Assembly (NCBI GenBank): GCA_963796455.1
Contig: CAWCLO010000007.1
Coordinates: 128,001-192,000 of the forward strand
Origin: Candidatus Sulfomarinibacteraceae bacterium
GTDB lineage: Bacteria; Acidobacteriota; Thermoanaerobaculia; Thermoanaerobaculales; Sulfomarinibacteraceae
Length of the DNA: 64,000 nucleotides
Direction of reading: 5' to 3'
Part shown: positions 1 to 64,000 of the stretch, one piece after another
Layout of the letters: every line of letters starts with the position of its first letter
How positions within the stretch are numbered: position 1 is the stretch's first letter
The notes under the pieces: model-generated
What the model saw: the letters and a program-made list of their open reading frames with translations, nothing else
The model's database searches: none
What the model was told of the DNA's origin: nothing
Program-made: the position numbers and the translations under genes

Positions 1-1971
1 CCTTCCGGCGGAGCGGCGTATTCTGTGACGCTTCCGAAGAGATTTGCGTTTCCGATCGAAGGCACCGTCCCGGTCGGTGATTGGGAGCTCGATGAAGAGG
101 CCGGCCACGGCGGCGTCTGGGGGTTGGATATCGACCTCGATTCGTCATGGACCCTCGAAGCGTCGTTTCGCGGACGCTCTCATCACGATCTGACCCTCAC
201 CTTCACAGGACAGCCGGGCTTCTCGGTCGCGGTCCGCCGGGGATTGATCAATAACGATTGTTTCATCCGTGATTCCACGGGTTCGACCCTGGCCGCCGCC
301 AGCATCGATCCCACGCCGGTGGCGGATCTGGGAGCGATCGGCGCAATCGTATCGAGGGCCGCGGCGATCGCGCTCATCCTCATCGGTTTTTTTTCTTGGC
401 TGCATGGATTCCCCTCACCGGAGCCGCAACAGGCCGGAACCCATCCGCGGGCAAGCAAAGCTCTGGTCGGAGTTCTTGCCCTCGCAGCAACCGCTCTCTC
501 CGCCTGGGTTGCCGTGGACATCTTCGAAAAACTCCCGCATCTGCCGGATTCCGCAACCTATCTCCTGCAGGCGCAGTGGCTGCTCGATGGTCAACTCTGG
601 CAGCCGGCCACTGAGATCCACCAGAGACTGTCGGTGCCCTACACATACGTAATCGGGGAACGGTGGCTCGCCCACTACCCTCCAATGTGGCCGGCAGTTC
701 TGGCTCTCGGTTCAGCCATCGACGCCCCATGGATCGTGTCACCCCTCATCGGCGGTTTCTACATCGTGCTCCTCTTTCTCATCGGCCGCGAGATCGACGG
801 CCCTGAAGTCGGTCTCGTCGCCGCGACCCTGGGCCTCATTTCACCGATGGCCCGTCTGATCTTCGGCAGCATGTTGTCTCACGCAGCCACGGCAACCGCA
901 CTGCTCGCCGCCTTGTGGTTGGTAATGCTCGCGCGCCGCAGGGCCAGTCATGCCCTGGCGCTTTGTGCCGGAATTGCATCCGGTTTCGCCTTCGGAATGC
1001 GGCCCCTTTCTGCGTTCGCAACGGCAATCCCCCTGGCCGGGTTTCTGCTGATTCACGCGGAGAAAAGGCGAGAGCTTCAGCCGCCGCCCGGGCTCGTGCT
1101 CGGTTTCATCGCCGGAGGCACTGCTGCTGCGGTTCCAGCACTGCTTGCCAATCGCCTCATCACGGGCTCGATCACAGCCTTTCCCTACGCGTTGCAACAA
1201 AAATCGATGTACACCATGGCCAATATCCCCTTCGGGATCCGCAATCTGGATGCCCAACTCGTCTCCACTGCCAACACCCTCTTTGGTTGGGGCTGGGACT
1301 GGGTGCACGGGGTGATCCCGGCGGCGCTGGCGCTGTCGTGTGCGATGGTCCCCTTCCTGTTGCGACGAAACAAAACGGGTGATTGGCTGCTGCTGGCGAT
1401 GGTCCTGTCTCTTCTGGTGGCCAACCTCGGTCTGCGAGGCCACGGGCTGCATGGATTCGGGCCCCGGTATCACTTCGAGGCCTTTGCGCCTCTCTTTCTT
1501 CTGACCGCTCGAGGCCTTTTCGAGCTGGCACGCCCCCGGCCGTCCGCGATGATCCGCGAGCGACGGGTCCCGCTCATCGCCGCCATGGCCTTGTTCTTTT
1601 TGCTCTGCCTGCCGGCCGGAGCGATCCTCCCCCACCGTCTCGGGCTTTACCGTTCTTACAACGGAGTCGACTCATCGCTCGAAAGGCAGATCGAGGCCGC
1701 TGGAGTGGGGGAAGCTGTCATCCTCCTGCCAACCGGCAACTGGCGGGGTTGGGCCACGGCGGTACGGATGGGAGGCGCCGACCCCGAGGCTCCAATCCTC
1801 TTCCTGGAGGGAGATCCCGGCGACCCGCAGGTATTTTCGATCGCTGGAGGTCGTCCAGTTTTTGTCTGGGACGAGCCATTCTTACGACCCGTCCTGCCTG
1901 CGACCTCTTTGGAAAGGGAGCAAGGGGGAAAGGTGGAAAGGGAGTTCGCAGATACGCACCCAGGGTCCTGA
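1..1971 (+). CDS. GT-C fold (ArnT/PMT, family 39-like) polytopic membrane glycosyltransferase, probably 5'-truncated by the window edge
   Basis: The frame is open from base 1. It has many TM helices, 'PDSATYLLQA', 'HYPPMWPAVLA' and 'GPRYHFE' motifs typical of ArnT/PMT-like proteins. Confidence 0.65.
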   Translation, partial: PSGGAAYSVTLPKRFAFPIEGTVPVGDWELDEEAGHGGVWGLDIDLDSSWTLEASFRGRSHHDLTLTFTGQPGFSVAVRRGLINNDCFIRDSTGSTLAAASIDPTPVADLGAIGAIVSRAAAIALILIGFFSWLHGFPSPEPQQAGTHPRASKALVGVLALAATALSAWVAVDIFEKLPHLPDSATYLLQAQWLLDGQLWQPATEIHQRLSVPYTYVIGERWLAHYPPMWPAVLALGSAIDAPWIVSPLIGGFYIVLLFLIGREIDGPEVGLVAATLGLISPMARLIFGSMLSHAATATALLAALWLVMLARRRASHALALCAGIASGFAFGMRPLSAFATAIPLAGFLLIHAEKRRELQPPPGLVLGFIAGGTAAAVPALLANRLITGSITAFPYALQQKSMYTMANIPFGIRNLDAQLVSTANTLFGWGWDWVHGVIPAALALSCAMVPFLLRRNKTGDWLLLAMVLSLLVANLGLRGHGLHGFGPRYHFEAFAPLFLLTARGLFELARPRPSAMIRERRVPLIAAMALFFLLCLPAGAILPHRLGLYRSYNGVDSSLERQIEAAGVGEAVILLPTGNWRGWATAVRMGGADPEAPILFLEGDPGDPQVFSIAGGRPVFVWDEPFLRPVLPATSLEREQGGKVEREFADTHPGS

Positions 1972-2036
1972 ACGCAGAGGGTCCCTTCTCACCACGACTC
2001 CGGAGTCTTGCGGGTTTCTGTCATGATGATTTGGCG

Positions 2037-2996
2037 ATGACCGACGGATCACGACCCTGGAGGCCAAGCTATCACCGGATGGCGAGAAGCGGTGAGCTTG
2101 CCGAGCGGGCCCGGCAGCTCGACGAGATGTTGGTCGACTGCACGGTTTGTCCTCGAAAGTGCAGAGTCGACCGCCACAGCGATCTCGGGGATTGCGCCAC
2201 CGGCGCGAAGGCTGTCGTCGCCTCGTGGAACCCTCACCATGGTGAGGAGCCGGTGCTCTCATGCCGCCGTGGATCGGGCACCGTCTTTCTTGCCAACTGC
2301 AACCTGAGCTGTGTCTTCTGTCAAAATCACGAAATTTCCCAGCTGCCTCGAGCATTCAGTGATCGCGCGAGTTCTGACGCGGAGCTGGCAGCGATCTTCC
2401 TCGATCTTCAGGATCGAGGCTGCCACAACATCAACTGGGTCTCGCCGACCCACCAGGTGCCACAACTCGTCAGGGCACTTACGATCGCGGTCCACAGAGG
2501 GCTCGACCTGCCGATCGTGTACAACAGCAACGGCTACGACGCACCAGAGACGCTGCGTCTGCTCGACGGCGTCATCGACATCTACATGCCGGACCTCAAA
2601 TACGCGGACTCCGACACAGGCTGCCGACTCTCCGGTGTGGATGATTACCCGTTGCGAGCGCGTGCGGCCTTGAAGGAGATGCACCGCCAGGTTGCGGATA
2701 CCTGGCAGATCGGACCGGAAGGTGAACTGCAACGAGGGATTCTTATACGAATGCTCGTGCTCCCGGGCGGGCTCGCCGGGATCGAGGAGAATATCGAATG
2801 GATCTCACACGAGCTCTCGCCCCGAGTGACGATCTCCCTCCTCGCCCAATACCACCCCTCACATAGGGTCCCGCGCAGCCCCGCCCTGCACGATCTCGAC
2901 CGGACAGTCAACCGTGACGAATGGCGGCTCGCGGTGGGGGCCCTCCGCCAATACATGGAGGGTGACAGGCACTACGTTCAGGGAGTGAATATGTGA
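2037..2996 (+). CDS. PflX-like radical SAM protein
   Basis: N-terminal 'CTVCPRKCRVDR', 'HHGEEP', radical SAM 'CNLSCVFCQN' and 'DIYMPDLKY'. Start taken at ATG 2037 within the longer ORF. Confidence 0.85.
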   Translation: MTDGSRPWRPSYHRMARSGELAERARQLDEMLVDCTVCPRKCRVDRHSDLGDCATGAKAVVASWNPHHGEEPVLSCRRGSGTVFLANCNLSCVFCQNHEISQLPRAFSDRASSDAELAAIFLDLQDRGCHNINWVSPTHQVPQLVRALTIAVHRGLDLPIVYNSNGYDAPETLRLLDGVIDIYMPDLKYADSDTGCRLSGVDDYPLRARAALKEMHRQVADTWQIGPEGELQRGILIRMLVLPGGLAGIEENIEWISHELSPRVTISLLAQYHPSHRVPRSPALHDLDRTVNRDEWRLAVGALRQYMEGDRHYVQGVNM

Positions 2997-3025
2997 GGCA
3001 GTAGCTGCCGGACGAAGAGGTTTTA

Positions 3026-3111
3026 TCCGATCCCGTTGCCGATCCCGTTTCGGCCGTTTGTTTGCCGGATAGGGATCGAGAACGGGATCGGGAACGGAGT
3101 CGGGCACGGGT
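3026..3111. repeat. Inverted bracket of hexamer repeats (CCCGAT/CCCGTT ... CGGGAT/CGGGAA)
   Basis: 'ccgatcccgttgccgatcccgtt' is followed by the complementary 'gggatcgagaacgggatcgggaacggagtcggg', just upstream of polA. Confidence 0.7.
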
Positions 3112-3123
3112 ACACTGTCCCTC

Positions 3124-5793
3124 ATGAACGACAAGAAACGCAAAACGTTGTATCTGATCGATGGGCCGAATATGGCATTCCGCGCGTTCTTCGCGATCGG
3201 CGGAATGACGAACTCGCGGGGCCTCCCCACCAATGCACTCTTCGGTTTTACGAATATGCTGATCAAGCTGATCCGAGACGAAGAGCCCGATTTCCTCGCG
3301 ATTACCTGGGACCCGAAGGGAGGGACCTTTCGTGACCGCCTTTTCCCGGATTACAAAGGCACCCGATCAGAGATGCCCGGCGCCCTCCGCGAACAGATGC
3401 CACATTTTTCCAGGATTGCCGAAGCCTTCGGCGTGCCCTTTCTGTGCATCGATGACTTCGAGGCCGACGATGTGATGGGCACACTCGCGCGTCGGTACGA
3501 GGACGAAATCGATGTCGTTCTGGTGACCTCGGACAAAGATCTGATGCAACTCGTTTCCGACCACATCACCCTGTTCGACTCGATGAAGGACCGCAAGATT
3601 TCATTTCCGGAGGTCGACGAAAAGTTCGGGTGCCCGCCGCATCTGGTACCGGATGCCCTTGGGATCTGGGGTGACTCGTCAGACAACATCCCTGGAGTCA
3701 AGGGGATCGGTGAAAAAGGCGCCAAGGCGCTCCTGGCGAAATGGCAAGGGCTCGAGGAGATTTACGCCAATATCGATGCTGTGACCCCCCCGGGCGCGAA
3801 AGCAAAGCTCGAAAACAACCGCGACAACGCGTTTCTCTCCCGAGACCTGGCCACCATTCGCGTCGACGCCCCGGTCGAGATCGATCTCGAGGATCTGAAG
3901 CTCCACTACCCGCCACCGGAAGATCGAGCTCAGGAGATCTTTGGCGATCTGGAGTTCCGAGGTCTGCTCAAACAATTCGGCGGCGAATTGGCGGGGGTCG
4001 ACCGCAGCAACTATCGAATGGTGGTCACCGAGGAAGAGCTTCGCGCGATGCGCGCATCGCTCGAGGACAGCGGGCGTTTTGCCCTCGACACCGAAACCAC
4101 ATCCCTCGATGCCATGAGGGCGGAGCTGGTAGGCCTTTCGTTTTGTTGTGACGACAAGATCGCGTTTTATGTGCCGGTGGCCCACGCCACCCTGGACTAT
4201 CAGCTCGACTGGAAGACCGTACGATCGGAGATGGCGGCACTGCTCGAGGACCCCTCTATCGGAAAAACCGGCCAACACCTCAAATACGATCTCAAGATCC
4301 TCGCCCGCCACGGGGTGGATCTCGATGGCATCGACGGCGACACCCTGCTCGCCGATTATCTACTGAGCCCCGACCGGCGTTCGCACAAGCTCGACGATCT
4401 CGCCCTGATCCATCTTTCCCACCGGATGATTCCCTACAAAGAGGTCGCCGGGGACAAGGAGAGCTTTGCCCAGGTGCCGCTCGACGAGGCCCGTGATTAC
4501 GCTGCAGAGGATGCCCATATCACCTGGCTCCTCGACGCCAAACTCACACCGACCCTGAAGTCTGACGGGCTCGAGTCTCTCTACCGGGATCTCGAGATCC
4601 CATTGATCCGGGTCCTGGCCCGGATGGAAATGAACGGCATCGAGGTCGACCGGGAGGTTTTGAACGAGTTGTCGACCGAGCTTGCGGCAGGCATTGCCGA
4701 AGCGGAGGCACGCTGCTTCGAAGCAGCCGGTGAGGAATTCAAGATCGGTTCGGTCAAACAACTGCGCGAAATCCTCTTCGAAAAGCTCGAATTACCGGTG
4801 ATCAAGAAGACCAAAACCGGACCATCCACCAACGAACAGGTGCTCTCTGAACTCGCCATTCAGCATCCTCTACCGCGCGCGATCCTCGACTATCGCTCAC
4901 TGGTCAAGCTCAAAAACACCTACGTCGATCCCCTGCCCGAAATGATCAATCCGGATACCGGCCGGATCCACACTCACTATTCGCAGACCACCGCCGCGAC
5001 CGGAAGGCTCTCTTCCACCGATCCCAACCTCCAGAACATCCCGGTTCGAACCGAGGAGGGTCGGCGCATCCGGACCGCGTTCGTCGCGCCAAAAGGCAGA
5101 GTGCTTCTGGCTGCTGACTATTCGCAGATCGAACTCCGAATCCTCGCCCACCTGTGCGGAGGGGTCGGCGGCTTTGCCGACGCTTTCGAACGTGGCGCCG
5201 ATGTCCATCGCGAGACTGCAGCTGGGCTTTTCGACCTCGCACCGGAAGACGTGACCCGCGAAATGAGGACCATCGCCAAAGCGGTCAACTTCGGCATCAT
5301 CTACGGCCAGAGTGCTTTTGGTCTGGCCCAGACCCAACGCATCTCGCGTGGTGAGGCTGCCGACTACATCAAGCGATACAAAGAGCGTTTTCCCGAGATC
5401 GAAGACTACCGCCAGCGTACTCTCGCGGCTGCCGCCGAAAACGGCTATGTGGAGACGCTGATGGGCCGGCGGCGACCGGTGCCGGATCTCGCCAGTGGAA
5501 ATTTCATGGCCCGCGCCGCCGCCGAAAGGGTGGCGGTCAACACCCCGGTTCAGGGTTCGGCGGCCGATCTCATCAAAAAGGCAATGCTGACGGTGGATGC
5601 CCGCCTCCAATCGGAGTTCTCCGGCCAGCTTTTGTTGCTTCAGGTCCATGACGAGCTACTTCTGGAAGTGGACAAGGACCTGGTCGACGACGTCACTGAG
5701 ATGGTTCGCCACGAGATGGTGTCCGCCATGAAGCTCTCGGTGCCGTTGGTGGTTGACGTGGGAATCGGGAAGAATTGGGATGAGGCGCATTGA
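3124..5793 (+). CDS. polA: DNA polymerase I
   Basis: 5'-3' exonuclease (LIDG, EADD, SDKD, GDSSDNIPGV), 3'-5' exonuclease 'DTET', polymerase motifs 'DYSQIELR', 'KAVNFGIIYG', 'QVHDEL'. Confidence 0.98.
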   Translation: MNDKKRKTLYLIDGPNMAFRAFFAIGGMTNSRGLPTNALFGFTNMLIKLIRDEEPDFLAITWDPKGGTFRDRLFPDYKGTRSEMPGALREQMPHFSRIAEAFGVPFLCIDDFEADDVMGTLARRYEDEIDVVLVTSDKDLMQLVSDHITLFDSMKDRKISFPEVDEKFGCPPHLVPDALGIWGDSSDNIPGVKGIGEKGAKALLAKWQGLEEIYANIDAVTPPGAKAKLENNRDNAFLSRDLATIRVDAPVEIDLEDLKLHYPPPEDRAQEIFGDLEFRGLLKQFGGELAGVDRSNYRMVVTEEELRAMRASLEDSGRFALDTETTSLDAMRAELVGLSFCCDDKIAFYVPVAHATLDYQLDWKTVRSEMAALLEDPSIGKTGQHLKYDLKILARHGVDLDGIDGDTLLADYLLSPDRRSHKLDDLALIHLSHRMIPYKEVAGDKESFAQVPLDEARDYAAEDAHITWLLDAKLTPTLKSDGLESLYRDLEIPLIRVLARMEMNGIEVDREVLNELSTELAAGIAEAEARCFEAAGEEFKIGSVKQLREILFEKLELPVIKKTKTGPSTNEQVLSELAIQHPLPRAILDYRSLVKLKNTYVDPLPEMINPDTGRIHTHYSQTTAATGRLSSTDPNLQNIPVRTEEGRRIRTAFVAPKGRVLLAADYSQIELRILAHLCGGVGGFADAFERGADVHRETAAGLFDLAPEDVTREMRTIAKAVNFGIIYGQSAFGLAQTQRISRGEAADYIKRYKERFPEIEDYRQRTLAAAAENGYVETLMGRRRPVPDLASGNFMARAAAERVAVNTPVQGSAADLIKKAMLTVDARLQSEFSGQLLLLQVHDELLLEVDKDLVDDVTEMVRHEMVSAMKLSVPLVVDVGIGKNWDEAH

Positions 5794-5819
5794 TGAATTT
5801 GGAGTTAGGAATTAGGAAT

Positions 5820-6343
5820 CACTCTTGTCCAAGACAGTGTCTCGGACAATGATCAGGGACGGCGACAGTGATCAGCGTCAGCGACAGGCAACAGCGAACA
5901 GTGAGCAGCGACAGGGAACAGCGGTCAGCGATCGGCGGCAGCGGTCAAGACTCCAGGCGACGCAGTGGCCACCTTCGGGTCGTTCAACAGAAGGGGCCGC
6001 CACCCCGGCTTGTGGGTATGGGCATGAACGACCCGGAGGTGACCATGTCCCCAGCCGCCACGAACACCAACCTCGTTGCCCTCTCGAAAGCCCTCGAAGC
6101 AGCGGGAATCGCGATCAAGCTCGTGATGAGGGCTCCAGACCAGTCAAACGTGACGCTGACTACTGTTCGCTGACGCTGAAAACTGATCGCTGCTCACTGT
6201 CGCTGTCGCTGGACACTGTCGCTGCCGCTGCATTTCGGGATCGGGAACGGGCCTATCGCCAACGGATATGCCAACAACCAACCCGTACACCACGGGTTGT
6301 CAGGTGGGAAACTTCAAGTAACGATCTGTTTCGGACAGCAGTG
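5820..6343. mobile_element. Non-autonomous CACT-TIR element, copy 1 (deleted derivative; inner cassette inverted relative to the ends)
   Basis: Left end is cactcttgtccaagacag and right end is ctgtttcggacagcagtg, with AT on both flanks. High similarity to 45914-46764. Confidence 0.8.
6045..6173 (+). pseudogene. Four-helix-bundle protein, 5' fragment
   Basis: MSPAATNTNLVALSKALEAAGIAIKLVMRAP matches the N-terminus of 46281-46634, then runs into the repeat arm. Confidence 0.8.
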
Positions 6344-6479
6344 ATTGGGAATGAGGAAACGGGAGTTTCGGATTTCGGATTTCTGAACGACACCCTCACG
6401 AAAGGGAGTGATTTCGATTGCTCCGGGCCGGGGAAAGAGGCCCGGCGAAAACGGGCAACCGGTTGACCACGACCCACCG

Positions 6480-6670
6480 CGGGCGTAGTGTGAATTCAAC
6501 AGAGCGACATCAGGGAAGTCCGGTGAAAATCCGGCGCGGCCCCCGCCACTGTGACCGGGTACGAATCGTTCACGAGAGACGCCATCGGAGTTCATCTCAG
6601 CCACTGGTCGGATTTCGACTGGGAAGGCGAACGGTTACGGCTGATCCGGGAGCCAGGAGACCGGCCGTTC
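6480..6670 (+). promoter_or_regulatory. Cobalamin (B12) riboswitch
   Basis: Signature segments 'agggaagtccggtgaaaatccggcgcggcccccgccactgtga', 'agccactg...ctgggaaggc' and B12 box 'gagccaggagaccggcc' lie upstream of a TonB-dependent receptor. The 5' boundary is approximate. Confidence 0.92.
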
Positions 6671-6695
6671 TGAAAAACGAAACGGGAGGTTTCTG

Positions 6696-8597
6696 ATGAG
6701 AAACAGAGTCCATTCGATCGGCCCTATCGTCGCATTTCCGGTGATGGCCATGTTGCTGGCGATTCCAGCGTCTGCACAATACCCACCGACCATTCCAGGC
6801 CAACCACAGCCAACCTTTTCTGACGAGGTGACGGTGACCGCGACCGGCGTCGAAACGGCGGTGGATGATGCCCCGACCGCGGTCACCGTCGTCACGCGGG
6901 ACGAGATCGACGACCTGCAGTCAGGTTCGGTGGCCGACATGCTGAGACGTGTTCCAGGTCTTTCGGTCATCGCCTCGGGTGACGCTGGAAAGGTGACCTC
7001 GGTCTTTACCCGCGGCACCGCATCCAACCAGACGCTGGTGATGCTGGACGGCGTCCGCCTCAACTCGCCCTATTTCGGCGGCTACGATCTCAGCAACCTG
7101 AGCACCAACGGCTTGAGCCAGATCGAAGTTGCACGAGGGCCATACTCCGCCCTCTGGGGAGCCGACGCCGTCGGCGGCGTCATCAACCTGATTCCGGTTC
7201 GTGCCAAGGGTGGCTTCAACGGCCGTTTCTTTGGCGAGGGAGGCAACGATGGCTGGCAGCGTCTGGAGGCGGACATCGGTTGGGGCTCAAAATCATTCGA
7301 CATTTATGCTTCGGGTTTCGATCGACGGAACGACGGTGAACTGGAGAACTCCGACTACAAAAATCGCCAGATCCTGCTGACCGCCGGTTACCGGTGGGGC
7401 ATCAGGAACAGCCGGATCGGAGTGCTCGTACAGGACCTCGAGTCGGAGACAGGAATCCCCTATGCAACTCCCGGTTCACCGACACCAGATCGTCGCCAGG
7501 AGAGCAATCAACGCTTGATCGCGATGCCAATCGACTGGTGGTTGTCGGAAAAGTGGAATATCGATCTGACCCTGTCGAGGGTCAACGGAGAATTCCAGTT
7601 TTCTGATCCCGACGACCCACTCTTCCCCTATTCAGAGACCGAAACCACCTCGACCCAGGCGCGCTTTGCCAGCAACCACATGCTTGGAGGCCACACATTC
7701 AGCTGGGGCGGAGAATGGCGGGAAGAGGAGGTCACCGATTCCTCGATCTACGGGACCAATCTGGACCGCGAAAAGATCAAGATCACGAGTTTTCTCCTCC
7801 AGGACATGTGGAAGATCAGCCCTGATGTTCGGCTTCTGGTGGGCATGCGTTGGGATGAAGCCGAAGAATGGGGCTCCGAAGTCTCGCCGCGGGGCGATCT
7901 CGGCTGGCAGATCACACCGAATCTCGAATTCCGCGCCGGTTACGGAGAAGGCTTTCGCCCGCCGTCAGTCGGCGAGCTCTACTATCCCTTTGCGGGGAAC
8001 CCCGAGCTCGAGGCCGAAACCTCTTCTTCGACCGACTTCGGTCTCGCCTATATCACCAAGGGCCGGCGCGCGAAATGGGCTGTCACCGCGTTTTCAACCA
8101 AACTGGACAACCTCATCGAGTACGATTTTGCATCCTCCACCAACATCAATATCGGAACCGCGAAGATCCGCGGCGCCGAATTGAGCTGGGACCACAGCCT
8201 CGGTCGCCGCGGCGCCTCTTTGATGCAGGCTACCTATCTCGACACCGAGAACGACCTGGGGGATCCATTGCTGCGACGGCCCGAATGGAGCGGATCGTGG
8301 ACGATCCACGGGGCCTTTTCCTCCCACTTCACCGGTGATCTCGCGGTGATCTATGTCGGTGCGCGTTGGGACGTGGACCCGACAACTTTTGTCCGGAGCG
8401 AGAATTCGAGCTATACGACGGGCAATATCTCGCTGGCCTACAGCATCTGGGATGGCGTGGAAATCACAGGCAGAGTCCTGAATGTGATGGGCAAGGAGTA
8501 CGAAGAAGTTCTCGGATACCCCGCCCAGGGCCGACGCTGGATGTTCGGGCTGCGCCTCGGGGTCGACACGCCCGAGCGTTGGCAACGGAATCCGTGA
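6696..8597 (+). CDS. btuB: TonB-dependent receptor, probable vitamin B12 transporter
   Basis: Signal peptide, TonB box 'DEVTVTAT', plug motifs ('LRRVPGL', 'IEVARGPYSALWGADAVGGVIN'), and position behind a B12 riboswitch. Confidence 0.85.
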   Translation: MRNRVHSIGPIVAFPVMAMLLAIPASAQYPPTIPGQPQPTFSDEVTVTATGVETAVDDAPTAVTVVTRDEIDDLQSGSVADMLRRVPGLSVIASGDAGKVTSVFTRGTASNQTLVMLDGVRLNSPYFGGYDLSNLSTNGLSQIEVARGPYSALWGADAVGGVINLIPVRAKGGFNGRFFGEGGNDGWQRLEADIGWGSKSFDIYASGFDRRNDGELENSDYKNRQILLTAGYRWGIRNSRIGVLVQDLESETGIPYATPGSPTPDRRQESNQRLIAMPIDWWLSEKWNIDLTLSRVNGEFQFSDPDDPLFPYSETETTSTQARFASNHMLGGHTFSWGGEWREEEVTDSSIYGTNLDREKIKITSFLLQDMWKISPDVRLLVGMRWDEAEEWGSEVSPRGDLGWQITPNLEFRAGYGEGFRPPSVGELYYPFAGNPELEAETSSSTDFGLAYITKGRRAKWAVTAFSTKLDNLIEYDFASSTNINIGTAKIRGAELSWDHSLGRRGASLMQATYLDTENDLGDPLLRRPEWSGSWTIHGAFSSHFTGDLAVIYVGARWDVDPTTFVRSENSSYTTGNISLAYSIWDGVEITGRVLNVMGKEYEEVLGYPAQGRRWMFGLRLGVDTPERWQRNP

Positions 8598-8771
8598 TCT
8601 ACCGGGGATGACCCGCCCTGGTTGAGTTGTAACCAATTTGTAAATTCCAGCAAAGAGCTGAAGAATGTGAAACCCGACCCCGAAAACCGCGTAGATGACC
8701 TGGTATAGTGTGATTGAGATCGCGAATCACTCTCCAAACTATGGGGAGACGAACCCGAAAGGAGCTCAGGA

Positions 8772-9353
8772 ATGAAAAAGACGATGTTGGTGCTCGGTGT
8801 CATGGTGTGTGCAACTCTGTTGGTAAGTCCCGCCCTTGCCTGTGACGGCAAAGGAGAGGCGAAGCAGGCCAGCAATGACGGTTCCACCTGTGACAAATCC
8901 GAGGTGAAGAACGCAAGCAACGATGGCGCGTCCTGCGACAAGTCCGAAGTCAAGAACGCGAGCAACGATGGCGCGACCTGTGACAAGTCTGAGGTCAAGA
9001 ACGCGAGCAACGATGGCGCAACCTGCTCCAAGTCTGCCGCCCAGGCCGCTTATGCCAAGACTCTCGAAGAGACCGGTTGCGAGAAGACCGCCAAGACCGC
9101 CTATGTGAATTCTCTCGCTGAGAATGTCTACGCCAAGACCTACAGCGAGAAGGGCTGCAGCAAGACCGCCCAGACCGCCGCCTACGATGCGGTCCTTTCG
9201 GAGACCAGCTGCACGAAGACCTCGTCCTCCGCCGCGACCCATGCGGTTGCCAAGGCTTCCTACGACGAGACCCTTGCCAAGACCGGCTGCTCGATGACCG
9301 CCCAGAAGGCGTACGACGAGACCGCCGAGACCGTCAAGCTCGCTTCCAAGTAA
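8772..9353 (+). CDS. Secreted Cys-containing repeat protein of unknown function
   Basis: SD aaggag and a Sec signal peptide. About 3.6 copies of a 15-aa repeat (ASNDGATCDKSEVKN), then repeated AY..L.ETGC.KTA units, followed by a terminator. Confidence 0.8.
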   Translation: MKKTMLVLGVMVCATLLVSPALACDGKGEAKQASNDGSTCDKSEVKNASNDGASCDKSEVKNASNDGATCDKSEVKNASNDGATCSKSAAQAAYAKTLEETGCEKTAKTAYVNSLAENVYAKTYSEKGCSKTAQTAAYDAVLSETSCTKTSSSAATHAVAKASYDETLAKTGCSMTAQKAYDETAETVKLASK

Positions 9354-9374
9354 ACACTCCGATACTCAACTCCA

Positions 9375-9408
9375 ACACCCGGGCCAGACGGCCCGGGTGT
9401 TTTTTTGT
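9375..9408 (+). terminator. Rho-independent terminator
   Basis: acacccgggcc-agac-ggcccgggtgt hairpin followed by a T-run. Confidence 0.85.
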
Positions 9409-9483
9409 GACCTGGGGCACAGACCCGCTTCCTCAAAGGTGCCATCTTGCTGGGAGGGGGGTGCTGTGCAGAAGGGACCTGAT

Positions 9484-9810
9484 ATGGCTCAGCCACGATC
9501 GCGCCGACTTCGTCTCCTCGAGAGCTTGCGCCGTACGATCAGTGAAATGTTGCACTCGCGGGTGCAACGCGCCGCGTCGGCCAGGGGCCACGGAGCTCCG
9601 CATAACACGAGCTCTATTTACGTCTCGGCCGAAGAGGAAGCGCCGGAGCTCCTCGAACAGCTTCTTTTCGTTCACCGCCGGGTCGCGGAAGAACGAGGAG
9701 AAGCGTCGGGAGCGGCCCCGCAGGATCAGCTTGCCGACACCGAACGCAAGGCAATGCTTTCGGCGGTTCGGGCCGCGGTCAACCGCTCGCGTGAGAGTCT
9801 CGAAACCTGA
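9484..9810 (+). CDS. Hypothetical protein
   Basis: ORF with a plausible SD (gaaggga) filling the gap, convergent with plsC. No family recognised. Confidence 0.5.
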   Translation: MAQPRSRRLRLLESLRRTISEMLHSRVQRAASARGHGAPHNTSSIYVSAEEEAPELLEQLLFVHRRVAEERGEASGAAPQDQLADTERKAMLSAVRAAVNRSRESLET

Positions 9811-9828
9811 TCCGTTTCGCAGCCGCTG

Positions 9829-10563
9829 CTACTTCAGCCCCGAATCGATCACCGCTCGAACTTCGTCCATCAATTTCTGACAGTCTTTTTTTTCCAGACC
9901 GTCGACCACAACCGGTGGGTGGAAGATCAGGCGGGCTGAACCGGGCATGAGGTCCGAGGTTCCGGCCGGTAGCACGTTACGGGTCCCGATCACCGTCACC
10001 GGCAAGACCGGCAGACCGAGATCTACCGCCATCCGGAATGCGCCCTTCTTGAAACCCTTGAGCTCGCCTGTCCGGCTCCTCGTTCCTTCCGGGAAGAAAA
10101 TCACCGACGTTCCACCGACAATCTTCCTCTTCGCATCCTCCAGGGTCGCGACGGCCGCCGCGTGGTTCGAGCGGTCGATAAAAATGTGGCCCAGGCGGTG
10201 ACAAGCGACCCCGATTCCCGGAACCGTTCGAAGTTCCTTCTTCATCACCCACTTGAAATCGACCCCAATCCAGCCATAAAGGACAAAAATATCGTACTGG
10301 CTCTGATGATTCGAAACCAGAACGTATGACTGGGACGGATCCAGATTTTCGCGACCCTCAACCGAGACCCGCATGGGAGTGATCCACGCCATCAATCGGG
10401 CCCATGGCACCCCGGTCCATCTGGCAACCGTTGGAGGTTTGGCAAAAAAAAGCATCGCAACAGCGACGGACGCAAAAAAGGCCGTCGACAACCCCAGCAT
10501 CGGTACGACCACCAGATACTTGTAGGGTTGGTACAACCACCAAGAGAGATTGCGTCGCTTCAT
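9829..10563 (-). CDS. plsC: 1-acyl-sn-glycerol-3-phosphate acyltransferase
   Basis: 'NHQSQYD' (HX4D), 'FIDR' and 'FFPEGTRS' motifs. Confidence 0.9.
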   Translation of the reverse strand: MKRRNLSWWLYQPYKYLVVVPMLGLSTAFFASVAVAMLFFAKPPTVARWTGVPWARLMAWITPMRVSVEGRENLDPSQSYVLVSNHQSQYDIFVLYGWIGVDFKWVMKKELRTVPGIGVACHRLGHIFIDRSNHAAAVATLEDAKRKIVGGTSVIFFPEGTRSRTGELKGFKKGAFRMAVDLGLPVLPVTVIGTRNVLPAGTSDLMPGSARLIFHPPVVVDGLEKKDCQKLMDEVRAVIDSGLK

Positions 10564-10623
10564 TGCTGGGAATCATACCGAAGTTGAGGCTGGAAGCCAG
10601 ACACTGGATGCTGGATGCTGGAT

Positions 10624-11290
10624 CACTCTTGGTTAAGACAGTGTGTCGAACATCGTTCAGGGACAGCGACGGGAGCCGGCGGACAGTGTCAGCGAACAGT
10701 TGTCAGCGGCGGCAACCAGCGGCCGGGGCAGCGACAGTACCAGCGAACTGCACTCACTTCGTCGGGTTCAACAGCCGCCAGGTCATCGCACGGACCTGCT
10801 CGAAGGCGTTCATCACTTCACTGACTCCGTTCCGGCTGATCGCCCCGGCGTGGGCGAGGAGCTGGAACCCTCATCACGAGCTTGATCGCGATACCTGCTG
10901 CTTCGAGGGCTTTCGAGTGGGCAACGAGGTTGGTGTTTGTGGCGGCGTTGGACATGGTCACCTCCGGGTCGTTCATGCCCTTACCCACAAGCCGGTGTGG
11001 TGGCCGATGTCAAGGATGCCCTGCACCCTGCCTGTCCTTGACATCGGCCGCCCACCGGCTACCCCTTCTTTTGAACGACCCGGAGGTGGCCACTTCGTCG
11101 CCTGGACTCCTGATCGCTGCCGCTGAACACTGATCTCTGTTCCCTGGCCCTGTCGCTGCTCCCTGTCACTGTTGCCTGTCGCTGCCGCTGCAATTCGGGA
11201 TCGGGATCGGGATCGGGTACCTGCCAACCGCCAACCGGATATGCCAATAACCAACCCAAAAATCTCTTATCGTCACGTGGGGCAACTTCA
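10624..11290 (-). mobile_element. CACT-TIR element, copy 2 (reverse orientation, internal deletion, truncated End A)
   Basis: Starts 'ggat|cactcttggttaagacag' after TGGATGC repeats. Reverse complement of 45914-46764, including the leader hairpin. Confidence 0.8.
10754..10955 (-). pseudogene. Four-helix-bundle protein with ~152-nt internal deletion
   Basis: The N-terminus (MSNAATNTNLVAHSKALEAAGIAIKLVMRVP) is joined out of frame to the C-terminal part (..LLAHAGAISRNGVSEVMNAFEQVRAMTWRLLNPTK). Confidence 0.82.
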
Positions 11291-11341
11291 CATTGAGCCG
11301 TAGATGGTATCCTTTCTCACCGTGCGAAATCCGGAGGCCAC

Positions 11342-13264
11342 GTGAGCGATCGCTTTTACATCACCACCCCGATCTACTATGTGAACGACATGCCCCACAT
11401 CGGGCATATCTACACCACCGTAATGGCCGATATATTTGCCCGCTACCAGCGGCTGAACGGTCGTGAGGTGCGCTTTCTCACCGGCACCGACGAGCATGGC
11501 CAGAAAATCGAAAAGGCGGCCGCCAGCCAGGGCATCGAACCGCTTCAGCTCGCCGACCGGGTGGTTGCGCGCTACCACGGGCTGTGGAAGACCCTCGGCA
11601 TCTCGCACGATGATTTCATCCGCACTTCGGAACCAAGACATCAGAAGGCGGTCGCCGAGATCATCCAGCGGATAACAGCCAACGGCGACATCTATGAGGG
11701 TGAATACGAAGGGTGGTACCTAGCCGCCGACGAGGCATTCATCCCCGATTCACAGGTCAAGGATGGGCACGATATCGAAAGCGGTCGGGCGGTCGAACGC
11801 CTGTCCGAACCGAGCTATTTCTTCAAGCTCTCCGCCTACCAAGACCGCCTGCTCGAATGGTACCGGGCCAACCCCGACTGCATCCATCCACGAACCCGTT
11901 ACAACGAAGTCGTGAGCTTTGTCGAAGGGGGTCTCCGCGATCTCTCGATCTCGCGCACCTCGCTCAAATGGGGGGTCCCCTACCCCGGCGACGAAAGCCA
12001 CGTCGTCTACGTTTGGCTCGATGCGCTCACCAATTACATCTCCGCTCTCGGTTTCGGATCGGAAGACGAGGGGCTCTACGAAAATTTCTGGCCCGCCTCC
12101 ATGCATCTGGTTGGCAAGGACATCCTCCGTTTTCATTGCGTTTATTGGCCGGCGTTCCTCATGTCCGCCGGGCTTCCGCTTCCGGAGCAGATCTTCGGTC
12201 ACGGTTGGTGGTTACGGGATGAAGCCAAGATGTCGAAGTCCATCGGAAACGTGGTGCGTCCGGACTACCTCATCGAGCGATTCGGGGCCGACTCCCTGCG
12301 CTATTTTCTGGCCCGGGAGATGGCCTTCGGGCAGGATGCATCCTACTCCGACGAGGCTTTCCTCGACAGGTACAATGCCGATCTTGCCAATGCACTCGGA
12401 AACACGGCCTCTCGCACACTGTCGATGACCGGACGTTACCTCGATGGCAAAGTGCCGGCCGTGCGCGACGAGGGCCCGGTTCCGGCCACGGCAAGGGAAG
12501 CCGTCGCCGCATACCGCAAGCACATGGATTCCGCCGAACCGAATCGGGCGCTCGAGGCGGTATGGAAGCTCCTTCGAACCATGGACGGTTATATTCAGGA
12601 ACAGCAGCCGTGGGCGCGGGCGAAAGATGGCGATGCCGGTCGAGAGAGCCTCGAGACCACCCTTTATGTCTCACTCGAAGGCCTCCGGATCACGGCGCTG
12701 CTGATCGAGCCCTTCATGCCCGTCATCGCCGGGCAACTCCGGCGGCAGATGGGCATCGACGAGATGGCCCGCGACATGAACGGGGCAACCGAGTGGGGTG
12801 GGCTCCCCGAGGGCACTCTCATCGGCAAGACCGAGCCCCTTTTTCCTAGAATCGATAAAAAGGCCTATCTCAAGGAGCTGCAGATGGACGTACCGGACAA
12901 CGAAACCGAGAAAAAACCCGAAGCACAGCCCGAAGACGACCTGCTTTCGATCGACCAGTTCTTCAAGACAAAACTCGTGGTCGGCACCATTCGCGAGGCA
13001 GAACAGGTTCCAAAGTCAAAAAAACTGGTGCGCATCCAGGTCGATCTCGGCGAGGAACAGTTGCGGCAATTGGTTGCCGGTATCGCCGAACGCTACCAGG
13101 CAGAGGATCTCGTTGGCCGGCAGATCGTCGTGGTGGCCAATCTCAAACCCGCCAAGCTGATGGGCGTCGAGTCGCAGGGAATGCTTTTGGCGGCAAATGT
13201 GGAGGGCGCCCCGTTCCTGCTCTCTCCCGACCACGAGGTGCCTCCAGGCACGGTCGTCAGCTGA
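11342..13264 (+). CDS. metG: Methionyl-tRNA synthetase with C-terminal tRNA-binding OB domain
   Basis: 'FYITTPIYYVN..PHIGH', 'GTDEHGQK', 'YVWLDAL', 'GKDILRFH', 'KMSKS'. Confidence 0.97.
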   Translation: MSDRFYITTPIYYVNDMPHIGHIYTTVMADIFARYQRLNGREVRFLTGTDEHGQKIEKAAASQGIEPLQLADRVVARYHGLWKTLGISHDDFIRTSEPRHQKAVAEIIQRITANGDIYEGEYEGWYLAADEAFIPDSQVKDGHDIESGRAVERLSEPSYFFKLSAYQDRLLEWYRANPDCIHPRTRYNEVVSFVEGGLRDLSISRTSLKWGVPYPGDESHVVYVWLDALTNYISALGFGSEDEGLYENFWPASMHLVGKDILRFHCVYWPAFLMSAGLPLPEQIFGHGWWLRDEAKMSKSIGNVVRPDYLIERFGADSLRYFLAREMAFGQDASYSDEAFLDRYNADLANALGNTASRTLSMTGRYLDGKVPAVRDEGPVPATAREAVAAYRKHMDSAEPNRALEAVWKLLRTMDGYIQEQQPWARAKDGDAGRESLETTLYVSLEGLRITALLIEPFMPVIAGQLRRQMGIDEMARDMNGATEWGGLPEGTLIGKTEPLFPRIDKKAYLKELQMDVPDNETEKKPEAQPEDDLLSIDQFFKTKLVVGTIREAEQVPKSKKLVRIQVDLGEEQLRQLVAGIAERYQAEDLVGRQIVVVANLKPAKLMGVESQGMLLAANVEGAPFLLSPDHEVPPGTVVS

Positions 13265-13318
13265 AATCGACTTCATCGCGATCGCTGTCGATGAATCGTG
13301 TCGCAGTCCGGGCCAGCG

Positions 13319-13396
13319 CAAACCGCAGATCGCGCAGATCATCGCAGCATAGAAAAGAGGGCCGTCATCTGCGTCCATCTGCGTGATCTGCGGTTT
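13319..13396. repeat. Inverted repeat built from ~9-nt units (CGCAGAT / ATCTGCG)
   Basis: aaaccgcagatcgcgcagat ... atctgcgtccatctgcgtgatctgcggttt. Related half-sites at ~16045-16070 and ~35204-35233. Confidence 0.75.
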
Positions 13397-13530
13397 CTCA
13401 TGACACGGCGCTTCAATACTCTACCTGCATCGCATGAGAAGGCTCACCAGGCCGAAATCGGCTAGCTGGCGGAAGTGCGCGAGATTTTGTGTAGCCGATT
13501 TCGAGAAACCGGACCGTCGTGGCGCTCATG

Positions 13531-13550
13531 GATAGCGATAGCGATAGCGA
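13531..13550. repeat. GATAGC hexamer tandem repeat
   Basis: gatagc x3+. The same family occurs at 43473-43507 and, as the reverse complement, at 60587-60620. Confidence 0.7.
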
Positions 13551-13576
13551 CGGACGGTTCGAGCGAGAAAATGGAT

Positions 13577-14077
13577 TCAGATAGCTCGCTGGTACCGTAG
13601 AAAGCTGTAGGCAAACTCGTTCTTCTCGTCGGCCTCGTGGTGGTCTTCGGACACGAGCTCCCATTGGTTGGCATCGAGATCGGGAAAGTGGGTGTCACCT
13701 TCAACTTCGGCGTGGATGCGGGTCAGGTAGATCCGGTCGACCAACTTGCGGGCCAGAGCGATCCGGTAGATCTGTGAACCACCGCCGATGAATGGCTCGT
13801 CGTCGTCGCGAGCGATCTTCAGCGCGTCTTCCACCGAATGAACGACCGCCACACCATCGGCGGAAAAACTGCGACTCCGGGTCACCACCACCATGGTTCT
13901 GCCCGGCAGCGGCTTCCCCACCTCGATCCAGGTCCTTCGACCGATGATCAGGTGATGGCCCATGGTGGTGTTCTTGAAATGCCGGAGGTCCGCCGGTAGG
14001 TGCCACGGCAGATCACCATCACGACCGATGACCCCGTTGGATGACACAGCGACAATCATTGATGCCGTCATCGTCAC
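13577..14077 (-). CDS. folA: Dihydrofolate reductase
   Basis: '[20 protein letters not shown]', 'IIGRRTW', 'LPGR', 'IGGG', 'GDTHFP'. Confidence 0.95.
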
Positions 14078-14868
14078 ACCGCAATCGGGGCTTTGATGTG
14101 GGGGTGGGGCTCGTAGGATTCGAGCCGGAAATCATCGAAGGTGAAATCGAAGATCGAAGTCACGGCCCGGTTGAGATGCATGGTCGGCAAGCCCCGTGGC
14201 TCACGGGCCAGTTGGGTCTTCGCCTGATTGACGTGATTCAGGTAGAGATGCGCGTCTCCAAAGGAGTGGATGAATTCTCTCGCCTCGAGATCGCAGACCT
14301 GGGCCACCATCATCGTGAGCAAGGCATAGGACGCGATATTGAATGGCACCCCGAGAAAAACGTCGGCGCTCCTTTGATAGAGCTGGCAGGACAGACCTCC
14401 ATCCGCCACCCAGAACTGGAAGAGACAGTGGCATGGCGGCAGCGCCATCTCTTCGATTTCCGACACGTTCCAGGCTGAAACGATGTGGCGCCTCGAATCC
14501 GGATCTGTTTTGATCCTCTCGATGGCTGTTTCGATCTGATCGACACTTCCACCTTCCCGGGTCGGCCACGAACGCCACTGCGACCCGTAAATCGGACCCA
14601 GTTCACCATCTTGATCCGCCCACTCGTCCCAGATCGAGACCTTGTTTTCGTGGAGATAACGGAGATTCGTATCGCCCGACAAAAACCACAGCAACTCGTG
14701 GATGATCGACCGGAGGTGGAGCTTCTTTGTCGTCAGCGCCGGAAACCCGGCACACAGATCGAAGCGCAATTGATAACCGAAAAGGCTCAGGGTTCCGGTT
14801 CCCGTCCGGTCGTCCTTTTTGACTCCCGTCCGGAGGACATCATCGAGAAGGTCCAGATATTGTCTCAC
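14074..14868 (-). CDS. thyA: Thymidylate synthase
   Basis: 'DRTGTGT', 'MALPPCH', '[18 protein letters not shown]'. The GTG start overlaps the kdsC stop. Confidence 0.97.
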
Positions 14869-15428
14869 TCGCGCGGCGTCCCCTGGCCGACCCACTTGCC
14901 GACAACAGCCATCCATTTGGACTGGGTCTTGAGAATCAACTCACCGAACTCGCGCACCGCTCCATGGCCGCCGGGAGCACCACAAACCAGGTCGCAGACC
15001 GCCACCACCTCGGGCACAGCGTCCGCGGGGCAGGCGGTGAAAACGGCCCGCTCCAGAAGCGGGATGTCGGGAAGGTCGTCGCCCATAGCTGCCACCTCGA
15101 GATCGACAACATCCAGAAGCTTCTCGATTCGCTCGAGATCGGCCACTTTGTCTTTCGACCCGAGGGCGATCAGCTCGGACCGAATACCCAGTTCCCTGCA
15201 ACGAAACGCCACGGCATCGCTCGTTCGACCCGAAATCACGGCGACCTGGATACCGGCGTCGAGCAGAAGTCGAATCCCGAGACCATCACGAACGGAAAAG
15301 GTTTTTTGGTCCTGTCCCCCACTGGAGTAACTCAGGCTGCCATCGGTCAGCACACCATCCACATCCAGGACCAGCAGGCGGACCGGCTCGAGGCGGTGAC
15401 GAATCTCTGTAGGTACACGACTTGGCAT
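14865..15428 (-). CDS. kdsC: KDO-8-phosphate phosphatase (HAD family)
   Basis: 'DVDGVLTDG', 'FSVRDGLG', 'MGDDLPD', 'GGHGAVRE'. Confidence 0.9.
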
Positions 15429-15479
15429 GGCGTCATCCTAACATCACCCAACCGCACGGCCAGTTTCTGAATGCTGGAT

Positions 15480-16026
15480 CACTGCTGTCCAAACCAGATC
15501 GTCACCTGAAGGTTTCCGGTTGCCTGTGCCCGTACCCGGGTCCGCGTCCGGATTTCAGCGGCAGCGACATTTATCAGCGACAGTGTTCAGCGGCAGCGAC
15601 AGGCACCAGCGAACAGGGACAGCGGCAGCGATCAGGAGTCCATGCGGCGAAAGGGCACCTCCGGGTCGTTCAACAGAAGGGCACGGCCGAATCGGAAGAG
15701 ACCGGTCGAACCACTGGAGAATCGCCTACGCCTCGGCGAAAGAGGTCGACAGCCACTTGCAGCTCCTCGCCCACGCCGGAGCGATCAGTCCGAACGGAGC
15801 CGGTGAAGCGATGAACGCCTTCGATCAAGTCCGTGCGATGACCTGGCGGCTCTTGAACCCGAAAATGTGAGCGCCGTTACCCGTCGCTGCTGTTGATAGC
15901 TGATCGCTGAGGCTGATGACTGAACGCTGACGCTGACTCCTGTTGGCTGCCGCTGACAACTGATCACTGTCGCTGTTCCCTGTCGCTGTCGCCGGACACC
16001 GTGGGGATCGGGAACGGGAACGGGAA
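15480..16026 (+). mobile_element. CACT-TIR element, copy 3 (End A present; most of the leader and 5' half of the ORF deleted)
   Basis: 'tgctggat|cactgctgtccaaaccag', CAGCGA arm, first strand of the leader stem, 3' half of the ORF, then a complementary TCGCTG arm and CGGGAA repeats. Confidence 0.8.
15676..15870 (+). pseudogene. Four-helix-bundle protein, 3' fragment
   Basis: EGHGRIGRDRSNHWRIAYASAKEVDSHLQLLAHAGAISPNGAGEAMNAFDQVRAMTWRLLNPKM matches the C-terminal half of 46281-46634. Confidence 0.82.
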
Positions 16027-16092
16027 TGGAGAATACCGTTCTCAGCGTTCATCCGCGCGATCTGCGGTTTCTCCGTGCAAACAGACCTGGAA

Positions 16093-18945
16093 CTACGGTT
16101 TCAGTTCAACCTTCACCACGATCGGGTCGTGGTCGCTGGCACGATGGGCGGCGGGGAAGTCTGCGTTGACGTGGACCGCATCGATCTCGGCCTGGTCGGC
16201 GATTGAGGGGCTCACCAGGATGTGGTCGAGGACCTGGGAGTTCCCGAGATAGACGTAGCTGTATCGCTGCTCCCCGGCCAGACGCAGCACCAGATCCTCG
16301 AGCCCCGCAGTTTCCAGAACATACAGCGGCTTCGATTTTTCAAAGTCGTTGAGGTCGCCGAGAACCACCACAGCGGCCTTTTCGTCCGCACGCATGAGTT
16401 CATCTACAAATGAAGCGACCACAGTTGCTTGCGATGTCCGGCGTCTCTCCGTGCCGGTGATCCTCGGCTGACGACGCCCGAAGATCGGGTCGTCGCCGCC
16501 CTTTGAGGCCAGGTGGAGATTGACGACAAAGAGTCTCCGGTCGTTGAAGAAGAACTCACCAGCCAAAGGTTTGCGGCTGCCGCCTCCCCCAGATTTTGCA
16601 CCCGAAAACGCGTCATTGGACGGATCCAACAAACCAGGGCTGCAATTCAATCGAGGACCTTGCAGCACCTCAACAGAAGAGTCGATGCCACAGGCGCCTC
16701 GATCGACAAACTGAACTCTCTCGGGGTTGAAAAGGAAGGCGGTTCGGATATTGGCGCCGGGTTGCCCACCATCAGCCTTGTCGGTGGGATCCACCAGTCG
16801 CCACTCGTAGCGGACGCCGCCTGTCTTCGCGATCGTCTCAACCAGCCGTTGCAGTGTCTGCTCTGCTGTCACCACGCCGTTGTCTTCGGGCCCGGTATCA
16901 TCCTGGACCTCCTGAACGGCGAGAATATCGGGATTCAGAAGCTCTCCGGCGACAATCTGCGCCAGTGCTTCGAACTTCGTCGCATCAGAACCGGCCCACA
17001 GGTTCTCGAGATTCATGGTCGCGATGGTGAGGTGCGTTTCGTCTCCCTGCAACTGCGTGCGGTCGCCCTGATCTTCGCTCGTTTCCACTGCCTGCACCGG
17101 CACCGTATTGAGGAGTTTGTAGCTGCCAAACGTGTAGTGCAGCACCCCGGTGACCGCTTCGCTCAATCGAGCCCCCACCGCGAGATCGGGCGGATTTTTG
17201 ACCAAACGGTCATCGATCACCACACGCTGGGGGTGGACGTTGCAATGCGTTCTTCGAAGGCCCCCGCGAGCCGTCCACGGGGCGGAATCCCGACCGCCGT
17301 CAGGGACCACCACAATTTCGCCGTGCCTTGACGTGGGACCCACCACGACGGCGTCCTCGACCTGAACTCGCATGCCCTCGAGAGTTTCGAAGGCATCGGC
17401 CGCAAATCGTTCTGGGTTGAAGATTTCGAGCCGACGTGATGCGACCTCACCGCGGGGAATCGATCGTCCCCCTCGACCCAGAATCACCGGCTCAGGCAAC
17501 TGGAGACCCCGGCCGACAATCTCGATATTCGATGTGACCAACCGGGTCACCGGCAACTCAAAACCCCACGAACGCTCTTCGACCCGGCCGTCAAGGACTA
17601 CCAGATCGCCGACCTCCACCTCAGAAAGCTCGTCGAATGTCGTGACCAGAAGCCCATTGGATGTGGCCGGATCATCGTCAGCTTCGGGGTCCTGGACCCA
17701 GAAGGCCTGGCCGCCTCGTTGGCCGAGGATCGAAGTCACAACTCCTTCAACCCCGTAGACACAGCGGCCCACGAGCGGCGAAAAATGGCCGCCTCCCTGA
17801 ATCTGGTGGATTCGGGCTCGGGGCAGCGTGGTCATCGGTGTCTGCACCCCGGAAAGGGCGAAGACGAGGACCTGGTTGCTCTGAACACTCGGCTGAAAAT
17901 TATTGTCCGACACCATCACCAGTTGGCGGCGGCCATCGGGCAGCATCGGACCGAAGGCCATGCCCTCGAGATTGTCCGGGTCGATGCCAAGATCGTGCAT
18001 ATCCGCCAACAAGGTTTTCGTCACAGGCCGAGGCTTTGGCGCATAGGGATCGTCGAGGACGGGTATCTTGAGAATATTGTCTGCACCGTCGAGCTCAGCC
18101 AAAAAAAGCCGGACCCTATTTCCGACACCGGCCGAAAAGGAACGTTCGAGCACCAGCAAGCGGTGGTTGTCGATGACCAGTATTTCGGAGATTCCATTGG
18201 TCCGGAATGCATTCTGTGGGATCGGCGGATCCGGAACGGGCTCGATGACATAAAGAAATTCACCGACCGCTTCGCCGGTGCTGAGCTCAATCGCCAGAAT
18301 CCGAGCCGGGCTCCCGATATTCAGATCGGCCGGCGGGCCATCCTGTAGGAGAGCATTTTCGACGGCCGCAAAAAGCAGCGATTCATCCGGTGAGAGTGCG
18401 ATGCTTTCGAAGCCGTGGTTGTTACGCACCCCGCGGCTGCCGGTTCCGATCGCTCGATAGTGATCCGGGAGGTCGTAAGTACCAAGCAGCGATCCATCGA
18501 GCCGGAATCTCCCGATCATCGGCGGCACATTTTGATGGGGCACACCCTCCGTCGCCAGGAAGAGCCCACCTTCCGCCGAAAGCGCGATCGCCTCGGGATC
18601 AAAACCGCCGCCACGGCTGAATGGCGAACCATGTCCATCCCGGAGGATCGTTGCGCCGACCACATCCACCGAAACCTCGGCATCGTGCTCCATCACCCGG
18701 AGGGTGAAGAAACGAGGCACACCAAAATTTCCGCGGTCATCGGACAGAGCATAGTAGAGGCCGCATCCCGGATCGTATGCCAGGCCCGAGAGTCCTCCGA
18801 CGAGCGTCTTGTCGACCTTCAGATCACCGGGAATGGTGGTCTCGGCCAGGAACTCGACGTCGAGATCGGCCGCCGTCGAAATCGCCACCGCGGCGACGAC
18901 CGAGGCAAACCCGACCAGAGATTGTCGCAGACGACGGCGAATCAA
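16093..18945 (-). CDS. Secreted fusion: phytase-like (esterase-like) beta-propeller + OB fold + endonuclease/exonuclease/phosphatase domain
   Basis: 'GGLSGL..YYALSDDR', 'DPEAI', 'NHGFES', 'DNLEGM..SDNNF', then 'AVQEVQ', 'GDLND', 'LDHIL', 'SDHDP'. The TTG start overlapping the upstream stop is an estimate. Confidence 0.8.
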   Translation of the reverse strand: MIRRRLRQSLVGFASVVAAVAISTAADLDVEFLAETTIPGDLKVDKTLVGGLSGLAYDPGCGLYYALSDDRGNFGVPRFFTLRVMEHDAEVSVDVVGATILRDGHGSPFSRGGGFDPEAIALSAEGGLFLATEGVPHQNVPPMIGRFRLDGSLLGTYDLPDHYRAIGTGSRGVRNNHGFESIALSPDESLLFAAVENALLQDGPPADLNIGSPARILAIELSTGEAVGEFLYVIEPVPDPPIPQNAFRTNGISEILVIDNHRLLVLERSFSAGVGNRVRLFLAELDGADNILKIPVLDDPYAPKPRPVTKTLLADMHDLGIDPDNLEGMAFGPMLPDGRRQLVMVSDNNFQPSVQSNQVLVFALSGVQTPMTTLPRARIHQIQGGGHFSPLVGRCVYGVEGVVTSILGQRGGQAFWVQDPEADDDPATSNGLLVTTFDELSEVEVGDLVVLDGRVEERSWGFELPVTRLVTSNIEIVGRGLQLPEPVILGRGGRSIPRGEVASRRLEIFNPERFAADAFETLEGMRVQVEDAVVVGPTSRHGEIVVVPDGGRDSAPWTARGGLRRTHCNVHPQRVVIDDRLVKNPPDLAVGARLSEAVTGVLHYTFGSYKLLNTVPVQAVETSEDQGDRTQLQGDETHLTIATMNLENLWAGSDATKFEALAQIVAGELLNPDILAVQEVQDDTGPEDNGVVTAEQTLQRLVETIAKTGGVRYEWRLVDPTDKADGGQPGANIRTAFLFNPERVQFVDRGACGIDSSVEVLQGPRLNCSPGLLDPSNDAFSGAKSGGGGSRKPLAGEFFFNDRRLFVVNLHLASKGGDDPIFGRRQPRITGTERRRTSQATVVASFVDELMRADEKAAVVVLGDLNDFEKSKPLYVLETAGLEDLVLRLAGEQRYSYVYLGNSQVLDHILVSPSIADQAEIDAVHVNADFPAAHRASDHDPIVVKVELKP

Positions 18946-19517
18946 CCGAAGGTCCACTCCAGCTCGTCGAGCATCTTCTTTTCGGCAGCCGAAATCGAGG
19001 CGACCCCGAGAAACCCTCCGGCCGCTTCGGCGATCGCCCTGGCGCGGCCCATGGCTGATTTCTTCATGTGATCGCGGGTGCGATCGCCGAGCGTTGCGTT
19101 GAGTTCTTCGATATAGCTCTTCCACGTTTCGAGGAGCTTTGGATCCGGTTTGGTTTGCAGCCAGTTTCTGAGGAGGTGGCCCGTCGGACTGTCTTCCGTG
19201 ACTCCTCGTTCGACCGCAGCCTTGATGATGGCATCGCGTTCCTTGGATTGGATCTCGCCATCAGCCCACGCCACCTCGACCAGAGGCACCAGGGTAAAGG
19301 CAACCAGCGTTTCCGGCTCGACGGCCAGCTCGATCAACGCATCGAGGACCTCTTCGTTTTCGATGTTGAGATACTCCGCAAACTCCTTCTTCTTTTCCCG
19401 CCGCGCGGAGGCCGCACGGAGATCCCGGAGAATTTTTTCATTCTCTTTGGCAAAGAAGCTGTCCTCGAGCGCCTTGGCCTTGGCCTTGAGTCCCGGTACC
19501 TTGTCGGTGTATTTCAT
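18942..19517 (-). CDS. TerB-like domain protein
   Basis: 'LVEVAWADG.I...ER..I' and 'AIAEAAGGFLG...ISAAEK' are TerB-like signatures. Confidence 0.6.
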   Translation of the reverse strand: MKYTDKVPGLKAKAKALEDSFFAKENEKILRDLRAASARREKKKEFAEYLNIENEEVLDALIELAVEPETLVAFTLVPLVEVAWADGEIQSKERDAIIKAAVERGVTEDSPTGHLLRNWLQTKPDPKLLETWKSYIEELNATLGDRTRDHMKKSAMGRARAIAEAAGGFLGVASISAAEKKMLDELEWTFG

Positions 19518-19608
19518 GCGCGAAGTCTCCCCTTGAGGTCGGTGTCGGGGCGGCTCGTCTCGCCGCCGCAGCGATTATGCCACGGATGGCGCTGGAGCCG
19601 CAGTGAGT

Positions 19609-19800
19609 GAGGCTATGAGGCTATGAGGCTATGAGCTATGAGGCTATGGGCTATGGGCTATGGGCTATGGGCTATGGGCCGTAGGCTATTGGGCGAAAGC
19701 TTGGAGACCAGGAGCGATGGAGACCTGAGGCTCGGGCTTCAAGGACTCGACGAAGTACCTGAGCAATTCAAGCCTCAGGCCTCGGGCCACAAGCCCAAAC
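19609..19800. repeat. GGCTATG heptamer array with loosely complementary AAGCC-type units downstream
   Basis: (ga/gg)gctat repeated ~10 times at 19609-19680, and 'caagcctcaggcctcgggccacaagccc' at ~19769-19797. Confidence 0.8.
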
Positions 19801-19904
19801 CACGAGCTGTTTCATCGCGCTCGGCGCCGTCCCACTGGTATCGCCTGGTCAACCTGCGTAGAATACGCCGGGTCCACGTTGAAGATAGGCGTCGAGAGGA
19901 GATC

Positions 19905-22452
<2,548 letters not shown>

Positions 22453-22517
22453 AATGGCGGCTTCAGAATTCAGGGTCTGGCGAAGAGGCAATGACCGGTC
22501 GCTTCGCTCCCTGGCAA

Positions 22518-22608
22518 TGAGGCTATGAGTGTCAACTGCCTTTCGACAATTTTGTCCGGGTCCATTGCCCCATAGCCCCATAGCCCCATAGCCCCATAGC
22601 TTAATAGC
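22518..22608. repeat. Inverted bracket GAGGCTATGAG ... (CCCATAGC)n
   Basis: atgaggctatgag at ~22518 and cccatagc x4 at ~22569-22600, between convergent genes. Confidence 0.7.
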
Positions 22609-22686
22609 CTCGAAACCTCCGCGATCGTTGTCAGATGGAAACCCGTTCCCGGTGTCCACCAGCGTGATCCGCGGTTTATCCGGCCT

Positions 22687-24057
22687 TCAGGTCGGAATCG
22701 TCGGGAGTTCGATGAGGACGTCGAGACCGCCATCGGGACGATTCTGGGCGACGATCGAGCCTTCGTGGATCTCCACCGCGCGGCGGGCGATGGCGAGACC
22801 GAGACCCGCACCACCGGAGGACCGATCTCGTGCCTCGGCAACCCGGGTGAAGGGCTCGAATAACGATCCGAGATATTCCTCCGGAACTCCATCGCCGTGG
22901 TCGCTCACCGAAGCCGAGATCACGCCGGTATCACGATTCAATCTCACCTCGACCCTGGTCCCTTCGGGTGTGTGGCGGATGGCGTTGCGAATCACATTAT
23001 CGAAGGCGCTTCGCACCACATTCGGGTGGCCGCGCATCGGACACGACGCCGGTGCTTCGATACCGACCTGACGTCCAGCCGGTGCCGCCTCGAAAGATGC
23101 ATCGTCCACCACCTCACGGACCAGCACCGCAAGATCGAAGTCGACCGGATCCAGATCCGGTTCTCCCGCTTCCAGACGTTCCAGGAGCAGAAGCTGTCCG
23201 ATGAGCTCGTCAAGTCGGGTAGCCTCGCGTTCGATTCGATCGAGGGGTTTCTCTGCGTCCCCGCTGCAACGCGCCCGCGCCAACTCGAGCGCCACCCGTA
23301 GACGGGCCAGAGGCGACCGGAGCTCGTGGGAGACATCCCGCAGGAGCCTTCGCTGAGATTCGATCAGCGTCTCCACGTGCTCGGCCATGGCATCAAAATC
23401 ACGCCCCAGGGCGCCAATCTCGTCGTGTCGCCGCGCCACCTTCGGCCCCACTCGAGCGCCAAAATCCCCGACACCGAGACGATGGGTCGTTTCGCGCAAC
23501 GCCGCAACGGGTTGCGCCAGATAACGCGCCAAACCAAAGCTCACCAAGCCGACGATCAATGCCAGCCCGGCCAGCCGCGGCCACAACGCAGCCGGTTCGA
23601 GAAGATCGGTGAGCCCCGGCGGCCGGTGAATTGTGGATACGACCACGAGCTGCCGGCCCTCCGGATCGGTCACCATCCGGGCGACGAGATGGACTCCGCC
23701 CCGGCGTTCCGTCTGCTCGGACCCGGCGGCAGCCGTCCGCAGCGCGAGGTTGCGCGCCGCCCTCGAGGGTTCCTGGTGGCGGAGATCTTCTCCGTCTTTG
23801 GAGAACACATAGATGTTGGACCCGCCACCACCGCGGCCCCGCCGCGACCGGGCATCGATCGCGTTCACACCACCTTCGGAAATGATCGCGACCACACCAT
23901 TGAGCCGCCGTTCGGCCCACTCCGCCCCGTCCCGTTGCCAGCGCTCGATCCGGGGTCGCGAGCGGGTGAAAAAGGGCGAAGTCACCACCAACATGACGGC
24001 CACGACCACCATGGCGACCCAGAACCAGAGGAAGATGCGGAGGAAGAGGCTTCTCAT
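22687..24057 (-). CDS. Sensor histidine kinase, CpxA-like (HAMP-HisKA-HATPase)
   Basis: Two TM segments, HAMP, H-box 'DVSHELRSPLARL', N-box 'NVIRNAIRHT', 'DHGDGV', 'GGAGLGLAI'. Confidence 0.9.
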   Translation of the reverse strand: MRSLFLRIFLWFWVAMVVVAVMLVVTSPFFTRSRPRIERWQRDGAEWAERRLNGVVAIISEGGVNAIDARSRRGRGGGGSNIYVFSKDGEDLRHQEPSRAARNLALRTAAAGSEQTERRGGVHLVARMVTDPEGRQLVVVSTIHRPPGLTDLLEPAALWPRLAGLALIVGLVSFGLARYLAQPVAALRETTHRLGVGDFGARVGPKVARRHDEIGALGRDFDAMAEHVETLIESQRRLLRDVSHELRSPLARLRVALELARARCSGDAEKPLDRIEREATRLDELIGQLLLLERLEAGEPDLDPVDFDLAVLVREVVDDASFEAAPAGRQVGIEAPASCPMRGHPNVVRSAFDNVIRNAIRHTPEGTRVEVRLNRDTGVISASVSDHGDGVPEEYLGSLFEPFTRVAEARDRSSGGAGLGLAIARRAVEIHEGSIVAQNRPDGGLDVLIELPTIPT

Positions 24058-24070
24058 GCAAGCGTCCAGG

Positions 24071-24193
24071 TCGGGAATTCGGAGTTCGGAGTTCGGAGTT
24101 CGGAGTTCCACACGGTCACCCGTGGCGCAGCGGCATGCATGAAGCACTGGAATGAAAACAACTCAAAACTCATAACTTACAACTCAAAACTCC
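24071..24193. repeat. Inverted heptamer bracket (GGAGTTC)n ... (AACTCAA)n inside the regulator-kinase operon
   Basis: ggaattc ggagttc x4, then aactcaaaactcataacttacaactcaaaactc. Confidence 0.78.
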
Positions 24194-24197
24194 GCCG

Positions 24198-24899
24198 TCA
24201 TGACGTGCCACCGCTCGGTTTGACGTAGAGGTAGCCGATGCCCCGCAGGGTCTTGATGCGGTCGCCGCCTTCCGGCATGGGCCCGAGCTTGCGCCGCACA
24301 TTGGAAAGGTGGACATCGAGGCTTCGGTCAAAGGCACTGGCTCTGCGACCGAGCGCCTCCCGGGAAAGTTGGTCGCGGCTGACAACCGATCCGGCCGAAC
24401 GGATCAGGGTCTCGAGGATCGAAAATTCGGCACCGGTGAGTTCCACATCTTCACCATTGCTCCGAACCCGTCTTGCACCGAGATCCATCTCCAGATCACC
24501 CACTCCAAGGAGGGTCGGTTCATCCGCAGCCCGGTCCGAGTCCGAGGCCCGGCGCAGGATTGCCCGAATTCGCGCTACCAGCTCGCGAGGATTGAAGGGC
24601 TTCGGGAGGTAGTCGTCGGCACCCATTTCGAGACCGACGATCCGGTCCACATCCTCACCCCGGGCGGTGAGCATGATCACCGGAACCCGCGAGGTCTCCC
24701 GGATGCGGGAGAGCACCGCAAAACCACCGAGGCCCGGCAACATGACATCGAGAATGACGAGCTCGGGCTCGCTCTCGAGGCACCGTTCAACCCCGCGAAC
24801 ACCGTCATAGACGGCATCCACTTCGAAGCCTTCTCCTTCGAGGTACTCGGTCACCAACTCACAGAGCTCGGCGTCGTCGTCAACAATCAATACAGCCAT
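24198..24899 (-). CDS. OmpR-family response regulator, CpxR-like
   Basis: 'VDDD', 'ILDVMLPG', 'GADDYLPKPF' and winged helix 'DRSLDVHLSNVRRKLG'. Confidence 0.92.
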   Translation of the reverse strand: MAVLIVDDDAELCELVTEYLEGEGFEVDAVYDGVRGVERCLESEPELVILDVMLPGLGGFAVLSRIRETSRVPVIMLTARGEDVDRIVGLEMGADDYLPKPFNPRELVARIRAILRRASDSDRAADEPTLLGVGDLEMDLGARRVRSNGEDVELTGAEFSILETLIRSAGSVVSRDQLSREALGRRASAFDRSLDVHLSNVRRKLGPMPEGGDRIKTLRGIGYLYVKPSGGTS

Positions 24900-25039
24900 G
24901 ACACCCCGATCCTACCAGTCTGAAGAGGCGATTGAGACTTCTTTAGAGTGTCCGTGGGTTTCCTTGCTCAAAAGGGTCAACAATAAAGACACCCTGTTCG
25001 TTTCATGCAAGACCGAACGAAATTGCCAGGGAGGCAAAA

Positions 25040-25573
25040 ATGAAAGCACGAAACATCGTTCTCACAATCACGTTGGCGGTCCTTGTTGCGGCCCCGCTCG
25101 TCATCGTGGCACAGACCCCGCAGGGCAACGGTCCCGGCAGTGGTCAGGGTGGTCCACATCGGGGCGGCGGTCACTCTGGATCTTTCGGCGGCGGCCAGGG
25201 CCTCGGGTTCTTCGACCGCATGCTCCCCCGTGTGGCCGAACAAATCGGGCTGAGCGAAGAACAGGTCGAACAGATCCAGGGCGTCGTCGACGAGATCCGG
25301 CCGACCATGGAATCCTACCTCGAAGAGCTCCGGGCCGGACGCGAAGAATATCGCGCGCTGAACAACGACCCCACCGTTTTTGACGAAGGAGCATTTCGGG
25401 CACACGCCGACACGCAACACGAAATCCAGACGAATCTCAGGGTGGTTGTCGAAAAGACGAAGGCCGAGGTCTTCGGAATCCTGACCCCCGAGCAGCGCGA
25501 AGAGCTCGAAGAGATGCGCGCCGACATGGGCCAGCGCTTCAAACGGCGTTCCAGTGGCCGACGGGCCCAGTAG
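25040..25573 (+). CDS. Spy/CpxP-family periplasmic chaperone
   Basis: Signal peptide, Gly-rich linker, 'LSEEQ' and 'ILTPEQR' (LTxxQ) motifs. Divergent from the Cpx-like pair. Confidence 0.85.
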   Translation: MKARNIVLTITLAVLVAAPLVIVAQTPQGNGPGSGQGGPHRGGGHSGSFGGGQGLGFFDRMLPRVAEQIGLSEEQVEQIQGVVDEIRPTMESYLEELRAGREEYRALNNDPTVFDEGAFRAHADTQHEIQTNLRVVVEKTKAEVFGILTPEQREELEEMRADMGQRFKRRSSGRRAQ

Positions 25574-25593
25574 CCCCTTCTCTCCCCTCCTCC

Positions 25594-25631
25594 GCGGCGC
25601 CCGGATTAAATTCCGGCGCCGCGCCTTTTTA
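25594..25631 (+). terminator. Probable rho-independent terminator
   Basis: gcggcgcccgga-ttaaat-tccggcgccgc followed by a T-run. Confidence 0.6.
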
Positions 25632-25648
25632 CTTTACAGGAGGTCGTT

Positions 25649-26587
25649 GTGAGATACAGCGCACGGACAGCCCTCGTGATCCTGGTGGCGATCCTCGTGA
25701 GCGCCTTTCCAGCCTACGGAGCCAAACCGATCGAAAGCACCGCGATCGACTACGAGATCGACATCGATGGATCGTTTTCGGAGTGGGATGGTATGCCCGT
25801 GGTGTATCTCGATGAGTCGATCCGCCTTTTTGCAGTCGCCCACGACGACCAGGACATCTACCTGATGTTCCGCTTTTCCGATCGTCAACTGGCCCGGCAG
25901 ATCATGCACCGGGGGGTGATGATCTGGTTCAACGGCGACGGCAAAACCAAGAACAAAAAGGAAGAATTCGCGGTGCGCTATCCGGGCTCTCCGGACATTG
26001 CCACCGAGCTCGCCTCCGAAGGCCAATCCGAAGGAGCCGAATCGGGCGGACAGGGCTCGGGACGGCCGGCAGGCGGCCCACCACCGGGTCAGGCCTTAAT
26101 GCGACCGAACCCGGGAGAGCTGACCGTCGTTCGGAACGGCATCAAGGAAGAAGTCCTGGCGGACGCCGACTCTGGGATCGGGGCGGGGTCGGCCATCTTC
26201 GAGGAGGTCTTCACCTACGAACTCCGCATCCCCTTTTCCGAGATCGGCGGCAAGGTCGGCTCCTCCGATCCCTCTCAGAAGCGCAAGCTTGCCATCGGGA
26301 TCCAGATCGGTGGGCTGACCAGGGCCGAGATGGAGATGCTGCAATCCGAGATGAAACAGAGAATGGGAGACATGGCCGGAATGGGCAGCATGGGTGGCAG
26401 CAGAGCAGGCGGCGGCATGGGCGGCATGGGCGGCGCAGGTGGAATGGGCGGCATGGGATCTCCCGGCAGCATGGGGGGAGCTGGGGGCGGCGGCATGGGC
26501 AATCCCGATGGCGGGGGTGGCCGTACGCCGCCCGACATGGACCCCGAGATCGACTGGCTGACGGTCACCCTCCCGGCATCGAAATAG
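25649..26587 (+). CDS. Exported hypothetical protein with Gly/Met-rich C-terminal region
   Basis: SD aggagg, signal peptide, 'IDIDGSFSEW' (CBM9/DOMON-like start) and GGMGGMGG tracts. Confidence 0.7.
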   Translation: MRYSARTALVILVAILVSAFPAYGAKPIESTAIDYEIDIDGSFSEWDGMPVVYLDESIRLFAVAHDDQDIYLMFRFSDRQLARQIMHRGVMIWFNGDGKTKNKKEEFAVRYPGSPDIATELASEGQSEGAESGGQGSGRPAGGPPPGQALMRPNPGELTVVRNGIKEEVLADADSGIGAGSAIFEEVFTYELRIPFSEIGGKVGSSDPSQKRKLAIGIQIGGLTRAEMEMLQSEMKQRMGDMAGMGSMGGSRAGGGMGGMGGAGGMGGMGSPGSMGGAGGGGMGNPDGGGGRTPPDMDPEIDWLTVTLPASK

Positions 26588-26782
26588 GAACAAGCAACAA
26601 TGAAATCCGATCATCTCGTGCAGAGCGGTCTTGAATTCCGGGCCCGCCTCCTGACGACGGCGACCGCAAACCGCGATTCCAAATATGATCTCTCACCAAG
26701 AATTCCGCCGATGATGAAATTTCTCGAGCCCACCGAAGGCTTCTCTTGGGGTGTGGCTAAATCGCCAAAGGGGCGTTGAGCC

Positions 26783-29700
26783 GTGAAGGTCAATCCAATC
26801 ATCCGATTCGCGGTCGAGCGAAGAGTCACCATGGCCATGGCGGTCCTTGGCGTGATGGTGCTCGGTTGGCTGTCGCTCGATCGCCTCCCCCTCGAGTTCT
26901 TCCCGAGCTTTTCCTCGTCTCACATCTCGGTAGACGCGCCCTACCCTTCTTCGTCTCCGGCCGAAACCGAGCGCCTCATCGTTCGACCCCTCGAAGATTC
27001 CCTGAGTACCATCAACGGCGTCGAACAACTGACCGCCCGATCAACCTCGTCTTCCGGCAATGTCAGTCTTCGATTTGTCGACGGAACCGACATGGATCTC
27101 GCCGCGGTCGATGTCCGAGATCGGGTGGATCGGGTGCGCTACCGGCTGCCGGCCGATCTCGAGAGGGTCAGCATCCGGCGTTTCCAGAGCTCGAACCGTC
27201 CTGTCATGCGCTTCCATCTGAGCGCCGACTGGCCACGTGAGGAGCTCTATCGATTCACTGACGACGTGGTGGTCCGGCGCCTCCAGCGTCTCGACGGGGT
27301 GGCCGATGTTCAGGTGCGCGGCACCGAAACCCGCGAGGTCCAGATCAATCTGATTCCGGACCGTATGGCCGCCCTCGGCGTCAACGTCAGGGACGTATCT
27401 TCGGTGATCCGCGAAAACCACCAGGCGACGTCCGCCGGCACCGTCCGCGAACGATCAAAAAGCTTTCTCGTTCGCGTCGAAGGAAAACTCACCGATCTCG
27501 AGGAGATTCGTGCCCTGCCGCTTGGACGGGGGCTGAGGCTCAGTGATGTGGCGACGATCGAGATGGCCTATCCGGAACAGGATGAGTGGGATTTCCTCAA
27601 CGGAGAGGAGGCGCTCAGCGTCCAACTCTACAAGGCCTCGACGGCCAATCTGTTGTCGATGATCGACGCGGCCAAGGCCGAAATCGCCGCCATCCGGGAG
27701 CTGCCCGAAACCGATGGTCTGCAGATCAACATCTACCGTGACGACTCGGAGGATGTACGCAACGGTCTTTCGGAGCTCCGCAATACCGGGTTACTCGGCG
27801 GTGCCCTTGCCGTGATCTTCATGTACATGTTTCTGCGGCGCTTCCGCAGTACCCTGCTGATCGCTATCGCGATCCCGGTCTCGGTGGTCGTGACCTTTGT
27901 CTTCATGTATCTTTCCCGCCAGGCGGGGTGGACCAACCTCACGCTCAACATCATGTCGCTGATGGGTCTGATGCTGTCCATCGGCATGTTGGTCGACAAC
28001 TCCATCGTCGTCATCGAGTCGATCTTCCGCCACCACGAGGACCTCGGTGAAGATGCGTGGACGGCCACCCTCCACGGCGCTTCAGAGGTCGCACTGCCCA
28101 TCGCCGCTTCCACCCTGACCACGGTCTGTGTTTTTCTCCCCATGGTCTTTCTCTCCTCGGGCGGACGCTTTGCCATCTTCATGACAAACATCGGGCTCAC
28201 GGTGGTGGTCGTCATGGCAGCCTCGCTGGTGGTCTCGTTGACCGTCGTGCCGATGGTTGCCGCACGGCTGCTCTCGGGTGAGAGCGCCAAGGCGGGCAGG
28301 CTGTGGGACAGGATCTCGGGCCAGTACGCAAAGTCTCTCGCATTCATGCTCCGCCACCGACTGGCATTTGCGACCGCAGTGATCTTAGCCTTGGTCGGCT
28401 CGTGGTATCTCTACCAGAACATCGAGCGCTCGTTCTCCACCTCGTCGTTCGAGCGCAATCTGACCATCATGGTGGACGCTCCGAAAAGCTACTCGGTCGA
28501 GCAGAAACGGGCCCTTTACGACGAATTCTACGCCGTTCTCGATGCCAGACGGGACGAACTCGAGATCGCCAACATCACCCACACCTTTCGCCGCGGCAGC
28601 GGCCGGTCACGCCACTGGTCAAGCGACAACCGCTTCAACATCTATCTCGTCGATGAGGAGCAGAGCAAGATCGACACCGGCGAGATCCGCGATCGGATCG
28701 AGGCGCTGTTGCCCACCCATGCGGGGGTCAATTTCACCCTGACGCGTTCGATGCGCGGTCGCTCCGGGTCGGGTTCGAGCGTGGAGGTCCAGATCCGTGG
28801 AGACCGGCTCGAGATCCTCGAGATCTTCGCCAAGCGTGCGGTGGCCGGACTGCGGACGATGGCTGCCATCCGGGACGCAGACTCGTCGATGGAAAGCGGT
28901 GACGAAGAGGTCGTGGTTCGGCCCGATCGAGAAAGGGTGCTCGCATCGGGTCTCTCGTCGCAGGCCGTCGGGCAGAGCGTCTCATCGGCGCTCTCTTCAA
29001 GAGCGGTCACCTATTTCGAAGTCGGAGACCGGGAGATCGACGTCGTCGTACAACACCGTGAAGAGGACCGCCGGACCCTTGATCAGCTCAAGAAACTCCC
29101 GCTGGCCTTTGGTGATTCGAAGCTCACTATCGGCGCCGTCGCCGATTTCGAGACCAGCCCCGGGGCCCGTTCCATCGAGCGGATCGATCGCCAATCCACC
29201 CTGACGGTGACCGCCGATGTCGCCAGCGGAACCCCTTCCTTCGTGGCCCAGAAGATGGCGCAGCAGGCGGTAGAGTCTCTCGGGCTGCCGGCCGGTTATG
29301 AAGTGGTCGAGGGTGAGGACTGGATGCGCGGCGAGCAGGACGCCGGCGAGGCCCTCTTTCTTCTCGCGTTCGCACTGGTCCTGATCTACATGGTCATGGC
29401 CTCGCTTTTCGAGAGCTTCGCGCAACCGTTCACCATCATGTTCTCGGTTCCCTTTGCATTCATCGGTGTCGGGCTGATCATGACCTTCGCAGGACAGGCT
29501 CGGTCGTCGAGCTCGGACATGGGGCTCATCATTCTGGCCGGCATCGTGGTCAACAACGCCATCGTTCTGGTCGACCACATCAACCGCCTGCGCAAGCAGG
29601 GATTGCCGCGTGACGAGGCGATCGTCCTCGGCGGCCGCCATCGTCTGCGACCGATTCTGATGACCGCCATGACAACCGTTCTCGGGCTCTCTCCGATGGT

Positions 29701-29986
29701 CGCCGGTTACTTCCTGCCCAGCGTTTTCGGGGCGCCCGACGGCCGCGCGGCCTTTTGGGCGCCGATCGGTCTCGTCATCCTCGGCGGTCTCATCAGCTCG
29801 ACCTTTCTGACCGTGATGATCATCCCAACGGTCTACTCATTGATCGACGACCTCAGCACCTTTGTCCGGCGCATCGCTTCGACAGTTGTCCACGGCCCGA
29901 CGCAGGCCGTTCCAGTGCCCGTCCCCGTTCCTGTCCCCGAAGTTTCTCCCGACCCAGAAAATCCTACACATCGGAAAACACCATGA
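26783..29986 (+). CDS. RND efflux permease (AcrB/AcrD/AcrF family) 1
   Basis: 'IGMLVDNSIVVIE', 'GIVVNNAIVLVD', 'RLRPILMT'. Confidence 0.93.
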   Translation: MKVNPIIRFAVERRVTMAMAVLGVMVLGWLSLDRLPLEFFPSFSSSHISVDAPYPSSSPAETERLIVRPLEDSLSTINGVEQLTARSTSSSGNVSLRFVDGTDMDLAAVDVRDRVDRVRYRLPADLERVSIRRFQSSNRPVMRFHLSADWPREELYRFTDDVVVRRLQRLDGVADVQVRGTETREVQINLIPDRMAALGVNVRDVSSVIRENHQATSAGTVRERSKSFLVRVEGKLTDLEEIRALPLGRGLRLSDVATIEMAYPEQDEWDFLNGEEALSVQLYKASTANLLSMIDAAKAEIAAIRELPETDGLQINIYRDDSEDVRNGLSELRNTGLLGGALAVIFMYMFLRRFRSTLLIAIAIPVSVVVTFVFMYLSRQAGWTNLTLNIMSLMGLMLSIGMLVDNSIVVIESIFRHHEDLGEDAWTATLHGASEVALPIAASTLTTVCVFLPMVFLSSGGRFAIFMTNIGLTVVVVMAASLVVSLTVVPMVAARLLSGESAKAGRLWDRISGQYAKSLAFMLRHRLAFATAVILALVGSWYLYQNIERSFSTSSFERNLTIMVDAPKSYSVEQKRALYDEFYAVLDARRDELEIANITHTFRRGSGRSRHWSSDNRFNIYLVDEEQSKIDTGEIRDRIEALLPTHAGVNFTLTRSMRGRSGSGSSVEVQIRGDRLEILEIFAKRAVAGLRTMAAIRDADSSMESGDEEVVVRPDRERVLASGLSSQAVGQSVSSALSSRAVTYFEVGDREIDVVVQHREEDRRTLDQLKKLPLAFGDSKLTIGAVADFETSPGARSIERIDRQSTLTVTADVASGTPSFVAQKMAQQAVESLGLPAGYEVVEGEDWMRGEQDAGEALFLLAFALVLIYMVMASLFESFAQPFTIMFSVPFAFIGVGLIMTFAGQARSSSSDMGLIILAGIVVNNAIVLVDHINRLRKQGLPRDEAIVLGGRHRLRPILMTAMTTVLGLSPMVAGYFLPSVFGAPDGRAAFWAPIGLVILGGLISSTFLTVMIIPTVYSLIDDLSTFVRRIASTVVHGPTQAVPVPVPVPVPEVSPDPENPTHRKTP

Positions 29987-31443
29987 AGAAGTCCCTCTTT
30001 CCCACCCTTTTTCTCTTGCTCCTCACCCTTACGGCCTGCGGCGGTTCTTCAGACGAAAAGCAGGGAGGCGGCCGTAGCGGGGGCCCTCCGGGCTCCATGG
30101 GTGGAGCAATGGGGGGCGACCGGGCGTCGGCTTCGGTCCCTGTCCAGGTCAAGCCAGTGGCCCGGCGATCCATCTCACAGCACCTCGAGACCAACGGCAC
30201 CCTCGAGGCCGAGAACGAGGTCGATATCGTCGCCAGGACATCGGGGCCCGTGACCCAGATTCTGACCGAAGAAGGCCAGTTCATTCGCGCCGGTCAATTG
30301 ATCGCCAGAATCGACGATCGCGAGGCGAAGAATCAGGTCGCCATTGCCACCGTCGCACGCGACGAGGCGCAACTTTCCTTTGATCGGTCCAAAAAATCCT
30401 GGGACGATGGATTGGTCAGCCGTGAGTCCTACGACACCGCCTTGTCACAACTGAGCTCGACGACGGCGCAACTGGAATCCGCCGAAATCCAGCTCGCCTA
30501 CACCGAAATCCGGGCTCCATTTGACGGTCTCGTGGTGACTCGCGACATCAAGCTCGCCCAGTATGTGACCTCGGGCACGACGCTTTTCCGAATCTCCGAT
30601 TTCACTCCATTGCTGTGCCGGGTCGAGGTCCCCGAGAAAGATCTCCCGAGGATCAGCACAGGACAGACTGCACACATTCGCGTGGAGGCCTTCCCGCAAG
30701 AGAGGTTCTCCGCTTCGGTGGCCCGGATGCGGCCGACCGTAGATGCCGCCTCCGGGACTTTCACCGTGACCCTCGAGGTTGACGGGCAGGGCAAGCTGCG
30801 GCCCGGGATGTTCGCATCGGTCTTTCTCGAAACCGAAACCCGCAACGGCGTTCTGGTCATCCCCCGCGGCACGCTCGTCCTCGATTCGCTGGGTGACACC
30901 GTCTTTGTCAAATCGGGAGACGTGGCCGAACGCCGTGAGGTGGGTCTCGGTATTCGGGACGAAGAATCGGTGGAAATCGTCTCCGGGCTCAACGAGGGAG
31001 ATCTGCTGATCGTGATCGGTCAGGACGGACTCGCGGACGGAACCCCCATCTCGGTCCTCGGCGAGGAAACTCCATCCAGGGCCGCCGACGCCTCAACTCA
31101 GCCGGATTCCGGACCCCCACCCGAAGCAATCGAGGCCATGAAGAAACGCATGAAGGACCGTGGAATGTCGGAAGAGCAGATCGCAGAGAGGCTGCAACAG
31201 ATGCAGGCTGGAGCCGGCCGACCCGGCAGAGGGGGTCCCGGTCAGGGTGGCGGCCCGCCAGGAGGCATGGGTGGAGGCGGTGGTGAATCGGGCATCCCTC
31301 CCGCCATGGAAGAACGAATCAAGAATGCGTCGGAAGAAGAACTCGAACAGATCAAGGAGCGGATGAAACAATTCGGCATGTCCGATGAACGGATCGAAGA
31401 GGTCGTCAAAAAGGTTCGAAGCGAGGGTGGAGCCGAAAATTGA
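29983..31443 (+). CDS. RND periplasmic adaptor (MFP) lipoprotein with C-terminal extension
   Basis: Lipobox 'LTAC', 'EIRAPFDG', 'LRPGMF'. The ATG overlaps the permease stop. Confidence 0.9.
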   Translation: MKKSLFPTLFLLLLTLTACGGSSDEKQGGGRSGGPPGSMGGAMGGDRASASVPVQVKPVARRSISQHLETNGTLEAENEVDIVARTSGPVTQILTEEGQFIRAGQLIARIDDREAKNQVAIATVARDEAQLSFDRSKKSWDDGLVSRESYDTALSQLSSTTAQLESAEIQLAYTEIRAPFDGLVVTRDIKLAQYVTSGTTLFRISDFTPLLCRVEVPEKDLPRISTGQTAHIRVEAFPQERFSASVARMRPTVDAASGTFTVTLEVDGQGKLRPGMFASVFLETETRNGVLVIPRGTLVLDSLGDTVFVKSGDVAERREVGLGIRDEESVEIVSGLNEGDLLIVIGQDGLADGTPISVLGEETPSRAADASTQPDSGPPPEAIEAMKKRMKDRGMSEEQIAERLQQMQAGAGRPGRGGPGQGGGPPGGMGGGGGESGIPPAMEERIKNASEEELEQIKERMKQFGMSDERIEEVVKKVRSEGGAEN

Positions 31444-31573
31444 ACCACCAAGGCATCAAGTTCACCAAGATATTTTTCGGGGTAGAGGATTCGACCTCCC
31501 GCAGCACCTGCGCCGAAACACTGCCCGGACCAGGATGTTTCTCATGGCAGTCCCGGTGTCTTGGTGGTGAAAT
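31443..31573. repeat. Inverted bracket of CACCAAG / CTTGGTG units
   Basis: aaccaccaaggcatcaagttcaccaag ... gtgtcttggtggtg between the MFP and permease 2. Confidence 0.55.
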
Positions 31574-31600
31574 CTCCACGATCTACGATCGGTTGGCGTC

Positions 31601-34600
31601 ATGAAGATCGTAGATATCGCGATTCGTCGACCGGTCACGATCTTCATATTCTCGGTGGCGGCTGTGGTTTTTGGCGTCGTCGCCTTCAAGAATCTCGCCG
31701 TCAACCTCCTCCCGGACATCACCTATCCATCGCTCACCGTCCGAACCACCTACGAAGGCACCGCTCCGGTGGAGATCGAGAGCCTGCTCACGCGACCGGT
31801 GGAGAACGCCGTCGGCGTGGTCAACAACGTGGTCCGCGTGACCTCTTCATCGAGGGCCGATGTCTCTGAAGTGACCCTCGAGTTCGCGTGGGACACCAAT
31901 ATGGATTTCGCCGCCCTCGATGTCCGCGATCGTCTCGATCGCGTCCGTTTGCCGATCGATGCCGAACTTCCGGTGCTGCTGCGCTACGACCCCTCCCTGG
32001 ACCCCATCATGCGTGTCGGGCTCTCCGGATCGAACGAACTGACCAGGCTTCGATTCCTCGCCGAAGAAGACCTCAAACGGGCGATCGAACGCATCGAGGG
32101 GGTGGCCGCGGTCGTGGTCTCCGGGGGCCTCGAAGAAGAGATCCAGGTCGAACTCGATGAGCGCAAGATGGCCGCCCTGGGTCTCTCGGTGGGGCAGGTG
32201 GCGAGTCGACTGGCGGCTGAAAACGTCAATATCACCGGCGGCAGCCTGCGCGACGGCCACACCGAATACCTGGTCCGCACAATCAACGAGTTTGTCCGGG
32301 CAGCGGACATGCAGAACATCGTCGTTCATCGCAACGGCGATGCCATTGTCAGACTGTCGGATGTCGCACGGGTCTTTACGGGCCACAAAGAGCGCGAGAT
32401 CATCACCCGGATCGATGGCGCCGAGTCGGTCGAATTGGCGATCTACAAGGAGGGCGGGACCAACACCGTCACTGTGTCCGACGCGGTTTCTCAGCGTCTC
32501 GAGGGTCTCCGGACCGAGCTCGGACGAATCGACCCCAATCTTCACGTGGATGTGATCACCGATCAGGCCCGGTACATTCGCCAGGCGGTCCGCGAGGTTC
32601 TTGAAACCGCACTTTACGGCGGTCTGCTGTCGGTGCTGGTTCTGTACTTCTTTCTCCGCTCGGTCAAAAAAACTCTGATCATCAGCATCTCGATCCCTGT
32701 CTCGGTTGTCGCCACCTTTTTCCTCATGTATGTGGCCGACATCTCACTCAACATCATGTCCCTGGGAGGCCTGACCCTCGGGGTCGGTTTGCTTGTCGAC
32801 AATGCAATCGTCGTCCTCGAATCGGTGCAGCGAAAACGAGACGAGGGTCTTGGTGAGGTCGAAGCGGCCCGGGCCGGCACCTCCGAGGTGGGCAGGGCGA
32901 TCACCGCATCGACCCTGACAACGATCTGCGTCTTCGTGCCGATCGTCTTCGTCGAGGGAGTGGCCGCGCAGCTCTTCCGCGACCAGGCTCTGACCGTCGC
33001 CTTTTCTCTCGTCGTCTCGCTCATCGTTGCGTTGACCCTGATCCCCATGCTGGCGTCGCGGGAATTCCATCCCACCGAGCCTGCGAGCAATGAGGAGCGG
33101 AAGAAAAACCCTGCTCCTCTGCGCTGGCTGGGATCCGCTGTTTTTGCGCTGACCACCACGATTCTGGGACTTATCCTCGGCGTTGCACACGTCGTCGGTC
33201 GTGTGTTTTCGGCGGTCGCTCGACCCTTCCTCAATCTGTTTGACCGCGGATTAAAGGCCGTTGCAACGGCCTACTCCGGAGCTATCGATCGCGTCCTGAA
33301 GCGGCCCCTGGTCGTTCTGACAGTGACCATCGCCCTCTTGATTCTGAGCCTGGGGCTTTTCCGTACCCTCGGTTCGGAACTCATCCCCGAACTCGTCCAG
33401 GGTGAGTTCTATGCCGACCTCGAGCTCCCACCCGGAACCCGCCTCGAGGTCACCGACCGGCGACTGGTGGAGTTGACCAAAGTCGCCCGCGAGATCGAAG
33501 ACGCCCGCATGGTCTACACCATCGCCGGCACCTCCAACGAACAGGGGGGAACAGCCGGCGAACTGCGCGAATACCTGGGCCAGATGACCATCACTCTCGA
33601 CCCGCCGGTTTCACGGGAGTCCGAAGATGCGGCCATGGAGCGCGTCCGTGAAGCCATCGATGCCGACAACATCATGCTCGGCGGCCCGAGAGAGACCTCA
33701 TCCGGCGCCGAACGTCCACCGATCATGGCCCGCTTCGGCCGGCCCTCGTACTTCAGCTTCAAAACCGCGATCGAGATCGAGATCCGCGGATTCAACCTCG
33801 AGCTCATCAAACGGATCGCCGATGACGTGGTGAGCAGGATGCACAATATCGAAGGCCTGGCCGACATCAATTCTTCCACCGAGGGCGGCCACCCCGAGCT
33901 CCAGATCCACCTTAACCGCGATCGTTTGGCGGCCTACGATCTCGGAGTCTCCGATGTCGCCGCGGTGCTCCGTTCAATGGTTCAGGGCGATATCGCCACC
34001 GATATCTCGCGATCGGATCGAACGATCGACATTCGGATTCGGGCTGCCGAAGAGTTCCGGGCCTCGGGCGAGGCCCTCGAGAACCTGACGGTGACCCACG
34101 TCGGCACCACGACGATTCCCCTTTCAGCAGTGGCGGAAGTCGTCGAACTCGAAGGACCAGCTGAAATCCGGCGCGCCGACGGGACACGAATCGCACGCAT
34201 CACCGCCAATCTCGCCGGCCGCGACCTGGGTTCGGCGACAACCGAAATCAGAACCATGCTCGAGGGCATGAGCTGGCCCTCAGGATACGACTGGCGTCTC
34301 GGCGGCCAGGAGGAAGAAATGGCCACCTCCTTCAGCTCGATGCGACTTGCTTTCGGCCTCGCCGTCTTCATGGTCTACCTGGTCATGGCGTCGCAATTCG
34401 AGAGCCTGCTGCACCCGTTTGTCATTCTCTTCTCGGTTCCTTTCGCAGCAATCGGAGTTTTGATCACCATGTGGCTCTTCGGTGTCACAGTCAGCGTCGT
34501 GTCCTTGATCGGCACGATCCTGTTGGCCGGAATCGTCGTCAATGCGGCGATCGTTCTTGTCGACTACGCCAACCAACTTCGAAAACAGGGCATGCCCAAG

Positions 34601-34822
34601 TTGGAAGCCCTTGCCGCGGCCGGCAGAATTCGCCTTCGTCCCATCCTGATGACCACCGCGACGACCGTCTGCGGTTTGTTGCCCATGGCCATCGGCATCG
34701 GCGAGGGCGCCGAATTGAGGACGCCGATGGCATTGACGGTCATTGGCGGGCTGCTGACCTCCACCCTGCTGACGCTGTTGGTCGTGCCTGCGGTGTATGC
34801 GTTGCTGGATCGTCGGAGCTAG
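31601..34822 (+). CDS. RND efflux permease 2
   Basis: 'GLLVDNAIVVLE', 'GIVVNAAIVLVD', 'RLRPILMT'. Confidence 0.93.
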   Translation: MKIVDIAIRRPVTIFIFSVAAVVFGVVAFKNLAVNLLPDITYPSLTVRTTYEGTAPVEIESLLTRPVENAVGVVNNVVRVTSSSRADVSEVTLEFAWDTNMDFAALDVRDRLDRVRLPIDAELPVLLRYDPSLDPIMRVGLSGSNELTRLRFLAEEDLKRAIERIEGVAAVVVSGGLEEEIQVELDERKMAALGLSVGQVASRLAAENVNITGGSLRDGHTEYLVRTINEFVRAADMQNIVVHRNGDAIVRLSDVARVFTGHKEREIITRIDGAESVELAIYKEGGTNTVTVSDAVSQRLEGLRTELGRIDPNLHVDVITDQARYIRQAVREVLETALYGGLLSVLVLYFFLRSVKKTLIISISIPVSVVATFFLMYVADISLNIMSLGGLTLGVGLLVDNAIVVLESVQRKRDEGLGEVEAARAGTSEVGRAITASTLTTICVFVPIVFVEGVAAQLFRDQALTVAFSLVVSLIVALTLIPMLASREFHPTEPASNEERKKNPAPLRWLGSAVFALTTTILGLILGVAHVVGRVFSAVARPFLNLFDRGLKAVATAYSGAIDRVLKRPLVVLTVTIALLILSLGLFRTLGSELIPELVQGEFYADLELPPGTRLEVTDRRLVELTKVAREIEDARMVYTIAGTSNEQGGTAGELREYLGQMTITLDPPVSRESEDAAMERVREAIDADNIMLGGPRETSSGAERPPIMARFGRPSYFSFKTAIEIEIRGFNLELIKRIADDVVSRMHNIEGLADINSSTEGGHPELQIHLNRDRLAAYDLGVSDVAAVLRSMVQGDIATDISRSDRTIDIRIRAAEEFRASGEALENLTVTHVGTTTIPLSAVAEVVELEGPAEIRRADGTRIARITANLAGRDLGSATTEIRTMLEGMSWPSGYDWRLGGQEEEMATSFSSMRLAFGLAVFMVYLVMASQFESLLHPFVILFSVPFAAIGVLITMWLFGVTVSVVSLIGTILLAGIVVNAAIVLVDYANQLRKQGMPKLEALAAAGRIRLRPILMTTATTVCGLLPMAIGIGEGAELRTPMALTVIGGLLTSTLLTLLVVPAVYALLDRRS

Positions 34823-34906
34823 CGCGAATTCTGAGTTCTGAGTTCGGAGTTCGTAGTTCGGAATTCCGGCCCGGTTCTCTACATTCTGCTCATTTGTACT
34901 CGCAAC

Positions 34907-35162
34907 TCTCTTGTCCAGGCCAGAGTCCTGGAAAGCAAACAGGAACAGCGAACAGCACTCACCTCTTTGGGGCTCCGGCCTCAGTGGTGCTGCCGTCTCG
35001 GCCGCACGATGTGCAGGCGAGACGCCTGCACCACCACGACTGTTCCTTCTGTTAAAAGACCTGGAGCAAATCACATCTCCAATTGGACTCCTGATCGCTG
35101 CCGCTGACCTCTGTCGCCGTCGCTGTTCCCTGCCGCTGCTGCTGTTATTTGGACGCGGACTC
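34907..35162 (-). mobile_element. Degenerate remnant of the CACT-TIR element
   Basis: 'ctcttgtccaggccag' resembles End B. 'tggactcctgatcgctgccgctga' at ~35084 is identical to ~11103 in copy 2. Confidence 0.55.
34984..35034. repeat. REP-like palindrome
   Basis: gtggtgctgccgtctcggccgcac-gat-gtgcaggcgagacgcctgcaccac, an imperfect inverted doublet. Confidence 0.65.
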
Positions 35163-35318
35163 AGTGCAACCACGAAGGCACAAAAAACAGAGAGCGATGT
35201 TTGATCTGTGCTCATCTGCGTTATCTGCGGTTTTTCCGTCTCACGCCCGCGGACCCCCTCCACCCCGCCCACCGCCCCTCAGCTCCTCTGCCCCCCGCCA
35301 GATACGGACGCGGGGCGG

Positions 35319-35347
35319 TTGACCCGTCAAATTGCATGTGGTATACG
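35319..35347 (+). promoter_or_regulatory. Putative sigma70 promoter of the argRGH operon
   Basis: TTGACC-17 nt-TATACG with an extended -10 TG. Confidence 0.5.
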
Positions 35348-35368
35348 CATATGCGCATAGTGAAACCA

Positions 35369-35839
35369 ATGCCCCGCGATCGATCCACCACCCGCCGTCT
35401 GCTCATCCGCCGATTCCTGTCGGAGCAGGAAATCTCCAGCCAGGGAGCGCTTGCCGATCTTCTCGAGCAATCGGGGCATCAGGTCACCCAGTCGACAATC
35501 TCTCGCGACCTCGCCGACCTCGGCGCCACAAAAACCGATGAAGGCACCGAACACGAAAGATACGTGCTCAGAAGCGAAGCTCTCCCTGTAGATGAGCACA
35601 CGAGTCGTCTGCGCCGCGCTCTCGAGGATTATCTGCTCGGTGCGATCCCATCAGGAAACATGTTGGTACTGAAGGTGCGGGCCGCAACCGCCGGAGCTGT
35701 GGCGGCGGCGGTCGATGCGATACCACTCGACGGGGTGATTGGAACAATAGCCGGCGACGACACGGTGCTTTTGATAGCCGACAGCCCTCGCGGTGGCAGT
35801 GTCGTCGCCGAAAAGATCATGGAAATATTGGAGGCATGA
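35369..35839 (+). CDS. argR: Arginine repressor
   Basis: 'SQ..L...L', '[10 protein letters not shown]' and 'GTIAGDDT'. Start could also be 35351 or 35360. Confidence 0.93.
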
Positions 35840-35840
35840 A

Positions 35841-37046
35841 GTGAAGGTCGTACTCGCCTATTCCGGAGGTCTGGATACCTCGATCATTCTGCACTGGATC
35901 AAACAAAACTATGACGCCGAGGTCATCGCCTACACCGGCGACGTGGGACAGATCGATGAAGACATGGAGGAGATCAAAGCCGCGGCCTTCAAGACCGGGG
36001 CGTCGCACGCGGTCGTCGATGACCTCCGTGAAGCCCTCGTCTCGGAGTGCGTTTTTCCCGCCCTTCGGGCAAATGCCATCTACGAGGGATACTATCTGCT
36101 GGGAACAGCCCTGGCGCGACCGGTGATCGCCCGCGGACTGGTCGAGACCGCCGCAGAATACGGCGCAGATGCCATCGCCCACGGCGCCACCGGCAAGGGC
36201 AATGATCAAGTTCGCTTCGAGCTCTCGGCCTACGCCTTGCAACCCGAGATCAAGATCATCTCGCCGTGGCGGGAGTGGGACATGAAGGGCCGTTCCGATC
36301 TCCTGGCCTATGCCGAGAAACACGGGGTGCCGATCCCGGCGGCCCCGAAACCCGCTTATTCCATGGACGCCAATCTGATGCACGTGTCATACGAAGGCGG
36401 GGTCCTCGAGGACCCGTGGGCCAGCCCACCCGAGGGAATGTTCCGCATGACCACCGACCCCGGTGATGCTCCGGACACCCCCGAAATCATCACCATTCGT
36501 TTCGACCGCGGCGTTCCTACCCACGTCAATGGCGAGATCATGGGTCCCGTGACTTTGCTCGAGACCCTGAATTCGATCGGCGGCCGGCACGGTGTCGGTC
36601 GGATCGACATCGTCGAAAACCGTTTTCTCGGAATGAAGAGCCGGGGCGTCTACGAAACTCCGGGCGGCACGATCCTCCACCACGCCCACCGCGCAGTCGA
36701 ATCGATCACCCTCGATCGTGAAGTGCAGCACCTCCGCGACGAACTGGTCCCGAGGTACGCTGAAATGGTGTACAACGGTCTCTGGTTCAGCCCTGAACGC
36801 GAAGCCCTGCAGAGCTTTATGGACACGGTGCAGGTCCGGGTGAACGGCGAGGCCCGGCTCAAGCTCTACAAAGGGAACATCATCATCGAAGGTCGCAAAT
36901 CGGATACCCACACCCTTTACGACGAGGCGGTGGCCACATTCGAGGCCGACGATGTCTACGACCAGGCGGACGCCGCCGGATTCATCCGGCTCAATGCGCT
37001 GCGGCTGCGCACTCTGGGCGGCAAGAGGATTTCGGAGGGCGAATGA
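35841..37046 (+). CDS. argG: Argininosuccinate synthase
   Basis: '[12 protein letters not shown]', '[14 protein letters not shown]', '[10 protein letters not shown]'. Confidence 0.97.
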
Positions 37047-38440
37047 GCTTGCTACGAACTCTATTTGAAGGTGATGTCGACCTCTTGTTCGAACACTACG
37101 CATCGTCTCTGGAACAGGATATGTGGATCGCCGAACACGATCTCGATGGATCCATCGCCCATGTGACCATGCTCGGGGAGGTCGGCGTCCTCGACGCCGA
37201 TACGGCGGCCAGGCTCGGCGAAGGCCTGCGGCAGATTCGCAATGAATTGCTGGCCGGCGAATGGGCCCCGGACGCTTCGCAAGAGGACATTCACATGGCC
37301 GTCGAAGCACGATTGACCGAAATCGTTGGCGAAGCCGGCGGCATGCTTCACACCGCCCGGTCGCGCAATGACCAGGTCGCCACAGATGTTCGCCTGTGGC
37401 TCAAGGACCACCTCACAATTCTTGCCGATGCCGTCCGCGAGCTGATCCTGGTCCTGGTGGATCGCACCGAAAAGGACGGTCAAACCCTGATTCCGGGCTA
37501 CACCCACCTCCAGCGCGGCCAGCCGATCCTCCTCGGTCATCATGTACTCGCCCATGCCTGGGCACTGAGCCGGGACCGCGATCGCCTGCTCGATGCCGTC
37601 GCCAGAATCGATCACAATCCACTTGGAGCTGGAGCCATGGCCGGGTCTCCCTACCCGGTCGATCGTCACCGTACCGCCAAGTTGCTGGGTTTTCACGGGG
37701 TTATCGAAAACGCGATGGACGCGGTCGCGGCAAAGGACCACCTCCAGGAAGCGGTTTCCGCCTGTGCCATTTGTATGTCTCAGGTGTCGCGGATGGCCGA
37801 AGAACTCGTTCTGTGGTCGAGCTCGGAGTTCGCCCTCGTGCGTTTGTCCGACAGCCACACCACGAGCTCCAGCATCATGCCTCAGAAACGTAACCCCGAC
37901 GGGGCCGAGTTGATTCGCGGCCAGGTGGGAACGGTTTTTGGCCATCTGCAGGCGCTTCTGGTCCTCACCAAGGCCCTGCCGCTCTCGTACAACCGGGATT
38001 TGCAACAGGAGAGGCGACCATTGGTCGAATCGGTCATCCAGACCACGGCTTCGGTCCGGTTGATGGCGGCCATGTGGCGCGAGCTCGATGTCTTGACCGA
38101 CCGCTTCGAACGGGAGCTTTATGGTGATTTCTGTCTCGCCACCGAACTCGCCGATGCTCTGGTGGCCCAGGGAGTTCCGTTTCGCGAGGCCCACCACGCA
38201 GTCGGGCAGGCGGTCAGATGGTGCGAGGAACAGGGCGGAAACCTGACTTTGTTGGACGGTGGGACGGCAGCTCGGTTCCATCCGGGATTCCCGAATCGCC
38301 TCGACGAATGGCTCGATCCCCGGCGGGCGGTCGAACGGCGCACCTCCCACGGCGGAACCGCACCCGAAGAAGTCGAACGACAGGTGGCGTTGCTCCGCCA
38401 ACGCCTGGGGACCCGGGGCGATAACGAATCTCCCGGATGA
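37043..38440 (+). CDS. argH: Argininosuccinate lyase
   Basis: 'EDIH', 'HTARSRNDQ', 'PGYTHLQ', '[11 protein letters not shown]'. Confidence 0.96.
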
Positions 38441-40791
38441 CGGTCTTCTCAGACCACACGGAAGCAAAAGAACAAGAGTCTCAGAAAGAGAACTTCCGGA
38501 GCGACGATCCGTACTTCTCCCGATTGGACGACCGAAGGGCTCCGGGGGATCACCAATTGTTCAGACAATCCAACTTCAGCGTCTTCGCCACGCTCCTCTG
38601 TCTCGTCTTCCCGGCCTTTGCTCAGGAATCCACCAAACCCACCCCCGAGGCCATGGCACGACAGATTCCTCGGACTGACTCGTCGATCCAAATCGACGGG
38701 CGCCTGGACGAGCCTGCCTGGGAAAACGCGTGGTCGATGACCCTCGACTACGAGGTAAGCCCGGGAGAGAACACGCCGGCACTCGCTCAGACCGAAGTCT
38801 TCGTGATGTTCGACTCGAATCGACTCTACGTCGGTTTCAAGGCCCACGACCCCGACCCTTCCGCCATCCGGGCACACCTGACCGATCGCGACCAGGCTTG
38901 GTCCGATGACTGGGTCGGAGTTGTCCTCGACACCTTTAACGACGAGCGGCGCGACTATCTTTTCGTCGTCAATCCGCTCGGAGTCCAGATGGACGTCATC
39001 GAGGTCGAAGATTCCCACGGCACACCATGGGACGGTATCTGGAAGTCTGCCGCCACCATCACCGAGTGGGGATGGTCGACGGAATTCGAGATTCCGTTTT
39101 CGACCCTTCGCTTCCAGCGCAGCGAGGATTCACAGATCTGGGGATTCGACGCGATCAGACAGTACCCCAGAAATGTCACCCACCAAATGGGCACGTTTCC
39201 TCGCGACCGCAGCAACAACTGCTATCTGTGCCAGGCGATAAAAATCGAGGGCTTCGCGGGAGTCTCACCAGGCCGGAATGTGGAAATCGTTCCAACCCTC
39301 ACCGCCGGCAGGACAGACATTCGCGACGATTTTCCTGACGGCCCTCTCGAGACTGGAGACTCCGATTTCGAGCTCGGGGTCACCGGACGCTGGGGCTTCA
39401 CCCCGAATCTCACCCTGAGCGTCGCGATCAACCCCGATTTTTCGCAGGTCGAGGCCGATGCCAGACAGCTCCGTGTCAACCGGCCCTTTGCCATCTTTTT
39501 TCCAGAACTACGGCCGTTCTTCATGGAGGGCGCCGACTATTTCGACACCCTGGAGGATGTTGTCTACACGCGAGTGATGCGCGACCCTGCGTGGGGTCTC
39601 AAGCTGACCGGCAAGGAGGGGCCGCACACCATCGGCGCCTACGTGGTCGAAGATCAGATCACCAACCTCATCATCCCCGGCAGTCAGAACTCGGACTACG
39701 CCTCGCTCGATCGCAACAACCGGGCGACGGTCCTGCGCTACAAATACGACATCGGAAACAAAATCACCCTCGGTGGTTTGTTCACCAACCGGGACGGCGA
39801 CGACTATCTCAACCGTGTTGCCGCTCTCGACGGAGACTTCCGCATCACTCCCAGAGACAGGGTTCTCGTCCAGATCCTCGGATCGACCACCGACTACCCG
39901 GAGGAGGTCGTCGAGGATTTCGACCAGCCTGAAGGGAGTTTCAGCGATTGGGCCGGGACCGTCTATTATTCCCACCAGACCCGGACCTGGGGTTGGTGGG
40001 CGGTCTACTCAGACTTTGGCACCGGTTTCCGTGCCGATCTGGGATTCATTCCCCAGGTCGACTACAAACACCGGGAGGCCGGTCTGAGCTACCAGTGGAA
40101 CGCCACCGAAACCAGCTGGTACTCCCGCCTCGACATCAAGGCCAAGGTCGCCGACACCGTCGATCAGCGCGGCTTTCTGCTCTTTCACGAAGACGTCGTC
40201 CAATTCACTGTCGAAGGGCCGCTGCAATCACACTCGGTCATCCGACCGAGCGTCGTTCGCGAGGGCTACAACGGAGAACAATTCGACTTCAACCGCCTCC
40301 GGCTCCACCTTTGCGGAAACCCCAACGGCCACAGCCACGCCTACTTCAATCTTCATTTCGGCGGCCAGGTCGACTATGCCAACACCCGGCCGGGCGATTT
40401 CGTCAATCTCGACGCCGGTATCTCCTATCGCCTCGGACGCCACTTCTTTATCGAACCGAAATACACTCGCGAGCGGATGGAGGTGGACGAGGGTTGGCTC
40501 TACACCTCCACCATCGGCCAGATCCAGACCTCGTGGCAATTCAACGCACGGTGCTTTGTGCGACTCATCCTGCAGCACGTCGACAATCGCTTCAACACCG
40601 ATCTCTACACCGACGACCGGCGTCCGAAATCCGAAGATCTGTTCGGCCAGTTCCTCTTCTCCTACAAGGTCAACCCACGCACCGTCCTGTTTGTCGGATA
40701 CTCAGAAAATTCCGTCGGAACCGATGAGTACGCTCTGACGACGAAAGATCGCACCGTCTTTGCCAAGATAGGTTATGCGTGGGTGTTCTAA
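38437..40791 (+). CDS. CBM9-like domain + DUF5916-type outer-membrane protein
   Basis: 'IDGRLDEPAW', 'NPDFSQVEAD', 'FPELRPFFMEG' and a C-terminal Phe. Start uncertain. Confidence 0.75.
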   Translation: MTVFSDHTEAKEQESQKENFRSDDPYFSRLDDRRAPGDHQLFRQSNFSVFATLLCLVFPAFAQESTKPTPEAMARQIPRTDSSIQIDGRLDEPAWENAWSMTLDYEVSPGENTPALAQTEVFVMFDSNRLYVGFKAHDPDPSAIRAHLTDRDQAWSDDWVGVVLDTFNDERRDYLFVVNPLGVQMDVIEVEDSHGTPWDGIWKSAATITEWGWSTEFEIPFSTLRFQRSEDSQIWGFDAIRQYPRNVTHQMGTFPRDRSNNCYLCQAIKIEGFAGVSPGRNVEIVPTLTAGRTDIRDDFPDGPLETGDSDFELGVTGRWGFTPNLTLSVAINPDFSQVEADARQLRVNRPFAIFFPELRPFFMEGADYFDTLEDVVYTRVMRDPAWGLKLTGKEGPHTIGAYVVEDQITNLIIPGSQNSDYASLDRNNRATVLRYKYDIGNKITLGGLFTNRDGDDYLNRVAALDGDFRITPRDRVLVQILGSTTDYPEEVVEDFDQPEGSFSDWAGTVYYSHQTRTWGWWAVYSDFGTGFRADLGFIPQVDYKHREAGLSYQWNATETSWYSRLDIKAKVADTVDQRGFLLFHEDVVQFTVEGPLQSHSVIRPSVVREGYNGEQFDFNRLRLHLCGNPNGHSHAYFNLHFGGQVDYANTRPGDFVNLDAGISYRLGRHFFIEPKYTRERMEVDEGWLYTSTIGQIQTSWQFNARCFVRLILQHVDNRFNTDLYTDDRRPKSEDLFGQFLFSYKVNPRTVLFVGYSENSVGTDEYALTTKDRTVFAKIGYAWVF

Positions 40792-40851
40792 AGACCTCGA
40801 GGACCTGCGGGCCTGCCGGTCGCGTCGACCCTCGATCCCTCCCCAGGTCAT

Positions 40852-41313
40852 CTAATCATCGAATTTCGACCACGAAATGCGGGGCTGATCGGTGAAGCGG
40901 ATGGTGTTCTCCTCAGAATCGAGCAGAACATCCCGAATATGCCGGGTACCTGCCATGTCTTTGTAGTACACCGTGTGTTGGTTCAAATCACCGACCCGTT
41001 CGACGTCGCTTCCGATGACGTTGTTCTTCACGCTGTCGGTTCCGCCGGTTCCAAAGACGACGAAATTTCGCCGGAATTCGACATAAAATTCGGATTTTTC
41101 GGGGTCGTTACAGGTCCACAGGCCCACTAATTGGGGATGAATCTCCGCCAACTGAGGTTTTTCGTGCAGGACGAGGCGTCCGACAAACACCGCGATCAGG
41201 GCCGCCAGTGCAAGCGCTACCAGGATCCTCGGAGTGGTCAGAAATCCTTCAGATTCCTCTTTTTCCGGTTCGTCGAATTCGTCGAACTCATCCCAGTCGT
41301 CTCCGAACTGCAT
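40852..41313 (-). CDS. Hypothetical membrane-anchored protein
   Basis: Acidic N-terminus, one TM helix and a soluble beta domain. Co-oriented with hbd. Confidence 0.6.
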   Translation of the reverse strand: MQFGDDWDEFDEFDEPEKEESEGFLTTPRILVALALAALIAVFVGRLVLHEKPQLAEIHPQLVGLWTCNDPEKSEFYVEFRRNFVVFGTGGTDSVKNNVIGSDVERVGDLNQHTVYYKDMAGTRHIRDVLLDSEENTIRFTDQPRISWSKFDD

Positions 41314-41363
41314 GATTCCCGCCCTTCGAAAGACCCTGCCGACCGAGATCCAGCAGCATCCCC

Positions 41364-42287
41364 CTACTTAATACGATACCGCGCCACGTCTGGATTGACG
41401 CCCGCCGCCTTGTATTTCTCCCACGAATAAAAACCTGATCCCGTCTTGGCACCCAACTGTCCCGACTCGACGAGGCGCTTGAGCAGGGGGCTCGGCTTGT
41501 AGAAACTCCCGAGTTCTTCCTCGATGACTTCGCAGATAAACAGCATTGTATCGAGACCGACATAATCCGCGGTCATCAAAGGCCCCATCTTGTGCCCCAA
41601 GCAATAGGTGCACTTGTCGACATCGTCGACGCTGGCGATCCCCTCTTCAACCACTCGAATGGCCTCGTTGACGAAGGGGACAAACATGCGGTTAATGGCG
41701 AATCCCGCCTTGTCCTCGGCCGGAATCTCGATCTTGCCAAGATCGTGAACCAAGGCGACAACCGTGTTGTAGGTCCCATCAGAGGTCGCCAATCCGCGGA
41801 TGATTTCGACACCCTTCTGCATCGGCACGGGGTTCATGAAGTGCATACCCATGAATTTTTCGGGTTGACCGTAGGCCGCACCCAGACGGGTGATGCTGAT
41901 TCCCGAGGTATTGGACACCAGGATCTTGTCGTATCCATTGCCGGCGAGTTCCTGGTTGATCTTCTCCTTGAGTTCCGGCCGCTCGGGCACCGCTTCGATG
42001 ATCAGGTCACAGTCGAGAATACCCTCCACCGAAGCGGTCGTGCTGAGACGCCCCACCGCTTCCTGTTTTGCCTCGTCGGTGATCCCCTTTTCGCCACCGG
42101 ATTTTTCAAAGGCCTTGACGAGACGGTCGAGGCTTCGGTTGATCGCATCCATTCCGCGTTCGAGTACGTCGGCATTGACATCCATCACCACGGTTTCGAA
42201 GCCGCTCTGCGCAACCACTTGCGAGATGCCATTGCCCATGGTCCCGATCCCGATGACGCCGATCTTTTTGAGTCCGCTTTCCGACAT
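41364..42287 (-). CDS. hbd: 3-hydroxybutyryl-CoA (3-hydroxyacyl-CoA) dehydrogenase
   Basis: 'GIGTMGNGI', 'IEAVPE', 'SNTS', 'GMHFMNP', 'MGPL..AD.VGLD'. Confidence 0.88.
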   Translation of the reverse strand: MSESGLKKIGVIGIGTMGNGISQVVAQSGFETVVMDVNADVLERGMDAINRSLDRLVKAFEKSGGEKGITDEAKQEAVGRLSTTASVEGILDCDLIIEAVPERPELKEKINQELAGNGYDKILVSNTSGISITRLGAAYGQPEKFMGMHFMNPVPMQKGVEIIRGLATSDGTYNTVVALVHDLGKIEIPAEDKAGFAINRMFVPFVNEAIRVVEEGIASVDDVDKCTYCLGHKMGPLMTADYVGLDTMLFICEVIEEELGSFYKPSPLLKRLVESGQLGAKTGSGFYSWEKYKAAGVNPDVARYRIK

Positions 42288-42357
42288 TGATTCCTCCTTC
42301 AACAGATCCCCGATATTTTACGCCTTTCTGGCTGGGCGCGCAGGAATCGTATTCAGA

Positions 42358-42462
42358 GGCTCGATACTCGATACTCGATTCATCTACCACGCGAGCACGG
42401 TCCAGTGGAAAAACCTGCCTTTTCACCGAATCGAGTCTCGAGAATCGAGAATCGAGAATCCA
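42358..42462. repeat. Inverted heptamer bracket (TCGATAC)n ... (TCGAGAA)n
   Basis: ctcgatactcgatactcgatt ... aatcgagtctcgagaatcgagaatcgagaatc in a divergent promoter region. Confidence 0.72.
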
Positions 42463-42522
42463 GGATCTGGTTGACCTCACACCTTGCGACCGGTATACAC
42501 GTTTGGCCCCTGATGGGCCGGA

Positions 42523-43146
42523 GTGTCAGTGATTCTCGAAATCGATCCCGTCGAGCCGGAACCGTGGCTGTTGGTTCGCGCTGCAAAGGTGCTGCGCGAA
42601 GGGGGGATCGTTGTGTCGCCTACCGACACCGTCTACGGGTTGACCTGCGGCATCACCCACCACGATGCGATCCGCCGGATCTACAAGCTCAAGGACATGG
42701 ACCCGAAAAAACCGCTGTCGATTCTCGTCGGCGATATGACGATGGTCGGGCGCTACGCAAAAGGGGTCTCGACCCCCGCCTTCCGGCTCCTCAAGCGCGT
42801 GCTGCCCGGACCCTACACCTTTATTTTTGAGGCGACATCCGAGGTTCCAAAAATCATGCTTCGCAAACGGCGCACCATTGGAATCCGCATGCCCGACAAC
42901 CCGATCATTCTCGCTTTGCTCGAGGAGATGGGTGAGCCCCTCCTCTCGTCGTCGATCCTCGACCCCGAGAACGAGTTCGTCAATGATCCGGAAGAAATCG
43001 AACAATCCCTCGGACGCAATGTGGAGATGGTGATCGACGGCGGGATCCTGCTGCCACTGCCATCGACCGTGGTCGATCTTTCGGGCGACGGGCCGGTTCT
43101 CATTCGAGAGGGCAAAGGCGACGTCGAACTGCTCGAGTTGTTTTAG
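42523..43146 (+). CDS. Sua5/YciO/TsaC-family threonylcarbamoyl-AMP synthase-like protein
   Basis: 'PTDTVYGL', 'LPGPYTFI', 'TIGIRMP', 'PSTVVDL'. Looks YciO-like. Confidence 0.88.
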   Translation: MSVILEIDPVEPEPWLLVRAAKVLREGGIVVSPTDTVYGLTCGITHHDAIRRIYKLKDMDPKKPLSILVGDMTMVGRYAKGVSTPAFRLLKRVLPGPYTFIFEATSEVPKIMLRKRRTIGIRMPDNPIILALLEEMGEPLLSSSILDPENEFVNDPEEIEQSLGRNVEMVIDGGILLPLPSTVVDLSGDGPVLIREGKGDVELLELF

Positions 43147-43299
43147 CTGCCCTGTCGCTACCAACTGTCGCTGCCGCTGTAATTCGGACGCGGACACGGG
43201 CACGGGACAACTGCCAACCGGAAATGCCAAAAACCAACGCGTAAACCCCTTGTTGTCAGTTAGGTAATTGCAAATGGCGATTTGGTTTGGACAGCAGTG
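43147..43299 (-). mobile_element. Solo End A of the CACT-TIR element
   Basis: ctgtcgctgccgctg..ttcgg..ccaaccgga.atgcca..aaccaac.cgta...gttgtcag...ttggacagcagtg is colinear with 6215-6343. Confidence 0.72.
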
Positions 43300-43472
43300 T
43301 CGACTCATACAAAAAACATACTTTGCGCTCTTCGCGTCTTCGCGGTTTTCACGTTCCTCAAGTCGGTTGACGTTTTCCGGCACGCCATATCGTTGAAATA
43401 TGCAAGAGGTAGCTCGGAGCCTAGAGTTCCGGACCCGACGCTCGAAAGCAGGCAGGCTCACACCATGGCGTT

Positions 43473-43507
43473 CGATAGCGATAGCGATTCCGATAGCGAT
43501 AGCGATT
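43473..43507. repeat. GATAGC hexamer array
   Basis: cgatagcgatagcgattccgatagcgatagcgat. Confidence 0.75.
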
Positions 43508-43521
43508 CAGGCCGACAGCTC

Positions 43522-44694
43522 TCACCAAGAAGTTGAAGCCACAGCGTCGCGGACAACAGCTCGGATCTGCTCCGCGACCCGATCCGGGTGGTAGAAACGC
43601 TGCCACACCTCGCGGCCGCGTTCGGCGAGCCTCTGCGCCGCATCATCATCGGTCAAGAGCCGGGTGACGGCATCCACCCACTCGTCTGCATCTCTTCCTA
43701 CCACCACCGCATTCCGGCCTTCAGCAACCAAGCCGTCGGCAGCCCACGGGTGAAGCACCGCCGGGACACCCGCGGCCATCGCCTCGAGCACCTTCATCGG
43801 CACTCCCGAACCCGAACTCATGGGTGCGATTGCCAACCTGGCGCACGCTAAAAACCGCGCGAGGTCGGGGACATCGGCGTGCACCTCGACCCCCGGTTGC
43901 CGTTCCAGCCGTCGGATGTCCGCCGCGGGCCGGGCGCCGCTGAGGATCCACTTCGCCGCGGGCACCACCGACCGAACGCGAGGCCACACTTCCCGGGCAA
44001 ACCACATGGCGCCCCGGACTGTCGGTCGATATCCGAGATTTCCAGTGAGCACAACCACCTGGTCCCGACCGGACAGGGGAGGCGATACGACATCGCGACC
44101 GGCGACAGGAATGACCCGACCCCGACCATCTGTAACTGATATCCGGTCGAGATCACGGTCCGAGACCGCGACGCTCGCCGATGCGGCACCTGCGAGCTCA
44201 CGTTCTCGCCGATCACAACGAACCGATTCAGACATGTACAGAGCGGCCAGGGGCTGCAGAGCATTCCGCGAGGCCCGATCAAAGTGCAGACCCATGGAGT
44301 CGATCGCGTCGAAAACAATCGGGGTCGATGGTCTTTCGGCCACAACCACATCAGCCGCCCAGCCGCACCGAAGCATTTGAACCACGACCACCTCGGGGTG
44401 CCAGTCGTGAAGCACCGACCTGACGGTGCGTCGGGCCCCTTTTGTTCGATAGAGGCCTTCCTGCAACGGTCGCCCGGTGAAAGCTGCGCACACGAGACCA
44501 AAACCCCTACCAACGGGACTCTGGCCGAAAAATGCCGTCTCGACGTCGATCGGCGCGGCCGCCCGCGATGCCGGGCCCGGGCAGCACAGCATGAGGTCGT
44601 GGTCTCCGAGAGCCGCCAACCACTCGACAGTCCGAACCTGGTTACCGCGCCATGCCGGCATTGGATAGCGGCTGGTGACCAGCAAAACCCGCAT
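43522..44694 (-). CDS. Glycosyltransferase family 4
   Basis: GT-B fold, 'GSGVPMKVLEAMAAGVP'. Confidence 0.85.
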   Translation of the reverse strand: MRVLLVTSRYPMPAWRGNQVRTVEWLAALGDHDLMLCCPGPASRAAAPIDVETAFFGQSPVGRGFGLVCAAFTGRPLQEGLYRTKGARRTVRSVLHDWHPEVVVVQMLRCGWAADVVVAERPSTPIVFDAIDSMGLHFDRASRNALQPLAALYMSESVRCDRRERELAGAASASVAVSDRDLDRISVTDGRGRVIPVAGRDVVSPPLSGRDQVVVLTGNLGYRPTVRGAMWFAREVWPRVRSVVPAAKWILSGARPAADIRRLERQPGVEVHADVPDLARFLACARLAIAPMSSGSGVPMKVLEAMAAGVPAVLHPWAADGLVAEGRNAVVVGRDADEWVDAVTRLLTDDDAAQRLAERGREVWQRFYHPDRVAEQIRAVVRDAVASTSW

Positions 44695-45803
44695 CAGGCG
44701 CTGTAGAACTCCGCGATCGCGGACACGACCTCCTCCAACTCGTCGCGCGCGAGCTCCGGAAAGACGGGGAGCGCGAGGACTTCGCGGCTGGCCTCTTCAG
44801 AAACAGGGAAATCGCCTTCGCCATATCCTAGATCCGAAAAACACGGCTGGAGATGCAGCGGCAGCGGATAATAAACCGCGGCGCCGATGCCGCTTTCATT
44901 CAAAAAGGCACGAAGTTCGTCTCTTCGCGGCGCTCGCACCACGAATTGATTGAAGGTGTGGCCGCGGCCGGTTACCGCTTCGGGCAGAACAATCGTAGAA
45001 TCGAGACCGGCGGCACCCATAAGCACTCTGTACTGCTCGGCATTGGCTCGCCGGCCTTCGATCCATCGATCCACGTGCGGCAGTTTGACCCTGAGCACAG
45101 CAGCTTGCAGCGCATCGATGCGGAAATTTCCGCCGACGACCGGGTGCTGGTACGGGCCGGACTGGCCGTGGACCCGGAGTTCGCGAAGGTTGGCGGCCAG
45201 GTCTGCATCTCCCGTCGTGATCAACCCCGCGTCGCCGAAACAACCGATGTTCTTCGACGGGAAGAATGAGAACGCACCCATCAGGCCGATCGATCCAACT
45301 TTCCGCCCGTTGTAGTCCGCGCCCCAGGCCTGCGCACAATCCTCGATTACCGGCACATCTCCCGCCGCCTCGATCACCCCGTCCATGTCCGCCGCCTGGC
45401 CAAAGAGGTGGACGGGAATGACCGCTTTGGTGCGGTCATTCAGCCGCTCGGCGATCTGTTGCGGATTCACGCAGTAGTCGATCGGGTCGACATCGACGAA
45501 GACCGGGCGGGCACCGAGCCTGGTCACCACGCCTGCGGTCGCAAAGAAGGTAAAGGTCGGCAGGATCACCTCGTCGTCGGGGCCGACGCCAACTGCCATC
45601 AACGCCTCGAGCAAAGCATCGGTTCCAGAACTCACGCCGATCGAATGACCGACCCCGAGTGCTGACGAGGCCTCGCGTTCGAATTCCTCCACCTCCGGGC
45701 CGAGGATGAATCGTTGCGAATCACAAACCCGATCGAGCGCCGCACGAAACTCTTCTCGCAGCGGTTGGTATTGGCGGGTCAAATCCAAAAGCGGAACGGC
45801 CAT
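44694..45803 (-). CDS. DegT/DnrJ/EryC1/StrS-family PLP sugar aminotransferase
   Basis: 'SSGTDAL', 'PVHLFGQ', 'IEDCAQ', 'FSFFPSKNIG..GDAG'. Confidence 0.93.
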   Translation of the reverse strand: MAVPLLDLTRQYQPLREEFRAALDRVCDSQRFILGPEVEEFEREASSALGVGHSIGVSSGTDALLEALMAVGVGPDDEVILPTFTFFATAGVVTRLGARPVFVDVDPIDYCVNPQQIAERLNDRTKAVIPVHLFGQAADMDGVIEAAGDVPVIEDCAQAWGADYNGRKVGSIGLMGAFSFFPSKNIGCFGDAGLITTGDADLAANLRELRVHGQSGPYQHPVVGGNFRIDALQAAVLRVKLPHVDRWIEGRRANAEQYRVLMGAAGLDSTIVLPEAVTGRGHTFNQFVVRAPRRDELRAFLNESGIGAAVYYPLPLHLQPCFSDLGYGEGDFPVSEEASREVLALPVFPELARDELEEVVSAIAEFYSA

Positions 45804-46142
45804 GTCGAAATCCTCCTACATCGCAGGCGGACACAGGTTACATGGTGAATCAGGAATTAGGAATGAGGAATGAAGGAATTGGCGAGAAGGATGCAGGATG
45901 CAGGATGCAGGATCACTGCTGTCCAAAACAGAATGTCACGAAAAGTTACCCACCTGACAACACGTGGTTTACGGGTTAGTTTATGGCACATCCGGTTGGC
46001 GATTGCCCGTACCCGTTCCCGATCCCGAATTTCAGCGGCAGCGACAGTGTCCAGCGTCAGCGACAGGCAACAGCGAACAGGGACGGCGGTCAGTGTTCAG
46101 CGACGGCGAACAGCGGCAGCAGTCTGGAGTTCATGCGACGAA

Positions 46143-46282
46143 ATGGCCACCTCCGGGTCGTTCAAAGAGAGGGGTAGCCGGTGGGCGGCCGATGTCAAGG
46201 ACAGGCAGGGTGCAGGGCATCCTTGACATCGGCCGCCACACCGGCTTGTGGCAAAGGGCATGAACGACCCGGAGGTGACCAT
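46143..46282 (+). promoter_or_regulatory. Nested inverted-repeat leader occluding the SD/ATG of the four-helix-bundle gene
   Basis: 46148-46164 is the exact reverse complement of 46261-46277 (which contains GGAGG). 46184-46201 is the exact reverse complement of 46220-46237. Confidence 0.75.
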
Positions 46283-46634
46283 GTCCTCAGCCGCCACGAA
46301 CACCAACCTCGTTGCCCACTCGAAGGCCCTCGAAGCGGCAGGAATCGCGATCAAGCTCGTGATGAGGGTTCCGGCTCCGCTGAAATCCATAGCCGATCAG
46401 GTGATCCGGTCGGCAAGTTCGGTCCCTGCGAATCTGGCAGAAGGGCACGGCCGTTTCGGTAGAGACCGGTTGAACCACTGGAGAATCGCCTACGCCTCGG
46501 CCAAAGAGGTCGACAGCCACTTGCAGCTCCTCGCCCACGCCGGGGCGATCAGTGCGACAGCCGCCCGCGACGCGATGAACGCCTTCGATCAAGTCCGTGC
46601 CATGACCTGGCGGTTGTTGAACCCGACGGAGTGA
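46281..46634 (+). CDS. Four-helix-bundle protein (23S rRNA intervening-sequence protein / Avd-like family)
   Basis: 117 aa with 'IADQVIRSASSVPANLAEGHGR' and 'WRIAYASAKEV..HL' family motifs. SD ggaggt. Confidence 0.88.
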   Translation: MSSAATNTNLVAHSKALEAAGIAIKLVMRVPAPLKSIADQVIRSASSVPANLAEGHGRFGRDRLNHWRIAYASAKEVDSHLQLLAHAGAISATAARDAMNAFDQVRAMTWRLLNPTE

Positions 46635-46959
46635 TCGGTGTTGGCTGGCGCTGTCGCTGTCCCGGCCGCTGGTCGCTGCCGCTGACTCCTGTTTGCTGAC
46701 GCTGTCTGCCGTTCCCCGTCGCTGTCCCTGATCGCTGTCTGAGATGCTGTCTTGGAAAAGAGTGATGCAGGATGCACCTGAATCGTAGTTTCCCCGCGCG
46801 GCGTGTCAAGGACCGTGTGCGATGAGTCAAGAATCCTGTGACCTGGATCCTGCATCCAGGCGGGCAGGTGCGATTAATTCCTGATTCCTCAATCCTCATT
46901 CCTCATTCTCCGTTTGCTAACATGGCTCTGCGACCATTGATCGCAGCAAAGGAGCGCTC

Positions 46960-48288
46960 ATGCACATCTGTGTGGTTGGTACCGGGTATGTGGGTCTGGT
47001 GACCGGAGCCTGTCTTGCCGATTTCGGCAACAACGTCACCTGCGTCGACAAGGACGAGAACAAGATCTCCATGCTGCTCGATGGCCAGATCCCGATCTAC
47101 GAACCCGGCCTCGACACCCTGGTCGAGAAGAACGCACGTGCCGGACGACTTCAGTTCTCGACCGATCTCACACCAGCCGTTGAAAATGCTCTGGCCATTT
47201 TTATTGCCGTCGGGACCCCGCCCAAGGAGGATGGCTCGGCCGATCTCTCCTACGTGGTCCAGGTCGCCGAATCAATCGCCGAAAACCTGAACGGCTACAA
47301 GGTTGTGATCACCAAATCGACGGTGCCCATTGGCACCGGACAGTTGATCGAGGAGATCATCAACAAGACCGCAAGCGGAGATCACCCGTTTTCGGTGGTC
47401 TCGAACCCGGAGTTTCTGCGCGAAGGATCGGCGATCGCCGACTTCATGCGACCAGATCGGGTGGTGATCGGCGCCCGGGACACCCAGGCGGTGGCGATCA
47501 TGAAAGATATCTACTCACCGCTCTATCTTCGGGAAACCCCTTTCGTCATCACCAACGTCGAGTCATCCGAACTCATCAAATACGCATCCAACGCCTTTCT
47601 CGCAACCAAAATCACATTTATCAACGAGGTTGCAGAACTCTGTGACCGCCTCGGTGCGGATGTTCACCATGTGGCCAAGGGCATGGGTCTGGACAAACGC
47701 ATCGGTCCCAAATTTCTCCATCCCGGGCCCGGCTACGGCGGGTCCTGTTTCCCGAAGGACACCCAGGCTCTGACCGAAATCGCCCGCAAGGCCGGCCGCC
47801 CGTTTGAAATCGTCGAGACCGTTGTCGAGGTCAATGAGCGAATAAAAACCAGCGGCATCGCGCGTGTCCGTGAGGCCCTCAACGACCAACTCGAAGGAAA
47901 GGTCGTTGCGGTGCTCGGTCTCAGCTTCAAGCCCGAAACCGACGATATGCGCGACTCAGCGGCAATTCCCCTGATCAACGCGCTGGTGGAAGGCGGGTCG
48001 AGGATCAAGGCTTTTGATCCGGTGGCGATGGACAACGCCCGGCAACTGCTACCCGAAGCCGTCGAGTACTGCGAAGACTCCTACGATGCAATTGCTGGCG
48101 CTGATGCTTTGGTGCTCGTGACGGAGTGGAACCAGTTCCGGTCCCTCGACATGGATCGGGTTCACGCGACGCTCCGCCACCCCCTCGTGATCGACCTGAG
48201 AAACGTTTACAAACCCCACAAAATGCGCGAGCAGGGCTTTGAGTACTTCAGCGTCGGCCGAGCGGCAACAGACCTTCCCATCGAGTGA
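46960..48288 (+). CDS. ugd: UDP-glucose 6-dehydrogenase
   Basis: 'GTGYVGL', 'PIYEPGL', 'KSTVP', 'SNPEFLREG', 'GYGGSCFPKD'. Confidence 0.95.
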   Translation: MHICVVGTGYVGLVTGACLADFGNNVTCVDKDENKISMLLDGQIPIYEPGLDTLVEKNARAGRLQFSTDLTPAVENALAIFIAVGTPPKEDGSADLSYVVQVAESIAENLNGYKVVITKSTVPIGTGQLIEEIINKTASGDHPFSVVSNPEFLREGSAIADFMRPDRVVIGARDTQAVAIMKDIYSPLYLRETPFVITNVESSELIKYASNAFLATKITFINEVAELCDRLGADVHHVAKGMGLDKRIGPKFLHPGPGYGGSCFPKDTQALTEIARKAGRPFEIVETVVEVNERIKTSGIARVREALNDQLEGKVVAVLGLSFKPETDDMRDSAAIPLINALVEGGSRIKAFDPVAMDNARQLLPEAVEYCEDSYDAIAGADALVLVTEWNQFRSLDMDRVHATLRHPLVIDLRNVYKPHKMREQGFEYFSVGRAATDLPIE

Positions 48289-48352
48289 GGAAAATCGACA
48301 CGGGCGAAGGACCGCGCTTGACCCTTTGCGCCGAAATCGCCAAACTATCCCG

Positions 48353-48754
48353 ATGACGACCGATGAAACGGTGCGCCTCGATATCTGGCTCGACGTGGCC
48401 TGCCTCTTCAAAACCCGTTCCCAGGCTCAGACCGCCTGTCGGCGAGGACAGGTCGAGGTCAATGGGGACCACGGTAAACCCCATCGTGCGGTCCGATCCG
48501 GCGACAAGATCGTCATCCGGAGGCGAGGCGGAGGAAAACGAATCATCGAGGTGCTCGAGCTCGAGTCGAACAATGTCAGCAAGGCTCGAGCGCGGGAGCT
48601 CTATCACGACCACACGCCGCCGCCGACCGCGGAGGAAATCGAGCTTCGACGGATGCAGCGGCTCTCGGCACCGCAACCGCGGTCCCGGGGAGCCGGCGCC
48701 CCAAAAAAGCGGGAACGTCGCGAACTCAGGCGTCTCAAAGAGGACCTGGAGTAG
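48353..48754 (+). CDS. hslR: S4-domain RNA-binding protein (Hsp15-like)
   Basis: 'VRLDIWL....LFKTRSQA', 'ARELY', 'GAPKKRERR'. Confidence 0.8.
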   Translation: MTTDETVRLDIWLDVACLFKTRSQAQTACRRGQVEVNGDHGKPHRAVRSGDKIVIRRRGGGKRIIEVLELESNNVSKARARELYHDHTPPPTAEEIELRRMQRLSAPQPRSRGAGAPKKRERRELRRLKEDLE

Positions 48755-48822
48755 AATGTTCCGGCCCTTGTTTCAGCTAACTGAATATCACACTGGCCGC
48801 ATCGGTGTTTTGGAGGATCGTT

Positions 48823-50145
48823 ATGAGTATTGAAGCCAACTGGGACACGCTGGTGGTCGGTGGCACCGTCGTGACGATGGAAGCGGGTGCCGAGCCGATT
48901 CACAATGGCGCGATCGCGGTTGCCGACGGCCGGATCGCCGCAGTCGGACCAGCCGAAGAGCTGTTGGAGCTTGCCTCTACCGGCGACGTGCTCAACGCCG
49001 GAGACAGTCTGATCCTGCCTGGATTCGTCAATACACACGCCCACCTCGCAATGACCCTCCTGCGCGGAATAGCCGATGACATCCCCCTCAAGGACTGGCT
49101 CGAACTGCACATCTGGCCGGCCGAGAAGGACCACATGAACCGGGAAAGTGTGCGGCTCGGAACCGAGTTGGCGGCTGCCGAGCTCTTGCTGGCCGGTGTC
49201 ACGACGACCGCCGACATGTACTTCTTCGGCGACGAAGTGAGCGCGGTTCTGGCGGAGGCGGGAATGCGCGGCGTGGTCGCAGAATCACTGATCGATGCCG
49301 CCACACCGCGCTGCAGCGGTCCCGAAGAAATGATCGCCAAACAGAGAGATCTTATCGACGCCTACAAGGACCATCCTCTCATCACGCCTTCAGTGGCCGC
49401 CCACGCCCCCTACTCCGTCAGCGCCGCGAATCTGGTCAAGGAAGCGGATCTGGCGGAAGAGTTCGAGGTGCCGATGCAGATCCACCTGTCCGAGACCTCC
49501 TGGGAAGTGGAGCAGTTCCTTGAAGAAAAGGGGCTTTCTCCGGTCGCCTACCTCGCAGACCTCGGTGTCCTCTCCGATCGCACCGTTGCCGCTCACTGCG
49601 TTCACGTCTCGGCCGAAGATATCGCCCTGCTCGCCGAATTCGAGACCGGGGTCTCGCACAACCCGGTCAGCAATCTCAAATTGGCCTCGGGAGTTGCCCC
49701 GGTTCCAGCTATGTTGGGCGCCGGAGTGAAGGTTGCTATCGGCACCGATGGTGCCGCGTCCAACAATACCCTTGATCTTTTGCGCGATATGCAGATAGCA
49801 GCGCTGCTTCACAAAGGCATCGTAGGTGATCCGACGGTCTTGCCGGCACGGAAGGCACTGGAGATGCTGACAGTCGACGGCGCCCGGGTCCTCGGGCTCG
49901 AAAGGGTCGGAACACTCGCCGAAGGTCAGGAGGCGGACATCGTCTGCCTTTCAATCAACAGACCGCACACCGCGCCGATGTACGACCCGATCTCTCAGCT
50001 CATATTCGCCGCTCGCTCCTCGGACGTTCGGCACGTCATGGTCCACGGCAAGGTCCTGGTCAGAAACCGTGAATTGCAGACCCTGGATCGCGAACGCATC
50101 GAGGCCCAGGCACGAGAGTTCTCAGAAACCGTTCGAGGCAACTGA
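48823..50145 (+). CDS. Amidohydrolase, MTA/SAH deaminase-like
   Basis: 'PGFVNTHAH', 'AHAPY', 'IHLSET', 'HNPVSNLKLASG', 'GTDGAASNN'. Confidence 0.85.
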   Translation: MSIEANWDTLVVGGTVVTMEAGAEPIHNGAIAVADGRIAAVGPAEELLELASTGDVLNAGDSLILPGFVNTHAHLAMTLLRGIADDIPLKDWLELHIWPAEKDHMNRESVRLGTELAAAELLLAGVTTTADMYFFGDEVSAVLAEAGMRGVVAESLIDAATPRCSGPEEMIAKQRDLIDAYKDHPLITPSVAAHAPYSVSAANLVKEADLAEEFEVPMQIHLSETSWEVEQFLEEKGLSPVAYLADLGVLSDRTVAAHCVHVSAEDIALLAEFETGVSHNPVSNLKLASGVAPVPAMLGAGVKVAIGTDGAASNNTLDLLRDMQIAALLHKGIVGDPTVLPARKALEMLTVDGARVLGLERVGTLAEGQEADIVCLSINRPHTAPMYDPISQLIFAARSSDVRHVMVHGKVLVRNRELQTLDRERIEAQAREFSETVRGN

Positions 50146-50156
50146 AAGGACAAAAG

Positions 50157-51044
50157 ATGACCGCAATCCCACAGGCCATCCTCGCGGCAACCGATTTTTC
50201 AAAAACCGCCGACCGGGCAACCGTTCTCGCAAGCGATATTGCCCATCGATTCAAGGCCCACCTGCATTTGCTTCACGCAGCGGTTCTTCTCGACGACCCC
50301 CACCTCGGACAGGAACGGCGGGATCAGATCGAGGAGTTGCTGACTTCGAACGATGCCGAGCGGCGCAAAGCCCTTGAGGAACGGTACGAGAAGGAACACG
50401 GCATCGATATCACCCCCCATATCATTCGCGGCATCGCACCAGGTGAAGTTATCGTCGAATCCGCACGCACCCTTGGCTGCGATCTGATCGTGATGGGAAC
50501 CAATGGCCGCCGGGGACTGTCACATCTGTTTCTCGGATCGGTCGCGGAACGAGTGGTGAGGACCGCGACAACCCCAGTCCTCACCGTTCATGCGGACGCG
50601 GAGATCAACCCCAATGGCGTCTCCAGGATTCTGGTTCCACACGATTTTTCGGACGCGTCGATCTCCGCGCTCAAACAAGCCGCTGCATGGGGCAAGGCTC
50701 TGGGCGCCGATCTGACCCTGCTGCACGTGGTTGAACCGGTGGTCTATCCCGAATTCTATTCGGTCGACTATCTGACGGAGGACGTCATGGAGCGGGTGGT
50801 CGATCGCTCGGAGGAAGCTCTCAAAAAGGCTGCGGATGATCTCCCCGAGGTCAGCGGCTCAATCAGGGTCGAGGTCGGGCGTGCGGCGGACACGATCGTC
50901 GATTTCGCCGATCCTGAAACCTTCGATCTCGTTGTCATGGCGACTCGAGGGCTCTCCGGTTTTGAACACATCTTGTTGGGGTCGGTCGCGGAGTCCGTTC
51001 TTCGTCGGAGCCGGGTTCCGCTCCTCGCCATCCCAGGAGAGTAG
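50157..51044 (+). CDS. Universal stress protein (tandem UspA domains)
   Basis: Two '(AT/PH)DFS...DL(I/V)VM.T.G....LGSVAE.V' units. Confidence 0.92.
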   Translation: MTAIPQAILAATDFSKTADRATVLASDIAHRFKAHLHLLHAAVLLDDPHLGQERRDQIEELLTSNDAERRKALEERYEKEHGIDITPHIIRGIAPGEVIVESARTLGCDLIVMGTNGRRGLSHLFLGSVAERVVRTATTPVLTVHADAEINPNGVSRILVPHDFSDASISALKQAAAWGKALGADLTLLHVVEPVVYPEFYSVDYLTEDVMERVVDRSEEALKKAADDLPEVSGSIRVEVGRAADTIVDFADPETFDLVVMATRGLSGFEHILLGSVAESVLRRSRVPLLAIPGE

Positions 51045-51061
51045 ACATCACATAATCTGAG

Positions 51062-51205
51062 GTTTGAGTTTTAAGTTTTGAGTTTTGAGTTGAGGACATT
51101 CCTTGGAAGCCCTCGCTTTCATTCGACAGTGCTCGGTCGAAGCGGTCCCGAAGACCACCCTGTGCCGGGAAACAACTCAGAATCGATAACTCAACACTCA
51201 GAACT
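51062..51205. repeat. Inverted heptamer bracket (TTTGAGT)n ... (AACTCAG)n
   Basis: gtttgagttttaagttttgagttttgagtt ... aactcagaatcgataactcaacactcagaactc between convergent usp and pth. Confidence 0.72.
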
Positions 51206-51773
51206 CTTCCGGTGCTCGGTTGAAGCTGTTCATCGCCCTTTCGAAGCCGTCTGAAAGAATGCAGTCGACGGCATCCGCCGCTCGTTCGATCACTGCACCA
51301 ACCATCTCACCCTCCGCTTCTTCGAATGAAGAGAGCACATAGTCGGCCAGAGAATCGACGGGCCCAGTCCCCCGTACGCCGACCCGAAGCCGGGCAAAGG
51401 CGTCGCCGACTTTGGTGCGGAGACTCCTGAGCCCGTTGTGGGTCCCAGGTCCGCCGTTGAGGCGCAGCCGAAGTGCGCCCAACGGCAGATCAATGTCGTC
51501 GACAACTACCAGCATACGGTCCACCGCGATATCCAGATCCTGTAGGAGTCGCAGGGCCACTTCACCAGAGCGGTTCATATAGCGCAACGGACGCGCAAGA
51601 ACCACCAGGCGGCCCGGAGTGATCACCGAAAACTCGGCATCGGTTTGCAGCGTCCAGTCGGCCCGACCGCGGCGTCGCATCACCTCGGCAACAACATCGA
51701 AACCGATATTGTGACGAGTGCGGACGTACTCCGCCCCGGGATTTCCCAATCCCAGAATCAGATCGATGGCCAT
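51198..51773 (-). CDS. pth: Peptidyl-tRNA hydrolase
   Basis: 'GLGNPG..Y..TRHNIGF', 'YMNRSG', 'GTHNGLRS'. Confidence 0.95.
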   Translation of the reverse strand: MAIDLILGLGNPGAEYVRTRHNIGFDVVAEVMRRRGRADWTLQTDAEFSVITPGRLVVLARPLRYMNRSGEVALRLLQDLDIAVDRMLVVVDDIDLPLGALRLRLNGGPGTHNGLRSLRTKVGDAFARLRVGVRGTGPVDSLADYVLSSFEEAEGEMVGAVIERAADAVDCILSDGFERAMNSFNRAPEEF

Positions 51774-51811
51774 GGGCGATTGGACCCTCGGAGCGAAGAT
51801 GGAATCGGAGC

Positions 51812-52507
51812 CTACTCGGCCCCTTCTTCCTCTTCTTCGCCCTTGCCCTTGCCGATAACCTCCGGCTCCGCCGACTCGGCGGTCTCCAGAAGCTCTTCAT
51901 CGCCCTCTTCCGCGGTCTCTTCTTCGACCACACGCGGAATCTCGATGACGACCACGACCCGGCTCTCATCAACCAGGAACTTGGCGTTCTCAGGCAACTG
52001 ATCCTGCAGATCCGCCACCTTGAGATGCTCACCGACTTCGAGATCCGAAATATCGAGGACAAACTTGTCGAACATCTCCCGCGGCAGGATCTCGACCTCG
52101 ATGTCTCGCGATACGAAATCGACGCGGCCGCCTTGGCGAACACCGACACAGTCGCCGGTCAATTCGACAGGAATCTTGACGGTGAGCTTGTGACCGCGAG
52201 TAATCCTGATGAAGTCAATGTGGAGAAACCGGCCACTGACGGGATCGGTCTGCAATTCTTTGATCATTGCCAGGCGTTCTTCCGAAGTGCCTTTGAGCTT
52301 GAGCAAAAAAATGGTGTTCTCACCGGCGGCTCCCTTGAGCAACTCGCGAACCGAGTGTTCTTCGACCGCAATCGGCACCGGCGGTTTGTCTCCGCCGTAG
52401 ACCACTGAGGGCACCATCCCGCGACGCCGCATGCGACCCGCCTCTGACGTACCGCGACTGTCGCGGCCTTCCACTGTGACAACAATTTCCGGACTTTCCA
52501 ATACCAT
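51812..52507 (-). CDS. rplY: 50S ribosomal protein L25/Ctc
   Basis: 'RMRRRGMVPSVVYG', 'HIDF', acidic tail 'EPEVIGKGK'. Confidence 0.95.
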   Translation of the reverse strand: MVLESPEIVVTVEGRDSRGTSEAGRMRRRGMVPSVVYGGDKPPVPIAVEEHSVRELLKGAAGENTIFLLKLKGTSEERLAMIKELQTDPVSGRFLHIDFIRITRGHKLTVKIPVELTGDCVGVRQGGRVDFVSRDIEVEILPREMFDKFVLDISDLEVGEHLKVADLQDQLPENAKFLVDESRVVVVIEIPRVVEEETAEEGDEELLETAESAEPEVIGKGKGEEEEEGAE

Positions 52508-52535
52508 TTTCGAATCTCCCTTAGATCAGAACTGA

Positions 52536-53483
52536 CTAAACGAAAAGGCTCGAAACCGAGGCTCCCTCGTGAATGCGCCGAATAGCCTCCCCAAGGAGAA
52601 CCGCCAACGAAAGCTGTTCGACTTTGGGACTCGATTTCGCTTTTTCACTGAGAGCGAGTGTATCGGTCACGATGACCTTTTCGATAGATGATGAATTGAG
52701 GCGGTCGATGGCGGGCCCCGAGAACACGGGGTGTACGCCGGTTGCGTAGACCGAGCGAGCTCCGCGCTCGATCAAGGCCTCAGCGGAGTGAACCAGGGTG
52801 CCCGCGGTGTCAATGATGTCATCCACGATGACGCAATCGCATCCTTCGACATTTCCGATGACGTTCATGATTTCCGCACGATTTGCTTCGGGACGCCGTT
52901 TGTCCATGATGGCGAGGTCGAGTTTGAGACGTTTTGCAAACGCTCGAGCCCTTTCTACGCCACCTGCGTCCGGCGAAACCAACATCGGATTCTGGAGGTT
53001 TTTCCGCCGAATCGCTTCGATCAGCACGGGTGCGGCGTAGAGGTGATCCACCGGAATATCAAAGAAACCCTGGATCTGTGCTGCATGCAGATCGATCGTC
53101 AACATGCGGTCCGCCCCGGCGGTGGTGATCAGATTGGCGATGAGCTTCGCGGTAATCGGCACCCGCGGCGCGTCTTTTCGATCCTGCCGCGCGTATCCCA
53201 TATAGGGCATCACGACACACACCCGTGCCGGCGAGGCACGCCGGAACGCATCGAGCATGATCAGCAGTTCCATCAAGCTCTCGTTTGCCGGAGATCCAGT
53301 CGGCTGAACGATAAAAACATCGGCGCCGCGCGCATTTTCCTCGATCTGACAATAGAGTTCGCCATCGGAGAAATTACCCAGGCGCACCTGCCCCATTTCG
53401 ATCTGCAGATAACCGCAGATCGCCTCGGTCAGCGCCGGGTTGGCGCGACCCGAAAAGACCAACAGGGGATGTTCTCTGAGCAT
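52536..53483 (-). CDS. prs: Ribose-phosphate pyrophosphokinase
   Basis: 'FSDGE', 'GYARQDRK', 'DLHA', 'VSPDAGG', 'VDDIIDTAGT'. Confidence 0.97.
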   Translation of the reverse strand: MLREHPLLVFSGRANPALTEAICGYLQIEMGQVRLGNFSDGELYCQIEENARGADVFIVQPTGSPANESLMELLIMLDAFRRASPARVCVVMPYMGYARQDRKDAPRVPITAKLIANLITTAGADRMLTIDLHAAQIQGFFDIPVDHLYAAPVLIEAIRRKNLQNPMLVSPDAGGVERARAFAKRLKLDLAIMDKRRPEANRAEIMNVIGNVEGCDCVIVDDIIDTAGTLVHSAEALIERGARSVYATGVHPVFSGPAIDRLNSSSIEKVIVTDTLALSEKAKSSPKVEQLSLAVLLGEAIRRIHEGASVSSLFV

Positions 53484-53498
53484 GTACCGCCTACCTCG

Positions 53499-53573
53499 TG
53501 GCTGGGGCGGCAGGATTCGAACCTGCGAATGCCGATTCCAAAGACCGGTGGCTTACCGCTTGCCGACGCCCCA
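53499..53573 (-). tRNA. tRNA-Gln (TTG)
   Basis: tggggcg...ccggt-ctTTGga-atcgg...gcaggttcgaatcctgc-cgccccag-cca cloverleaf, in the canonical ispE-prs position. Confidence 0.95.
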
Positions 53574-53670
53574 AGCGCCGCAGAGTATACCCGATTTTGC
53601 ACGGAAGCCGGTTTTGTATCCGCCGCGACTGCAATGCGGTCGTTTCGATCAACGCAATCTGCTACGAATA

Positions 53671-54069
53671 TCAGCCTTTTTCGGCGTTGCTGCCCGGCAC
53701 TTCGGAGACCCAGAATTCTTCGTCGAAGAGCTTCGTCGCCAGGCGATCCAAGGGCGACTGTTTCGTGTCCTTGCCGCCGGGCCCCTGCGCCCCACGCTCG
53801 CCGACAACTCGCGTGGCCAAGGCACTCTCGAACTCAGCCAGGACCTTGTCTTCGATCAACTGGCGGGTTTCGCTGTTCAGTGGGTGGGCGATATCCCGCA
53901 TCTGGCCGTTGCGTGTCTTGCGCCCGGGCATGGTCACGAACACCTGGCCGTCGCGACCTTCGATCACTCGCAAATCATTGACAATAAAGCAGTCATCGAA
54001 AATCACGCTGGCAAAGGCACGGACCTTTCCACCCTTTGCCGGGCTGATTCGCACCTCAGTCACTTCCAT
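53671..54069 (-). CDS. spoVG: SpoVG-family nucleic-acid-binding protein
   Basis: 'MEVTEVRI..KVRAFASVIFDDCFIVNDLRVIEG..FVTMP..RDIAHPLN'. Confidence 0.88.
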   Translation of the reverse strand: MEVTEVRISPAKGGKVRAFASVIFDDCFIVNDLRVIEGRDGQVFVTMPGRKTRNGQMRDIAHPLNSETRQLIEDKVLAEFESALATRVVGERGAQGPGGKDTKQSPLDRLATKLFDEEFWVSEVPGSNAEKG

Positions 54070-54989
54070 GATCGAACTCCCTCTCCTCGTGCGGCCGGCC
54101 GCACCTTCATTCGGGCCTGATTTCGGCCCAGGGTAGAAACCACGTGGACCGTCCAGCTGTCGTCGAGCCCAGCTGCCACTTCGAGCGCGGCCTGACGATT
54201 CTCGAAAACCGCGAACGATGCTGAACCGGACCCGGTCATGGCGACATGGATCGCCGCAGAATCCCGGAGCGAAGCGAGCACCCGCCCGACCTCCGGCCAC
54301 CTGGTAACGACTACCGCCTCCAGATCGTTCCGGTAATTATGCCATGAAGGCCCTCGATCTTTGCCGAAGATCGATGGTCCTGGGGCCCGATCCGGAGTGA
54401 CGCCCGGATATTCGCTGCTCAAGCTCGGTGGAAGCGACGCAAAAACGGATGCTGTCGAAACAGCGATCTTCGGCACCACCACCACCACATGGCAACTTCT
54501 GAGATCAGGAAGCGGTCGGATATCGTCACCCCTCCCCCGGCCTTCCGCGAGACCGCCGTGGAGAAAAAACGGGACATCCGATCCAAGCGCCGCGGCCATC
54601 TGCATCAGATCGCGATTATCGAGCCCTAACCCCCATACCTTGTCGAGAAGCACCAGAGCCGCAGCCGCATCCGACGAACCACCGCCCAGACCCGCCCCGA
54701 CCGGGATGTTCTTGTTGAGAAAAATATTCGCGCCGGCACGAGAGCCCGTGTTTCGCCGAAGCAGCTCAGCCGCTTTTATGATCAGGTTGTCTTCGTCCGG
54801 AGAAAGCCGTCCCTCGGGATCAATGTGGAGGGTCGTCACGCCGTTCTCGGACCGACTTGCCCGGAGGCGGTCCGCAAGATCAATACTGATGAAAAGCGTT
54901 CTCAGCTCGTGATACCCGTCGCTGCGTCTGCCGAGAACCTCGAGGTGCAGGTTGATCTTGGCGGGCGCTGACACCGCGTAAGAGGTCAT
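54060..54989 (-). CDS. ispE: 4-diphosphocytidyl-2-C-methyl-D-erythritol kinase
   Basis: 'PAKINL.L..GYHEL', 'IPVGAGLGGGSSDAA', 'LGSDVPFF', 'MTGSGS'. Confidence 0.95.
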   Translation of the reverse strand: MTSYAVSAPAKINLHLEVLGRRSDGYHELRTLFISIDLADRLRASRSENGVTTLHIDPEGRLSPDEDNLIIKAAELLRRNTGSRAGANIFLNKNIPVGAGLGGGSSDAAAALVLLDKVWGLGLDNRDLMQMAAALGSDVPFFLHGGLAEGRGRGDDIRPLPDLRSCHVVVVVPKIAVSTASVFASLPPSLSSEYPGVTPDRAPGPSIFGKDRGPSWHNYRNDLEAVVVTRWPEVGRVLASLRDSAAIHVAMTGSGSASFAVFENRQAALEVAAGLDDSWTVHVVSTLGRNQARMKVRPAARGEGVRSWK

Positions 54990-55732
54990 TGCCGATCAGC
55001 TGCCCCGCACTCGGGAAGATCCGGCAAGGTCGGTAGGATGCGTCCGTCTCTCCACTCCAGGCGCACCAGTTCCAGTTCGACCCAGCGTTGACCCGGCTTT
55101 TTGATGCCGATTCTTCCCGGCACTGATTGCTCATGCTCTGAGAGTTCCAGACGCCACCCTTTTCCGGAAGCGGTCGATTCCGCCACCGAGAGCACCCGCC
55201 ACGGGTCCGGACTGATCGTGAGCGTCGCTGCCCACCCCGCACCGTCGACTTGCAGACGACCATCATCCAGCCAACGAAGGTGGTCACCATCGAGCACCGG
55301 CAGGCGACCGCTGAGGAGCCGTATGGCCTGCGGCATCGGCATCGCCGCGACGCCGAGAACACGTGACAGGTCGGCAGACTCGATCCGGCACCCTTCCCGC
55401 ATATCGAAGAATGTCGGACGCTCCGTCCCCGACCACGCGGTAAGTGAGATTGCGGATCCGAAGGATTCCGCGATGGTCATTCGACCCTCTTCACCGTTGG
55501 TCAGAACCGACAGTCGCAGACCACCCGCCGACGGCACACGCAAACGGTAGAGCGCCGCTGGATCTCCCTCATGCGGTTGTTTCAGCGCCTCGATCGCCAC
55601 TACCTGATCCTGGACCGAAAGTGGCGGTGTCGAGGCGGATCGGCATGCCGTCAATGACGAGCAAGCCATCAAGCCGATGATCAATGGGGCGAGCAAGTGC
55701 CGCATGGTGGTCGGTCTTTCAGGGCTGGTCAT
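54986..55732 (-). CDS. Lipoprotein of unknown function at the lolB syntenic position
   Basis: Lipobox 'LTAC', located between the TPR gene and ispE. Start is 55732 or 55705. Confidence 0.6.
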   Translation of the reverse strand: MTSPERPTTMRHLLAPLIIGLMACSSLTACRSASTPPLSVQDQVVAIEALKQPHEGDPAALYRLRVPSAGGLRLSVLTNGEEGRMTIAESFGSAISLTAWSGTERPTFFDMREGCRIESADLSRVLGVAAMPMPQAIRLLSGRLPVLDGDHLRWLDDGRLQVDGAGWAATLTISPDPWRVLSVAESTASGKGWRLELSEHEQSVPGRIGIKKPGQRWVELELVRLEWRDGRILPTLPDLPECGAADRQ

Positions 55733-57644
55733 CGTCTGTTCGTTCAAGCAACGAACGCACGTGGTCAGGATCGTCACAACCCATATCGAGACCAAGGAGG
55801 AGATATCGCCGCCCCTCGTCCTGATCGCCGGCGGCCAGGAGAACCTCGCCGAGATGGCAATAGATAGTGCCGTCACCGAGATTGTCTCCCAATTCGACCG
55901 CTCGCCTGAGCCACTGTTCGGCCTCATCGAGATCGCCGCGTCGAAAGTGAACCCAACCGAGACTGTCCAGGTAGGCCGAATTCTCGGGATCCAGTGCCAC
56001 CGCACGAGCGATCAACTCGAGGGCCTCGTCGAGGTGCATTTCCCGATCCGCCAGCATATAGCCGAGATAGTTGGCCGCGTTGGCGTCGTCGGGCTGCTTC
56101 TCGACCAGTTGTCGAAAAATCACCGCCGACTCTTCGAATCGATCCAGTTGTTCAAGGGCGGCGGCGCGGATAAAGAGCAGATCCCGCGAGTCGGCAAACC
56201 GTTCGACGGCAAGACCACTCTCACGCTCGACGTCCTGCCACCGTTCGAGACCCTGGAGGACCTGGAGGCCGAGAAAGACACGCCCCGCCTGATTCGAATC
56301 GAGGAGCGGCCGCAGCCGACGCCATGCCCGCGGATCGTTCATCCGCAACAAAAACTCCGCCTCGATGGCCTCGGCTTCGATCTGGGCACGGCCCGCGAGG
56401 CTCGGCTGAATCCGGACCAGCGCCGACACTCCATCGCGCCATTGTTCCTGGCGGCGATAGGTCTCCGCCAGGATGCGCACGAAATCGGGTCCGACACCGG
56501 AGGGATCGGTCACTCGGTCGAGCCACTCCCGGGCAACGATCGGGTGATCGGCAACCAACTCCATCCGCGCCGCAGTGACCGCCGTTCGAATAGCCCGCCG
56601 GGAGCCGCTGTCGTCAGACACCAAAGCCCATGCCCGCTTGAGCCAAACGCGCCCCTTCTCGTGCTGACCGGAGCGGCTCAAAGACCACGCCATCGCGAGA
56701 ATGAGATCCACATCCTTCGGGTTCTTTTTGGCCAACTTCTGCAAGCGGGAGACCGCCTCCTGATGCCGGCCCAATGATGAAAGAAGATGGGCTTCGAGGG
56801 TCTGGGCCCGGACCGAATCGGGAGCCCTTTCGAGAACACGTTGAACCGTCTCGAGGCTCTGTTCAAGCCGGCCGCCCTCCCACAAAAGACCCGCCGCACG
56901 CATCAGTCCATCGAGATCCGAATCGCTGAGCCACTCCAACATGGCCTCGCCAGCCTCACCCGGACGATCGATCTCGACCATGAGGTCGACAAAATCGTCG
57001 CGGCACTTTCGTGCCGTCGGACCGCCACCCACGCATTGTGAGTAGAGTTCCGCCGCCTCCTCGGATCTTCCTGTCGCACGCAACAGATCCGCATGGAAGA
57101 CGACCAATCTCGGGTTCGTGGCCAATCCCATCCGAAGATGGGCGACGATCTCTTCGGCCTCTTCAAACTTCTCCTGCCGCGCCAGGACCTGAGCCAGTGA
57201 GAACAAGAGGTTCGCGTCGTTTTCTTCGGCATCGACTGCAGCACGCAGCGCGGCCTCGGCCTGCCCCGTCAACGAAGCATCTCTCGACGCTTCCTGCGCG
57301 AGGGCGAGCGCCCGGATGCGGAGCCCTTCGCTGCCGAGATCACCCGTGTCGTCGAGGACAGCTATGGCCTTTCCGGGCATCCCGACATCGACCAGAAAAC
57401 TGGCATAGGAGAGGCGCACCTCGACCACTTCCGGCGCCTCTTCGACGGCCTGCGCATAGGCATCCATGGCCTCACGGAATCGGCCGTTGGCCTCGAGAAT
57501 GCGAGCCTCGAGATAGGAAGCGAGACCGGAAGGCAAAACCACCGGGTCGCTCTCCGACGACGTCTGCGCCATCACCGGCGGCGCCGTCAGCAAAATCAAG
57601 GTCAATACCGAATTCAGAATTCTCTTCAAGGTCACTATCGCCAT
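55719..57644 (-). CDS. Exported tetratricopeptide-repeat protein
   Basis: Signal peptide and multiple TPRs, 'ANYLGYMLAD', 'AYLDSLGWV', 'HLGEV'. Confidence 0.88.
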   Translation of the reverse strand: MAIVTLKRILNSVLTLILLTAPPVMAQTSSESDPVVLPSGLASYLEARILEANGRFREAMDAYAQAVEEAPEVVEVRLSYASFLVDVGMPGKAIAVLDDTGDLGSEGLRIRALALAQEASRDASLTGQAEAALRAAVDAEENDANLLFSLAQVLARQEKFEEAEEIVAHLRMGLATNPRLVVFHADLLRATGRSEEAAELYSQCVGGGPTARKCRDDFVDLMVEIDRPGEAGEAMLEWLSDSDLDGLMRAAGLLWEGGRLEQSLETVQRVLERAPDSVRAQTLEAHLLSSLGRHQEAVSRLQKLAKKNPKDVDLILAMAWSLSRSGQHEKGRVWLKRAWALVSDDSGSRRAIRTAVTAARMELVADHPIVAREWLDRVTDPSGVGPDFVRILAETYRRQEQWRDGVSALVRIQPSLAGRAQIEAEAIEAEFLLRMNDPRAWRRLRPLLDSNQAGRVFLGLQVLQGLERWQDVERESGLAVERFADSRDLLFIRAAALEQLDRFEESAVIFRQLVEKQPDDANAANYLGYMLADREMHLDEALELIARAVALDPENSAYLDSLGWVHFRRGDLDEAEQWLRRAVELGDNLGDGTIYCHLGEVLLAAGDQDEGRRYLLLGLDMGCDDPDHVRSLLERTDDDQP

Positions 57645-57855
57645 CCCTGGTGCGTGCTGCGAGGTGAGATCACCACGCCCTTCTTCTCTGCAACACGCAC
57701 GAGTGTACCTCGTATTGCACACGTCCCACAGAATCCACAGGATTCGATCCACGAGCGACAGTCCGCCACCAAATTTCCCAAAACCGCACTGGATGGGCCG
57801 GGCAATTGGCCTCGTTCCGGGCACCTTTGAGCATCAGATGCTAGAATCTCCGCCG

Positions 57856-59160
57856 ATGACTGAACCCAACGACTCCGACTCCCTGTTTACAGAACAGACT
57901 TTCAGCGAGTTTGATCTCCCCGAAGAGATCAACCGCGCAATCGATGATCTCGGTTTTACCCACCTGACGCGCGTTCAGGCCGAGGTCCTCCCGATTTCAC
58001 TCATGGGGCGGGATGTGGTCGCCCAGGCACAAACCGGTTCCGGAAAGACGGCAGCCTACCTGCTGACCATTTTTTCGAGATTCCTGAAGAACCCACGGAC
58101 CTCTCCTCCGGAATCTCCGCGGGCGCTGATCGTGGCTCCGACGCGCGAGCTCGCCGTCCAGATCGCGGGTGACGCCGAAGGTCTCGGCCATCACGCCGGG
58201 ATTCGGACCCACGTGGTGTTTGGAGGGCTGGACTATCGCAAACAGCGAGAGATTCTCGAACAGGGAACCGATCTTCTCATCGGCACTCCCGGCCGGCTGA
58301 TCGACTACCACAAGAAGCGCGCCTACTCACTCCGCCACACGGAGATGGTCGTAATCGACGAGTGTGACCGCCTTTTTGATATGGGTTTCGCGGAAGATCT
58401 GCGGTGGATCTTGCGCCAGATGCCCCACCCAAAGGATCGGCAGTCGATGATGTTCACGGCCACCCTTTCACAGAGAGTCATGACCCTCGGGTGGCGGCAG
58501 ATGAACAACCCCGCCGAAGTCCTGGTCAGCGCCGCAAAGCTGACCCCCGACACGATTCATCAGGTGCTCTATCACGTATCGACCCGCGAGAAGCTCGCCC
58601 TGCTGCTGGGACTGCTGGAGCGCGAGGTCAGTTCGCGGACCATGGTCTTCGTCAACACACGTTTTCGCGCCAAACGACTGGTGGAAGATCTTCGCCGGCA
58701 CGGCCATATCGCCCGCAGCCTGACCGGAGATGTGGTTCAAACCAAACGGCTCCGCGTGCTCGACGATTTCAGGGACGGCAAACTGCCGATTCTGGTTGCG
58801 ACCGACGTCGCCAGCCGCGGGCTCCATATCGATGGCGTCAGCCACGTCGTCAATTACGATCTGCCGCAGGACGCGGAGGACTACGTCCACCGAATCGGCC
58901 GCACTGCGCGGGTCGGTGCGGAGGGGATGGCCATCACGCTCGCATGTGAGGACTACATCTACTCTCTGGACGCGATTCAGAAATACGTCGGTTACGATTT
59001 GCCCACCGACTTTGCCGGCGACGATCTCTACGCCAAGGTGATCCCTTATGAACGGAAGCCCAGGCAACGAGACCCGAGGGGCCACCGCAAACCCGGCGGT
59101 CACGGCGATTCCAGCTCGAACCGAAACAGGAATCGGAGACCGCGCCGAAAACCGGATTGA
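57856..59160 (+). CDS. DEAD-box RNA helicase (RhlB-like; DECD variant)
   Basis: Q motif, 'AQTGSGKT', 'PTRELA', 'TPGRL', 'DECD', 'HRIGRTAR'. Confidence 0.92.
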   Translation: MTEPNDSDSLFTEQTFSEFDLPEEINRAIDDLGFTHLTRVQAEVLPISLMGRDVVAQAQTGSGKTAAYLLTIFSRFLKNPRTSPPESPRALIVAPTRELAVQIAGDAEGLGHHAGIRTHVVFGGLDYRKQREILEQGTDLLIGTPGRLIDYHKKRAYSLRHTEMVVIDECDRLFDMGFAEDLRWILRQMPHPKDRQSMMFTATLSQRVMTLGWRQMNNPAEVLVSAAKLTPDTIHQVLYHVSTREKLALLLGLLEREVSSRTMVFVNTRFRAKRLVEDLRRHGHIARSLTGDVVQTKRLRVLDDFRDGKLPILVATDVASRGLHIDGVSHVVNYDLPQDAEDYVHRIGRTARVGAEGMAITLACEDYIYSLDAIQKYVGYDLPTDFAGDDLYAKVIPYERKPRQRDPRGHRKPGGHGDSSSNRNRNRRPRRKPD

Positions 59161-59178
59161 GCCGCCTCGTTCAGATTC

Positions 59179-60231
59179 TCAACGTTTTGCCCCGAAATCC
59201 ATCTCCGGCGGTTTTTCGTTCGACCATTGTGGCAAGGACGGGCCCTCCGTCGATGGATCGCACCAGACGACATCACGCGGCGAATCGCCGATTTCAGCAG
59301 TGGAAATGATCTCTCGTTTGTCGATGTCAAAAACTTCGAGCGTCTGAGACTCCGATCCCACCGCTACGTGACGACCGTCAGGAGAAGGCACCAGTCGCAC
59401 CGGCCGTCCCGCCAGCGGAAGGGTCCAGTTTTTTGCCAACTCGAGCGTGTTTTCCTTGTTCGCTTTGATCTTCCAAATCTTGAGCTCGCCACCGCCGTCG
59501 TCCCGGGCCACCGCCACCACGAGCATGGAGCCACCGAGGGCGAAGCTGAGGTCCATCGGGCGACTCTCGACCTTGAAGCTGGCGATCGGCGCCAAAGTGG
59601 CCGGCTCCACCACAAGTACCTGTCTGTTTTCGGCATCGGCCAACGCGAGGACCCCGAGGTTTTCCGACAAGGCGAACTGGCGGACATCCCCGCCCAGGGC
59701 CTGGCGATAGACAACCCTGCCTTCGTCGAGCTTGACCGCGGTCATCCAGACATCACCGCCGCCTTCAGGACGCCGCTCAAGAACCAACGCGATCGTATTC
59801 CCGGCGAGGATCTGGACCTGCCATGGATGGGTGAATGAGGCTTCGACCCGGCCCATGACGGCGCGCTCCGGATAGCTCATCACCAGCATCTGGCGACTGA
59901 CCACCAGATACCGATCGATCAAATCCCCAAAGTGAGGCATCGTGACGCCATCCAGCGTGTCCTGGACCGTCTGAGTTCGGAGATTGATCACCGTCGTCGC
60001 CCCGTTCATGAGATCCGGGGCATAGAGGATTCCACCCGGCGCAGGGAAAAGCCACGCTACAGGTCCGGTGGGAAACGCCTTCGTGAGACCCGTCGACGGA
60101 TCGGCCACCACCACGTTGTCTCCGGCCGAGACGGCGAGTAAACCCATGGGGTGTTCTTCTTTGGCCGCGGCGACAAAGCCGATTGCGATCACCGCCAGAA
60201 AAACCAATCCATTTGCCAGTGTCTTGATCAT
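59179..60231 (-). CDS. Exported YncE-like beta-propeller protein
   Basis: Signal peptide and repeated blade patterns ('SPDGRHVAVG', 'PRDVVW'). Confidence 0.65.
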   Translation of the reverse strand: MIKTLANGLVFLAVIAIGFVAAAKEEHPMGLLAVSAGDNVVVADPSTGLTKAFPTGPVAWLFPAPGGILYAPDLMNGATTVINLRTQTVQDTLDGVTMPHFGDLIDRYLVVSRQMLVMSYPERAVMGRVEASFTHPWQVQILAGNTIALVLERRPEGGGDVWMTAVKLDEGRVVYRQALGGDVRQFALSENLGVLALADAENRQVLVVEPATLAPIASFKVESRPMDLSFALGGSMLVVAVARDDGGGELKIWKIKANKENTLELAKNWTLPLAGRPVRLVPSPDGRHVAVGSESQTLEVFDIDKREIISTAEIGDSPRDVVWCDPSTEGPSLPQWSNEKPPEMDFGAKR

Positions 60232-60269
60232 GTATTTACTTTAGCCCACCCATTGCTCTATCGATCCCG

Positions 60270-60340
60270 AAAGGGGAAAGGGAGAAAGGGAGATAGGGGG
60301 AAAGGGGGAAGGGAGATAGGGGGAAAGGGGGAAAGGGAGA
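60270..60340 (+). repeat. Purine-rich ~8-nt tandem repeats (AAAGGGAG/ATAGGGGG)
   Basis: About 8 units with successive G-runs. Confidence 0.75.
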
Positions 60341-60382
60341 ACCATCCGCACTGACTTCGAAATCGAGAGAATGTCGCCTCCC

Positions 60383-60505
60383 GATGTCATCCTGAGCGGA
60401 GCCCCCACAGGGGCGTAGTCGAAGGATCTATGAGACGGACCGCAATTCCCGCGAGCCGCAGATCCTTCGACTGCGCGCCAAAGGCGCTTCGCTCAGGATG
60501 ACATC
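60383..60505. repeat. GTCATCCTGAGCG-type REP-like palindromic element
   Basis: gatgtcatcctgagcg..agtcgaaggatct ... agatccttcgact..cgctcaggatgacatc nested inverted repeats. Confidence 0.85.
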
Positions 60506-60699
60506 TTGAACGACAGTTCCCTTCCCCATTGCCGAATGGGCCGACGCTACCCAAGATGGCAGGGGGTGGAGGACCGCTCGGCATCCTCGCTCTCGCTATC
60601 GGGATCGCTATCGCTATCGAACAGCTGCGGTGGATACCGATCCCGAAAGGGGAAACGGAGAACCCTACCGGAAGCTCTGTACGTGATAAGGAGAAGGTG

Positions 60700-60790
60700 T
60701 CCTCTGCTCCTCTGCTCCTCTGCTCCTCTGCTCCTCTGCTCCTCTGCTCCTCTCTCCTCTCTGCTCCTCTGCTCCTCTGCTCCTACTCCA
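60700..60790 (+). repeat. CTCCTCTG octamer tandem array
   Basis: About 10 copies, abutting the SulP stop codon. Confidence 0.85.
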
Positions 60791-62927
60791 CCTTCAGCGG
60801 TCGTCCGACGGCCTTCCAATTCAGGATCCCGCCCTTGAGGTTGAAAACCTCTTTGAAACCGAGACCGAGAAGAAAATGCATGGCCCTGACCGAACGCCGG
60901 CCCGATCGGCACAAGAGGTAGATCGGCCGGTCGCGGGGTAGATCCTCCGAATTCTCTAGGAGAGTGCGAAGGGGCAGCAGACGGGCGGTGGGGATGTGGC
61001 CCTTCGCATACTCCTCCGGTTCACGGACATCGATGAGCAGCCCCTTCTTTTCGGCGATAGCATCCTCGAGCTCACTCACCGCAAGGTGGTTGAGAGGGTA
61101 TTTGATGCGACCGGTAAAGGTCGGCAGACGAACATCGTATGGATGCTTTTCGAGCGGTTGGCATTCAGCAAAGACCCTGAGTTCGCACTCGTAGCAGCAG
61201 ACGGCAGGGTCGAGGACCTCGTTGAAGAGCCACTCGATCGCCTCCTCCTGAGCCAGGAAATGGTCTTCGCCGAGCAGTGTGTCAAAACCCGATTGGCGCA
61301 TGAACTCACGCACCGTGGGGCGCACCTGCAAGAGATACAGGTCGCCCCCGGCACCACGATACAAACGGAGAATACCTTCAAGGACATCGATGCCAGAAAG
61401 ATCACATTGGTAGACGCCGTGCATGCGAAGCAACAAGCGGTTCTGGCCCGGGTTTTTTTCGTAATTTGAAAGCAGCGCATCCTCGACATGGCTGGCAGCG
61501 CCGAAAAAGAGCGCACCGCGAATATTGATCACGCCGAGCTGGGGACAGGCCGGGGCTTGCGGATCCTCGATGAAATGGCGAAAGGTCCCGTCGGGCACCA
61601 CCGGCTCGACGACCGGCATGCTCGATTGATAGATGTATATGGTCAGGGAGAGGATGATCCCGGCCAGAACTGCGAACTCGAGGGGAAAAACAAGGGTGGA
61701 GAGAAAGGTCGTGATCATGATACCGGTCTCGCTGCGCGAGGTCCGCACGACTCGTCGCACCCCTGCCCAATCGACCATTCGATAGGCGATCAACATAATC
61801 AACCCGGCCAGGCTCGCGCGCGGCAGAAAGGCCGCCATCGGCCCCAGGACGAGAACTCCGGCGAGAACAAATAACCCGCAAAAGAGGCTCGACATCTGGG
61901 TCCTCGCACCCGACTGGTGGTTGATGGCCGAACGGGTAAAGGAACCCGAACAGGCGTAACCGCTGAACAGGCCGGAAGCAATATTCGCCATTCCCTGTCC
62001 GACGAGCTCCTGATTCACGTCGATGCGTTCGCCGGTTTGTCGCCCGATCTCGCGTGCAATCGAGACCGCCTCCACAAGACCCAGCGCAGCGACCGCCATC
62101 GATCCGGTCACCACGCCGCCGATGATGTTCTCTTCGAACATCCACGTGAAGGAGAACGGAGTCAGCTGCGGAACAGCCCCGGTCACCGCGCCAACCACCT
62201 CGACTCCCAGACGATCGACACCCACGAGGGCCACAAACAGCCCGGTCCCGGTCAGGGCGATGAGCCCCGCCGGCAACCTCAACGACACCCGGTGAATGAG
62301 CACCATCGCGACTACGGTTGTGACTCCGAGACCGAGGCTGACAAGGTGGGTCTGATCGAGACTGTCGACAACTCCCATGACGGTCCGCCACAGATGGGGG
62401 CTTCTCGGCACCTCGACGCGCAGCATGTTCTTGAGCTGACCGACCGCAATCAGGACCCCGGCTCCGGCGGTAAAACCCAGCAGAACCGCGCGCGACGCAA
62501 AATTGACCAGCATCCCGAGACCGGCAAAACCGAAAACGATGCAATAGACCCCGACCATCACCGCCATCACACTGGCAGCCGCCAAATACTCGGGAGCGCC
62601 GACCGCGGCCAAAGGTGCGAGGATCGACATCACGAGGATCGAGATGGCATTCGTCGGACCGGTCGAAAGATAACGGGAGGAACCCCAGAGGGCGCCAACC
62701 ACCGAGGCCACAGCCGCCGTGAAGAGACCAAAGGTCGCGGGCAACCCGGCGATCGAGGCGTAGGCGATGCTCTGAGGAATGGCCACGACGGCAACGGTGA
62801 GCCCGGCGAGAAGATCGGGTCTGAGATTCCGACGGCGGTAGCCGCGAAAAACCCGCAACGGCCGGGTCAGGGTTGCAGCATCCCGCATCAACATGTCTTT
62901 CGCCCGCATTTCGAAGCTCATGGCCAC
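60783..62927 (-). CDS. SulP-family anion permease with STAS and C-terminal rhodanese domains
   Basis: 'DLLAGLTVAVVAIPQSIAYA', 'NQELVGQG..GSFTRS', STAS 'LFFG..DLSG', rhodanese 'DVREPEEY..GHIP..CRSGRRS..LKGG'. Start uncertain. Confidence 0.9.
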   Translation of the reverse strand: MAMSFEMRAKDMLMRDAATLTRPLRVFRGYRRRNLRPDLLAGLTVAVVAIPQSIAYASIAGLPATFGLFTAAVASVVGALWGSSRYLSTGPTNAISILVMSILAPLAAVGAPEYLAAASVMAVMVGVYCIVFGFAGLGMLVNFASRAVLLGFTAGAGVLIAVGQLKNMLRVEVPRSPHLWRTVMGVVDSLDQTHLVSLGLGVTTVVAMVLIHRVSLRLPAGLIALTGTGLFVALVGVDRLGVEVVGAVTGAVPQLTPFSFTWMFEENIIGGVVTGSMAVAALGLVEAVSIAREIGRQTGERIDVNQELVGQGMANIASGLFSGYACSGSFTRSAINHQSGARTQMSSLFCGLFVLAGVLVLGPMAAFLPRASLAGLIMLIAYRMVDWAGVRRVVRTSRSETGIMITTFLSTLVFPLEFAVLAGIILSLTIYIYQSSMPVVEPVVPDGTFRHFIEDPQAPACPQLGVINIRGALFFGAASHVEDALLSNYEKNPGQNRLLLRMHGVYQCDLSGIDVLEGILRLYRGAGGDLYLLQVRPTVREFMRQSGFDTLLGEDHFLAQEEAIEWLFNEVLDPAVCCYECELRVFAECQPLEKHPYDVRLPTFTGRIKYPLNHLAVSELEDAIAEKKGLLIDVREPEEYAKGHIPTARLLPLRTLLENSEDLPRDRPIYLLCRSGRRSVRAMHFLLGLGFKEVFNLKGGILNWKAVGRPLKVE

Positions 62928-62961
62928 AGCATAACTGAAGCGGCCGCGCTAATCTTCTGAG

Positions 62962-63912
62962 ATGACGCAACTGACCGAGCAACTCATACGACGCGGCCTC
63001 GACGAAGGATTCGATCTCGTCGGGGTTGCACGATCTGGCGAAGCTCGTGGGTCTGAGGCCCTTGACCGCTGGATCGACGCCGGGATGCACGGTGAAATGG
63101 AGTACATGAAGAAAACCCGCCAGGTCCGCGAGGACCCCGGCCATCTTCTTCCAGGATGCAGATCGGTCGTCGCAGTGGCGATGAGCTATCACACCAGACA
63201 ACCCGAATCGACATCCTTTACGGCTACTGACGGCCGCGTCTGGGTGTCGCGTTACGCCTGGGGCCGCGACTACCACCGAATCCTCAAAAAACGACTGATC
63301 CGGCTCGGTCGATGGCTCGCAACAGAGCGTCCCGGCAGCAATTGGCGGGCCTGTGTGGACACCGCGCCGGTTTTGGAACGGGAGTGGGCGGCGCGCGCCG
63401 GTCTCGGCTGGATCGGAAAAAACACGATGCTGATGAATCGCGAATTTGGTTCTGAGCTGTTTCTCGGGATCTTGCTCACCGATATCGAACTCGAAGCGGA
63501 TTCGATCCGGCCAGAACACTGCGGAACCTGTACCGCCTGCCTCGATGCCTGTCCGACCGAGGCATTCCCGTCTGAACGGGTGCTCGACGCAACCCGGTGC
63601 ATCGGCTATCTCACGATCGAGCACCGGTCAGAGATTGCAGAGGATCTGGCGCCGGAGGTCGGGGCCATGGTCGCCGGCTGCGATATCTGCCAGGAGGTCT
63701 GTCCCTGGACTCGGCGGGCCCCCACCGACCTCCACCATGAATTCACACCGGCACCGCACCGATACCGTCCCCGCCTCGACGACCTGGAGGGCATGGACGA
63801 GGCGGAATTCAGGAAATGGCGGGAGGGCTCCGCCCTCAACCGTATTTCCTACCGACAGTTCAAACGGAATATCGCGGTCTCACGAAACAACCTCGATCGC
63901 GTGCGAGAGTAA
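62962..63912 (+). CDS. queG: Epoxyqueuosine reductase
   Basis: 'SRYAWGRDYH', 'VDTAPVLER', 'GLGWIGKN', 'CGTCTACLDACPT', 'GCDICQEVCPW'. Confidence 0.95.
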   Translation: MTQLTEQLIRRGLDEGFDLVGVARSGEARGSEALDRWIDAGMHGEMEYMKKTRQVREDPGHLLPGCRSVVAVAMSYHTRQPESTSFTATDGRVWVSRYAWGRDYHRILKKRLIRLGRWLATERPGSNWRACVDTAPVLEREWAARAGLGWIGKNTMLMNREFGSELFLGILLTDIELEADSIRPEHCGTCTACLDACPTEAFPSERVLDATRCIGYLTIEHRSEIAEDLAPEVGAMVAGCDICQEVCPWTRRAPTDLHHEFTPAPHRYRPRLDDLEGMDEAEFRKWREGSALNRISYRQFKRNIAVSRNNLDRVRE

Positions 63913-63922
63913 CGCGGGTCCG

Positions 63923-64000
63923 CTATTTTTTCAGCGGACGCATGACCATCGTCAGATCGCGACCCTCGAGTCGATTCGGCATCTGATCGACCTTGGCGAC
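63923..64000 (-). CDS. infC: Translation initiation factor IF-3, C-terminal end (partial)
   Basis: My translation is VAKVDQMPNRLEGRDLTMVMRPLKK*, which matches the IF-3 C-terminal 'P..EGR...M...P' pattern. Only 25 aa are visible. Confidence 0.7.
   Translation of the reverse strand, partial: VAKVDQMPNRLEGRDLTMVMRPLKK

Follow-up and report, generated by a model that had tools for sequence, protein, structure and literature searches.

Where the ORF-bearing intervening sequences of rRNA genes come from, and what their S23p/IVP protein does, are questions more than 25 years old; excerpts of PMC4990558 present a transposon origin and a role of the ORF in mobility as old, unproven ideas. The 64,000-nucleotide stretch of DNA analysed here (the window), from a Candidatus Sulfomarinibacteraceae bacterium, raises the question of what moves such a gene and what the gene contributes. 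At positions 45914-46764 of the window an ORF of this family lies between terminal inverted repeats. The initial annotation regarded this 851-bp unit as a new mobile-element family; its ends and 9-bp target duplication are instead those of an IS4-family insertion sequence (IS). Very probably the unit is a mobile, non-autonomous IS4 derivative carrying a passenger, similar to mobile insertion cassettes. Since the gene is carried by transposon ends whose cognate transposase can be named, its mobility and the contribution of its protein can be assayed directly, and its vehicles show a way to test whether IVS-type genes are selfish mobile DNA.

The 851-bp unit and its setting

The extent of the unit, both ends, the complementary arms, the nested hairpin and the 117-aa ORF are all as first described (Table 1). 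Profile searches identify its neighbours as a degT-like gene and a UDP-glucose dehydrogenase gene, in divergent orientation. The entire unit folds back on itself: its hexamer arms (46043-46117 and 46665-46739) are 71% complementary, and the nested hairpin has a predicted energy of -101.6 kcal/mol (z -8.9), a stability equalled in none of 200 shuffles. The hairpin is conserved across the aligned genomes of the genus. Absent from the first description were the 9-bp duplication ATGCAGGAT and the nested heptamer hairpins: the unit interrupts an arm of one such hairpin, and that hairpin is itself nested in another, older one. The outer-type heptamer unit also flanks an unrelated four-helix-bundle gene on C9 of the source genome (G000; 5.0 Mb, 90.5% complete). 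As PF05635 genes are flanked by arrays of their own, one of which shares the outer heptamer, the locus is three layers deep.

Table 1. Positions of the unit's parts, its flanking repeats and its relatives in the window
Feature	Position	Strand	Remark
Relative carrying both ends around a truncated core that is inverted with respect to them	5820..6343	-	
Relative with End B only, internal ORF deletion	10624..11281	-	
Relative with only End A, ORF without its 5' half	15480..16026	+	PF05635 E=1.4e-4, below cut-off
Member of ORF-less subfamily, End B and ORF-less centre	34906..35160 (~35160)	-	
Fragment, End A and left arm	43147..43299	-	
Outer heptamer array, GGAATTA/GGAATGA	45844..45877	+	Left hairpin arm older than the element; inverted repeat I4
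Second heptamer array, AGGATGC units	45888..45913	+	Insertion target
Left copy of 9-bp target duplication ATGCAGGAT	45905..45913	+	
End A, IRR of IS4-family IS	45914..45933	+	First 18 nt identical to L186 IRR
Subterminal spacer, possible relic of IS4 3' end	45934..46001	+	Loose alignment to L186 right end
Left hexamer arm, CCCGAT-like then CAGCGA-like units	46005..46120	+	
Nested hairpin	46137..46288 (energy given for 46130-46295)	+	Outer stem pairs with Shine-Dalgarno GGAGGT (46271-46276) and ATG
Four-helix-bundle gene, 117 aa (23S_rRNA_IVP / S23p / Avd-like)	46281..46634	+	
Right hexamer arm, TCGCTG-like, complementary to left arm	46639..46741	+	Inverted repeats I1, I2, I8
End B, IRL of IS4-family IS	46745..46764	-	CACTCTTGTCC-type end, upstream of transposase in intact ISs
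Right copy of 9-bp target duplication	46765..46773	+	
Partner arm of second heptamer hairpin	46833..46857	-	Inverted repeat I5
Partner arm of outer heptamer hairpin	46875..46911	-	Inverted repeats I4, I12

PF05635 is the sole domain detected inside the unit. Both profiles score the ORF above their curated cut-offs (PF05635, 57.3 bits against 33.8; TIGR02436, 60 bits against 24), which bears out the family assignment first made from its motifs, and phmmer returned weak matches to 2GSC (E=0.0014) and 2RLD (E=0.038). We know of no catalytic function for PF05635; family membership makes the product a putative RNA-binding protein. Records of Candidatus Sulfomarinibacteraceae (Acidobacteriota) contain the same cassette, with ~89% protein identity. 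Four unrelated PF05635 genes of G000 (C4:1278094, C1:983149, C9:2726 and C10:733004) each have inverted short-repeat arms of their own, built from units of 10, 8, 7 and 6 nt, and gene-less arrays of those kinds are found in the window at 19608-19676, 22567-22598, 60700-60782 and 13531-13548.

A search for sigma-70 promoters called none for the 117-aa ORF. A good sigma-70-like promoter (10/12) occupies the second heptamer hairpin's loop (46782-46809, minus strand) and aims into the element, antisense to the ORF. Each strand of the inner stem carries a perfect TTGACA (46193-46198 and 46223-46228); most relatives keep both, and no good -10 box accompanies them. Compensatory blocks are visible in the hairpin stems, with no excess of G-U over A-C. 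Selection on the hairpin at the RNA level was considered and rejected: G-U is not favoured and, given a loop inversion in L214, palindrome correction at the DNA level could yield the compensatory blocks.

IS4-family ends, target sites and genomic copies

Taken alone, the duplication at 45905-45913 is ambiguous, with a length between 2 and 9 bp. Nine bp is fixed by those sites of G000 that have both ends and lie outside heptamer arrays (22 of 72), where the identity of the 9-bp flanks averages 0.71, against 0.32 for 10,000 permutations, which never exceeded 0.47. At these sites every other length between 3 and 20 stayed at or below an identity of 0.32, and an apparent 2-bp duplication at AT|AT sites was discarded because the non-array sites peak at 9 bp only. 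A single one of the 22 duplications is perfect and two score 1-2 of 9. In G006, where ORF copies differ by only 2%, the duplication is exact in 11 of the 17 complete copies. The decay of ends and duplications, together with the failure to find a transposase in the G000 assembly, suggests that the burst is old in G000 and younger in G006.

Across GTDB genomes the end motif picked out at least 122 stretches, 80 of which came with flanks. Near full-length transposases are present in at least 11 distinct loci picked by this motif; the two that were profiled match NF033592 with 240-241 bits (cut-off 115), and the transposases of these partner ISs carry the YREK motif. The intact ISs measure 1344-1441 bp, have End B upstream and End A downstream of the transposase, and come from several phyla and one congener. 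Among the matches listed, five of the eight complete ISs with flanks show the 9-bp duplication (8 or 9 of 9), and three, including the G017 copy, show none. The latter copy (L186), which adjoins heptamer arrays, is the intact IS4 element of the one genome in 25 of the genus that has any. Beyond the terminal repeat, the local score of the subterminal spacer against the right end of L186 has p=0.06 in comparison with shuffles, which is not significant. The end signature CA------T and the 9-bp duplication, compared with the IS4Sa row in Table 1 of PMC2266710 (an excerpt of that paper), weakly suggest this subgroup, the signature being three letters long. Ends and duplication are thus shared with the IS4 family (NF033592), but the unit contains no transposase and is not an autonomous IS4 element.

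Searches of G000 (90.5% complete) by tblastn and with NF033592 turned up no cognate transposase, and none was found in the incomplete assemblies of G006 and G034, the other end-rich genomes. Three longer end pairs in G000 were examined as autonomous partners and are each two elements around a host gene; the single PF01609 gene of G000 lacks such ends, and two PF01609 genes of G006, which we take to be IS1380-like, are not bounded by them. The shell of the unit is very probably a non-autonomous derivative of an NF033592-type IS4-family IS. We infer that the DDE transposase of an intact IS with the same ends moved the cassette in trans, duplicating 9 bp, and that the landing sites are mostly heptamer-repeat hairpins between genes. 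Several further elements share these ends: MITEs of 150-404 bp with 9-bp duplications in other phyla (L115, L119, L120, L126 and L139) and many 388-bp MITEs in G034. Conserved QIWTAL-like codons in the IS4 transposase genes (L124:2567-3739, L134:2563-3783) resemble the right end of the IS itself.

Fifty of the 72 paired-end copies in G000 lie inside heptamer arrays. ATCCAGC-type arrays make up 0.08% of the genome, and 39 of the 92 arrays with at least three units abut an element end. The arrays are not a product of the element, as they are abundant in G015 and G031 (242 and 180 matches), genomes without the end motif. Orthologous degT-ugd spacers, sought in 25 genomes of the genus, were empty in 20 cases out of 20 (118-312 bp, against 1156 bp here); they come from 19 genomes, all of other species, and heptamer-type hairpin arms could be read by eye in 19 of the 20 spacers. 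Three further genomes of the genus have short degT-ugd gaps by coordinates. The presence/absence comparison proposed in the initial annotation, together with the 9-bp duplication, thereby upholds its view of a mobile, non-autonomous element whose sole cargo is a PF05635/TIGR02436 gene. Contigs of the same species from four sequencing runs include none that crosses the site and show no joint in agreement with the element ends; a single skip of 1004 bp, with a side of 25 letters, is too weak to use.

All five further loci that had been noted in the window are real, and all are broken, the only intact ORF of the six being that of the copy at 45914-46764. The genome-wide count of end copies, which had also been proposed, came to 266 matches to the end motif when up to 4 mismatches were allowed, where a shuffle gave 6, so that chance does not explain them. 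Ends A and B lie no more than 1 kb apart in 72 pairs, in four of which the core is inverted relative to the ends. Nucleotide similarity to the unit extends over 233 loci, or 2.1% of the genome, of which 65 contain the whole ORF, 42 part of it and 126 none, so that deleted or ORF-less loci (168/233) outnumber intact ones. There are 59 full-length copies of the PF05635 ORF, 58 of them stop-free, with a median identity of 91% to that at 46281-46634. When up to 5 mismatches are allowed, both ends flank 29 of them, while 17 retain End B alone, 5 retain End A alone and 8 have lost or lack the two. Short copies either carry internal deletions or fall in an ORF-less subfamily whose centre has been replaced (40 read of 41 listed), and one such subfamily has 84 motif matches. 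Since ORF-less and deleted copies have amplified well, transposition does not depend on the ORF in cis. The ORF-less derivatives of 340-580 bp fit the strict definition of a MITE, which the coding full unit does not. Of the 54 copies for which crude ORF calling gave a downstream neighbour, 38 have that neighbour oriented toward the cassette gene. Elsewhere in the window, the leucyl-tRNA synthetase (19638-22452) appears as two overlapping ORFs, with GGCTATG repeats at its start. HUH (Y1) transposases have six matches in G000.

The hairpin-plus-ORF core: selection, exchange and other vehicles

Among 58 copies in G000, dN is 0.047 and dS 0.375 (dN/dS 0.12). Similar ratios were obtained within four other genomes (0.10-0.16) and between genomes (0.12-0.17), and the young copies of G006 gave 0.42. 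Variants present in at least four G000 copies comprise 77 synonymous and 29 non-synonymous changes. Private variants of the ORF comprise 38 and 68 (pN/pS 0.61, p=0.037), indicating mild constraint, and include no stops, where 2.6 were expected, a difference that is not significant. The copies are also mosaic: all four gametes occur at 780 of 1127 site pairs, and linkage drops within ~30 bp, r2 falling from 0.26 to 0.03 with distance. In the 29 both-end copies, private changes per site are most frequent in the IS-derived left end (0.038), rarer at four-fold sites (0.017) and rarest in the hairpin (0.007); the core has 2-5 times fewer than the decaying IS ends, and the duplications of the same copies are only 74% identical. 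The simplest reading is that the insertions are old and their cores have been refreshed by conversion from a selected pool, gene conversion being the process we infer behind the mosaicism. Assembly polishing could mimic part of the mosaicism. Against such an artefact, other assemblies give the same dN/dS and the contigs of the four runs contain many of the same variant sites; this recurrence supports the variants themselves and not their combinations.

Close homologues are present in 26 of 201 genomes of the class, all in two families of one order, with 1 to more than 40 matches per genome; none was found in the congener G001 with this query. Ends of the form GG(C/T)TCATCCGG enclose the same hairpin and ORF in G005, G008, G014, G016, G017 and G149. 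These cassettes have 8-bp duplications and are likewise found in heptamer arrays. A G017 transposase of the ISL3 family is bounded on both sides by GG(C/T)TCATCCGG ends, with a duplication of 7/8, and two other ISL3 loci have one such end each. The ISL3-type end motif occurs in 13 of the 24 other genomes of the genus and has no match in G000, which rules out the 851-bp unit as an ISL3 derivative. The left hexamer arm of the unit aligns with the arm of the ISL3-ended cassettes of G149. In G017 (L251:948-3186) an intact ISL3 element directly adjoins an IVP cassette in a heptamer array, the two having common end motifs, an arrangement that is possibly a snapshot of how capture happens.

Trees of the ORF were built from 35 hand-picked rows, which served for the AU test, and from 81 rows. 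The IS4-ended copies group in a single clade (99/96) that falls within the ISL3-ended copies, beside those of G149, and monophyly of the ISL3-ended copies was rejected (p-AU 0.032). The order of the branches suggests that ISL3 ends preceded IS4 ends, which we grade as no more than likely because the gene is short (345 nt) and recombining. On deeper branches (G165, G087, G097 and G191) the ORF is multi-copy, with 43 matches in G165, 23 in G087 and 9 in G097. These copies lie in ragged hexamer arrays; among the loci listed, of which 15, ~14 and 7 were read in G165, G087 and G097, neither a pair of ends nor a duplication was found, and 4 of 15 copies in G165 share a sharp upstream motif. Some cassette copies of G165 are paired tail-to-tail (L331, L335, L336 and L325), and several near-identical copies of G149 (e.g. 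L283) carry a TGA early in the ORF alignment. Some internal modules recur in different species and between different types of ends, namely a hairpin variant in G006 and G018 and a small palindromic insert in G006 and G003 (seen in L054, L226, L050 and L214), which suggests exchange between species.

The cargo is probably older than its present shell: a repeat-armed unit of hexamer arms, an RBS-burying hairpin and a four-helix-bundle gene, of a type that occurs free-standing and inside 23S intervening sequences, was probably multi-copy before it had IS ends, then picked up by ISL3 ends and later moved to IS4 ends. Inserted copies would go on swapping short tracts by recombination, the pool of alleles being filtered for working protein.

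Role of the cargo and comparison with known systems

Within the reading of the unit as a mobilised IS4 derivative, we tentatively propose that the protein may work on the hairpin nucleic acid of its own cassette and thereby favour persistence or copying. One alternative, which we consider doubtful, makes the hairpin-plus-ORF core itself selfish, its protein binding its own hairpin and driving recombinational homing from copy to copy into repeat arrays with neither transposase nor reverse transcriptase (RT), the IS ends being occasional vehicles. The multi-copy cores of G165 (43), G087 (23) and G097 (9), around which no end pair or duplication was found, agree with it, as do the paucity of private changes in the core relative to the ends, its inversion in 4/72 copies, the lack of RT matches in G000, G087, G097 and G211, and a dN/dS of ~0.1-0.17 nearly everywhere measured. 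Yet no catalysis is known for this protein family, sharp ends with a 9-bp duplication explain the G000 insertions, ORF-less copies amplify too, the end-less copies may be products of end loss, and a sharp upstream motif is present in 4 of the 15 G165 copies. On this view the core would take over the ends of one unrelated IS family after another, first ISL3 and then IS4, and 23S intervening sequences would be copies that came to lie in rRNA. The converse, that an IS4 MITE captured a neighbouring repeat-flanked gene once before amplifying, that the low dN/dS stems from donor alleles and that the protein is now idle, is likewise unlikely. It would account for the buried RBS, the prevalence of deleted loci and a private pN/pS of 0.61, and the S23p gene of Coxiella, according to excerpts of PMC4990558, appears to be unexpressed and decaying; it sits poorly with the 77 to 29 ratio among shared variants, with dS of 0.375 against dN of 0.047 between copies, with ORFs intact between duplications only 74% identical, and with capture under two IS families. 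That the ends might belong to a known IS whose MITEs took up the gene once had been foreseen in the initial annotation: the IS4 ends are indeed known, but the core's occurrence in ISL3 ends and in an end-less multi-copy form, and the purifying selection on it, argue against a one-off neutral capture.

Selection at the level of the host is improbable. It supposes that a mixed pentamer is useful to the cell, so that missense subunits are harmful and null deletions harmless; missense changes are indeed purged and deletions common, the entries 2GSC and 2RLD each contain five chains, and a pentamer is described in the excerpts of PMC4990558. The homologues are nevertheless confined to 26/201 genomes of the class, at 1 to more than 40 matches each, with none found in G001, and nonsense alleles ought to be free, whereas private stops number 0 against 2.6 expected (not significant). 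Mobility through an RNA intermediate, by an Avd-like protein with an RT, is largely refuted and highly improbable. PF05635 is homologous to the Avd protein of diversity-generating retroelements (DGRs) in the portion of PMC10053308 consulted, and the whole unit folds back, but PF00078 is absent from G000 and above cut-off in one of five end-less genomes, with one match; private changes fall at A in 21/106 cases and at T in 16/106, giving no adenine signature, and terminal repeats with a 9-bp duplication are the signature of a DDE transposase. The absence of PF00078 from G000 and of adenine bias also rules out the unit's identity as a DGR or other retroelement.

As a mobilised IS4 derivative, the unit is closest to the mobile insertion cassettes, of which MIC231 is derived from IS231/IS4. 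It resembles them, as far as extracts of PMC6542083 describe them, in having IS4-family ends, in holding a passenger gene where the transposase would be and in needing an active transposase. It differs from the MIC231 type in its cargo, an IVS-type gene that brings a hairpin and repeat arms of its own, and not a host-adaptive enzyme, and in having ~60 coding copies per genome and the same cargo under two IS families. A passenger that switches IS family, occupies ~2% of the genome and is under purifying selection over ~60 redundant copies is unlike the usual neutral cargo of MITEs. The IS4 shell is therefore known in kind; the hairpin-plus-ORF core is the unexplained part. In the literature searched, which covers few subscription journals, no description of IVP genes inside IS ends was found; the accessible part of PMC5524665 only lists such genes.

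ORF-bearing 23S intervening sequences (Coxiella S23p, Leptospira, Xanthomonas 2GSC) likewise have a PF05635 ORF in a fold-back unit with short tandem repeats. That of Coxiella, in the passages seen of PMC4990558, encodes a protein of this family and has a terminal stem and upstream heptameric repeats; its ORF is decaying and probably not expressed, with a translation start that is disabled or buried. The RBS and ATG of the unit are buried likewise. Unlike the 23S inserts, the unit is intergenic and IS-bounded, and its ORF is under purifying selection while that of Coxiella decays. The only 23S gene found in G000 (3011 bp over a 2925-position model) has no insert and no PF05635 match inside, which rules out an rRNA intervening sequence. 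With DGRs the unit shares the protein family of Avd (PMC10053308, in part), but no RT was found and mutation is not adenine-biased. Similar internal tandem repeats occur in a MITE described in an extract of PMC4596501, although the unit is coding.

A taste for particular targets has parallels among other elements. REP-targeting ISs strongly prefer a palindromic intergenic repeat. The unit does so too, its targets being heptamer hairpins of the kind found around other four-helix-bundle genes.
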